Source of the DNA: Promethearchaeia archaeon
Lineage (GTDB): Archaea; Asgardarchaeota; Lokiarchaeia; Sigyniarchaeales; SOKP01
NCBI GenBank assembly: GCA_029856155.1
Contig: JAHQWL010000035.1
Coordinates: 1 to 46,828, forward strand
Direction of reading: 5' to 3'
DNA length: 46,828 bases
In this document: piece by piece, positions 1 through 46,828 of the stretch
How positions within the stretch are numbered: the stretch's first letter is position 1
How the letters are laid out: each line of letters begins with the position of its first letter
Made by a program: the position numbers and the translations under genes
The notes under the pieces: generated by a model
Told to the model about the DNA's origin: nothing
Database searches by the model: none
Seen by the model: the letters and a program-made list of their open reading frames with translations, nothing else

Positions 1-1
1 A

Positions 2-1882
2 TCATATATAACATGTCGTGAATTCAAAACTGGAGTGTTTAATTTTTTTACATCCAAAAATTCTCTCGTAAAATATAATGAAGAATCTATGAATTTCTCG
101 CTCATTAAAAAGGTTAAAAATCTGATTCCTTTGAATGGATTTTTGCTGATTATTTTTATTTTTTTGATTTGTATATTAAATGTCGTAAGAGTAAGTTATT
201 TTGCAGGTACAGATCCATGGAAACATATTTTTAATAGTAAAATAATTACGGAATTGAATTTTTTACCACTTGATAATTACAAAGGCGGAATGGGTTTAAA
301 TATAATTGGAGCTATCATTACGTTTTTTTCAGGTATAAGTCATATGCTTATCCCGCGATATTTCGTATTTTACACTTTTTTCTTATCAAGTTTAATATTT
401 TATAATATCTCTATGAGGATTTTTAAAAATCAAAATTTGGCTTTATTTAGTGTTTTTATCTTAGAATTCTCGTCATTGGGATTTTCGATAATGATGATTC
501 AGTATTGGCCATCTGGTTTAACGTTAATCATGTGCTTAATAATATTTTTCCTTTTATATATAAGATTACAGAAATTAATTCAATTAAATCTTCCAGACAA
601 GAATGTAATCTTAAAAGATATTTATTTTACTTATATTCTAACTGCATTAATTTTTATAAGCGCTTTTCTTACCCATGTGATTACTGCCACAATTTTCTTA
701 TTTTCATTTATTTGGTTATACTTAATATACTTCTTAAAAGATCGTAGAAGAGGAATAGACCTCTTATTTGTTGTTGGCTTATTTGGATTTTTGTTAATCT
801 TGAATTATTTAGGCATTGGTAGAGATTATATTGGTTTATTTATTCCAATTAATCTCCCTTGGCATTTTCTTATAGCAATTGGGATAGTAGGAATCGGAGC
901 AGGGGCATTCGTTTTCTGGAAGATACAAAAATCTATTAATTTTACCAAGGGAAGATATAAATCAACAATAATGGGAAAAACAGACCCAATTTATAAGAGA
1001 ATTGAAGATAAAGTAATAATTCCGCTTATTTGTAGTATAATAATTTTACTAACAATTGTAATGCTAATAGTAAATATGATCTGGTTTAATTTTGAAATCA
1101 TAAATATTTTAAACATCTCTGAAATAATATTATTCAGTGTTTTTGCATTCTGGGGTTTAATTATATTTCAAAAAAAGCCAAAAGGTAAAGTTTTATTTAT
1201 TTGGGGTGCATTTTTTGTTATATTATTAGGAGCAGGGTTTATTCTTAACATATTTCTAATCAATATAATGGTTTGGGAAAGGATTTTATATCTTATCCCT
1301 CCTATAATTGTTGCTGGATTTATCTCATATATTTACAAGCTTATAAAGTTGAAGGCAATTCAATTTTTACGGATTAAACTGGTTATTTTACTAATTATTA
1401 CATTTTCACTATTTACAACATACATTAATGAATCGGTAAGTATTGAGATATTCAATATGAAACATAGAGAAGTAAGCACACTCCAATGGTATTCAAATAA
1501 TACTTCTAATCAAAATGTTGTACTTTCTGAGTTTGGATGGAGGTATGTCATTGATTACTATGATTATCCATTTGATGATAAAAATAAAGCTCTTCTATAT
1601 AATAGAAATATCTATATCATAGCAACTAAAGTCGACATATTTCCACCTAATAATCATATAAATGAAAGCGGGGTAAATCTTCTAAAAGAATTTAAAGAAA
1701 AATATAATTCTGATGTTTACATAATTTTTGAAAATGATTATGTAATAGATAGAGGTTTTGAATTATTTGGTCGTTTAACACCTGAGGAAACAGAAGAATA
1801 CTATAATCTCAATTATTTAAACAAAATTTGTTCATCTAAAACTGAGGATGGTATCGAAATTCCTTTATTCTGGGTTATTTAA
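2..1882 (+). CDS. Polytopic membrane protein, GT-C-fold glycosyltransferase-like (5'-truncated by the window edge)
   Basis: Frame is open from base 2, upstream of the GTG at 35. About 13 hydrophobic segments, a GTDPWKH motif in the first external loop and a soluble C-terminal domain, as in GT-C-like archaeal membrane proteins. Confidence 0.55.
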   Translation, partial: SYITCREFKTGVFNFFTSKNSLVKYNEESMNFSLIKKVKNLIPLNGFLLIIFIFLICILNVVRVSYFAGTDPWKHIFNSKIITELNFLPLDNYKGGMGLNIIGAIITFFSGISHMLIPRYFVFYTFFLSSLIFYNISMRIFKNQNLALFSVFILEFSSLGFSIMMIQYWPSGLTLIMCLIIFFLLYIRLQKLIQLNLPDKNVILKDIYFTYILTALIFISAFLTHVITATIFLFSFIWLYLIYFLKDRRRGIDLLFVVGLFGFLLILNYLGIGRDYIGLFIPINLPWHFLIAIGIVGIGAGAFVFWKIQKSINFTKGRYKSTIMGKTDPIYKRIEDKVIIPLICSIIILLTIVMLIVNMIWFNFEIINILNISEIILFSVFAFWGLIIFQKKPKGKVLFIWGAFFVILLGAGFILNIFLINIMVWERILYLIPPIIVAGFISYIYKLIKLKAIQFLRIKLVILLIITFSLFTTYINESVSIEIFNMKHREVSTLQWYSNNTSNQNVVLSEFGWRYVIDYYDYPFDDKNKALLYNRNIYIIATKVDIFPPNNHINESGVNLLKEFKEKYNSDVYIIFENDYVIDRGFELFGRLTPEETEEYYNLNYLNKICSSKTEDGIEIPLFWVI

Positions 1883-2672
1883 AAATTTCATAGTCGCCTG
1901 GAAATTTAACTTCTTGCTTTTCATTTAAAAGCTTATATTTATCTCCTTCAATTTTTACTAGTTGAGGGAGTTTTCCTATCTGACCAACTTTGTTTTCTCT
2001 AGATATAAATGCACCTGTGAGACCATCAATGTCGTCTACAGAATCTAATCCCATTTTTATAGATTTCTCAATATCTCTTCCTTTGACTAAATTACATATT
2101 TTTGTTGCAGCTGCGTCCGCTAAAGCTGCATTTTTTGCAAAGATTGTAACCGCATCAGCTTGTCCTAAGCTAATTGCATGACCCACTGTTGCTGAACTTG
2201 TTCCAATACCTAGAGGACAATCGTGTTCTTTTATTAAAAAGCCTAAATTAAGATTCAATTCATTTTCTCCTGCATATAATGCGATAGTTATAGGCTCTTT
2301 GGAATCCAAAGCAATTTCTCCTCCATTTTCAACTAAAGCAATTTTAGGAGGTGTAAAATCAGATTCTTTATTATAAACCCCAGTTTTCATTGTTTCAAGC
2401 ATTAAGTCTGCCAGCGCTCCAGCTACTGCAGCCATAGGCCCTACATCACATATCTCTGCCACTTCAGCCATTGTTTTAATAATTTTGAAATTTGTATCTA
2501 CCTTAACTGGAGTAAAAGAATTTAGAAACTGTCTATCTTTTTGAACATATTTCTCTAAATTCTTTCGGTGGAAATAGAAACTCTTTTTCGCATGTATAAT
2601 AGCATTCTTTAATTCAGAGATAATTGTAATATCAGATTCTTTTTCCAAAAAACGTGTTTTGTAAGTTTTCAA
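1875..2672 (-). CDS. UPF0280 family protein (ApbE superfamily)
   Basis: Motifs VGPMAAVAGA, VENGGEIA, GIGTSSATVGHAISLGQADAVT, ALADAAAT. Confidence 0.9.
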   Translation of the reverse strand: MKTYKTRFLEKESDITIISELKNAIIHAKKSFYFHRKNLEKYVQKDRQFLNSFTPVKVDTNFKIIKTMAEVAEICDVGPMAAVAGALADLMLETMKTGVYNKESDFTPPKIALVENGGEIALDSKEPITIALYAGENELNLNLGFLIKEHDCPLGIGTSSATVGHAISLGQADAVTIFAKNAALADAAATKICNLVKGRDIEKSIKMGLDSVDDIDGLTGAFISRENKVGQIGKLPQLVKIEGDKYKLLNEKQEVKFPGDYEIFK

Positions 2673-2785
2673 ATCAAATTAAAGGGCAAAATTGTTACAA
2701 TTTTAGTAATATAAAGTGTCTAATAACTAAACAAATATAAATAAATAGCTTTTCATTATTTATGTAAAAACATTATCCCTTAATT

Positions 2786-3277
2786 ATGAGTAAAGTTAAA
2801 TACGAGGAAATAATCTCCCAATTAAAGTCTGACTTGAATGCTGAATGTGCTATAGCAAATAAGTATGGCATTATATTGGGATCTTTAATTAAGGAATTTG
2901 CAAAAGGAAAAGTTATTCCACATGGGATATTATCCTTGATTTCCAATTCTAAAGAAATCGCGAATGCATTAAATTTAAAAAAGATAAATTCTTTCGCGAT
3001 AGAATCAGAAAAATATAATTATTTGTTTACATTTAGCGAAGAATTAATACTTATATCAAAATTAAACTTAGATGTAAATTTAGCAAAGTTTATGCCTAGT
3101 ATTAGTGTCTTTTTAAAGAAGTTAAGTGTAAGCTTAACAGAAGAAGAAGTAAAGAATTTTTCTGTTTTTGATTTTTCAAAAGAAATCTCAAAAATTGAAG
3201 AAACTCTAGAAAGTGAAAAAATTAGGAAAGACAAATATTCAATTATAAAAGATTTAGTAAAGCACATTTCAAGTTAA
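2786..3277 (+). CDS. Roadblock/LC7-like domain protein with C-terminal extension
   Basis: Helix, then CAIANKYGIILGS beta-hairpin, helix and three strands, ending in a VNLAKF helix. Lies directly upstream of a small GTPase gene. Confidence 0.6.
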   Translation: MSKVKYEEIISQLKSDLNAECAIANKYGIILGSLIKEFAKGKVIPHGILSLISNSKEIANALNLKKINSFAIESEKYNYLFTFSEELILISKLNLDVNLAKFMPSISVFLKKLSVSLTEEEVKNFSVFDFSKEISKIEETLESEKIRKDKYSIIKDLVKHISS

Positions 3278-3306
3278 ATTGTAATAAGTATAATTTTATA
3301 CATTAT

Positions 3307-3311
3307 GGTGA
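3307..3311 (+). promoter_or_regulatory. Shine-Dalgarno GGTGA for the longin-Arf gene
   Basis: Archaeal SD consensus 6 nt before the in-frame ATT at 3318. Confidence 0.55.
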
Positions 3312-3317
3312 ACGATT

Positions 3318-5243
3318 ATTTTAAGACAAGTATTTGTATATAGAAGCAATGAACTTTTATATTATAGACATTTTGGGAAAGCCCTAAAACAAGAGGTATT
3401 AAATCTTTTAGTTGAAGATATCATTAATGAGGCTTTGATTAGATCTGAATCTAAGATTGATTATCACGATTATTATAAATTTAGAGTATCTTACATCACG
3501 GATAAAGAGACGAATCTTATTTTTTTATTTGTGACAAGTTTAACTGATAAATTTGAGGATATAAAGAAAGAATTGGAAAAATGTAAAACTGAATTCTTAA
3601 GTCTATTTGAAGACATACTACAGCATCATTTTGATGCAAAAACATTTGAAGTATTTGATCCTACCATAGACTCGATCCATAGGAATTTACGACCTAAAAT
3701 TTCTCTAATTGGTTTTTCTGGAGTAGGAAAAACAACTATCACGAAATTAATCAAAGCCGATGAAATTCCCATGCAACATATACCAACAATTACGGGAGAT
3801 ATTGCTACTATAAAAATTGGAAAACTACACTTTCATCTATGGGATTTTGCTGGACAAGAGCAATTTAGTTATTTATGGAACAATTTTATCAAGGGAAGTG
3901 ATGCAGTTCTTTTAATTACCGACTCTTCATTAGAAAACATTGAAAAGAGCAAATATTTCTTAGAATTAATAAAAGAACAAGCACCTAACGCCCAATCTGC
4001 AGTAATATGTAATAAACAAGACTTAAAAGACGCTTTGAATGCTGTACAAATTGAAAAAATTCTTGGATTAAAAGCATACTCAATGATAGCATTAGAACCT
4101 AAAAATCGAGATAAAATGATTCAGATAATTGCTGATATTTTAGAAATGAGTGCAGAAGTTTCACCTCTCTTGAAGCCACTGCTTGAGAGAGATAAACTAA
4201 CTGAAGAAGCAGTAAAAGCCCTTAAAGAAGCTGATTTTAATAAAGCAGCATTTTTATTTGACAAAATTAGTGATTTATGTATAGAATTAGGAGATGATTC
4301 GTTAGGTAGAGAATTCTTTGATAAATCACAAAAAATTAAAGATATGTTAAATAAAGTGGGAGCCCCACAACCCACACCAGCAACACCTATAGAACCTGTA
4401 GAACAAGAAGCTCCAGTAATTGACATGAGACCTAGGGAATTAGAAAAATCTGTTTCTCCTCCAACTCCAGCAATATCAGAGCCCCCATTGCCTCCAAAAT
4501 TACCTCCCAAAGTCCAGCCATTAAGGACTCCTCAAAAATTATCAACTGAACAAAAGTCAATAGAACAACCTAAACCTAAAAAACCTTCAGAAATTGGAAC
4601 CACATATGGAAAAGAAAAATTAACTGACGTAAGTATTCAAAAGGTTAAAGAAATTGAAGCCCCAATAGAACCCGAAAAAAAAGAAGAGAAAATTGGTTTA
4701 ACACTAAATCCAGAAGATTTTATGGTGAAAACTAGACCCAAATCAGTAAGTTTTGTCCCAAAAGATGCCAAAGATAAATTGAAAATGTCACCCGGTAGTC
4801 TCATAAAAAGTATGGATGAACCAAAAGCACCGGTACCAGTATCGCCGTTAAAATTAATGGAGAAAAAGGCAAATATAAGTTCTCCTCCGCCTAAAACTCC
4901 TCCAACTCCAAAAACTACACTCGAACCCAAGGTAGTAATAACTCCTCCAACACCAAAGACTCCACTCGAACCCAAAATAGTAAAAACACATCCAATGTCT
5001 AGCCAAGTTGAACAAAAATCTACGGGTTTAGATATAAACCAGATAGATAATTTGAAAAAATCGTTATTAGAATTGAAGATTAAGAAAGCAGATATTTCTA
5101 AGATGTTATTAGATCTTGATATGAAGGAGCTCACTGGAGAAATCACATCAGAAGAACTTCAAGAAAAGAAAGAGAAAGTAGATGTATTAATGAACAAAAT
5201 TGATGAACAAATCCAAGAATTACAAAATCTTTTAAATGATTAG
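3318..5243 (+). CDS. Longin-Arf-like small GTPase fusion with helical bundle, Pro-rich linker and C-terminal helical hairpin (probable ATT start; ORF track starts at 3435)
   Basis: G1 GFSGVGKTT, G2 IPT, G3 WDFAGQ, Arf-type 'LWNNF', G4 NKQD. The frame is open back to 3312 and adds LRQVFVYRSNELLYYRHFGK, which resembles the first beta-hairpin of a longin domain. Confidence 0.8.
   Translation: MLRQVFVYRSNELLYYRHFGKALKQEVLNLLVEDIINEALIRSESKIDYHDYYKFRVSYITDKETNLIFLFVTSLTDKFEDIKKELEKCKTEFLSLFEDILQHHFDAKTFEVFDPTIDSIHRNLRPKISLIGFSGVGKTTITKLIKADEIPMQHIPTITGDIATIKIGKLHFHLWDFAGQEQFSYLWNNFIKGSDAVLLITDSSLENIEKSKYFLELIKEQAPNAQSAVICNKQDLKDALNAVQIEKILGLKAYSMIALEPKNRDKMIQIIADILEMSAEVSPLLKPLLERDKLTEEAVKALKEADFNKAAFLFDKISDLCIELGDDSLGREFFDKSQKIKDMLNKVGAPQPTPATPIEPVEQEAPVIDMRPRELEKSVSPPTPAISEPPLPPKLPPKVQPLRTPQKLSTEQKSIEQPKPKKPSEIGTTYGKEKLTDVSIQKVKEIEAPIEPEKKEEKIGLTLNPEDFMVKTRPKSVSFVPKDAKDKLKMSPGSLIKSMDEPKAPVPVSPLKLMEKKANISSPPPKTPPTPKTTLEPKVVITPPTPKTPLEPKIVKTHPMSSQVEQKSTGLDINQIDNLKKSLLELKIKKADISKMLLDLDMKELTGEITSEELQEKKEKVDVLMNKIDEQIQELQNLLND
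4896..4985 (+). repeat. Two-copy 45-nt in-frame tandem repeat (TPPTPKTxLEPKxVx)
   Basis: actcctccaactccaaaaactacactcgaacccaag... at 4896 and actcctccaacaccaaagactccactcgaacccaaa... at 4941. Confidence 0.9.
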
Positions 5244-5287
5244 GCTCAATAGAAATTAAATTATTTTTGTACTTAGAGCCTATTAAA

Positions 5288-6751
5288 ATGAAAAAGAGAG
5301 ATATTCTATCTTTATCACTATTCCTAAGTCTGATATTAATTATAATAATGGATAGTTATTTGGTTTTACCAAATCAAGTTTTAATTGCTGCAGATTTGGG
5401 TATTTATTTTGATACAATCGGATTAATTATTGGAACTTACATTATTGTTAATGGGCTTTCTATTATTTATTTTGGGTATCTGACAGATAAGATTGAGAGA
5501 AAGAAATTATTATTGTTTGCTGGTGTTTTATGGTCTTTTACTGCGATTATGCATATATTTATATCTAATATAATGCATTTATACATAACTAGAATCATGG
5601 CAGCAATAGCTTCAGGGGTAACAGGGCCATTAGCTATTTCTTATTTAACAGATCTTGTATCTTCTGATTCACGATCAAAATTATTTGCAGGTTGGACATT
5701 AATAACAACCTTAGGAAGTCTTTTCGCAGGTGTCATTGCCTTAATGTTTAATCAAATCCCTTATGATAGAATTGATATTGAATCAGAAAGTATTAGAGAA
5801 AACATTGACTTTATTACTACAAATTACTCAAATTTATTAAATACATGGCGTTTTCCCTTTCTAATTTTAGGTTTTATCTGTTTGATCTTTACCATCTTAA
5901 ATATCTTCTTTACACAAGAACCAAAAAGAGCAGCAAAGGACAAGCTTTTAGAGGATATTTTAAGTAATGAAACACTACAATATTCCTATCGTATAAGATT
6001 TTCAGATTTAAAATCTATTTTCAAAAGAAAATCAAATATTTTCTTGACAATAAATCTGTTTGACGTAGTAGTTTCAGGATTATTAATCGCATACATATTT
6101 CCTTATTTTGAATTAGAGATGGGGATATCTTTTAGTGATCCTTTAGGTTTAGCAGCAGTAGTTGTTTTGATTATTATAATTGGCCCTTTAGGTTTAATAA
6201 TTGGTCAATTTGGCTTAGCACATTGGGGTGATAAAAAAGTTCAAAATGGTGATTTATCTGGACGGGTAAAAGTGGCCACAATTTGTGGAATTCTTAATAT
6301 CCCCTTCATTTTAATAGGATTTATAATGACCCCTAATGTATCAAACCAAACTTTCTTTTTAAGTAATATATCTGTAAATTTGATTGGATTTTGGTTGCTA
6401 TGGATTATCTTTGGGTTCTTTATTGGGATAGGCCTTGGATTTTCATTAGGGATTGCTCCAAATTGGTTCTCTTCTCTTATCGATGGAAACTTACCAGAAC
6501 ATAGAGGTACAATGGTTGCAATGGGATTATTTATAGATACTTTTGGTCGTGCTTTAGGAGTAATTTTGGGAGGATTTGTTGTGAATTTAACAGATAGCTT
6601 TTCATTAACTATCATTTGGTCCACTTTAATATTTGGAATAATATCAACCTGTTTCTGGATTCCATTATTTTATACGAGCAAAAAGGATTACGAAGATATA
6701 AATGAAATAATGAGAGAAAGAACGGAGAAATTGAAAGCACTACAAGATTAA
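5288..6751 (+). CDS. MFS transporter (spinster-like)
   Basis: Motif A GYLTDKIERKK, about 12 TM segments, WRFPF, 'LPEHRGT'. ATG at 5288 preferred over TTG at 5267. Confidence 0.85.
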   Translation: MKKRDILSLSLFLSLILIIIMDSYLVLPNQVLIAADLGIYFDTIGLIIGTYIIVNGLSIIYFGYLTDKIERKKLLLFAGVLWSFTAIMHIFISNIMHLYITRIMAAIASGVTGPLAISYLTDLVSSDSRSKLFAGWTLITTLGSLFAGVIALMFNQIPYDRIDIESESIRENIDFITTNYSNLLNTWRFPFLILGFICLIFTILNIFFTQEPKRAAKDKLLEDILSNETLQYSYRIRFSDLKSIFKRKSNIFLTINLFDVVVSGLLIAYIFPYFELEMGISFSDPLGLAAVVVLIIIIGPLGLIIGQFGLAHWGDKKVQNGDLSGRVKVATICGILNIPFILIGFIMTPNVSNQTFFLSNISVNLIGFWLLWIIFGFFIGIGLGFSLGIAPNWFSSLIDGNLPEHRGTMVAMGLFIDTFGRALGVILGGFVVNLTDSFSLTIIWSTLIFGIISTCFWIPLFYTSKKDYEDINEIMRERTEKLKALQD

Positions 6752-7620
6752 ATAAATTTCTTTAAATAACTATCGGGAACATTTGCTTCTCCCATCATAA
6801 TCTTTTTTTTACCACCATGATAATCTGAACCTCCTGATTTAATAAGATTAAAATCATTCGCAATTTTTCGAAAGTAATCAGGAAAGTAATTCTGAGCCCA
6901 GTCTGCTTTATCAGTTTCATAATAAGGTCTATTTTTCGCATACGTGTATTCCACTTCAATGCCTTCTATCCCTGCTTCAATGCAGAATTTTACAAATTCT
7001 TTCCAGTCTGAGATCTTATAAATACCTGGATGTGCTAAAATGGGAATTCCCCCAGCAGATTTAATTAGCTCAATAGATTCTTCAAGATTTAACTCAACTT
7101 TTCTATCAACAAATGCGGCGCCACCGATGCTTATCAGTTTGAATAATTCATTTGTAGACTTTCCTTCAACTTTTCTAGGGTTATTTTTTCTTAAAATTTC
7201 TACAATATGAGGGCGTCCAATAATCTTGCTTCCAGCAATAGCTTTTACGTCTTTAAACGAGATATCATATCCAAATTCATCTCTTAATCTTCTGCAAATT
7301 GCCTTTTTTTGCTCTAATCGTCCTTTAATCTGTTCATTAATAGAATTGATTAATTTTATAGAGCAATGATCTATATTTAACCCTATAATATGAACATCTA
7401 TTAATTCCCTTATAGGATCATGTCTAATTGAAATTTCTATACCAGGAATTACAATAATCTGCTTTTGTTCTCCATATGACAAGAATTCCTCTATTCCTCC
7501 TATTGTGTCATGGTCTGTAATAGCAATCGCCTTTAACTTAAGTTTTAGTGCGTGTTCTATTAATTGTGAAGGATTATCTAAACCATCAGACGCAGAAGAG
7601 TGTAGATGAAGATCAATCAT
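6748..7620 (-). CDS. PHP-domain metal-dependent phosphoesterase (TrpH/YciV-like)
   Basis: DLHLHSSASDG, AITDHD, GRPH, LAHP, GGSDYHG. Confidence 0.92.
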   Translation of the reverse strand: MIDLHLHSSASDGLDNPSQLIEHALKLKLKAIAITDHDTIGGIEEFLSYGEQKQIIVIPGIEISIRHDPIRELIDVHIIGLNIDHCSIKLINSINEQIKGRLEQKKAICRRLRDEFGYDISFKDVKAIAGSKIIGRPHIVEILRKNNPRKVEGKSTNELFKLISIGGAAFVDRKVELNLEESIELIKSAGGIPILAHPGIYKISDWKEFVKFCIEAGIEGIEVEYTYAKNRPYYETDKADWAQNYFPDYFRKIANDFNLIKSGGSDYHGGKKKIMMGEANVPDSYLKKFI

Positions 7621-7751
7621 TATAATTAAAAATTTAAACGCTGACTTTTTTTTTGCTTAAAGGTGCATAGATGAATAAAATTTACTAAGTAGTTATAATT
7701 AATTATTCATATTCAGAAGAACTAATACTTTATAGGAGATGTGTAAATAAA

Positions 7752-9167
7752 ATGCCAATTTTCGTTATGAAATTCGGTGGTTCTTGTCTAAATGATAAGG
7801 ATTCGTTTAATAAAATCCTGGAGATTACAAAAATTTATGAGAACGTAAAAAAAGTATATGTTGCCTCCGCTCTGAGTGGTATAACAGATTTACTTTTAAA
7901 AACTGCTAATATATTAGAAGATGATAAAGATACAGATAATAATATAGCATTAATAGAAAAAAAGCATATTGATATAATTGAACAAATATTCACTGAAGAT
8001 TCTGAGCATTATATTAAGGCAAGAGATTGGATCGATGACAAATTAAGTGAATTAGAGGATACATTTGCAGATATTAAAGAATTTGGATTAGAACCTTATT
8101 ATCAAGATTTTGTATTAAGTTTTGGAGAAATTTTATCTACATACATATTAAATCAATTTCTTCTAAGTAATGGAATTGATTCTGTATATATTCCAGCAAA
8201 TAAATTAATTATAACTAATGATGAGTTTAATAATGCCTACCCCTTGTATGATTTAACAAATTCCCGAACAAAAAGACTGTTGGTTCCATTATTAGAAAAT
8301 CCTAATAAAAATACAATAGTGTGTTTAACTGGTTTTATTGGCAGGAATAAAATAGGTTATATCACCACTTTAGGGAGAGGGGGATCTGACTATACAGCAA
8401 CTATTATAGCACGATCTCTGTATGATATCGGAAATGATAAAAATATTAAAGTCATTTTGTGGAAAGATGTTGATGGACTATTAGCGATAAATCCAAAATA
8501 TGTACCTGACTCTTCCCTAATAAAAAATTTAGATTATGATGAAGCTAAACATATTGCTAGTTTTGGAGCTAAAATCCTCCATCCCAAATGTTTGGAAGCT
8601 ATTGAAAAAGACAAAATACCTTTAGAAATAAGGAACTTTGAAAAACCTTTAGAAAAGAACTTTACACAAATTTCAGAGGTAACTGATAAAAAGCATATTA
8701 AAGGGATTTCTGCTGTTGAATTTGTTTCAATCATAACTATCATTTCTGGAAGTATGGTAGATGTACCAGGTGTTCTTGCTAAAATATTCAGAGTTATGAG
8801 TAAAAATAGAATCAGTGTTTCATTAGTAGCTCAAAGTTCCTCTGAAATAAGTACATCCTTTATTATAAATGAAGAAGACTTAGAGCGCGCAATTGCAGCT
8901 TTGAAAAGTTCAAAATTCTTTTCAGAATTTTTTAAAATTAAATGGGAACATGTTTCTGTAATTAATATTACTGGTCTTAAAATCCTTGAAACGAGGACAA
9001 AGGTAGAGATCTTCAACGCATTAGATAAAAAAGACATAAAAGTCAAAGCGATTTCTCAAAGTCATGACGAATTAAATTTATCAATAGTTATTGAGAGAAG
9101 TAAATTAGAGGAGGCAATAAAAATAATTCATGATGATCTTTACGAGGAGTTTAAAAACCCAAATTAA
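7752..9167 (+). CDS. lysC: Aspartate kinase with two ACT domains
   Basis: VMKFGGS, TTLGRGGSDYTA, WKDVDG, FGAKILHP, followed by C-terminal ACT repeats. Confidence 0.93.
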   Translation: MPIFVMKFGGSCLNDKDSFNKILEITKIYENVKKVYVASALSGITDLLLKTANILEDDKDTDNNIALIEKKHIDIIEQIFTEDSEHYIKARDWIDDKLSELEDTFADIKEFGLEPYYQDFVLSFGEILSTYILNQFLLSNGIDSVYIPANKLIITNDEFNNAYPLYDLTNSRTKRLLVPLLENPNKNTIVCLTGFIGRNKIGYITTLGRGGSDYTATIIARSLYDIGNDKNIKVILWKDVDGLLAINPKYVPDSSLIKNLDYDEAKHIASFGAKILHPKCLEAIEKDKIPLEIRNFEKPLEKNFTQISEVTDKKHIKGISAVEFVSIITIISGSMVDVPGVLAKIFRVMSKNRISVSLVAQSSSEISTSFIINEEDLERAIAALKSSKFFSEFFKIKWEHVSVINITGLKILETRTKVEIFNALDKKDIKVKAISQSHDELNLSIVIERSKLEEAIKIIHDDLYEEFKNPN

Positions 9168-9283
9168 GACCCTTCAATACATTTTTAAAAAAACTTCAAG
9201 AAAAGAACTTTTATTTTTAAGAAACAGAATTTTGAATCAAATTACTAATTTAGAAGTTAGAAAAATGAATTTATTCTTAAAGC

Positions 9284-9808
9284 TTAAGTTCTTGAGTCAA
9301 TTATTCGACGGGTTAACTCTGTAAAAGATTCGTCAACATTAATCCCAGTCTTAGCAGAAGTTTCTATATAAATACTGCCCTCATTTTCTGCGAATGAACG
9401 AGCTTCATCTCGATCAATCACTACGCCAACGTCTTCCATTAAATCTGCCTTATTCCCAATCAAAACAAATGGAATGTTCTCACCAGCGAATTGGCGAATC
9501 TCAGTAAGCCACTTCCTTGTTTCTGTGTATGTCTGCTCTCGAGTTAAGTCAAAGACTAACAATGCTCCCGCTGCCCCTTTGTAAAATGTACTACGGATAA
9601 ACTCAAATCTCTGCTGTCCTCCAATATCCCATATAGAAAGTGTTGCTATTTCACCTTGTCTGAATTCTACATCTTTAGTTAATATATCTACGCCAACAGT
9701 CAATTTATAATTTGCTTGGAACCTGTTTTTGATGAATCTCTGAACAAGACTAGTCTTTCCCACAGCAGCTGCTCCAGTTAATAATACTTTTAGTTTAAAA
9801 CTTGACAT
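9284..9808 (-). CDS. Rab-like small GTPase
   Basis: GAAAVGKTS, TVGVD, WDIGGQQRF, FYKGAAGALLVFD, GNKAD, ETSAK. Confidence 0.93.
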   Translation of the reverse strand: MSSFKLKVLLTGAAAVGKTSLVQRFIKNRFQANYKLTVGVDILTKDVEFRQGEIATLSIWDIGGQQRFEFIRSTFYKGAAGALLVFDLTREQTYTETRKWLTEIRQFAGENIPFVLIGNKADLMEDVGVVIDRDEARSFAENEGSIYIETSAKTGINVDESFTELTRRIIDSRT

Positions 9809-10053
9809 AAAGCTTCACTCACGTCGATTTTTACAATCTTTTAATTTTATTTTTTAATTGTGTATATAAATAAATATTATAAATGGTATTTAAGAATTTA
9901 TTTAATTTATTAATATGGACTAAATTAAAGATAAAATAAATTCTGAATTTAAATATTTTTACATAAAGTCAAAATGATTTATATTCATTTCTATGCTTTT
10001 TAAATCATATAAAAAGAAAAAAAATTTAATTGGATAATTCTGATGAACAATTT

Positions 10054-12009
10054 TTACCTTTTGGGGATTACTTTATATTCTTTTAAGCTAGGAAAATAAT
10101 CAAGATTTAAGTGAGGAAAATACATTGCCTCAGCGTATTCTTTTTGAAAGCTTTTATCTACTGCAATTTCAATATATTGAATTTTCTTTAACAGTGTTTG
10201 TGCTTTATTTCGCAAATTTTTATTCAATAAACAGTGTTGTGCCCCTATCCCTGCAGCATTTCCTATCTGAAAAATTTTATCATCATTAATATCTGGAATC
10301 ATACCTATAAATTTTGCATTATTAGCATTAATATAATTCCCAAAAGCACCTGCTAAAAAGACTTGTTTAATTTTGAGATTACTCCCTAAATTATTTAAAA
10401 TAATCCTTGCTCCAGCATAAAACGCTGCTTTTGCCATTTGGATTTGTCTAACATCATTTTGGCTAATTGTTATATCTTTATCTAAAGAAGTTTCCTCGTT
10501 TTTGACAATAATAAATTCTATATTTTTATCTTTTTTAATGAATCTTTCATGATCCATAATTTCTCGATTGAAATTACCACTTCTAGTAATAATTTTAGAT
10601 TTTAACATCTCCGCTATTACATCAACTAATCCAGAACCGCAGATACCAATTGGTTTCTTATTTTTGATTGTTGTAAAAGAAACATTAAAATTTTTAGGAT
10701 TAATTTTAATTTTATCAATCGCACCCGATGCGGCTCTCATCCCATCACCAATATGAGCTCCTTCTAGAGCAGAACCTGCCGCACACGATCCTACTGCTAA
10801 AATCTTACGATTTCCTATTATAATTTCACCATTAGTACCGATATCAATTGCTAAAGTAATCTCTTTTTCATTAAAGATACGCGACGAGAGAATTACACCG
10901 ATAGTATCGGCTCCGACAAAACCCGCAATTAAAGGTGATGTATATACGTTTCCAGTTTTTAAAATATTAAGATTTAGACTTTTTGCTTTAATATTCAAAT
11001 TCTTTTGAATAATGGGAATAAATGGACTTAACCCTATATTAACAGGATTTAATCCTAAAAAAATGTGATGCATAACAGAATTTCCTACAACACTAGCTTC
11101 ATAGATTTGAGAAGGGTGAATCTTTGCTTTATTACATACGTTTAAAATTATTTCATTTAAATCATTTATTACAGCAGAATTTAATTTCTGAAGATTTTCT
11201 TCATTATCTTTTATAAAAGTTAATCGTGTTATTAAATCCTCTCCATAGGCAGTTTGACTATTCAATTTTGAATCAACAGCATAAATTTTACCGTTATTCA
11301 AATTCATTAGATACCCAACAATTGTGGTAGTCCCAATATCAAAAGCGATTCCAAAATTCTCTTCAAGCGTATTACCTGGCTCACAAGTGATAACATTAGT
11401 ATTATTCCATAAAACTAAAGTGATCTTGTATTGATTTTCTCTTAGAAGAGTCGGTATATCATTTAGAACGTTATAATCTATCTCAATTTCATCATTTCTC
11501 TTTAAATTCAGACTTTTAGACAAAATAGCTGATTCAATTCTTTCAAAATCAGCAATCGGTTCCTCTAATGACGGTTTTTTTACTTCAATAAAAATCTTTG
11601 TGATAGCTGGTTTAATTTCAATACCTTTACTGATCCCTGACACTAAAATATTAAAATCTTCAAGTAAAAGTTCACGGGGCAAAAATACACGAAATTGCGG
11701 GGCTTGAAGTGTTTCAAGATTTTTTTTTTTTTTAATATCAATTTTTGATTGACAAGCGAGACGCCATCCATCTTCAATTTCATTATTACTCAAAAAAATT
11801 TTTTCAGAAGAAGTGGGATTATTCAAATACTCATTACCCCGTTGAATTAAGACTTTACATTTTCCACAGGTCCCTAAACCTCCACATATCGAACTTATTG
11901 GCACATTTAATTCTGAAAGAATTTCATAAAGTGAGTAATCATCTGAAAAAATCACTCTTCTTGAAATTGGTTCAAAATCAATAATAATATTTCCGTTTTT
12001 TGTTTTCAT
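10054..12009 (-). CDS. ASKHA-domain ATPase with N-terminal [2Fe-2S] ferredoxin (RACo/DUF4445, reductive activator of corrinoid proteins)
   Basis: CGGLGTCGKC...RLACQ, DIGTTT, GFVGAD, DIGTNGE, GICGSG, LAGAFG, GNAAG. Confidence 0.9.
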   Translation of the reverse strand: MKTKNGNIIIDFEPISRRVIFSDDYSLYEILSELNVPISSICGGLGTCGKCKVLIQRGNEYLNNPTSSEKIFLSNNEIEDGWRLACQSKIDIKKKKNLETLQAPQFRVFLPRELLLEDFNILVSGISKGIEIKPAITKIFIEVKKPSLEEPIADFERIESAILSKSLNLKRNDEIEIDYNVLNDIPTLLRENQYKITLVLWNNTNVITCEPGNTLEENFGIAFDIGTTTIVGYLMNLNNGKIYAVDSKLNSQTAYGEDLITRLTFIKDNEENLQKLNSAVINDLNEIILNVCNKAKIHPSQIYEASVVGNSVMHHIFLGLNPVNIGLSPFIPIIQKNLNIKAKSLNLNILKTGNVYTSPLIAGFVGADTIGVILSSRIFNEKEITLAIDIGTNGEIIIGNRKILAVGSCAAGSALEGAHIGDGMRAASGAIDKIKINPKNFNVSFTTIKNKKPIGICGSGLVDVIAEMLKSKIITRSGNFNREIMDHERFIKKDKNIEFIIVKNEETSLDKDITISQNDVRQIQMAKAAFYAGARIILNNLGSNLKIKQVFLAGAFGNYINANNAKFIGMIPDINDDKIFQIGNAAGIGAQHCLLNKNLRNKAQTLLKKIQYIEIAVDKSFQKEYAEAMYFPHLNLDYFPSLKEYKVIPKR

Positions 12010-12200
12010 ATTTTAGGTTCATTGATGCTTATAATTTTTTTTTGAAATTTTGAATTCAATATTATAGTAGATTCAAAATTATGTATCGTTTTCATTAAAT
12101 TAGTTAAAATAATAATCACGATATAAAAAGTTTAATTACTTAGTGAGGATAAATTAAAGTAAGAAAAGTGTTTGCATTTTTTTTTTCAAATTACAGTTAG

Positions 12201-15200
12201 GTGGCTTTATTTAAATTGCAAAATCCAGAAGATTTAGCACAAGAAGCTTTAAAATTTTTAGAACTCGCTCAGAATTTTGAAGTAGAGAAAGATGTCGAAA
12301 AAGCTATTTCAAATTACCAAAAAGCAGCCGATCTTCTTAAGCAGAGTGGGTTTTTAATGCATAGAATCCAAGAGATTTATGATAGGATTGGTGAATTGAA
12401 GGATTTTATCCACAAAGAAACATTATATCAACGAGTTCAATCTCAAGCTCAAATTGAACAATTACAAGATCAAGCATTTAATTTATTAGAAGGCGCAAAG
12501 AAAATGGAATTTGACGGTTTTTTTGAAGATGCTATTCAACAATATTTATCCGCTGTCAATTTATTAGTTCAAGCTGGATGGTCTGAAACTCAACTAGAAA
12601 ATATAAAATCAAAAATTACTATGCTCAAAAGAGATTTAAAGCAACAGAAAACTATTCCACAATCTCAGGAGCAGGAAGTTGAATTGGAACAAAAAATACC
12701 TACAGTATTGCCAGATGAGAGACCTCAAGTTGTTGGGATTTTTGGACAAAAAAGCAGTGTTGAAAAAGCAGAAATTATAGATAAATTTCGAGTACAGAAA
12801 AAACATGAAGAAGATATACAAAATCAAGCTTTTGCTCATATCGATGCTGCTAAAATGTTTGAAAAAGATAAGAAATTTGATAACGCGATAATGAATTATG
12901 AAAGAGCTATTGAATTACTAGAATCTATCGGTTGGGACGTTCAAACTCAAAATATTCAAATATTAATTGAAAAACTTAAAAATGATAAAGCATATTACGA
13001 GTCTCTTCAAGATCAGCAAAAGCAAGAATCATTAGTATCAGCAACTGGCATTGAGAAACAGAAATTTGTTTTAAAAAAAGAAGCAGAGATGAAAAAAGAA
13101 AAATTGATTGAATTTGAAGCGAAAAAACAACATGATGAACAAATTCAAATGAGAGCATTTAATCTAATAGATATTGGAAATAGACTTGAAAGAGAAAAAA
13201 ATTATGAATCAGCAATCGAAAAATTGAATGAAGCAGTTCAACTTCTTGAATCGATAGAATGGGATTCATATGTCCAGCCAATTATGAGTTTAATTGATGG
13301 TATAAAAGGTAAACAAAAAAGAGAACTAGCTGCTGACCATTTAAAAGAAAGAAGACAAAAGGATTTAATGATTCTTCAAGATTCAATCTATAAAAAACAA
13401 AAAGAACAAGTAACCCAATCAGCAAAAGAATTAGATACAAAGAGAAAAGAGTTTGAAGTGAAAAGAAGCGACGAAGTACTGAAAGAAGAAAAGCTTTTCA
13501 TATTCTTAGATAAAGCAGATGAAATTTTAAAAGCAAAAAACTTCGATGACGCCATAAAAGAATACAATAAGGCTTTAGAAATACTCACAGAATTAGGCTC
13601 CGGTTGGGAAGCTTATAAATCAATGATCAAGAACACAATTTCAAATATAGAAAATCTGAAGCATAGTCAGCTTACTAAAGAATATGAAGAACAAAAGAAA
13701 GTAGAAGAAAGGAGACGAGAAGAATTAGCATTTCAAAATCAAATTGCTAATCTTTTAAATAAAGAACGAGATCGCTTAAAAAAGAAAGAAATTGTTGTCA
13801 AAGACACTGAAAAAGAAATTAAATTTTTTGAACATCGTAAAAATATCGCATTTGAATTATTAGATTCTGCGATAGATTCCTTAAAAAAAGGGAACTATGA
13901 AGATACTATTTTAGCATATCAAAATGCAGCTAATGTTTTTGCTGAAATACAATGGACAGAGGAAATTCCATTAATTGAAAATTCGATAAGAGAAGTTGAA
14001 GATTTACAACGACAGCAAAATATAGAAAAACAAAAAAAACTAAAAGATGCGATAGAGAGAGAAAAAAATGAGGAAAAATTCCAAAAACAAATTTCAAAAT
14101 ATTTGCAACAAGAACGCGAAAAATTGAAGAAAAAAGAAATTGAATTAATAGAGCGTGAAAAAAGTACACGATATCGTGAGGAAAGAAGAGAAGCAGGCTT
14201 TAAATTATTAGAACAAGCACAAGAGAATGTAAAACAAAACAATTTTGATGAAGCAATTGAGATACTTCAATATACGATTAACTTTTTTGCTGATATTGAA
14301 TGGCAAAATGAAATCACTCTTATTCAAAATTCTATTGTAGAAATTGAAAATAGAAAAAGAGAAGCAGAATTACAAAATCAGATCAAATTACAAGCGGAAT
14401 TAGAACGTGAAAAACGAGAAAAGACATTTCAAGAACTCATCACAAAAGAAATGAAGACTCAGCGCGAAAAATTTATGGAAAGAAAAATTATTTCAAGAGA
14501 AAGAGAAAAAGAACTTTCCTATCGTGAAGAAAAGAAGAAGGAAGCATTCGATTTACTAGAAAAAGCTCAAGATTTTGTTTCTCACAGAAAATTTGATGAG
14601 GCACTTGAAATATATTATAATGTGGCAAATTTATTCGCTCAGATTCAATGGGTTGATGAAATTTCAGTAATCCAAGAAGCAATCAATAATATTGAAAATA
14701 GAAAAAGAGATAATGAATTAAATAAACAAAAGATCCTACAAAAGGCAATTAAGAAAGAAACTGAAGATAAAGCATTCATTGATCAAATAAGATACCAAAG
14801 AGAAAGAGAGAAAGCAGATTTTTTGAAAGAAAAAGAGTTAATAGAACAACAAAAGCATATATCTGCCCAGAATTTAGCAAAACAGCAAGAAGGATTTAGT
14901 TTAATTGAAGATGGAGACATAGTTTTAGAAGCAGAAAATTTTGATGAAGCAATAAATAATTATAGAAAAGCAATAGAACTTTTAAAGGATATTGGCTGGG
15001 GAGAAGGATATTTAAAATTACTACGCGATACAATTCAAACAATTACAATGAAGAAAAAGGAAAGAGAAAAAGAAAAACAATTAGAATTTGAAGCGTCATT
15101 AAAACGTCAAAAAGAGGATGATATCTTTCAGAAGAAAATCCATGAAAATATGCAGATAGAAAAAGAAAGATTAAAAGCTAAAGAAATTGAATTACAGAAA

Positions 15201-18200
15201 AGAGAAGATCTCGCAAAAAGTATGGAGATTCGCAAGTTAGAGGCTTTCAAAATAATGGATGAAGCTGTACTTTTATTGAATAACGGTGAATATGATAAAT
15301 CAACTGAGAGATATCATCAAGCTGAATTAATATTGAATGAAATCAATTTTCCAACTATAGCTATTAGAGAAATGATTCAAAAGATTCAAGAAAAAAAAAG
15401 AGAAGAAGATTTGAATAAATTTAAGGACTTAGAGAACAAATCAAGAAGAGAACAAGAAGAATTGCTATTTCAGCAACAGGTTTTGGAGAAGATAAACCTA
15501 GAAGAACATAAAATGAGAGAGAAACAAGGTCAATTATTAAAAAAAGAACAATTAAAGATAATTCATGAACAGAAAAAGCAAGAAGCATTTAACAAATTGG
15601 AGGAAGCACAAAGACAAATAGAAAAAGGAAAGTTTAATGAGGCAATTGGTTTGTATCGAGAAGCAAGAGAAATTTTTGTGGAGATTCAATGGGAGGGAGA
15701 AATAGAATTAATTCAAAATTCTATTGTAGAAATTGAAAACAAAAAGCGACAGGCAGAACTAAAAAAACAGACAGAACTAAAAGCTGCGTTAGAAAAGGAA
15801 AAAGAAGAAAACTTGTTTCAGCAAAAAATTACTGATGAAATGAAAACACAAAGAGAAGAATTACAGAAAACAGAGATTACACTTAGAGAATTAGAAAAAG
15901 AACTTGCGTATCGTGAGAAAAGGAAAGAGGATGCATTTAAATCATTAGAAAAAGCTCAAAATTATCTTACAGAGGGAAAATTTGATGATGCAATCGAAAT
16001 TTACCACGATGTAGCTAATATTTTTGCGCAAATTCAATGGATTGATGAAATTCCAATAATAAACCAAGCAATTCAAGATATTGAAGACAAAAAAAGAGAA
16101 AAAGATTTCTTAAAACAGAAAACAATTCAGGAAGCTATCGAAGTAGAAAAACAAAACAATGCTTTTATGGAACAGATTAATCTTCTGAGGGAGAGTGAAG
16201 AAGTTAAATCATTGGAACAAAGAGAATTAATCCAAAAAAAAGAACTGGTTACAGAACAAAATTTATCTATACAACAAGATGCGTTTAAATTAATTAATGA
16301 GGGTTACACATTACTTAGTCAAAAAAGTTATGACAAGGCAATGCAAAATTATCAAAACGCAATAAAACTTCTAACTGAAATTGGGTGGACAAGTGATTAT
16401 TTAATATTACTTCAAGATACAATTAAAACAATTGAAGTTAGAAAAAGAGAAATTGAACAACAGAAAGAATTAAAACTTGAATCACTGAAGCAGCAACAAA
16501 AAGAAGAATTACATTTTCAACAAAAAATTACTGATAGCATGCGAAGAGAACAAGAAAGATTAAAAACTAAAGAAATTGAGATTCAAAAACAGGAAAAATT
16601 ATTGCAATTAAAGGAGAAACGTAAAATAGAAGCATTTGATCTAATGGATGCAGGGGAAAAATATTTTAATAAGAAGCAGTATCCTGGAGCAATTGAAAAA
16701 TATCGTCAAGCAGAGTTATTTTTAAATGAAATTGGATTTCCAACTAATGCAGTAAGAGAAATGATTCACAAAATTCAAGAGAAAAACAAAGAAGAATGGA
16801 TTGCTAAACAAAAGGTTTTGGAGCTTAAACTTGAAAAAGAAAAAGAAGAATCAAAATTTCAACGAAAAATAGCTGAGAGTATAAGAATAAGGGATATGAA
16901 AATGAAATCTAAGCAAGAAGAAATTAATAGACAAAGAGAAGCTCAAGCTTATATGGAAAAAAGAAAAGAGGAAGCATTTAATCTTCTTGAAGATGCCGAA
17001 ATTTACATGAATCAATCGCAATATGATAAATCTCTTGAATATTATTATGCCGCTGAATTAATTTTAAATGAAATTGCTTTCCCAACAGATTCAATAAGAG
17101 AATTAATTCTTAAAGTTCAAGAGAAAAAACGCGAACATCAACTGGCAAAGCAAAAAGAATTAGAACAAAGCATGCAAAGAGAACGAGAAGAGTGGATTTT
17201 CCATCAAAAAGTGGCAGATAATTTACAGATTAAAAAAGAACGTTTGAAAACCAAAGAATTAGAAATATTGAAGAAGGAACAACTGAAAACAAAGCTAGAA
17301 GAAAGAAAAGAACAAGCTTTTAAGATTTTAGAAGAGGGAGAACGCTTTCTAAAAGAACAAAAGTATGATAATGCAATAGTTTGTTATAGAAGAGCAGGAA
17401 TTATTTTGAATGAATTACAATTTCCAACTGATTCTATAAATAATACTATATTTAGGATAAAAAAAATACAAAATCAAAAGGAAGAAGACGAAAATCTAAA
17501 GTATCAAAAAGAACTGGAAAAATTAGAAGAAGAAAAAGCGTTAAAAGCTCTTATTGAAGAGAGAAAGAGGCAAGAAAAAGAAAAAAGAGAGGCACAACAA
17601 TTAGCACTGAAAGAACGAGAAAAGGTTATCCAAGAACAAATGAGTGTAAGAGAATCAGCATACTCTCTATTAGAAGAAGCTGGAAAGTCTCTGAAGCATC
17701 GTATTCCTAAGTATAATGAAGCAATTTCACTTTATATTCAAGCAAGGCATATCTTAGAAGAAAATATTGGTTGGGAACCAGAAATAAAAAATTTAAATGT
17801 GTTAATAAAAGATTTACAGCAAGAACAAGCAAATTTTCTTGAAAAGAAAAAATTAGAGGAGCAAGCTCGCCTACAAAGACAAAATGAATATGCATTGTTT
17901 CAAGAAGAAGTGAAGAGAAGACGCTTAGAACAAGAAAAATCAAAACGAGAACAAGAAAAACAATATAGGAATTTAATTCTGAAACGTCAACAAGTTGATA
18001 AATTAAGAGATGATGGATTAAAACTTATTGATGAGGGTAAAAAATGGTCATCATATCATAATTTTGAAAAAGCGTATCAAAATTTCGACTCTGCGATAAG
18101 AAATTTCAAGGAAATTGGTTGGGATGAAGAAGTAAAATATATTGAAACTGAAATTAAAAATACAAAAATTTTAGAAGAAAGAGTTAAAAAGGAGGAACTT

Positions 18201-18584
18201 AGGATCCAATTAATTCAACAACAGTTAGAAAAACAAAGAACTTTAGAGGATAGTCGTAGAAAAGCTGAAGAAGCTAAATTAAAGCATACAATTGGAGAAG
18301 TTGGAGAATTAGCCGACGAAGTGCTAAGTTTAATTGAACAAGAAAGAAAAAGACAAAAATTAGCTGAAAAACAGCAAAAAAAGAAGATTAAAGATGAAGC
18401 AAAAGAGTTTCGTAAAGAGATGGGTGACTTAATAAAAATCAAACAAGAACTCATAGAGGAAATTGGAAAAAAAGAAAAAGAAAAAAGTAAATTCCAAGAG
18501 GAACTGCAGAAAGCCAAAGAAAGGGAAGAAGTTGATAATCTTAAAAGAATGATTAAAGAAACTGCTAAAAAAAAAAAAAGTTAA
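12201..18584 (+). CDS. Giant repeat protein: about 18 MIT/TPR-like helical units joined by E/K/R/Q-rich helical spacers
   Basis: Recurrent AFxLLExA...(F/Y)DxAIxxYxxA..(IGW/IQW/IxFP) about every 115 aa. True start may be the TTG at 12216. Confidence 0.8.
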   Translation: MALFKLQNPEDLAQEALKFLELAQNFEVEKDVEKAISNYQKAADLLKQSGFLMHRIQEIYDRIGELKDFIHKETLYQRVQSQAQIEQLQDQAFNLLEGAKKMEFDGFFEDAIQQYLSAVNLLVQAGWSETQLENIKSKITMLKRDLKQQKTIPQSQEQEVELEQKIPTVLPDERPQVVGIFGQKSSVEKAEIIDKFRVQKKHEEDIQNQAFAHIDAAKMFEKDKKFDNAIMNYERAIELLESIGWDVQTQNIQILIEKLKNDKAYYESLQDQQKQESLVSATGIEKQKFVLKKEAEMKKEKLIEFEAKKQHDEQIQMRAFNLIDIGNRLEREKNYESAIEKLNEAVQLLESIEWDSYVQPIMSLIDGIKGKQKRELAADHLKERRQKDLMILQDSIYKKQKEQVTQSAKELDTKRKEFEVKRSDEVLKEEKLFIFLDKADEILKAKNFDDAIKEYNKALEILTELGSGWEAYKSMIKNTISNIENLKHSQLTKEYEEQKKVEERRREELAFQNQIANLLNKERDRLKKKEIVVKDTEKEIKFFEHRKNIAFELLDSAIDSLKKGNYEDTILAYQNAANVFAEIQWTEEIPLIENSIREVEDLQRQQNIEKQKKLKDAIEREKNEEKFQKQISKYLQQEREKLKKKEIELIEREKSTRYREERREAGFKLLEQAQENVKQNNFDEAIEILQYTINFFADIEWQNEITLIQNSIVEIENRKREAELQNQIKLQAELEREKREKTFQELITKEMKTQREKFMERKIISREREKELSYREEKKKEAFDLLEKAQDFVSHRKFDEALEIYYNVANLFAQIQWVDEISVIQEAINNIENRKRDNELNKQKILQKAIKKETEDKAFIDQIRYQREREKADFLKEKELIEQQKHISAQNLAKQQEGFSLIEDGDIVLEAENFDEAINNYRKAIELLKDIGWGEGYLKLLRDTIQTITMKKKEREKEKQLEFEASLKRQKEDDIFQKKIHENMQIEKERLKAKEIELQKREDLAKSMEIRKLEAFKIMDEAVLLLNNGEYDKSTERYHQAELILNEINFPTIAIREMIQKIQEKKREEDLNKFKDLENKSRREQEELLFQQQVLEKINLEEHKMREKQGQLLKKEQLKIIHEQKKQEAFNKLEEAQRQIEKGKFNEAIGLYREAREIFVEIQWEGEIELIQNSIVEIENKKRQAELKKQTELKAALEKEKEENLFQQKITDEMKTQREELQKTEITLRELEKELAYREKRKEDAFKSLEKAQNYLTEGKFDDAIEIYHDVANIFAQIQWIDEIPIINQAIQDIEDKKREKDFLKQKTIQEAIEVEKQNNAFMEQINLLRESEEVKSLEQRELIQKKELVTEQNLSIQQDAFKLINEGYTLLSQKSYDKAMQNYQNAIKLLTEIGWTSDYLILLQDTIKTIEVRKREIEQQKELKLESLKQQQKEELHFQQKITDSMRREQERLKTKEIEIQKQEKLLQLKEKRKIEAFDLMDAGEKYFNKKQYPGAIEKYRQAELFLNEIGFPTNAVREMIHKIQEKNKEEWIAKQKVLELKLEKEKEESKFQRKIAESIRIRDMKMKSKQEEINRQREAQAYMEKRKEEAFNLLEDAEIYMNQSQYDKSLEYYYAAELILNEIAFPTDSIRELILKVQEKKREHQLAKQKELEQSMQREREEWIFHQKVADNLQIKKERLKTKELEILKKEQLKTKLEERKEQAFKILEEGERFLKEQKYDNAIVCYRRAGIILNELQFPTDSINNTIFRIKKIQNQKEEDENLKYQKELEKLEEEKALKALIEERKRQEKEKREAQQLALKEREKVIQEQMSVRESAYSLLEEAGKSLKHRIPKYNEAISLYIQARHILEENIGWEPEIKNLNVLIKDLQQEQANFLEKKKLEEQARLQRQNEYALFQEEVKRRRLEQEKSKREQEKQYRNLILKRQQVDKLRDDGLKLIDEGKKWSSYHNFEKAYQNFDSAIRNFKEIGWDEEVKYIETEIKNTKILEERVKKEELRIQLIQQQLEKQRTLEDSRRKAEEAKLKHTIGEVGELADEVLSLIEQERKRQKLAEKQQKKKIKDEAKEFRKEMGDLIKIKQELIEEIGKKEKEKSKFQEELQKAKEREEVDNLKRMIKETAKKKKS

Positions 18585-18719
18585 AAATCATCATCTAAAA
18601 AATAATAATAACTATTTATCCAAATTATTTTCTTATTATTTGTAATAAACGACTAAAAGAGTTTAAATTTAGATCTTGAAATATAAATATTATATTAATT
18701 AAAAATAGCGTTTTTTAAA

Positions 18720-20303
18720 ATGATTGAAAAAACAGATGATATTGTAAAGTCTCGCATGTATGCTAGACAACAATTAATTGAAGGGTGGGATCAAGAGACA
18801 ATAGATAATGGAACCATCATGATTATTGGTGTCGGTGCCCTTGGTTGCGAAATTGCTAAAGATTTCGCACTAATGGGAATTGGTAAGTTGATTCTTGTTG
18901 ATTTAGATACTATTGAAACTTCTAATTTATCGCGACAAATGCTTTTTAAGCCAGGGGATGAAGGTCGTCCAAAAGCTGAGGTTGCAGCTGAAAGATTGAA
19001 GGAAATGAATCCTTATCTTAAGGTTGATTATTTTTTTGAAAAACTTCAGAAATTACCAATGTCTGTTTATGAAGAATCTGATGTAATAGTAGCAGCTTTA
19101 GATAATTTTAACGCGAGGTTAGATTTAAATAAAATATGCTTACGACTGAAGAAACCAATGGTCGAAGCTGGGACGGTAGGATTTGAAGGTCATTGCCAAA
19201 TTGTAATTCCTGAAGGTTCTGGTTTACAATATAAGAATAGAGAAAAAGAAATTGACAATTTAGTTGAAGCTAAACTCTGGGAAATAACTGAATTGGATTA
19301 TCCTGAATATGTTCAAGCTCAAAATAGAATTGAGGAATTAGAAGAAGAAATTGAGACGATCAAAGCAGAAAAAATAATACCCATAATCAATAAAATTCGA
19401 AAAGAAATAGAAATGGTTTTTGATTGGAAACACGCTCCCGCACTATTAGATCAAACTCCCTGTTATAGGTGTTTAGTACCAATACCTCCAGCAGATGATA
19501 AACTCGTTGCGGCATGTACACTAAAAGGATTACCACGTAATAGGAATCACTGTGTAATAAAAGCGGAGGTAGATTTTGAAAAGAAATATGGACACAAACC
19601 TGATTTAAATCTAAACGATGAAGTAATTAAGCTAAGAGAATTAGCTCAAGAAGAATTAATAAAATTAAGAGAAAGAGTATTTAACGAAAATGTTCCTCCT
19701 GAAAAGAGAGAAACCTTAACAGAAGAAGAGATTGAAGAATGGAAAAAAAATATTGAAGAAACATTTGGATCAAACTATAAGTTCGAAGAAATGGAAAATA
19801 TCCTAGGTAATAAAATTGCAGCTATACAAACTGTAAGTTCTGTTATTGCTAGTATCCAATCTCAAGAAGCATTAAAATTATTGTTTAGAGTTAAAGGAAG
19901 AAATATAGGTGCTCCAATGGATCCTCCATATGTAAATTATAACGGGATATATGGACAATTTGATCATTTAGACATCGTTAAAAGAGAAGATTGTCTAGCT
20001 TGTGGGAAAATTGAAGGAGAAGAGAATGTTCAAATTGTAGTTCCATTTGATGCTGACGTAGGTTACATTTTTAAAGCCATGAAAATCACAGGATATGATT
20101 TAGATCCAGAATTATGGATGATAACAAACCCCATGACTAAAGAGATTTATTGGAATCCGTATATGCCCTCTCTAAAAGACCCTGACATTAAATTAACTAC
20201 ATTGAAAATAAAGAGTAATGATATAGTATCTTTAACTCCTCTAGGTAAAGCTTTAGCAGAATCAGATATTAAAAAGTTTAATGTTATAATCTCTTTTATG
20301 TGA
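18720..20303 (+). CDS. Ubiquitin-like activating enzyme E1 (ThiF family, UBA3/UBA2-like architecture)
   Basis: YARQ, GVGALGCE, DLDTIETSNLSRQ, ALDNFNAR, Zn motifs CYRC and CLAC, catalytic ACTLKGLPRNRNHC, C-terminal UFD-like domain. Confidence 0.9.
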   Translation: MIEKTDDIVKSRMYARQQLIEGWDQETIDNGTIMIIGVGALGCEIAKDFALMGIGKLILVDLDTIETSNLSRQMLFKPGDEGRPKAEVAAERLKEMNPYLKVDYFFEKLQKLPMSVYEESDVIVAALDNFNARLDLNKICLRLKKPMVEAGTVGFEGHCQIVIPEGSGLQYKNREKEIDNLVEAKLWEITELDYPEYVQAQNRIEELEEEIETIKAEKIIPIINKIRKEIEMVFDWKHAPALLDQTPCYRCLVPIPPADDKLVAACTLKGLPRNRNHCVIKAEVDFEKKYGHKPDLNLNDEVIKLRELAQEELIKLRERVFNENVPPEKRETLTEEEIEEWKKNIEETFGSNYKFEEMENILGNKIAAIQTVSSVIASIQSQEALKLLFRVKGRNIGAPMDPPYVNYNGIYGQFDHLDIVKREDCLACGKIEGEENVQIVVPFDADVGYIFKAMKITGYDLDPELWMITNPMTKEIYWNPYMPSLKDPDIKLTTLKIKSNDIVSLTPLGKALAESDIKKFNVIISFM

Positions 20304-20343
20304 AATCCAATTTTCTATTTTTAAATTTATATCGAAAATAAAG

Positions 20344-20898
20344 GTGTTGTCGATTCCAGAAAAATTAAATAAAGATGAACCAATGAGTAAATCACATTTT
20401 AAATTTATGATAAAACATTTCAATAAACGCGATAAAGATTATCCCCCTCTCAATAAAATTAGGAAAACTAAAATTAAAGAGGGAAGCATTGTACTAGATT
20501 ATGGCTGTGGTCCAGGTAGTTACTCAATTGCAGCAGCACAGGTTGTCGGAGACTTAGGAAAAGTATATGCTGCTGATATTCATCCTTTAGCGATCGATGA
20601 AGTTAAAAACAGAGTAAGAGAAAAGGGAATAAAAAACATTGAGACCATTTTAACTAACCGTGATACAAATTTAGATGAAAATTCTATTGATGTTGTTTTA
20701 TTATTAGATATTTACCATCATCTTTCAGATCCAAAGAGTATCTTAGAAGAATTATACCGTGTTTTAAAAAAAGAGGGGTCCCTTTCTGTAGATGACCATC
20801 ATTTTAAAGATGATGAAATTATAAGCAAAATTACTAGTACAAAATTATTTAAATTTTCTGAAAAAAAAGAAGAGCTCTTTAATTTTAAAAAAGTATAG
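20344..20898 (+). CDS. Class I SAM-dependent methyltransferase
   Basis: VLDYGCGPG, VYAADIH, SIDVV, LYRVLKKEG. Start uncertain (GTG 20344, ATT 20353 or ATG 20383). Confidence 0.88.
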   Translation: MLSIPEKLNKDEPMSKSHFKFMIKHFNKRDKDYPPLNKIRKTKIKEGSIVLDYGCGPGSYSIAAAQVVGDLGKVYAADIHPLAIDEVKNRVREKGIKNIETILTNRDTNLDENSIDVVLLLDIYHHLSDPKSILEELYRVLKKEGSLSVDDHHFKDDEIISKITSTKLFKFSEKKEELFNFKKV

Positions 20899-20918
20899 AA
20901 TTATTTGAAATATTGATT

Positions 20919-21536
20919 TTAATTTTTTTTTATTTTGCTTTTTGGATTAATTACATATTTAATTAAATCGTCTATATAGTAGGATTTAATTTCAGCATTT
21001 TTCCCAGTTAAAATATCATTCTTTAAATCCCCAAAATATATCATTTCTTCTTTTTTTATTTTGAAATGTTTTTGAATCTTTATTAATCCATCAGGAGCAG
21101 GTTTCCATCTCCTCACATCTTCCCTACCGACAATATAATCTATTTTTTTAGTAATATTTGCGAGTTCTAAAGCCCGTATAATAGTACTTCTTGTATTGAG
21201 AGAGAGAATAGCAAACTTCGCCTCTTTTTTAACCTCAAACAACTCTTTGTTATTAATAAAAAAAATAGTTTCTCCAATAATTTGAGTATTTTTTATGTTT
21301 TTAAGCTCAAATTTTCGAATAATATCAAAAAAGTCTTGTAAGATTACTTCATCTTTCTTTTGAACAACTTCGTTAAGACAAGTAGAAATTCTTTCAACCT
21401 TACAATCTTCGTTATAATGTTCCCTATACCTCGTAATTAAAATATCTCTTAATGACATCCAATCAGCTGATAATTTTACTATTGTACCATCTAAGTCGAA
21501 TATTATGATTTTTTTGTTTCTAAATGTAATATTCAT
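20919..21536 (-). CDS. HAD-superfamily hydrolase
   Basis: IIFDLDGT, KPAPDG, GDLKND. Confidence 0.9.
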   Translation of the reverse strand: MNITFRNKKIIIFDLDGTIVKLSADWMSLRDILITRYREHYNEDCKVERISTCLNEVVQKKDEVILQDFFDIIRKFELKNIKNTQIIGETIFFINNKELFEVKKEAKFAILSLNTRSTIIRALELANITKKIDYIVGREDVRRWKPAPDGLIKIQKHFKIKKEEMIYFGDLKNDILTGKNAEIKSYYIDDLIKYVINPKSKIKKN

Positions 21537-21656
21537 GATGATTTGTTAGATGATTTGTTAACTTTATTGGACTAAAATCCTTGAAACATAAAAATTAAAA
21601 ATGAAAGATAAAATATAATTAAAGAAAGGCTCGAGATTGATGATTCGGTTAATCTC

Positions 21657-22175
21657 TTAGTCTTTTGCATACTTATCTGTCCAAGATTTTGCTTTAGCCT
21701 CAAACTTTTTCTGTGTTCTAAAATACTGTTCTCCTGCTTCATGATTTAATGGATCTCCTGGATTAAAGAAAGGAGGCTCAACATGCATCATACCTTTTAA
21801 GGCTTCAATAATATTTGTGAGTGTTTTACTTGGAGTCCAACCAGAAGCTCCAGTACTTGCATCTACTTTTCCAACTAAATCTGGATTAATTAAATCTAAA
21901 CATATATTTAATTTTCCCGGAGGAATTGAGGAATCAATATTAGGATGCCACATTAAGGTTACTGCATATGCATAAGGAGGGGCAAAAGGATAGTTTTCAG
22001 GAAATTTAATCTCAAACACAAATTTACCATCAGCATAAGGAGTACCTTTTTTCCCAATGATGGTAAGTCTTAAATGATCAATACTTCTGCCCCATGGTTC
22101 TAAAATTACGAGTGGTTCATCTTTGTATGATTCGATTGCCTCAGTATAGTCTGTTTCCTCTCTAATGATTATCAC
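21657..22175 (-). CDS. Ubiquitin-conjugating enzyme E2
   Basis: GTPYADGKF, FPENYPFAPP, WHPNI, catalytic ICLDLI, WTP, DPLNHEA. The track's GTG lies inside the SD GGTGA, so ATT at 22166 is a likely start. Confidence 0.93.
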   Translation of the reverse strand: MIIIREETDYTEAIESYKDEPLVILEPWGRSIDHLRLTIIGKKGTPYADGKFVFEIKFPENYPFAPPYAYAVTLMWHPNIDSSIPPGKLNICLDLINPDLVGKVDASTGASGWTPSKTLTNIIEALKGMMHVEPPFFNPGDPLNHEAGEQYFRTQKKFEAKAKSWTDKYAKD

Positions 22176-22419
22176 CCATCTTTTAATTTTGCATTTAAAT
22201 TGTAATTGTAATATTAGTTTAATTTTATAAAATTATAGATTAATTAATATGTTAAAAATTTTTCACAACAAAAGTATTTTATGATTTTTAGTTATAGAAT
22301 TTTTGGGTTAATATTCTTATAATGTAAGTAATTTTTAAGTTTTGTCAAACAAAAAATCACTATTATGTTTCACATAAATTTGTATTAATTCTAATCCTAA
22401 TTCAAAAAAACGTAAAAAA

Positions 22420-22427
22420 TATATAAA
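22420..22427 (+). promoter_or_regulatory. TATA box of tRNA-Tyr
   Basis: TATATAAA preceded by a purine-rich BRE-like run, about 30 nt upstream of the tRNA 5' end. Confidence 0.5.
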
Positions 22428-22456
22428 TTCTATAATTACTTAATTTAAAAAATAAC

Positions 22457-22610
22457 CCCTCCCTAACTCAGTGGTCAGAGTGCTCGGCTGTAGATAATAT
22501 CGCGTACTAAAGCTTGTAGCTAATGAAGTTACGTCAGCCGAAACCGAGCGGTCCCCGGCTCGAAATATGGATTTGAATCGAATCCCACTAGATTCCGGGG
22601 GGAGGGACCA
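22457..22610 (+). tRNA. tRNA-Tyr(GTA) with two introns (37/38: 22494-22542; 59/60: 22565-22593) and encoded CCA
   Basis: Acceptor CCCTCCC/GGGAGGG (C1-G72, A73), D stem ACTC/GAGT, anticodon stem CTCGG/CCGAG around CT-GTA-G|A, T stem CCCGG/CCGGG, relaxed BHB motifs at both junctions. Confidence 0.88.
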
Positions 22611-22661
22611 TTATATTTAATATTCGTATGAAAAATACATAAATGATGAGAAAATAATTAT

Positions 22662-23090
22662 ATGAATCAGAACGATAATAATTCCGATCAGCATGAGCTT
22701 GAGAAAATTCGTATGAGAAAAATGAAGGCAATAATGGATGCCAAAAAGAGAAAAGAAGCAGCTCAAGAAAGAATTGTTTCTGTTTCTGAAAAAATAGATT
22801 TTGTTTTAAGAGTTGTTCTAGCTCCTGAAGCATATAGTTATTTAAGTAATATTAAGAAAAATGAGCCATATGTTTATCAAGCTATTTATAATGAACTAAT
22901 TAGTCCAGACGTGGTACAATCTATTGATTATTTAATTGCATTAATTCAAAAGCAAGGAGGGGTTCCAAGAAAGATTCCTTTAGATGCAATTATATATTTA
23001 GAACGGAAAGTTAAAGGCATAAAATCTAAGATACAGGTGAAACGAGGGGATGATATGATGGATTTAAGCTCATTTCTTAGTAAAGATTAG
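22662..23090 (+). CDS. PDCD5-like DNA-binding protein
   Basis: ELEKIRMRKM...LRVVLAPEAYSYLSNIK matches the PDCD5/MTH1615 family pattern. Confidence 0.7.
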   Translation: MNQNDNNSDQHELEKIRMRKMKAIMDAKKRKEAAQERIVSVSEKIDFVLRVVLAPEAYSYLSNIKKNEPYVYQAIYNELISPDVVQSIDYLIALIQKQGGVPRKIPLDAIIYLERKVKGIKSKIQVKRGDDMMDLSSFLSKD

Positions 23091-23118
23091 ATAACATTTT
23101 AATATTGTACTTTATTTT

Positions 23119-23673
23119 TTATTGTTCTCTCCCAGAAATTATCGCTACTACTTCCCATTCATCATTAGGGAGAGAATTTGCGGAGATATCAAAAAATTGA
23201 AACGCAAACGGCCTTCCAAATATTTGTTCGACCATAAAACTAAAAGAACTTATTGTAAATATAAAAAGCCTCTTTAAGATTGACTCCGTATTATCTTTAA
23301 TATTTAACTGGTTAATTACATCCTCAATAATTTCGATTTCTTTATTGTTATAGTGATATTTAAATACCAATTTGAAATCAACTGGAGTTGGGGCTTCTGG
23401 TTCTGAGAATGATAAACCTTTCTTCCGAAAATGAAAAAATTCATTCAAATAAAAACTAAAAATTTCCTCATGATGATCCACTAAGAGATGAGAAATACGA
23501 GAACGTTCTTTATATTGAGGCCAATAATTTTGCATTAATTCTAAAAGCCGAGGGTAATTTTTATATTTATTTTCACTTTCTTTTTTTAAATAATTAAGTA
23601 ATTGATTCTTGAGAGGTTTAAATTCAGATTGTTGGCCGACTCGAGTGATAAATTTTCGGAAGTTTTGGCTCAT
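23119..23673 (-). CDS. Hypothetical protein
   Basis: 184-aa ATG ORF filling the gap; no motif recognised. Confidence 0.7.
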   Translation of the reverse strand: MSQNFRKFITRVGQQSEFKPLKNQLLNYLKKESENKYKNYPRLLELMQNYWPQYKERSRISHLLVDHHEEIFSFYLNEFFHFRKKGLSFSEPEAPTPVDFKLVFKYHYNNKEIEIIEDVINQLNIKDNTESILKRLFIFTISSFSFMVEQIFGRPFAFQFFDISANSLPNDEWEVVAIISGREQ

Positions 23674-23869
23674 TCTCTTAAGATGAAAATTAATTTTATA
23701 TGAACTATTAACAAATACATTTATTTTTTTCTATGATATTTTGATAATACAAGTTCTCATATTTATTACTACTTTTTTTTACTACTTATCAATTATCATC
23801 AAGAATAATAAAAGAGAAATGTAATTTACTCTAGTAAAATTAAAAGGAAAATTAAGTTATATAACAATT

Positions 23870-25072
23870 ATGGTCGATAATGTCGGTTTAATTTATACTG
23901 AGGATTATCAAAAATATAATTTTGGCAAAGATCACCCTCTAAGACCTTTAAGACTTAAATTAACATATAGTTTGATGGAAAAATTGGGTCTCTTAAAGCA
24001 TGAAAGGCTATCAATTATGACTCCACGATTAGCTACACAGCAAGAAATTGAAAGAGTACATTCAGCCCAATATGTATATATTGTTAAGAAATTAAGTGAA
24101 AATCCAGAAGATATAAGTACAATTCTCATGAATCCCCTTCATTATGGATTAGGTCCAGGAGATAATCCTATGTTCAAAGGAATGTATGAAGCATCTGCTT
24201 TAGTATGTGGAGCTTCAATTAAAGCAGCAGAAACAGTCTGGAGCGAGGAAGAATATAAAATAACATTTAATCCAGCAGGAGGTTTGCACCATGCAAGGAA
24301 GGATAAAGCTTCAGGATTTTGTATTTTCAACGATATTGGGGTAGCAATAAAACATCTTAAGATGTTAAAAAAAGATATTAGAATTGCTTATTTAGATATT
24401 GATTGCCATCATGGAGATGGTGTGCAATGGCTATTTTATGACGACCCTAATGTTCTAACAATATCTTATCACCAAGATGGAAGATTTCTCTTTCCAGGTA
24501 CAGGAAGTGTTAGCGAGATAGGAGAAGGAAAGGGAAAGGGATTTTCGATTAACTTTCCGTTGCTTCCCGGAACATATAATAAACCATTCATAAATTTATT
24601 CAGAAAAACCGCACCAAAATTATTAGAAACATATGCCCCGGATATCTTAATAACACAACTAGGTGTTGATACTTATTATGATGACCCATTAACTCAAATG
24701 GGCTTTTCTCTAGCAGTTTATAGAGACGTTGCTCAAACACTTAAAACCTCTGCTCGTGATTATTGTGATAACAAATGGTTAGCGGTAGGTGGGGGAGGCT
24801 ATTTAATGACCGTAGTTCCAAGAGCATGGAGCATATTCCTAGCAAGGATGCTTGATGTAGAGTTAAAAAATGAATTACCAGATAGTTGGATACAAGAGGT
24901 TAAAGAAAATGTCCCATTTGAAGAAACTCCCTATTTATTGTGGGATAGAGGGGATAAAGTAGAAGTTCAAATGCTTTCTCATCCAGAAATTGCAAAAAAA
25001 ATTAGTGAATATACAAAAAGTCTAATAGAAATCTCTAATGAGAGATATCTACCAAATTTAGGTAAAGCATGA
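23870..25072 (+). CDS. acuC: Histone deacetylase family / acetoin utilization protein AcuC
   Basis: HPLRPLR, GGLHHA, ASGFCIFND, YLDIDCHHGDG, GVDTYYDDPL, GGGGY. Confidence 0.88.
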   Translation: MVDNVGLIYTEDYQKYNFGKDHPLRPLRLKLTYSLMEKLGLLKHERLSIMTPRLATQQEIERVHSAQYVYIVKKLSENPEDISTILMNPLHYGLGPGDNPMFKGMYEASALVCGASIKAAETVWSEEEYKITFNPAGGLHHARKDKASGFCIFNDIGVAIKHLKMLKKDIRIAYLDIDCHHGDGVQWLFYDDPNVLTISYHQDGRFLFPGTGSVSEIGEGKGKGFSINFPLLPGTYNKPFINLFRKTAPKLLETYAPDILITQLGVDTYYDDPLTQMGFSLAVYRDVAQTLKTSARDYCDNKWLAVGGGGYLMTVVPRAWSIFLARMLDVELKNELPDSWIQEVKENVPFEETPYLLWDRGDKVEVQMLSHPEIAKKISEYTKSLIEISNERYLPNLGKA

Positions 25073-25214
25073 AATTATCAAATATATTTTTATCTTAATA
25101 TTCCAAATAATACCTTTAATGAAATTTATTAATCCTTTTACCCGTTTACATTTATTTTTAGAAAAAGTTTTTTCTTAACCAAGCTAAAGATAAAATATCA
25201 CATGGGTAAATGAA

Positions 25215-26036
25215 ATGTCCAATATTTTATCCACTCTTAACGCGAAATCGGAATCTTTTTATCATAAAGCAATTAAAAGATTATGTTTCAAATTTATTTC
25301 CGAAAATAACAAGAATGTTAGAGAGAAATCACTTGAAAAATATATTAATAAGAGAAGAGCAGATGTTTATTTTGGGTTAAATTCTGGGGAGCAAATTGTC
25401 ATAGAAGTCCAGAATTCAAAAATTTCAGTAAAAGAAATTATTGCTCGAACTACTCATTATAACAAAAGGGGAATATATGTTTTATGGATCCTCTATGGAA
25501 ATGGTTCTTGTATCGCTTCACCGAAATATCCTGAAGATAAAAAGAATGTAAGGATTAGTCCTGTTGAAAATTATTTACATAGGATGTATGGTGGAAGGGT
25601 ATATTATGTTAATTTTAATTTTTATGAAGATAAAACTACAATATCTACTCCATTCGCTTTACATTTCTCTCATTCTTCAAATAAAAAGAACCGAAAGATG
25701 TTTCGGAAAAAATATGAAAATTATTATATCAAAAATATTAATTATGTTAAAATCCCTAGCTGGAATTTATTATGCGTAGATTTTAATGGTTTTAAATTGG
25801 TTAGATTCTACGATAAAAACATAAAACGAGTAATTAAAAGTCAAATTGTCAAATATTATAAGAAAAATTCAAAAAAAAAAGGAAGTAACAAGAAATTGCT
25901 CAAATTAATTGTTAAACATTTTAAACAAAAATACGGATTATTCTTGATTTTACAAGCTCTTTTAGAATTAACTAAAGAAAAAAATATAGAATTAAATCAT
26001 AGAATTATTCATAAAATTCAAAAGAAAGTGCTTTAA
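25215..26036 (+). CDS. CoiA-like PD-(D/E)XK nuclease family protein
   Basis: ESFYHKAIK, RRADV, VIEVQNSKIS, RTTHY, VLWI. Confidence 0.7.
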   Translation: MSNILSTLNAKSESFYHKAIKRLCFKFISENNKNVREKSLEKYINKRRADVYFGLNSGEQIVIEVQNSKISVKEIIARTTHYNKRGIYVLWILYGNGSCIASPKYPEDKKNVRISPVENYLHRMYGGRVYYVNFNFYEDKTTISTPFALHFSHSSNKKNRKMFRKKYENYYIKNINYVKIPSWNLLCVDFNGFKLVRFYDKNIKRVIKSQIVKYYKKNSKKKGSNKKLLKLIVKHFKQKYGLFLILQALLELTKEKNIELNHRIIHKIQKKVL

Positions 26037-26564
26037 TAGAAATAGACTTTCCAGAAACAAATTATCTATCCTAAAGAAACCCGCTTTAAACAAAAGGATG
26101 GCAATATCATGCCAATTTTAAAGTTTATTGCTAAATTGTTATTAAAATCATCAAAATAGTATTATTCTTTTAAATGTAGCTTAAATTGAGCCTTAAAATT
26201 AAAGTCAGTTTTGTCATGAGAAAAAAAGGAAATGCTTAAATACTAGTTTTTGATGAACATTAAATGTAAAACAAAAAAAGATCGGATAATCATGATACTA
26301 AAATATATTCTTATACCTAATGCCGTTGAATCGGCTAAATACCTCAACCCTTAACCCTGTTATTAGATAAATACTGTCTCCTCTTTTTGCAATTTTGATT
26401 ATCATGGCTTCCGATTTTTTCTCTTTTTTCTTATAATTTTCCCAGAGTCAAATTTGAAAAATAAATAATTAGAACATTAAAAACTAGTTTTAAAAAATAA
26501 CCACTCCATAATTAACTCAAAAAGCTAAAATTATAAATAATTTATATGAAGTAAAAAAAAGGTG

Positions 26565-27932
26565 TTATGAATTTTTATTTTTCTTGATTAAGAGTGTGGA
26601 AACTAAAGATGCGATGCCGATAAGAATAAATATATCATATCCAGTTACAACATCGCCGTCTTCTGGGTGTGCGACCGGGCATTCCCCAATTATGAATTCT
26701 ACTAGGCAAACATCACTTCTGCCCGCGCCATAGCTCTGTGTATATCCCGTAACGAAAGCTGTTCCATTTGGGCCCAATACTACTCCTTGAGTAAGATCGG
26801 TTTCGCTTCCACCCCATATACAAGACCAATCTGCAACACCACTCGAATTAAACCTCACCAAGCACCAATCGTAATCTTCACCAACGGAAACTGAAGTGTA
26901 TCCTGCAATGTATGCATTACCAGAAGAATCCATCACCATAGCATAAGTATAAGCGTGATTTCTTTCTTTCCAAGTATTGTTCCATTGATAAACTCCTTCA
27001 GAAGTAAATTTTATCAAACCAAGTCTCTGGGGGACAGGACCGATATCAGCAGGTATTGAGCAACTCTGAGCTTGCTCGTAATATCCAGCAACATATAAAT
27101 CACCCGAAGGGCTATAAATTATTTCTGTCCCATCTTCATCATCAGCACAACCCCATGTTTTGTTCCATACCATCCCGCTCGAGTTAAACTTTACCAAGTA
27201 AAGGTCGGTTTTTCCCGCTCCAAAGCTTAAAGTATTGCCTACAACATAAGCATTTCCTAACGGATCTAAAGTCAAGCCATAAGCTCGATCACTATCAATT
27301 CCTCCGCAGGTGTAGTTCCATACCACACCACTCGAGTTGAACTTTACTAAACATACGTCATAATCACCCTCCCCAAAACTATTTGTATGTCCAGTTACAT
27401 AAGCATTGTTTTGGGAATCAAGAGTAATACTCCATCCAATGTCTTCGTTCATTCCTCCCCATGTATGGTTCCATTCTACAACACCACTAGGATTGATTTT
27501 TAGCAACCATATATCAGAACCGCCGACACCATAACTCTCAGTGTATCCTGCGATGTATATATTATCAAGTGAATCTAATACGATACTCCTACCAAAATCT
27601 GCATAAATTCCACCAAACGTTTTGTTCCATTCCACTCCAGAAGAATTGAATTTTATTAAACATAGATTAAAATCACTTACTCCTAAATAACCTTTGTGTC
27701 CAACTACATAGGAATTGTTTAAAGAATCTTTAGCGATATCCCATGCTGATTCCGAACCACTTCCACCCCAAGTGTAATATGAAAGATTAGTTGATGTAAT
27801 TGAATTATGAAGTTGATTAGAATCACTGTCGATTTTCGTATTAATCTCATTAAAGGCTGTCGGACCAATTAAAAGAAGCAAGCATATCCAAACAGCAAAA
27901 ACAAGTGAAAACCATTTTTTGTTTATTTTCAT
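26565..27932 (-). CDS. Secreted SBBP-type beta-propeller protein with C-terminal Loki-CTERM/PGF-CTERM-like anchor
   Basis: Signal peptide, about 7 repeats of WN.TWGG...D.G..I.LD..xN.Y..GxT.S.G.G..D..L.KFNSSG, and tail VTGYD + TM + KKNKNS. Confidence 0.85.
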   Translation of the reverse strand: MKINKKWFSLVFAVWICLLLLIGPTAFNEINTKIDSDSNQLHNSITSTNLSYYTWGGSGSESAWDIAKDSLNNSYVVGHKGYLGVSDFNLCLIKFNSSGVEWNKTFGGIYADFGRSIVLDSLDNIYIAGYTESYGVGGSDIWLLKINPSGVVEWNHTWGGMNEDIGWSITLDSQNNAYVTGHTNSFGEGDYDVCLVKFNSSGVVWNYTCGGIDSDRAYGLTLDPLGNAYVVGNTLSFGAGKTDLYLVKFNSSGMVWNKTWGCADDEDGTEIIYSPSGDLYVAGYYEQAQSCSIPADIGPVPQRLGLIKFTSEGVYQWNNTWKERNHAYTYAMVMDSSGNAYIAGYTSVSVGEDYDWCLVRFNSSGVADWSCIWGGSETDLTQGVVLGPNGTAFVTGYTQSYGAGRSDVCLVEFIIGECPVAHPEDGDVVTGYDIFILIGIASLVSTLLIKKNKNS

Positions 27933-28123
27933 TTTTAATACCTATCAAAAATGACTTTCAAATTATAAATTTATTAATAGATTCGCTATAATAGGAAAGA
28001 TCTTTTCACTATTTATATTTATTCTGTGACAAATCAACTATAAAAAACTTATGGTTGAAATAACTACTTTAAGAAATAATGAAAAATTAATGTATAATAT
28101 TTTCACCGTTTAAAAACTATGAA

Positions 28124-29263
28124 TTAGATTAAAAGAGGATCTTTAGGGTTGTAAGTTACTTGTTCACATTTTTCTTTACCAACTATAAGATCATCTTCTA
28201 GTCTTATACCCCATTTACCAATCCAATATAAACCAGGTTCATTTGTATATACCATATTCTCTTTTAATATAGAATGTTCAGGTGCTTTCGAACTTACTCG
28301 AGGACCTACACCGTGTGCTTCGAAATCTAGTGCATGTCCTAATCCATGAAAGAACAATTTCTCATGATCATAACTTTTTTCAGCTAAATATTCGCGACAT
28401 TTTATTGCAGGTAAACGACTTGGGGTGCCATCAGTATAATATTTATTAGCAATTTCTTTTGATTCATAAAGTGCGTTGTACGCATCTATGAATTCTTCTG
28501 AAGGATTACTACCCACCCAATAAGTCCAAGTAATGTCAGAACACATCTCATCAATTTGCATACCGGTATCAATTAGAAGAGGTCCCGGCTTTATTTTTTC
28601 ATTTGAAGTGTTATGATGCGGGTCAGCAGAATGTTCTCCAGTGCCCACGATTGCCGGAAAAGCGGGTTTACCTACTTTTGCATATTCATATTCTAATTTT
28701 GCCATTACTTCTCGTTCAGTCATGCCGACTTTTGCGAAATCTGGAACTGTTTCTAGCAATTCAATAGTAGCTTTACATACATTTCGCAAATCTTTTAATT
28801 CTTCTGTAGATTTAACACATCTAAGTTCATATATTATAGGCGCTGCTGAAATAAACTCTGTATTTGGTGCTAACTTTTTTAGTGCTGAATAAGTACCAAA
28901 TGGTATGTAATCTGCATATGAAGTTGTATTCTCCTGAAAAATATTCTCTCCAAAATCAAGAGCTATCTTTGGTTTATTAACGAAATTTTTTAATTTTTCA
29001 ATAAATTCGCTTGTAGAATTAAACGGAATTACTTCTGCGGTTATCCCCTTTTTCTTAAGAGAATTTTTAACCATATTTGCTTCCATGACTACAGGAAGAA
29101 CTTTATGATTCCCATCAGCATCAATAAAAATCGCATGAAGAGCATGAGAACCAACTCCTAATAAATAACGAGAATGAATATCATTATCTTCATCACAAAC
29201 TATTAACCAACCATCTCCATTTATTTCTTGGAGGATTTGTTGAGCTTTTTCAAATTTATTCAT
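28124..29263 (-). CDS. Xaa-Pro peptidase (M24 family)
   Basis: PHH, DTG...CSDITWT, HGLGH, NEPGLY, GIRLEDD. Confidence 0.9.
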   Translation of the reverse strand: MNKFEKAQQILQEINGDGWLIVCDEDNDIHSRYLLGVGSHALHAIFIDADGNHKVLPVVMEANMVKNSLKKKGITAEVIPFNSTSEFIEKLKNFVNKPKIALDFGENIFQENTTSYADYIPFGTYSALKKLAPNTEFISAAPIIYELRCVKSTEELKDLRNVCKATIELLETVPDFAKVGMTEREVMAKLEYEYAKVGKPAFPAIVGTGEHSADPHHNTSNEKIKPGPLLIDTGMQIDEMCSDITWTYWVGSNPSEEFIDAYNALYESKEIANKYYTDGTPSRLPAIKCREYLAEKSYDHEKLFFHGLGHALDFEAHGVGPRVSSKAPEHSILKENMVYTNEPGLYWIGKWGIRLEDDLIVGKEKCEQVTYNPKDPLLI

Positions 29264-29502
29264 AGATCAAATCATTAAATGGTTTTTAATTAATTTTATT
29301 AAAATACAGTATTTTTGATATATTTGTTTAAGAATAAAAATTTATAGATTCACAATCTAGCGAATAATTGTTATAACCTATTGATACTAAGAAAAAGAAT
29401 TTTTACTAATTTTTTATTTTTTAAGAATAAAAATATTTATTATAACTTAGTCCATTAATTAATAAGGATTAACAAAAATATTCAATCAAGTTGAGGAGTG
29501 AT

Positions 29503-29955
29503 ATGACAGAAATAAAAAAACTACAATTAAGTACGGGAATAGAGGTAGATTTTGATAAAAAAGCACCAACTACTCTCTTTGAGCTGATAATTAGTGAGAT
29601 ATTGATTCCAAAATATAAAGAAAATGCTGATTGGAACTTAAGTTTAAATATTATCATTGAAGAAATGAATCGCCTCATAAAAAAGTATGATTTAAACCCC
29701 AAGTTAAAACTAGGATTACTGAATGATGTTGAGGAACATTTAGATAAAGACATCGAAGAACTCACGGGAGTAGATAAAATTGAAATACTATTTTTGAATA
29801 TGGATGATTACGTTGAAGATATAAAAAAAATAATACTTTCAGGGAAAGATAAGGAAGAAATTCGCACAAGTATGGCTCAAGTAGTAATGCCCTTAACGCT
29901 TTATGAATTATCTGAGCTTTTTATTTATTTAGGAAAGCGAACTTTTTTAAAATAA
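29503..29955 (+). CDS. Hypothetical protein
   Basis: ATG at 29503 after GAGGAG; helical and acidic, no motif recognised. Confidence 0.7.
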   Translation: MTEIKKLQLSTGIEVDFDKKAPTTLFELIISEILIPKYKENADWNLSLNIIIEEMNRLIKKYDLNPKLKLGLLNDVEEHLDKDIEELTGVDKIEILFLNMDDYVEDIKKIILSGKDKEEIRTSMAQVVMPLTLYELSELFIYLGKRTFLK

Positions 29956-29973
29956 TCAATTTTTTATCTTTTT

Positions 29974-30966
29974 TTAAATTCTATCGGTTTTCCTTTCTCT
30001 TAAAGTCGTAATCGGTCTACTCTGTAAAATATAGAGAATATCATTTTCGATTGCCCACTCAATGTCTTGAGGATAATTGAAACTTTTTTCAAGTTTTAAT
30101 CCAAGTTTATAGAGTCTAAAAAGTTGTGAATCATCAAGAGAACATACTTTTTGGAGATTTTTTTTAGTTGCTATTAAAGTTGTAGAAGATTCAGAAGGAT
30201 TAGGAATAGACATTTTTTCTTTTTCTCCTATAACCTTTTTTATAATACTAAACTTATTCTTGCTTATAATTAATAGATCTGGGATTATTAAATTACTTGT
30301 TATAGTTTCGCCAAGTCCCCAAGTGGAATTAACCAACATTTCATTCTTTGAATTATTTATTATGTTTGCTGTGAATAAAACCCCTGAAACTTGAGAATTG
30401 ACCATTTTTTGAATAATTACTGCCATTTCTAAGTCTTTTAACAAAATCTGCGTATTACTTTTTCTTATCTGTAGAAGATATAGTAATGCATTTGGAGTAA
30501 ATAAAGAGATCCAACAATTCTTTACCGATTCTAGTATCTCATCAAAAGTGATAATATTTAAGTAACTTTCTGCTTGTCCTGCAAATGAGAATTTAATTGA
30601 ATCTTCGATATTTGCTGAAGACCTAACAGAAAATGAGACTTTTTTCCCAACATTCTTACAAGTAATATCAAATGCTTTTTTAATTTCTTTAATAACCTCA
30701 GGGGGGATTTGAGATTTCAGAAATAAGTTCTTAATTTCTTTAGATATATTTAAAACATCTTTAGGTTGATAATCTAGTGAGAATCTATTGAAAATTTCTT
30801 CTTTTACAGGAGAATTTTCAAGAAATCTTTTAAAGGCAAGTGTATTTACAATAAATCCCAATGGAACATTTATTCCAAGTTTAATTAGATTTATTAAATT
30901 TGACCCTTTGCCACCAAATAAGCTCAGATTTGGGCTTACATTAGTTAAAAATTCTACATAAGTCAT
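29974..30966 (-). CDS. Stand-alone PEP synthase/PPDK N-terminal ATP-grasp domain protein
   Basis: GGKGSNL, VPLGF, VRSSANIED..FSFAGQ, IQKMV, GLGE, PQDIEWA, LQSRPITT, then stop. Confidence 0.92.
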   Translation of the reverse strand: MTYVEFLTNVSPNLSLFGGKGSNLINLIKLGINVPLGFIVNTLAFKRFLENSPVKEEIFNRFSLDYQPKDVLNISKEIKNLFLKSQIPPEVIKEIKKAFDITCKNVGKKVSFSVRSSANIEDSIKFSFAGQAESYLNIITFDEILESVKNCWISLFTPNALLYLLQIRKSNTQILLKDLEMAVIIQKMVNSQVSGVLFTANIINNSKNEMLVNSTWGLGETITSNLIIPDLLIISKNKFSIIKKVIGEKEKMSIPNPSESSTTLIATKKNLQKVCSLDDSQLFRLYKLGLKLEKSFNYPQDIEWAIENDILYILQSRPITTLRERKTDRI

Positions 30967-31007
30967 TTTTTAATTAAAAATGAATCGAGTGTAAAATAAT
31001 TTAGTCA

Positions 31008-31364
31008 TTAATCAAGTAAATATAAAATCCCATTATCATCTTCATCATGAACGATTTTTGCTGTTTTCCCATCTAATGATGAGATATCGTCTATTAGAAA
31101 TTTAATGCCCATAATACAAGGCAAACCAAATTCTCTAGAAACTATAGCTAAATGCGAACCTGCAGAACCTTTTGTACATATAGTACCAACCAAATCGGAT
31201 ATAATTGGGCTAAGTGTTGTGATTCCGGCATCTTCTACAATACAAATTTTTCCAGTAGCTTCATCAAATAGATTAATGACATCTTCTATTGTTTGAATAT
31301 AAGCTAATTCTCCAGTAACTTCAGATTTTGACGAACAAGATAAACCTTCACCGATTTTTTCCAT
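31008..31364 (-). CDS. Stand-alone PEP-utilising phosphohistidine swivel domain
   Basis: TKGSAGSHLAIVSREFGLPCIMG phospho-His signature in a 118-aa protein. Confidence 0.9.
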   Translation of the reverse strand: MEKIGEGLSCSSKSEVTGELAYIQTIEDVINLFDEATGKICIVEDAGITTLSPIISDLVGTICTKGSAGSHLAIVSREFGLPCIMGIKFLIDDISSLDGKTAKIVHDEDDNGILYLLD

Positions 31365-31526
31365 AAGAGATATCCCTAAGAGATCCTATTATATTGTAGT
31401 TAAATGATTTTTTATTTTTTATATATTACTTAAATTTTTTTAAAAATATGAGATTCAATTATTAATTATAAATATTAATAAGTTGAAATTACTAATCAAT
31501 AACCAAAATTTTATGAGAATAGCGAT

Positions 31527-32684
31527 ATGAATATTAAAGAAACTAATGAATTAATTGCTCATGTATCTGAAATAATTGATTACCAAGTTTCAAAGAGGGG
31601 TTTGTTAGAATCACAACTATTTCCCGTTACTGCTTATATTTGTGTCTCTTTTTATAATGCTTATGACATGCTCTATGATATTTTGAAAAAAGTATCAGAA
31701 AAAATTACTCCAGAAAAGATGGGAAAAGAAAGTCGGAAGATTTTATCAGAGATCCAAGCTCTTAGTATTTTCTATATACCATTATATTATATGGCGGGTC
31801 GAATGGGCGAGATCTATAGAAATAATGAAGATCCGAAAAGCGAAAGTGAAGAAAAAAGAAAGCAAACTATGTTCATATTAGATTTCTGGAGAAGATTAGC
31901 ATCCTCTTATTTTCCAAATAATAAATTATCTGTAAATGATTCAGCAAAGAAAAATATTGCATTAAACCAATCGGATATCGATTGGACATTAAATAATATT
32001 AAAGATGTTTCTAAAGAACAAGCTATGAAAATTAAAAGAACTATGGCAAACTTAGAACTGATTTCATACATAGATGAATGTGAAGCGAGAGCAAAATTAT
32101 GTGATCATGGACCCTATCGAGTAGATGAGAATGAAATTTTAGTTTTTCGAGAAATATTGCATTTGTACGATGGTGATAAACCTCATTTTCCTTGGTCTGC
32201 AACTGACGCAACGGCACCATATACGAATATTGCATTTGTTCTTCGCTTAAAAAATGTTGAAATAGAATTGGATGAATTTGCATCTCTAGAATCAAAACCT
32301 ATTGATTTTACAGATAATATAACAGGTGCGGCAATGCTAACTAGAGACGCAAACGATGTGATCCCGCTCGATTTTGATGTTTTAGATGCGTTTAATGATT
32401 ACGCTGTAAAGGCAAATAAGGAATTGTACTTGAAGTTTTCAAAATGGGATAGAAAACAGAGATTAATTGCTGGGGCTTACGCTTATTGCTATGGATATGC
32501 TAGATATACAAATTTTGTAGGAATAACCGATGAAATAAATTGGGATCTAACAGAAAGAACAATGAATAAATATATACCAGAATTCATGGAAAGTGATTTT
32601 GATCAAGGCATTCCAAGATTTTTCAGAAGTAGGGGAAAGAAAAAAAGGGAAGGACCATCTCTTTATTTATTGCCAGAGGATTAG
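31527..32684 (+). CDS. Hypothetical protein (candidate acceptor-binding subunit of the split dikinase)
   Basis: 385-aa soluble ORF divergent from the His-swivel gene; contains ECEAR..LCDHGPY. Function inferred from context only. Confidence 0.7.
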   Translation: MNIKETNELIAHVSEIIDYQVSKRGLLESQLFPVTAYICVSFYNAYDMLYDILKKVSEKITPEKMGKESRKILSEIQALSIFYIPLYYMAGRMGEIYRNNEDPKSESEEKRKQTMFILDFWRRLASSYFPNNKLSVNDSAKKNIALNQSDIDWTLNNIKDVSKEQAMKIKRTMANLELISYIDECEARAKLCDHGPYRVDENEILVFREILHLYDGDKPHFPWSATDATAPYTNIAFVLRLKNVEIELDEFASLESKPIDFTDNITGAAMLTRDANDVIPLDFDVLDAFNDYAVKANKELYLKFSKWDRKQRLIAGAYAYCYGYARYTNFVGITDEINWDLTERTMNKYIPEFMESDFDQGIPRFFRSRGKKKREGPSLYLLPED

Positions 32685-32689
32685 CTAAT

Positions 32690-33610
32690 ATGAATACTAA
32701 GGATTCACAGTCAAGGTTAACAGAAGCAGATGAGCTTCTTCATAAACCTACTAGCGAATCAAAATGGCGAGAATCATATTATTTTAATTGGGTTGATATT
32801 CAAAATGAAATTTCTGGTTTTTCGACCATAGGTTTTGTTCCTAACGAAAAGCGGCGAGAATTTGTTTTTTTGCTCTTTTTACAAGGAAGAAATGAAGTCT
32901 ATTATAAAGAACCACCACTTCTTCATTATGAAGATAATATTAATTCAATGCTCGAAGATAAAAAGCTTTCATATAAACTAATTGAACCATTTAAGGTTTG
33001 GCAAATCGATTATAACTCACGTAAATTAAAATTCAAACTTACATTTGAAACGAGATTTCCTACTTATTCTTTTGGAATTGATTCTTCTGCATCATGGCAC
33101 CAACATTTTGAAGCATCAGGGAAAATTATAGGAGAATTAATATTGAAAGATAATAAAAAGATTGAAATTAATGGATATGGACAACGTGATAAGAGCTGGG
33201 GATATCGTGATTGGCATCAATTTGATAAATGGTATGCAGGTCATTTCCAATTCGAAGGATGGTCATGTACTTTCCGAAAAGATTATTTTGGCAACCAAAT
33301 CGATTTATCAGGGCATACATCAAATAATGAGGGAAATATTCCATTATCTTCTCTAGAAATTGAAACATGTAATGATGACGATCAATTTAATAGTCCCCTT
33401 GCAACTACTTATTTTATTACAGATAAAAAGGATAATTCTTATACAATTAAAGCAGAGAGAATTAAAAAGAATTCATTTATAAGGTTTGCGAGGAGCTTTC
33501 AAGGTGGTTATACTGAACTTTTTGAGCAGATGGTATTCATGAAAAATTTTGATACAGGTGAAATTGGTTCGGGTATGATGGAGCATTTAAGAACGCATCA
33601 TATAGAATAA
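32690..33610 (+). CDS. Tocopherol-cyclase/AttH(CrtC)-like double beta-barrel protein (DUF7064-like)
   Basis: WRESYYFNW, HFEASG.I.G, GYGQRDKSWGYRDW. Starts 5 nt after the upstream gene. Confidence 0.65.
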   Translation: MNTKDSQSRLTEADELLHKPTSESKWRESYYFNWVDIQNEISGFSTIGFVPNEKRREFVFLLFLQGRNEVYYKEPPLLHYEDNINSMLEDKKLSYKLIEPFKVWQIDYNSRKLKFKLTFETRFPTYSFGIDSSASWHQHFEASGKIIGELILKDNKKIEINGYGQRDKSWGYRDWHQFDKWYAGHFQFEGWSCTFRKDYFGNQIDLSGHTSNNEGNIPLSSLEIETCNDDDQFNSPLATTYFITDKKDNSYTIKAERIKKNSFIRFARSFQGGYTELFEQMVFMKNFDTGEIGSGMMEHLRTHHIE

Positions 33611-33623
33611 AAAAAAATAAGAA

Positions 33624-33872
33624 TTAAGATAAGAAATGAGAGAGACTTATTATTGCAGCATTTAACACAACTTCATCACCCTCTTCCGCAGCTATGCTTA
33701 GTTTTTTAGGACGATCAATTCTGAAACCGTCTAAAGAATTAATTGGAAATTCAATGCGTCCTTCTTTATCACTTTCGATAAAAAATATTTGCTGATTGAT
33801 TCCACAGTGCCTGAGTCTATAAATTCTCATTTTATGCTCAGTATCATCCTTTAAGGTAATTATCAAATCCAT
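33624..33872 (-). CDS. Small beta-rich hypothetical protein, paralog B
   Basis: ATG at 33872 aligns with the start of the neighbouring paralog; shares CGINQ..FFIES.KEGRIEFPI..L.GFRIDRPK. Confidence 0.8.
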   Translation of the reverse strand: MDLIITLKDDTEHKMRIYRLRHCGINQQIFFIESDKEGRIEFPINSLDGFRIDRPKKLSIAAEEGDEVVLNAAIISLSHFLS

Positions 33873-33964
33873 TTCATCCAACCTTCTTAACTTTCAAACT
33901 TTTTTATTTATATTATTACTTTTTCAACTATTGGGATATATCGAATGAATTATAGTATCAATGA

Positions 33965-34210
33965 CTATATTAAATGTTTTGAGAGAATTCCAATTGCAGT
34001 ATATAACACGGTACTATCATCTTCATAAGCGGTTCTATGACTTTTTGGACGATCAATCCTAAAACCACTCAAATTTTCAATAGGAAATTCAATACGACCT
34101 TCTTTTGCGCTTTCGATAAAAAATTTTTTCTGATTAATTCCACATTCTATGAGTCTAAGGATCGTCATTTTAAACTGAGTTCCATCTTTTAAGAAAATAT
34201 TCAAATCCAA
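33965..34210 (-). CDS. Small beta-rich hypothetical protein, paralog A
   Basis: TTG start; tandem paralog of 33624-33872. Confidence 0.8.
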   Translation of the reverse strand: MDLNIFLKDGTQFKMTILRLIECGINQKKFFIESAKEGRIEFPIENLSGFRIDRPKSHRTAYEDDSTVLYTAIGILSKHLI

Positions 34211-34487
34211 TTGATCCAGCCTTTTTAAATTTCAAGTTTTAATATAATATTTCCTCTGTTACTATAAAAAACTATTTTTAAATTAATATGATATTTAAAT
34301 ACTAAAATTAATGTGAGCCGAGCTTAAACATCAAGATACAAATTCAGTATTGAGCTGAATATGATTGAGTCTTTAATAACTTTTCAAAATAAAAAAATTA
34401 ATATTTAAAATTAAAAGTTATATATAATTTAACATTTAATCTAAAAAAAAGGTTAAAAATTTTAAAGATATTAAGGGGAAAATAAAA

Positions 34488-35357
34488 ATGTGTAAATGGT
34501 GTATGCAACATGGAATCGGAAAAAAATGGTACATGAATGCAAGAAATTATTCAGATCAGCTTGCTGATGAACACAATCTTCGAGAATATTTAACTGAGCA
34601 GTGGATGAATTTTGAAGCGGTATATATCAGAAAAATTGCGGGATTATCTTCAAAAGGTTTGGGCTACAAATTACAGATGCCGTTAATTGGAAAAATTCTT
34701 CGATGGAGTGTTGAACGAATGATACACGGAGCTGTTAAACATCCGAATCCTATTAGAGCAGATGGTCATATTGGGCAGGTTATACCTATGGAAGACGCTC
34801 AAATTATTCTCGCAAATCTAGCAGCAGAACCGATAGTTGAAACCTATTGCATGTGTCGTAAAATGCAACGAGGCGTAAATTATCAGTGTTGTATTAATTT
34901 TGGAGTGCTTTCAGAAGTTTTGGAAAAGCTTCCAAGATTTATACCTAAAGAGAGAGCACATAGGATATCTCGAGAAGAAGCAATGGAAAGAATAGAACAA
35001 CATAATAAAAATGGATTAGTATCTACTGTTTGGTATCAACCTTATCCATATATAAATGCTATATGTAATTGTGAGAGCCCAGAATGTGGTGCTTTGCGCT
35101 TAAGAAATGATTTTGATCTAATGATAATGTCTAAAGCAGAATACATAATTGAATTAAATCAAGATAATTGTCAAGGGTGTAAAGCTTGTGTATCTATGTG
35201 CCAATGGAGTGCTATACGTTATATCCCATCTATTAAGAGAGTTATAATTGATTACAATAAGTGTTTTGGATGTGGAGTCTGTCGTCATGCTTGTAAACAT
35301 GACGCTCTAAAGCTTATACCAAGGCAAGAATTTCATGGATTTGATGGACATTTTTAG
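34488..35357 (+). CDS. 4Fe-4S dicluster domain protein with extra Cys-rich N-terminal region
   Basis: CQGCKACVSMC and CFGCGVCRHAC, plus CKWC..HG, CMCR, CC and ICNC...C. Confidence 0.85.
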   Translation: MCKWCMQHGIGKKWYMNARNYSDQLADEHNLREYLTEQWMNFEAVYIRKIAGLSSKGLGYKLQMPLIGKILRWSVERMIHGAVKHPNPIRADGHIGQVIPMEDAQIILANLAAEPIVETYCMCRKMQRGVNYQCCINFGVLSEVLEKLPRFIPKERAHRISREEAMERIEQHNKNGLVSTVWYQPYPYINAICNCESPECGALRLRNDFDLMIMSKAEYIIELNQDNCQGCKACVSMCQWSAIRYIPSIKRVIIDYNKCFGCGVCRHACKHDALKLIPRQEFHGFDGHF

Positions 35358-35365
35358 GTGGTTTT

Positions 35366-35620
35366 ATGGGAAAAACAAAAATAAAAATTGATTATTCAAA
35401 ATGCGGCTCTGAGGGAAAGGTTGATCCGAGAGATTGTGCAAAATGCCTAAATGTATGTGACCCTTGTGTGTTTTTAAGACATGAAGATTTAAAATATAAA
35501 GAAGAAAATGTGTATGACCCAAAACATTGGAAAATTACAGCAATTTGGCCATCTGTTTGTACACGCTGTTATAAATGTATAGATGTATGCCCAGAAAATG
35601 CTATAAGTATTAAATGGTGA
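35366..35620 (+). CDS. Ferredoxin (2x[4Fe-4S]-type)
   Basis: C-x10-CAKCLNVC and CTRCYKCIDVCP; SD GGTGG upstream. Confidence 0.85.
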   Translation: MGKTKIKIDYSKCGSEGKVDPRDCAKCLNVCDPCVFLRHEDLKYKEENVYDPKHWKITAIWPSVCTRCYKCIDVCPENAISIKW

Positions 35621-35653
35621 AAATTTTCTTTTTCATTATACAAAATCATAGAA

Positions 35654-36466
35654 TTAGTCCATATCTGCATCTTTTGCTGATTTATAGAGATAGTCAAAGT
35701 AATATAAGGAAGCAGGTCCAAAAGCCACATGGTCTGTTAAAATTCCAAAATAAGACATTTTTTTAGGAAAAAAACTCTCAGAAAGCACAATAAACGCATC
35801 TTCTCCTTCATCAATAATGACAGCACTACCGAAAATTTGATCTCTCCATCTTATCTCGCAAAGTGAGTTATACTTTTTAATCAGAGTTCTGAACTTTTTA
35901 TCTTTTAATGCTTCTGCCTCTACAAGAAGTCGCAAATCAGTTACACCTCGTGCTCTAGCTTTTTTCATATCTTCATAAAATACTTCTAAAAATTCAGATT
36001 TTGCAGAAACAAGATAAATGGATGTTCTTGCTAAATTAATTAAGGATAAAACTTTATTAATACATACATCCCTTCCACGATGAATATATAAAGCAATCTT
36101 AATAGGAGTATCATGAGATTGATAAATTGGTGTTAATGTATGAATAATTTTATTCGAATAATCATCGAAACTAGTATTATATTGCTTCTTGGCAATAATT
36201 AAAGCTTCATCTGGACTTTTAGCAAAATAGCGAGAAGGACGAGACTCTTCTTCTTTTATAATCCACAATTTTTCTTTCTCAAGTTGAGTTAGAATGTTAT
36301 AGATTCTCGAATAGGGGACTCCAGACGCTTCAGAAAGTTCTCTAGCATCCATAGGACCTTTACTTATTAAAGTGAGATATATAGAAATCTCATAATCAGT
36401 AAGACCAATAGACCTCAGAGACTCTTTTACTTTTTCTGGTATTTCTTTTGACATTGTTTTACCCAT
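35654..36466 (-). CDS. TrmB family transcriptional regulator
   Basis: GLTDYE..IY..L..GPMDARELSEASGVPYSRIY HTH, RPSRY, PLD-like C-terminal domain. Confidence 0.92.
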   Translation of the reverse strand: MGKTMSKEIPEKVKESLRSIGLTDYEISIYLTLISKGPMDARELSEASGVPYSRIYNILTQLEKEKLWIIKEEESRPSRYFAKSPDEALIIAKKQYNTSFDDYSNKIIHTLTPIYQSHDTPIKIALYIHRGRDVCINKVLSLINLARTSIYLVSAKSEFLEVFYEDMKKARARGVTDLRLLVEAEALKDKKFRTLIKKYNSLCEIRWRDQIFGSAVIIDEGEDAFIVLSESFFPKKMSYFGILTDHVAFGPASLYYFDYLYKSAKDADMD

Positions 36467-36663
36467 TCTATCATTTTCATGATGTAATTAAAGAATTTAT
36501 GTATGAATAATAATAATAATGATAATATTAATATTCTTTTTCTTAGAGGTTAAGTATTAAGGAAAAAAAGTAGATGATCTCTCCTGTTAAATTCCACTCT
36601 TTATCTCTTTTAAAAGTGGCATCCCTCTTTAAAATTTATTATTAAGTATAGTAGAGAGGGATT

Positions 36664-37224
36664 TCAAATGAATGCTACTGTGAATGATGCACAAATGTTA
36701 ATTATACCAGTTACGAAATAAAGAGTTCTCCACGCATCTCCAATAGTGAAAAATAATGTAAATGAGATAATAAGCCAAATTAAAGAGCATATTGGGAAAA
36801 CTAGTTTGCTTCGATCAGTTTCATTTTGTAATTTGGTTGATATAAATCTAATCAGAACGGGAATAAGATATGCAAGTAAAGAGCTCGAGATAAGAAAAAC
36901 TAGAATAATTATTTCCCATGTCCATAATAAACCTGCAAATATAGAACTATATCCTATTATTATTATAGCAGATATTATTAAAGGTTCTTTAGTTATCTTA
37001 TCCAAGAATCTCATTGATACTATGAATATAATTGAAAATAATATAAAACTTAATGCCATTAAACTCGCAATTGGAACGATGTAAACAAAAACTGACCAAT
37101 GAGATTCAAGAACGTGAGGATTCAAAAACATTAAGAGATTGTAAAAAGGTCCTGAAAAGATACTAGACAAAACGGCAATTGGTATAAATAACTTTAAAAT
37201 TGTTAGGTTCTCCATGTTATTCAT
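36664..37224 (-). CDS. Membrane protein of about 6 TM, half-MFS-like
   Basis: Six hydrophobic segments, degenerate motif A RFLDKITKEP and 'WR.LYF'. Confidence 0.6.
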   Translation of the reverse strand: MNNMENLTILKLFIPIAVLSSIFSGPFYNLLMFLNPHVLESHWSVFVYIVPIASLMALSFILFSIIFIVSMRFLDKITKEPLIISAIIIIGYSSIFAGLLWTWEIIILVFLISSSLLAYLIPVLIRFISTKLQNETDRSKLVFPICSLIWLIISFTLFFTIGDAWRTLYFVTGIINICASFTVAFI

Positions 37225-37405
37225 TTTAATATGGACTCCTTAAAAAGTTTTATTTTACATAAAAAGATTTTTCATAATAAATGATTAATTAATTTTAATA
37301 AAATTAATTGAAGATTACTATAGGAGGAATAAATCAGAAATAATAAGATTCAATGGATTTTAAGTGGAAATATTTAATAATAGTATACAATTCAAAATAT
37401 TTATT

Positions 37406-39418
37406 ATGCAACATAAATCAAAATTAAACCTTTCAGTAGTTATATTAGTTATTGGACTAGGAATATTACCAACTGGATTGTTTATTAAAGGTTATCTCAC
37501 TGATCAAGTTTCTTCAAAAGTTGCTCCTTTTTTATCTGTTGTTGAAGAGGAGGCTTTAATCGCTATCGAAGAAGATTATCTTAGTTTAGGCGTTTCAGAG
37601 ACACTTGAGAGCCTCTCTAATGGACTAATCCCTATAACAGAAGAATGGGCATTAATAAAAGGTATTCCCACAACTCTTTTATATCTTCAAAATACTACAC
37701 TTATAGAGTTGCCAAAATTTATTAATGCATCTCGAGCTGCTTTAGCTATTAGTAATGCAATAGATGATGTTATAGAGGTTAATAAGTCTACAACTACTAA
37801 TGCTATGAATGCATTCTTCAACAATTATACATTTCAAGATGATTTTTCCTCTACAATACAAGGTGTTTCAGAATATATGACCACGGGGTCATATGCTCTT
37901 AATTATAGTTTGATTACTATGGCTAGACTATTAGATGGGGATTTCGGTATTCCCGGATTATTAACTGACCTAGAATTAGGAACAGGTGTTATAAATTGGC
38001 TTCAATTTTATTCTTATGCTAAGGCAAATATTTCAGATTATAGAAATTCAATAGAAAATGCTTATTATTGCAACTGGTCATCTGGTCAGCTTCAGAATCT
38101 TTCAGCATACATAACAACACACTTGTTTGATGAAATTGTGAAATCTCAGTATGCCCCTTTAAATTTAACTGCTTTTACGGAACTAATATTTTATAGTCAA
38201 TGGGCTAATGCTTCAATGGTATCCTCAGGATTTAATTTGAACTTGTTTAGCGAAAATATTACGGCGAATGTAGTGGGTTTAGAAGCTGGTAGGCCAATCC
38301 CTACAAATATTACATTACAAACTACTAAGGATTTATGGGATCCTCTAAATAATTATTCCTTTACTAATGATATTGGAGTTTGGATGTGGTATCTTGCTAT
38401 AGCTGGAAATTCCGTAAATTCAGGATCCTTGAGGTTGGAGTTACAAACAAATTTTGCGTTAGATGATTTGATAATGGACATTCTTTTTAATTGGTTAGTG
38501 AATATAGTTGCAAATAATTTGGTTCCATTAATATTTCCGCTTCCGCACCCGATTGGTAGTGGAATGGAGATATTAGATTATGCTGAAATTTTACTCATGG
38601 AACAATGGGCTAATGGTACGCATTATAGTGAAGGAATTAATTTAAGTGCAGGTGTTAAGGGATTTGAAGTAGGAATTCCAACAAAATCGAATATTTCATT
38701 AACTAGTGCAACTGCTCTATTTAATACATCAAATAACTCATCTTTAGTTCATATAAAAGGTATAGTAAAATGGATGAATGCATATCAAGGAGATACAACT
38801 GCTCAAAATGAGATTATTGGAACTTTTAATTTGACTACAAAACAATTAGATTTAATCACAACCTGGTTATTTACTTCATTTAGATATGATGTAACACCGG
38901 AAGTAACATATATTTATACCGCAACCACAATGTCGACTTATGCGCAATTGGGGTTCTATTATCAATGGTCTGATGGAACACTCTTTCCAAGTGGGATTGA
39001 TCTAGGCCCAATATTAGGTCTAAGTTTAATTAGTGGATGGGAACTAGGACTTCCAACGAGTACAAATATCAATGAGACAATCTCAGCACAATTATGGTCA
39101 GCGGAAGAAGAATTATCCCTAATTCATTATAAGGGGATTTCGATTTGGTTTAGGGCAATGAAAGTAGGAGATTTAAATTATGATTATTTAATGAATCATT
39201 TTGGACTGACCGATAACCAAATGGATGCAATTTTAGATTGGTTAGTAAATATCAGAGAAAATTTTGCAGTTCCTATAGCTCAATTAGAAGCTAATTTTCC
39301 TGTAGACCATTATACGCTAGGGAATAATATTTACTTCGGATTCTTAATAGGTGGAAGTATTATCGCAGTTATTGGAGTCTTAGGTATTGTTTTACTATCT
39401 TTATTTAAAAAGAGATAA
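37406..39418 (+). CDS. Two-TM membrane glycoprotein with large repeated ectodomain (CD36-like topology)
   Basis: N- and C-terminal TM helices, tail KKR, many N-x-S/T sequons, and three clear QW(A/S)..G..G.E.G.P...L(W/F)...S...G...W...F.L...D.I..WL repeats. Confidence 0.75.
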   Translation: MQHKSKLNLSVVILVIGLGILPTGLFIKGYLTDQVSSKVAPFLSVVEEEALIAIEEDYLSLGVSETLESLSNGLIPITEEWALIKGIPTTLLYLQNTTLIELPKFINASRAALAISNAIDDVIEVNKSTTTNAMNAFFNNYTFQDDFSSTIQGVSEYMTTGSYALNYSLITMARLLDGDFGIPGLLTDLELGTGVINWLQFYSYAKANISDYRNSIENAYYCNWSSGQLQNLSAYITTHLFDEIVKSQYAPLNLTAFTELIFYSQWANASMVSSGFNLNLFSENITANVVGLEAGRPIPTNITLQTTKDLWDPLNNYSFTNDIGVWMWYLAIAGNSVNSGSLRLELQTNFALDDLIMDILFNWLVNIVANNLVPLIFPLPHPIGSGMEILDYAEILLMEQWANGTHYSEGINLSAGVKGFEVGIPTKSNISLTSATALFNTSNNSSLVHIKGIVKWMNAYQGDTTAQNEIIGTFNLTTKQLDLITTWLFTSFRYDVTPEVTYIYTATTMSTYAQLGFYYQWSDGTLFPSGIDLGPILGLSLISGWELGLPTSTNINETISAQLWSAEEELSLIHYKGISIWFRAMKVGDLNYDYLMNHFGLTDNQMDAILDWLVNIRENFAVPIAQLEANFPVDHYTLGNNIYFGFLIGGSIIAVIGVLGIVLLSLFKKR

Positions 39419-39893
39419 GAAAAAAGGAACTGAATCTAAGAGAATTTTATTTTTTTTTCTAATTTTTCTATCAAGTATGATTATGAAATTTAATGAAACA
39501 TCGTTTACAATTTTCATCTTCTTCTAAGCTATAACCTTATATAAAGCTTTTAGGTGTTGTCTTATCAGTTAGCATAGTATAAGCTTATAATGATGTAAAA
39601 AGGATTTTATTATTATACAAAAAATAAGACTTGAATGATTTTATTTCAAGATTTAAAATGTCTAGTAATGATTTATTGTATGATGGAAAAAGAAAAAAAT
39701 TTACTTAATATTAATAGATTAATAAAACTAAATAAGGTTTTTCATACATACTCTTATAACAATATATACAAAATTTTGCAAAAAAAGAATAAAATTATAG
39801 ATTTGATAAATAAAATTTAATAAATAATTCATTATATTTATTAATTAAAAAAATTATTATTAAAAAAGAATATAAAAATAAGAATGTGATTTC

Positions 39894-40313
39894 ATGGATA
39901 TCGTAGATCTGAAAATATTGGAATTATTAAAAGAAAATAGTAGGATGTCATTTAACGACATTTCTCTAAATGTGGGTAAGACCGAAGCCACTATAAGAAG
40001 AAGAGTTAAAAAATTAACAGAAGATGGAATAATAAAAAGATTTACTATAGAATATATTGTTGATAATAAACCTCGTACAAGGGCTACGGTAAAAGTCGAG
40101 CCGGATTTCAAAGAGATTAAACGAATTTTAAAAGAATTATTAGAAATTGAAGAAATTACAGATATCTGGAGACTTTCAGGGGATTGTGGGCTATTTATGA
40201 GAGTAGAAATTCCCTCCATTGAAAATTTCAATCCCTTAATTGAAGAAAAGATTTCTCAGATTAAGGGTGTAAAAATTGTTGAAACCTGCTTTATCACAGA
40301 TGTAATTAAATAG
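39894..40313 (+). CDS. Lrp/AsnC family transcriptional regulator
   Basis: MD.VD.KILELLKENSRMSF..I...VG.TEATIRRRVKKL.EDGIIKRFT, followed by a RAM domain. Confidence 0.93.
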   Translation: MDIVDLKILELLKENSRMSFNDISLNVGKTEATIRRRVKKLTEDGIIKRFTIEYIVDNKPRTRATVKVEPDFKEIKRILKELLEIEEITDIWRLSGDCGLFMRVEIPSIENFNPLIEEKISQIKGVKIVETCFITDVIK

Positions 40314-40402
40314 GTTTTTTTGAAATATTCCTTAATTTTTCTTTTATTAAATATTATTCAGTTGAGTGGCTGAATTAAGATGATTACTTGATATTATTTT
40401 AG

Positions 40403-41791
40403 CTACTTTTCTAAAAGTTTATCAATTATATCCATTCTTTTTTTCGTTTTCTTAAGGTCATGTTGGAGTTTTTTTGAACGCTTAACATACTCATCATCGT
40501 TTAATTTTCCTGATGAGTGTTTTTTATCAATAAATTTCAATAAATTTTGAACTGAACTTAATTTTGTTTTTAAACCTTCCTTTTCATCTTTTAACTCATT
40601 TTTAGATCTATCTTTTATTTTAATATTACGCTTAGGAGGAGGCTTTAATTCAGTTTCATTTTTTTTCAATCTTTCTGGTTTTGGTGGAAGGGCTGTTAAA
40701 GATGGCACTTCTTGAAGAAAAATATCTTCGATCTCTTGCTTACTTATTTCTTCAGAAATATCCGTAAGGATATCTTCAGTTTGTTCATTTAAATTAATCA
40801 TTTGAGAAGATTCAGATACTTGTTTATTTTCTGAATTTTCTAGCTCAAATATTTCATCATCTGAATCTATCGCCTTTTTTATTAATTTATCAACTGTGGA
40901 TTTTATAGTATTAATTTGGTTTTGAAATATTTTTAATAATTCTACCAATTCACTCTTTTTAGAAATCTTCATTGAAAAATCAATATCTATTGATCTTTGA
41001 TTAGTAGGAGTATAAGTCACAGGAATTTCTTGTTCTTCTGATAATTTTTGTGTACTTACAGATGTTTGAGGAATAGGAATGGGAACATCCTCATTTGCTC
41101 TCAATTCCATTCGAAAATCAGAGACAAGCCATTTAAAAATATTTTGTGCTAATTGTGGATTATCATTACATTGAAAACCTCCGCCTATCTTATCTCTAAA
41201 TAATTCATAACTTCCAATACAACAAACCCGTCCCTTTTCGGGTTCTGATACACAGATAAGAGGACATGAAAAGGGTTCAGAGGTATCATTTGAATCTGCA
41301 ATTGAAAACGCACCACTTCCAATAATCGAAAGTGAAGATCCTGATCTATAACATAGGGTACCTATATCCGCAGTAATAGGATGAGGGATATTAAATACAG
41401 AAATTAAAGGTATATTTTCTATTCCTAAGTTAATCCGCTCATCTAATACTTGATCATTTTCAAAAGCAATTCCAAATTGTTCTGATATTTCAGATAAATT
41501 ACTCCCCCGACCTTTGTCTCCGCCTGCGTGAGATAATAATAGTAATCCCCCTCCAGCATTTTTGACCCAATTTACGATAGCATTTATTTCAAAAGAAGAG
41601 ATTCTGGCAAAATCTGGGCATACAAACACAAGAATATCATATGGTGCTAATGATTCCTCTGTGATCGGTACTTCTAAATAATTATAACAAATAAAATCAT
41701 TTGAATTTAAATAATCTCTGAGTTCAGTAAGATTTTCATCAATTCTCCCTCTCGGTTTGTGAGAAATATCAAATGCAATATGATATGGCAT
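40403..41791 (-). CDS. GIFT/IFT52-like (GldG, DUF4350-like) domain protein with acidic linker and C-terminal helical hairpin
   Basis: IAFDISH, L..YDILVFVCP, EI.AI.NWV..GGGLLLL..GGD, SNLSEI..QFGI.F.ND.V, HPIT, KGRV..IGS, DN..L..NIF.WL. Confidence 0.7.
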   Translation of the reverse strand: MPYHIAFDISHKPRGRIDENLTELRDYLNSNDFICYNYLEVPITEESLAPYDILVFVCPDFARISSFEINAIVNWVKNAGGGLLLLSHAGGDKGRGSNLSEISEQFGIAFENDQVLDERINLGIENIPLISVFNIPHPITADIGTLCYRSGSSLSIIGSGAFSIADSNDTSEPFSCPLICVSEPEKGRVCCIGSYELFRDKIGGGFQCNDNPQLAQNIFKWLVSDFRMELRANEDVPIPIPQTSVSTQKLSEEQEIPVTYTPTNQRSIDIDFSMKISKKSELVELLKIFQNQINTIKSTVDKLIKKAIDSDDEIFELENSENKQVSESSQMINLNEQTEDILTDISEEISKQEIEDIFLQEVPSLTALPPKPERLKKNETELKPPPKRNIKIKDRSKNELKDEKEGLKTKLSSVQNLLKFIDKKHSSGKLNDDEYVKRSKKLQHDLKKTKKRMDIIDKLLEK

Positions 41792-41952
41792 AATTGATCA
41801 TTAAAATTGTATTTTTTTTATTTTAAAGTTAATCAATTTCTTGTTATTATTATGTAGTATTTTAATATTTCTATAATTAATATTTAACTATAATATATAG
41901 AAGTTATAACTGTTACTTTTCAAGTTTTAAGGTAAAACTATTTGAATGCAAT

Positions 41953-43050
41953 TTAATAAACACTTTTATCTCCAATTATCAAATTATTCTTACTAATATT
42001 CTCAATCTTTACATAACTCCCAATAATAGAGTTTTGTGATATAATATTATTAAGATGTGTTGTCTCTTCAATAACACTATTTTTTAAAATGCAATTTTCA
42101 ATTTTTGAATTATTACCTATGGAAACATATGGACCAATAACAGAATTTATTATTTTTGTATGTTCTCCTATATAAACAGGATCTTTTATGTATGATCTCT
42201 CAATCGTGATATCCAAAGTGTGAAAATCATTGGAAATTACAGATTTTTGTTGTAATAGATATCTATTTCCCTTTAAAAGTTCAGATGGACGTCCAAAGTC
42301 CAAAATTCCTTGCTTTAATTCAACAGCAGCGATTTTATACCCTTGATCCACTAGATCCTGTAGACTTTCTGTCAAATACACTTCTTTAGAATCAGGGGTT
42401 CTCTGATCCAGATATTTTTTGATATTTCTAAAAAGTGCTAAAGTTGCACTTTTTGAAAATGAATATGGTCCCGCAATCGCTAAATCTGAGACAAAATCTT
42501 TTGGTTTTTCAACAAGTTTTTTAATTAAATTATTGTTATCTACAACTACAACACCATAAGAACTAGCTTCCTCCTTGGGTACTTTCATTACGGTTATTAT
42601 TCCATCTACATCGGATTCCCAATATTTGTAAAGTAGATATGAAAATTCATCAATGGGTATCATATCACTCAGAAAAATAAGAGAGCCCTCTCTTTTATCT
42701 TGTTCTACAGTTTTCATTTTTGATTCTTTGAACCTAGTATGAGCTAAATAGACTGCTTCTCCTAAACCCCAATAATATGGTACGCCTTCTATGTATCCTC
42801 TTGGAATTTGCTCAATAAAAGTTAATTTAAATTTATCGCTATAATGATTTTTGAGATACTCAATTATTCGTTGCTTTTTATAACCCACGATTAATATTAA
42901 CTCTGTATCCGAATCAAATGTATTACTAAATTTAAGAAGTATATGGTCTAAAACAGTTTTACCCGCAACAGTTAAGAACGCCTTTGGCTTACTTAAGGTA
43001 AATGGACGTAATCTTGAACCAATACCAGCAATAGGACCGATTATTTTCAT
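41953..43050 (-). CDS. Sugar-phosphate nucleotidyltransferase with C-terminal left-handed beta-helix
   Basis: AGIGSRLRPFT..KPK, YGVV, VEKP, DFGRP, hexapeptide repeats IGPYVSIG. Confidence 0.92.
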   Translation of the reverse strand: MKIIGPIAGIGSRLRPFTLSKPKAFLTVAGKTVLDHILLKFSNTFDSDTELILIVGYKKQRIIEYLKNHYSDKFKLTFIEQIPRGYIEGVPYYWGLGEAVYLAHTRFKESKMKTVEQDKREGSLIFLSDMIPIDEFSYLLYKYWESDVDGIITVMKVPKEEASSYGVVVVDNNNLIKKLVEKPKDFVSDLAIAGPYSFSKSATLALFRNIKKYLDQRTPDSKEVYLTESLQDLVDQGYKIAAVELKQGILDFGRPSELLKGNRYLLQQKSVISNDFHTLDITIERSYIKDPVYIGEHTKIINSVIGPYVSIGNNSKIENCILKNSVIEETTHLNNIISQNSIIGSYVKIENISKNNLIIGDKSVY

Positions 43051-43072
43051 TTTTATTTAAATTTTGATGAAT

Positions 43073-43849
43073 TTAATAGAATTTAGAGTTATCAGAATCA
43101 AAAATTCTTTGTAAATATCCAAATAACAGTTCTAAACCTTTTTCTTCCTTGGTTGAGCAAGGTATTAATTCTGAAGTTGATCCTAATTGAATAAATACTT
43201 CTGAAATTAACATTGATAATTCTCTAATTAAACCTTTTTCACGTTCATTCGTAGAATCCTCTAGAGCTCGAAAATCTTGGCTCCAATTAACAATCATATC
43301 GATTTGATCTTCATCTAATAGATCTACTTTAGAGAGCACATTTATCTGAGAAATATTTTTAAATCGAAATTGAACAGAGGCAGCAAGTAATAATGTGGAA
43401 ATAAATCCATTTGGTCTAAGTACAAAATTTGAATCAAAAAGAAAGGTAACTGCTCTTTGAATAGAGCCAAAACCTAAAGTACTCGCTATCAATGGTCCCG
43501 TTTCTCTAAAAGCAAAAAGTTCAAGCTGTCCCGCAGTATCTACAAATATCCAATCGGGATTATACTCATCAATTTCGTCCTTTAAATCATCAAGATAATT
43601 CACCATTAAATCAGAGGCTAAAATCATTGCTCCATTTGGTCCTAAACTATATTGGTCCATAACCTCCTCAAGTACAATATAATCTCTTATATCAATATCA
43701 GGTTGGTAAAGCAATACTCTTACACCCGGATCTAAATTTAACGTTATTGCAGAGATTTCTGGATTTCTATTCTCAACATAGTCTTTTATTTCTCCAGTAA
43801 GAGTACTTTTTCCACTTCCTGCTGTACCTATGAAGTAATTCAATAAAAT
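43073..43849 (-). CDS. GPN-loop GTPase (probable ATT start at 43849; TTG at 43843 in ORF track)
   Basis: GTAGSGKST, NLDPG, LGPNG, DTAGQLE, SKVDLL. Confidence 0.92.
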   Translation of the reverse strand: MLLNYFIGTAGSGKSTLTGEIKDYVENRNPEISAITLNLDPGVRVLLYQPDIDIRDYIVLEEVMDQYSLGPNGAMILASDLMVNYLDDLKDEIDEYNPDWIFVDTAGQLELFAFRETGPLIASTLGFGSIQRAVTFLFDSNFVLRPNGFISTLLLAASVQFRFKNISQINVLSKVDLLDEDQIDMIVNWSQDFRALEDSTNEREKGLIRELSMLISEVFIQLGSTSELIPCSTKEEKGLELLFGYLQRIFDSDNSKFY

Positions 43850-43986
43850 TTTAATTAACCTCGATTTAATTGTGTTTTTTGATATGCCAATATTGGTATA
43901 TAGTTAAAGATTTCTCATAAAGTAATAGCTTTTATCTCTTATAGATTTGATAATAAATATAGTTTTTATGACCAAATAAAATTTTA

Positions 43987-44958
43987 TTATTGTTCTGGTG
44001 GTTTCAAATTTTCTAAATGAATTTCTTTATCCTCTTGTTTTTTAAGTCTTCTAATTTGGTTTTTAATAGCTTCTTCTTCTTTTTTCTTTAAGTCTTCATC
44101 ACTAGGTCTCATTGCATTTAATTCTTCTTCAGATAATGGTTTTAGTATACCTTGAATAGTAAATTCTGAATTTTGTTCTACGTTTTCTTTAAAGATTGAT
44201 TTCATCTCTTTAATAACCATTAATTTACTAGAAGATATTTGTCCTTGTATTAAAGCCGACCCTGTTGGAAGTTTAATTCTCTCAATTCCTGGTTCAGATC
44301 CTCTTCTATTTGGAACTGAAGGAATATATTGAATAGTATTATGAGATGTATTTTGAAAAGAAAACGATAAATTCTGTAAGGCTTGCTCTATTCTTTTTAA
44401 TGTCTTATTGCCTTCACTTATTAATAATGCTAGAGAATCCTCTTCGGAAGATTTTTCTATTTTGCTCTTGCGATAAAGTAAAGTTCTTTTTTCTGTATTC
44501 TCATGGATACTAGTTTTTATTTCCTGGAATATTTTCTCCTGAGTGATTTTACCTTTAATTCTTCTTTTTGATTGTAAATCTTCAAATTCAAACCCATTAT
44601 AACAATCATCATTAACCCAAATATCAGAGATTTTGAAACTTTCTTCAAAATAGTATTGAAATCTTTGACCAGAAAATAGAAAAATTGATAATCTTAGAAT
44701 TTTAATATGTAATCCTTCAGTATTTTTCAATTCATCTAGTTCGATCGAAAATGATAAAGTTTCAGATGAGTGATATAATCTTTTAATGGCAATTAGATAT
44801 GGTGGTTGATTATGATGAAGCTCTTGTTTTGAAATTTCAAATTGCATTGTTAATCGTTTTATTTTTTCAGGAAGAAATAAGAGTTGTTCTTCTTCATTTT
44901 TTTTAAATTCTAAAAATAATTTATTACGATCGTCCCAAAAAACTTGGAACAATTCCAT
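43987..44958 (-). CDS. Hypothetical protein
   Basis: 323-aa ORF: beta-rich N-terminus, coiled segment, charged tail; no family recognised. Confidence 0.7.
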   Translation of the reverse strand: MELFQVFWDDRNKLFLEFKKNEEEQLLFLPEKIKRLTMQFEISKQELHHNQPPYLIAIKRLYHSSETLSFSIELDELKNTEGLHIKILRLSIFLFSGQRFQYYFEESFKISDIWVNDDCYNGFEFEDLQSKRRIKGKITQEKIFQEIKTSIHENTEKRTLLYRKSKIEKSSEEDSLALLISEGNKTLKRIEQALQNLSFSFQNTSHNTIQYIPSVPNRRGSEPGIERIKLPTGSALIQGQISSSKLMVIKEMKSIFKENVEQNSEFTIQGILKPLSEEELNAMRPSDEDLKKKEEEAIKNQIRRLKKQEDKEIHLENLKPPEQ

Positions 44959-45113
44959 TTTGATTTTATACCTTTAAGTGTGTGATTTGTAATTACAATT
45001 TGAAATATCTACAAATTAAATTCAATCTTTAATTTAAAATATGGCGAGTTAATCAATTTAATGATTTATCTCGACAAAGTGATAAAAAAAAGTGTACTAA
45101 ATTGGATATATCG

Positions 45114-45500
45114 CTAAATAGATTCTTTTAATTTTGATAAATAATATATTGGCCTTTTCAATTTCCTATTAAAATAGTCTATCTCCTCTCTTGTGTGGTC
45201 TCCAATATAACCATTAACATCTAGGACCAAAATAGCTTCTTGAAATTGTAATTTAGTTAAAGCAATTTCTTGTAGGATATCCCATTCCTTTGTAGAAAAC
45301 TCCTTTTTGTTTAAAAGACCATCGATAGAACAGATAGAAACTAACTTATTATATACTATTTGTAAAATTGATTCGATTTTTATGAAATAATCTTTAAATC
45401 TTGCAGATCCTATTAAATAGATTTTATTTTCTTTAATACGTGAAAAATCATATTCCTTGAACTCATCCAAGAACTTCTTATTTAATCGATCTTTTTCCAT
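45114..45500 (-). CDS. Nucleoside 2-deoxyribosyltransferase-like fold protein
   Basis: IYLIGSARFK...EAILVLDVNGYIGDHTREEIDY...RPIYYL; ATG at 45500. Confidence 0.55.
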   Translation of the reverse strand: MEKDRLNKKFLDEFKEYDFSRIKENKIYLIGSARFKDYFIKIESILQIVYNKLVSICSIDGLLNKKEFSTKEWDILQEIALTKLQFQEAILVLDVNGYIGDHTREEIDYFNRKLKRPIYYLSKLKESI

Positions 45501-45536
45501 AATATATAGTAATTTCAATAGTTATTTAATTTTCAC

Positions 45537-46340
45537 ATGAAATTAAACGCAGTTTATCTAGCAGAAAATCTAGAATTTTTAAAGAATATCCCTAACGAGT
45601 TTATTGATTTAATTTATATAGATCCACCTTTTTTTAGTGGGGTGGATTATAAGGAATTTTCTGATTTATGGCATTCCCTAGATGAGTATTTAGATTTTAT
45701 GATGGAAAGATTAATAGAGATCTATCGAGTTATTAAGCCCTCTGGAAGTTTTTACTGTCATTGTGACCCCAATGCAGTATTCGATTTAAAACCTTTATGT
45801 GATACTATTTTTGGGAAAAAAAGTTTTCGAAGAGAAATCATATGGAATGTAGGGAGTGTTTCTGGATTTAAAAGCCAGGTGAAAGGATGGGTACGACAAC
45901 ATGATACGATTCTCTATTACACGAAATCTGATGTTTTTACTTTTAATAAACAATACCTCCCATATAAAGATGAATACATCAAAAAAATGTTCCGGTACAA
46001 AGATGAAAACGGGCGTCTCTATAGAAAAAGACGAGGAGGAAAACAATATTTAGATGAAAAACCAGGTAATGCTTTAGGTGATGTCTGGAATGATATATAC
46101 TCTTTTCAAACATCTACAAGATCAAAAGAATATCTTGGGTATCCTACTCAGAAACCAGAAAAATTATTAGAACGTATCATTTTAGCCTCATCCAATGAAG
46201 GAGATCTTGTAGCAGACTTTTTTTGTGGAACGGGTACAACCTTAGCAGTAGCAAATAAATTAAATAGAAATTGGATTGGAGTAGATAACAATCCAAAAGC
46301 AATAGATTTATGTAGAAAAAGGTTAAATAAAACTGATTAG
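45537..46340 (+). CDS. Site-specific DNA methyltransferase (N6-A/N4-C, beta class)
   Basis: Motif IV IYIDPPF precedes YPTQKPEKLLERII and motif I DFFCGTGTT. Confidence 0.92.
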   Translation: MKLNAVYLAENLEFLKNIPNEFIDLIYIDPPFFSGVDYKEFSDLWHSLDEYLDFMMERLIEIYRVIKPSGSFYCHCDPNAVFDLKPLCDTIFGKKSFRREIIWNVGSVSGFKSQVKGWVRQHDTILYYTKSDVFTFNKQYLPYKDEYIKKMFRYKDENGRLYRKRRGGKQYLDEKPGNALGDVWNDIYSFQTSTRSKEYLGYPTQKPEKLLERIILASSNEGDLVADFFCGTGTTLAVANKLNRNWIGVDNNPKAIDLCRKRLNKTD

Positions 46341-46350
46341 AACTTTCAGG

Positions 46351-46728
46351 TTAATCTCTTTGGATTATTATTTTACTTAATCCAATCCACTTTCTTGCTT
46401 CCTCAAGATTGTTTACTATTTTTCTTTTTGGAGAATCTGCTCTATCCAGTAAAATTTGAGCTTCCTTATCTAAAACGGGATTCCCAGCAACGATGTAAGC
46501 AGATCTTACTAGCCTGTTATTATTCTTTTTAAGGAAATCCAAAATTATTTCAAATGATTTAAGATTAAGCATTATTAAATCTAATCCATCAACTATAAAA
46601 GAGAAATTATTTAACCCTTTTGTAATTTCATTAAATTCAGCGATAAATCGCTCAGCTACAGAGGGGGGAAAAGTGCCTAATACTTTAAGATAAAAATGGA
46701 ATTCTCCAATTTTTTCGATTCGAAACAT
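46351..46728 (-). CDS. Small STAS/SpoIIAA-like alpha/beta protein
   Basis: FSFIVD...AYIV...'NLEEARKWI' ending typical of SpoIIAA-like proteins. Confidence 0.5.
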   Translation of the reverse strand: MFRIEKIGEFHFYLKVLGTFPPSVAERFIAEFNEITKGLNNFSFIVDGLDLIMLNLKSFEIILDFLKKNNNRLVRSAYIVAGNPVLDKEAQILLDRADSPKRKIVNNLEEARKWIGLSKIIIQRD

Positions 46729-46828
46729 CTTAATATCTTCTGTATTCTATTTAGATTCAATATTTAATATAAATTCCATATTAACTTTTAATATTTTACT
46801 GTTTTTATTCTCGCTCTTAGGCTTATAT

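What the first reader, a model, noticed from the sequence alone, without database searches (positions are those of the whole stretch)
29974..33610. Split dikinase-type phosphotransferase system: free ATP-grasp, free His-swivel, orphan acceptor subunit and cyclase-fold protein
Seen: the ATP-binding domain (29974-30966) ends right after LQSRPITT, and the phospho-His domain is a separate 118-aa gene (31008-31364). No pyruvate/PEP TIM-barrel domain is present in the window. Across a 162-nt divergent gap lies a tight two-gene unit (5-nt gap): an unrecognised 385-aa protein and a tocopherol-cyclase/AttH-like barrel. Known: PEP synthase, rifampin phosphotransferase, glucan-water dikinase and phenylphosphate synthase all combine these two modules with a third, substrate-specific domain. 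Inference: the 385-aa protein is a new acceptor-binding subunit of a three-chain ATP->AMP+Pi kinase acting on an unknown, possibly aromatic or lipophilic, hydroxyl. Alternatively the free His protein is a diffusible HPr-like phosphocarrier.
Basis: partly seen in the sequence, partly recalled or inferred. Interest (0 to 1): 0.8.

Follow-up and report, generated by a model that had tools for sequence, protein, structure and literature searches.

The report
Split dikinase coupled to phosphate-eliminating lyase
An Asgard archaeon encodes the ATP-binding part, the phosphate-carrying histidine part and a previously undescribed 385-residue partner of a PEP-synthase-type kinase as three separate genes. 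They sit next to a relative of the only known phosphate-eliminating "phosphosteroid lyase", so the locus most likely removes water from an unknown alcohol at the cost of ATP.

Summary

- **Linkage in Asgard genomes.** The 385-aa gene (X385) is followed by the DUF7065 gene in 48 of the 49 related loci examined. A free His-swivel gene lies nearby in most of them, and a free ATP-grasp gene wherever the flank was long enough to show it.
- **Independent recurrence.** A paralogous Asgard cluster repeats the same four families. In 15 actinobacterial genomes the His-swivel domain is fused or adjacent to X385, three times per locus.
- **X385 fold.** The model is very confident (pLDDT 96.6) yet has no neighbour among solved structures (best Z 2.7). 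It shows no similarity to the rifampin-binding-type acceptor domain of known two-component dikinases.
- **The "cyclase-fold" neighbour.** It is a homologue of 25-phosphosteroid lyase and keeps that enzyme's RDxSWGxR motif.

Best reading (about 0.6): ATP to AMP + Pi phosphorylation of a hydroxyl on X385, then phosphate elimination by the lyase. The substrate is unknown.

The two Fe-S genes are frequent neighbours but not obligate ones. Congeners have lost the four-gene block by deletion.

First readers of this scan noted the same cluster on other genomes. None of those notes had been followed up.

The parts
29974..30966 (-). Stand-alone ATP-grasp (PPDK_N) subunit, 330 aa; nucleotide-binding part of a PEP-synthase-type dikinase
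   Evidence: PF01326 E 4.6e-82. Best NCBIfam and PDB relatives are the N-terminal domains of PEP synthase and rifampin phosphotransferase. Conserved next to the His gene in 14 of 20 long loci.
31008..31364 (-). Stand-alone phospho-His swivel protein, 118 aa; His71 (codon 31152-31154) in GSAGSHLAIVSRE
   Evidence: PF00391 E 2.2e-9 and the sequence itself. The same domain is fused N-terminally to X385 in P0142/P0271 and P0178.
31365..31526 (.). 162-nt AT-rich divergent intergenic region between the His/ATP-grasp pair and the X385/lyase pair
   Evidence: Sequence. The head-to-head arrangement is kept in most related loci.
31527..32684 (+). X385: 385-aa protein of an uncurated family, proposed acceptor-binding/phosphotransfer subunit. 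Invariant R188 and G195; near-invariant R24, R92, P196, Y197, G316.
   Evidence: No Pfam or NCBIfam hit. AF2 pLDDT 96.6, pTM 0.94. No PDB neighbour. Conservation. Fusion and synteny.
32690..33610 (+). DUF7065 / Rv3169-family protein, homologue of 25-phosphosteroid lyase; proposed phosphate-eliminating C-O lyase. Invariant R166-D167-x-S169-W170-G171-x-R173.
   Evidence: PF23213 E 3.7e-17. A family profile hits PDB 9fzn/9g2i/9g4c at E 4.8e-8 with the motif aligned. It lies 5 nt after X385, and the pair is adjacent in 48 of 49 related loci.
34488..35357 (+). 289-aa Fe-S protein: Cys-rich N-terminal domain of unknown family plus a C-terminal 2x[4Fe-4S] ferredoxin domain. A frequent but non-obligate neighbour.
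   Evidence: Fer4 families cover only residues about 220-280. Adjacent in 15 of 20 loci. Present in 98 of 113 X385-positive and 100 of 287 X385-negative Asgard genomes. Retained where the cassette is deleted.
35366..35620 (+). 84-aa ferredoxin, 8 nt after the 289-aa Fe-S gene; travels with it
   Evidence: Fer4 families. Found in 15 of 20 loci.

Best explanation
The four genes 29974-33610 encode a three-chain, PEP-synthase-type dikinase plus a phosphate-eliminating lyase. The proposed steps are as follows. (1) The ATP-grasp protein binds ATP. (2) His71 of the free swivel protein takes the beta-phosphate, releasing AMP and Pi; this step is inferred from the family mechanism. (3) The phospho-His protein docks on X385, which binds the substrate in an arginine-rich conserved site (R24, R92, R188, GPY195-197), and the phosphate is transferred to a hydroxyl. 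This step is inferred from gene fusion, synteny and conservation. (4) The translationally coupled 25-phosphosteroid-lyase homologue then expels phosphate to give an alkene or another carbocation-derived product; this step is inferred from homology and the conserved catalytic motif. The net reaction would be an irreversible, ATP-driven dehydration of an unknown alcohol. That alcohol is probably hydrophobic and possibly a tertiary or isoprenoid alcohol. The neighbouring Fe-S proteins may act before or after this step but are not required partners.
For: No PEP/pyruvate barrel is available for this pair, and complete PEP synthase and PPDK lie elsewhere in the genome. X385 is followed by the DUF7065 gene in 19 of 20 long loci and 29 of 29 short loci. 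A free His gene lies nearby in 24 of 29 short loci, and both His and ATP-grasp genes in 14 of 20 long loci, at X385 identities from 91% down to about 40%. A paralogous Asgard cluster repeats ATP-grasp, His, an X385 paralogue and a DUF7065 paralogue. There is a Rosetta-stone fusion of His-swivel to X385. In 15 actinobacterial genomes there are three His+X385 modules per locus. One is always followed by a protein that matches 25-phosphosteroid lyase at E 6e-26, and a PPDK_N-swivel protein lies nearby in the 12 loci whose flank reaches it. The Asgard DUF7065 profile matches 25-PSL at E 4.8e-8 with RDxSWGxR and the C-terminal GxGxxE aligned; the deposited 9g4c variant differs at that Asp. Published work shows that tertiary phosphoesters have an ATP-like group-transfer potential, so an ADP-forming kinase is fully reversible (PMC8449060). 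An AMP+Pi-forming dikinase would remove that problem. Two-component dikinases whose acceptor subunit alone carries out phosphotransfer are established (PMC12167813).
Against: No biochemical data exist for any member. The substrate is unknown. The window's lyase homologue matches 25-PSL only at profile level, and single-sequence phmmer finds nothing. The known 25-PSL works with an unrelated ADP-forming kinase (PMC8449060). The actinobacterial ATP-grasp protein carries its own swivel domain, which suggests a more complex relay there. X385 could have a role other than acceptor binding.
Confidence: 0.6

Rival explanations
1. The dikinase phosphorylates a small molecule as an end in itself, for example to trap or scavenge it or to activate it for carboxylation as in phenol, cresol and hydroxyacetophenone catabolism. 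On this view the DUF7065 protein does different chemistry (hydratase, isomerase, cyclase or binding protein) and is not a phospho-lyase.
For: Known two-component dikinases (PpsAB, CreHI, HpeHI) feed carboxylases or oxidases, not lyases (PMC12167813). The actinobacterial X385 loci carry a biotin carboxylase, a pyruvate-carboxylase-type carboxyltransferase, an acyl-CoA synthetase and thiolases.
Against: No carboxylase is present in the Asgard clusters. X385 and the lyase homologue are 5 nt apart and stay adjacent in Archaea and Bacteria. The lyase catalytic-type motif is invariant.
Confidence: 0.17
2. The module is a regulatory phosphorelay. The ATP-grasp and swivel proteins act as a histidine autokinase like mycobacterial VadK, and X385 is a protein partner or target rather than a small-molecule-binding enzyme.
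For: A PPDK-derived protein lacking the barrel acts as an autophosphorylating regulatory kinase (PMC13400623). The free His protein may serve more than one X385 type in some genomes. The actinobacterial ATP-grasp protein has its own swivel domain in addition to the X385-linked ones.
Against: The tight operonic coupling to an enzyme-family gene argues against it, as do the arginine-rich invariant site and the catabolic-type gene neighbourhood in Actinobacteria. The cassette is also lost as a unit in congeners.
Confidence: 0.1
3. An ordinary PEP synthase has been split into pieces or is decaying, and works with a barrel domain encoded elsewhere.
For: The ATP-grasp domain is most similar to that of PEP synthase.
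Against: The gene order is His first, the reverse of the fused enzymes. Both genes are intact and conserved as separate genes in dozens of genomes. The genome has no orphan PEP-utilizers_C domain and already holds complete PEP synthase and PPDK genes.
Confidence: 0.02

Closest known systems
Two-component small-molecule dikinases PpsAB (phenylphosphate synthase), CreHI and HpeHI; single-chain rifampin phosphotransferase (PMC12167813, PMC4844700)
   Same: They have a separate or modular PEP-synthase-like ATP-grasp unit and a swivel domain with a catalytic His preceded by Ser. No PEP/pyruvate TIM barrel is present. The presumed stoichiometry is ATP to AMP + Pi + phospho-product.
   Different: In those enzymes the acceptor domain is homologous to the rifampin-binding domain and carries the swivel domain at its C-terminus. 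Here the swivel is a free 118-aa protein, N-terminal when fused in Actinobacteria. The acceptor candidate X385 shows no sequence or fold similarity to that domain. The follow-up enzyme is a lyase homologue, not a carboxylase.
25-hydroxysteroid kinase / 25-phosphosteroid lyase cascade of Sterolibacterium denitrificans (PMC7411048, PMC8449060; PDB 9FZN, 9G2I, 9G4C)
   Same: It uses the same logic of phosphorylating an alcohol and then eliminating phosphate, and the lyase belongs to the same family with the RDxSWGxR motif conserved.
   Different: The known kinase is an unrelated, ADP-forming, fully reversible phosphotransferase-family enzyme encoded away from the lyase. Here the kinase would be an AMP-forming dikinase encoded beside the lyase. 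The substrate is certainly not known to be a steroid.
Rv3168-Rv3169 operon of Mycobacterium tuberculosis
   Same: It pairs a kinase-like gene with a DUF7065/Rv3169-family gene in one operon (PMC5340868). The window's protein matches NCBIfam Rv3169_fam.
   Different: Rv3168 is an aminoglycoside-phosphotransferase-like protein, not a dikinase (PMC3691515). The function of that pair is also unknown.
PEP synthase and pyruvate phosphate dikinase
   Same: Both have the ATP-grasp and swivel-His domains and the three-site phosphotransfer principle.
   Different: They are single chains with the order ATP-grasp, swivel, TIM barrel. Here there is no barrel, there are three chains, and the gene order is reversed.

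Membership tests
PEP-utilising dikinase superfamily (PEP synthase, PPDK, RPH, PpsAB) | PPDK_N ATP-grasp nucleotide-binding domain | tested here: met
   PF01326 E 4.6e-82 covering profile positions 3-317 of 328; PDB PEP synthase and RPH ATP-grasp hits.
PEP-utilising dikinase superfamily (PEP synthase, PPDK, RPH, PpsAB) | Swivel (PEP-utilizers) domain with the conserved catalytic His | tested here: met
   PF00391 E 2.2e-9, above the cut-off; His71 in GSAGSHLAIVSRE.
PEP-utilising dikinase superfamily (PEP synthase, PPDK, RPH, PpsAB) | ATP to AMP + Pi stoichiometry through a pyrophospho-/phospho-His intermediate | not testable with these tools
   Needs enzyme assays.
PEP synthase / PPDK proper | C-terminal PEP/pyruvate-binding TIM barrel (PF02896) | tested here: not met
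   None in the window. The genome's only two copies lie inside full-length enzymes on contigs 49 and 88.
Two-component phenolic dikinases (PpsAB/CreHI/HpeHI) | Separate ATP-grasp subunit | tested here: met
   330-aa stand-alone gene.
Two-component phenolic dikinases (PpsAB/CreHI/HpeHI) | Acceptor subunit that carries the swivel domain at its C-terminus in the same chain | tested here: not met
   The swivel is a separate 118-aa gene. In the bacterial fusions it is N-terminal.
Two-component phenolic dikinases (PpsAB/CreHI/HpeHI) | Acceptor domain homologous to the rifampin-binding domain of RPH | tested here: inconclusive
   No RPH chain appears among the Foldseek or VIA matches. hhalign of the X385 profile against the central domain of the genome's own RPH-like protein gives probability 0.3%. 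X385 also misses NCBIfam PRK08296 and PRK06241.
DUF7065 / Rv3169 family, including 25-phosphosteroid lyase | Match to the family models above their cut-offs | tested here: met
   PF23213 scores 63.4 bits against a cut-off of 27. The NCBIfam Rv3169_fam match is below its cut-off (30 against 150 bits).
DUF7065 / Rv3169 family, including 25-phosphosteroid lyase | Sequence relationship to the solved 25-PSL with the RDxSWGxR motif | tested here: met
   Profile A4 against 9fzn_A gives E 4.8e-8 with the motif aligned and invariant in 19 Asgard sequences. The actinobacterial neighbour of X385 hits 9fzn at E 6.3e-26.
DUF7065 / Rv3169 family, including 25-phosphosteroid lyase | C-terminal DUF7064 domain | tested here: inconclusive
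   Not detected in the window's protein. Detected in paralogues L054 and L049. The C-terminal GxGxxE aligns weakly with 25-PSL.
DUF7065 / Rv3169 family, including 25-phosphosteroid lyase | Phosphate-eliminating C-O lyase activity | not testable with these tools
   Needs the phosphorylated substrate and an assay.

The most novel reading that the evidence does not exclude
X385 is a new protein fold that forms a third class of acceptor module for swivel-His dikinases, beside the TIM barrel and the rifampin-binding-type domain. Together with a 25-PSL-type lyase it would make an AMP-forming, irreversible alcohol-dehydration machine, shared by Asgard archaea and Actinobacteria and acting on tertiary or isoprenoid alcohols.
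Probability: 0.4. Interest if true: 0.8.

Novelty: new variant of a known kind. Interest (0 to 1): 0.68.

Why it matters
Swivel-histidine dikinases are known with only two kinds of acceptor module. This locus points to a third, with a confidently modelled fold that has no solved relative, used as a free subunit.

It also ties the dikinase to the recently solved phosphosteroid-lyase family. Members of that family sit next to kinase genes in several lineages, but only one substrate is known.

If confirmed, it would show a general "phosphorylate, then eliminate" route for removing unactivated hydroxyl groups without oxygen. Driving it with two phosphoanhydride bonds would make thermodynamic sense of the reversibility measured for the ADP-forming steroid kinase.

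The actinobacterial version lies in cultivable, genetically tractable genera (Gordonia, Nocardia, Rhodococcus), so the function is directly testable there.

Tried and rejected
- **Contig look-up closed.** Contexts came from the genome search, the fetch from genomes and the search for related loci instead.
- **Profile-based locus search failed.** The search for related loci with alignments A1 and A3 failed for lack of a conserved stretch. A single-protein query worked.
- **X385 has no detectable relatives of known structure or name.**
  - The X385 profile against PDB sequences gave nothing meaningful.
  - Foldseek gave a best E of 0.1 and VIA-align wide a best Z of 2.7.
  - The ESM Atlas gave no usable hit for X385.
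- **Fe-S protein.** The ESM Atlas gave only unnamed clusters for its N-terminal domain.
- **Docking not measurable.** Model coordinates are not exposed, so the distance from the His to the conserved X385 site in the fused model could not be measured.
- **Defence system considered.** The patchy distribution prompted this idea, but PADLOC gave no hits.
- **Split or decaying PEP synthase rejected**.
- **Phenol-type kinase plus carboxylase rejected for the Asgard locus.** No carboxylase is conserved there.
- **Fe-S proteins as obligate subunits rejected.** They persist in genomes and loci that lack the cassette.
- **Failed call.** One Pfam call failed on a mis-set frame and was not repeated.
Full report
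**Setting.** The window has about 29% G+C. It carries a Loki-CTERM protein and a TrmB regulator. The closest relatives of its genes come from Lokiarchaeia/Promethearchaeota assemblies. The host is therefore an Asgard archaeon.

**Observation.**
- The ORF list reproduces every coordinate in the finding.
- 29974-30966(-) is a 330-aa PPDK_N ATP-grasp protein (PF01326, E 4.6e-82). It stops 13 residues after LQSRPITT.
- 31008-31364(-) is a 118-aa PEP-utilizers swivel protein (PF00391, E 2.2e-9). It has His71 in GSAGSHLAIVSREFGLPC.
- The His gene lies upstream of the ATP-grasp gene, with a 41-nt gap. This order is the reverse of the fused enzymes.
- Across a 162-nt divergent spacer lie a 385-aa ORF with no Pfam or NCBIfam match (X385) and, 5 nt later, a DUF7065/Rv3169-family protein.
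- The genome also holds a complete PPDK, a complete PEP synthase and two RPH-like 917/942-aa proteins on other contigs.
- The PEP/pyruvate barrel occurs only inside the first two of those. The split pair is thus a fifth paralogue with no barrel to work with.

**Is the linkage real?**
- X385 is found in 113 of 400 Asgard genomes, but in only 10 of 53 other genomes of its own genus.
- I fetched 20 loci with about 10-kb flanks, spanning X385 identities from 91% to about 30%.
  - 19 have the DUF7065 gene directly after X385.
  - 14 have both the free His and the free ATP-grasp gene.
  - 15 have the 289-aa Fe-S gene with its 84-aa ferredoxin.
- Among 29 further loci with 1.5-kb flanks, all 29 have DUF7065 and 24 have the His gene.
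- The genus whose type-I loci lack a His gene has its only free His/ATP-grasp pair in a second, paralogous cluster. That cluster reads ATP-grasp, then divergently His, an X385 paralogue of about 458 aa (sometimes His and X385 twice), and a convergent DUF7065 paralogue.
- The same four families therefore assemble independently twice within the Asgard group.

**Fusion evidence.**
- An exhaustive search of 1.8 billion representatives found only 186 clusters related to X385.
- Two of them (575 and 516 aa) carry an N-terminal PEP-utilizers domain. One is annotated in Gordonia otitidis.
- In 15 actinobacterial genomes (Gordonia, Nocardia, Rhodococcus, Pseudonocardia, Geodermatophilus and others) each locus holds three His+X385 modules, either fused or as adjacent genes.
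- Those loci also hold:
  - a 576-586-aa PPDK_N-swivel protein;
  - a biotin carboxylase and a pyruvate-carboxylase-type carboxyltransferase;
  - an acyl-CoA synthetase and thiolase-like genes;
  - an SRPBCC protein;
  - LuxR and MmyB-type regulators.
- In all 15, the gene after the fused His-X385 gene has no Pfam match. It is nevertheless a clear homologue of 25-phosphosteroid lyase (phmmer against PDB 9fzn, E 6.3e-26; hhalign to the Asgard DUF7065 profile, probability 87%).

**What X385 is.**
- An AlphaFold2 model built on 81 diverse homologues is very confident (pLDDT 96.6, pTM 0.94). It shows a helical N-terminal half, a central antiparallel sheet and C-terminal helices.
- Foldseek against the PDB gives nothing better than E 0.1.
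- An exhaustive VIA-align pass over 48,161 representative chains peaks at Z 2.7. The tool notes that unmatched models typically reach 7-8.
- The profile finds no PDB sequence. It does not align with the central domain of the genome's own RPH-like protein (probability 0.3%).
- The family's conserved residues are dominated by arginines: R24, R92 and R188 (R188 is invariant). Alongside them are E186, G195-P196-Y197, E209, W223 and G316. That set is plausible for a phosphoryl-transfer site.
- The natural Gordonia fusion models with pTM 0.86 despite a disordered 36-residue linker. This suggests a defined docking of the swivel domain, but I could not inspect the coordinates.

**What the neighbour is.**
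- A profile of 19 Asgard DUF7065 proteins hits only one solved family, 25-phosphosteroid lyase (9fzn, 9g2i, 9g4c), at E 4.8e-8.
- The invariant Asgard residues fall on identical residues of the lyase: H18, Y31-F32-N33, P51, R166-D167-x-S169-W170-G171-x-R173 and the C-terminal GxGxxE.
- The deposited 9g4c variant differs from 9fzn at exactly that Asp.
- In Sterolibacterium the lyase completes an ATP-dependent dehydration of a tertiary alcohol, after phosphorylation by an unrelated ADP-forming kinase (PMC7411048, PMC8449060).
- That kinase reaction is fully reversible (Keq about 0.34), because the tertiary phosphoester is as energy-rich as ATP (PMC8449060).
- A dikinase that spends ATP to AMP + Pi would make such a phosphorylation irreversible. 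This gives a rationale for pairing this lyase family with a dikinase.
- Kinase-lyase pairing recurs elsewhere: Rv3168 (an aminoglycoside-phosphotransferase-like protein, PMC3691515) and Rv3169 form an operon (PMC5340868).

**Comparison with known dikinases.**
- PpsAB, CreHI and HpeHI are two-component enzymes: a free ATP-grasp subunit plus an acceptor subunit.
- That acceptor subunit is homologous to the rifampin-binding domain and carries the swivel domain at its C-terminus.
- HpeH alone catalyses phosphotransfer between substrates (PMC12167813).
- The present system shares the free ATP-grasp unit and the Ser-His swivel motif. It differs in having a free swivel protein and an unrelated acceptor candidate.
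- The His protein may also serve two X385 types in some genomes.

**Fe-S genes and loss of the cassette.**
- The 289-aa Fe-S protein has a Cys-rich N-terminal domain of no known family. It is 60-90% conserved across Asgard, Bathyarchaeia and Korarchaeia assemblies.
- It occurs in 98 of 113 X385-positive and 100 of 287 X385-negative Asgard genomes. These genomes are related, so the association is descriptive only.
- Three congeners lacking X385 keep the flanking order TrmB, ferredoxin, Fe-S gene, orf154. The adjoining M24 peptidase gene is kept in only one of the three.
  - One retains only the last roughly 30 codons of the DUF7065 gene.
  - A second retains that remnant plus the ATP-grasp gene.
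  - The third shows no remnant of the cassette.
- The four-gene block is therefore an accessory cassette that has been deleted repeatedly. The Fe-S pair has a life of its own.
- PADLOC finds no defence-system relatives.

**Verdict.** The three-chain dikinase reading is supported by synteny, paralogous recurrence and domain fusion. The added result is that the partner gene belongs to the phosphate-eliminating lyase family. The most coherent mechanism is therefore ATP-driven dehydration by phosphorylation and elimination. The domain identities and the linkage are shown. The phosphotransfer path, the role of X385 as acceptor site, the lyase reaction and the class of substrate are inferred. First readers of this scan noted the same cluster on several other genomes, but no follow-up existed.

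Noticed in passing
window 33624-33881 (-) and 33965-34210 (-): Two paralogous small ORFs (85 and 81 aa) sit between the lyase gene and the Fe-S gene. They have no PADLOC hit. Similar ORFs occur in two other loci (L032, L036), so they are probably real inserted genes of unknown function.
   Followed up: partly
L096:10231-10329 and L098:10458-11476: These are deletion scars in congeners that lack X385. One keeps only the last roughly 30 codons of the DUF7065 gene. The other keeps that remnant plus the ATP-grasp gene. In both, the surrounding genes keep their order.
   Followed up: yes
L070:840-20024; L072:7445-21605 with L095:889-7719: The actinobacterial cluster holds three His+X385 modules and a 25-PSL homologue. 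It also has a PPDK_N-swivel protein, a biotin carboxylase, a pyruvate-carboxylase-type carboxyltransferase, an acyl-CoA synthetase, thiolase-like genes and an SRPBCC protein. A TPP enzyme and LuxR/MmyB regulators are present too. It looks like an uncharacterised catabolic pathway in steroid- and hydrocarbon-degrading genera.
   Followed up: partly
L087:8720-12742; L088:8127-14051; L089:7128-11348: This is a second, paralogous Asgard cluster. An ATP-grasp gene lies divergent from a His gene and an X385 paralogue of about 458 aa (duplicated in some genomes), with a convergent DUF7065 paralogue in L087 and L088. L089 reaches the contig end with no DUF7065 match.
   Followed up: partly
window 34488-35357 (+): The 289-aa Fe-S protein has an N-terminal 220-residue Cys-rich domain (CxxC, CMC, CC, CNCxxxxC) that matches no curated family. 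It is 60-90% conserved across Asgard, Bathyarchaeia and Korarchaeia assemblies.
   Followed up: partly
P0165 / P0161 (Burkholderia ambifaria and a metagenomic relative): These 726-728-aa proteins carry an N-terminal X385 domain and a 340-residue C-terminal extension that has no Pfam match.
   Followed up: no
window 29491-29955 (+): A 154-aa ORF convergent with the ATP-grasp gene is 63-90% conserved in the family. It is retained where the cassette is deleted, so it is not part of the system. It matches no family.
   Followed up: partly
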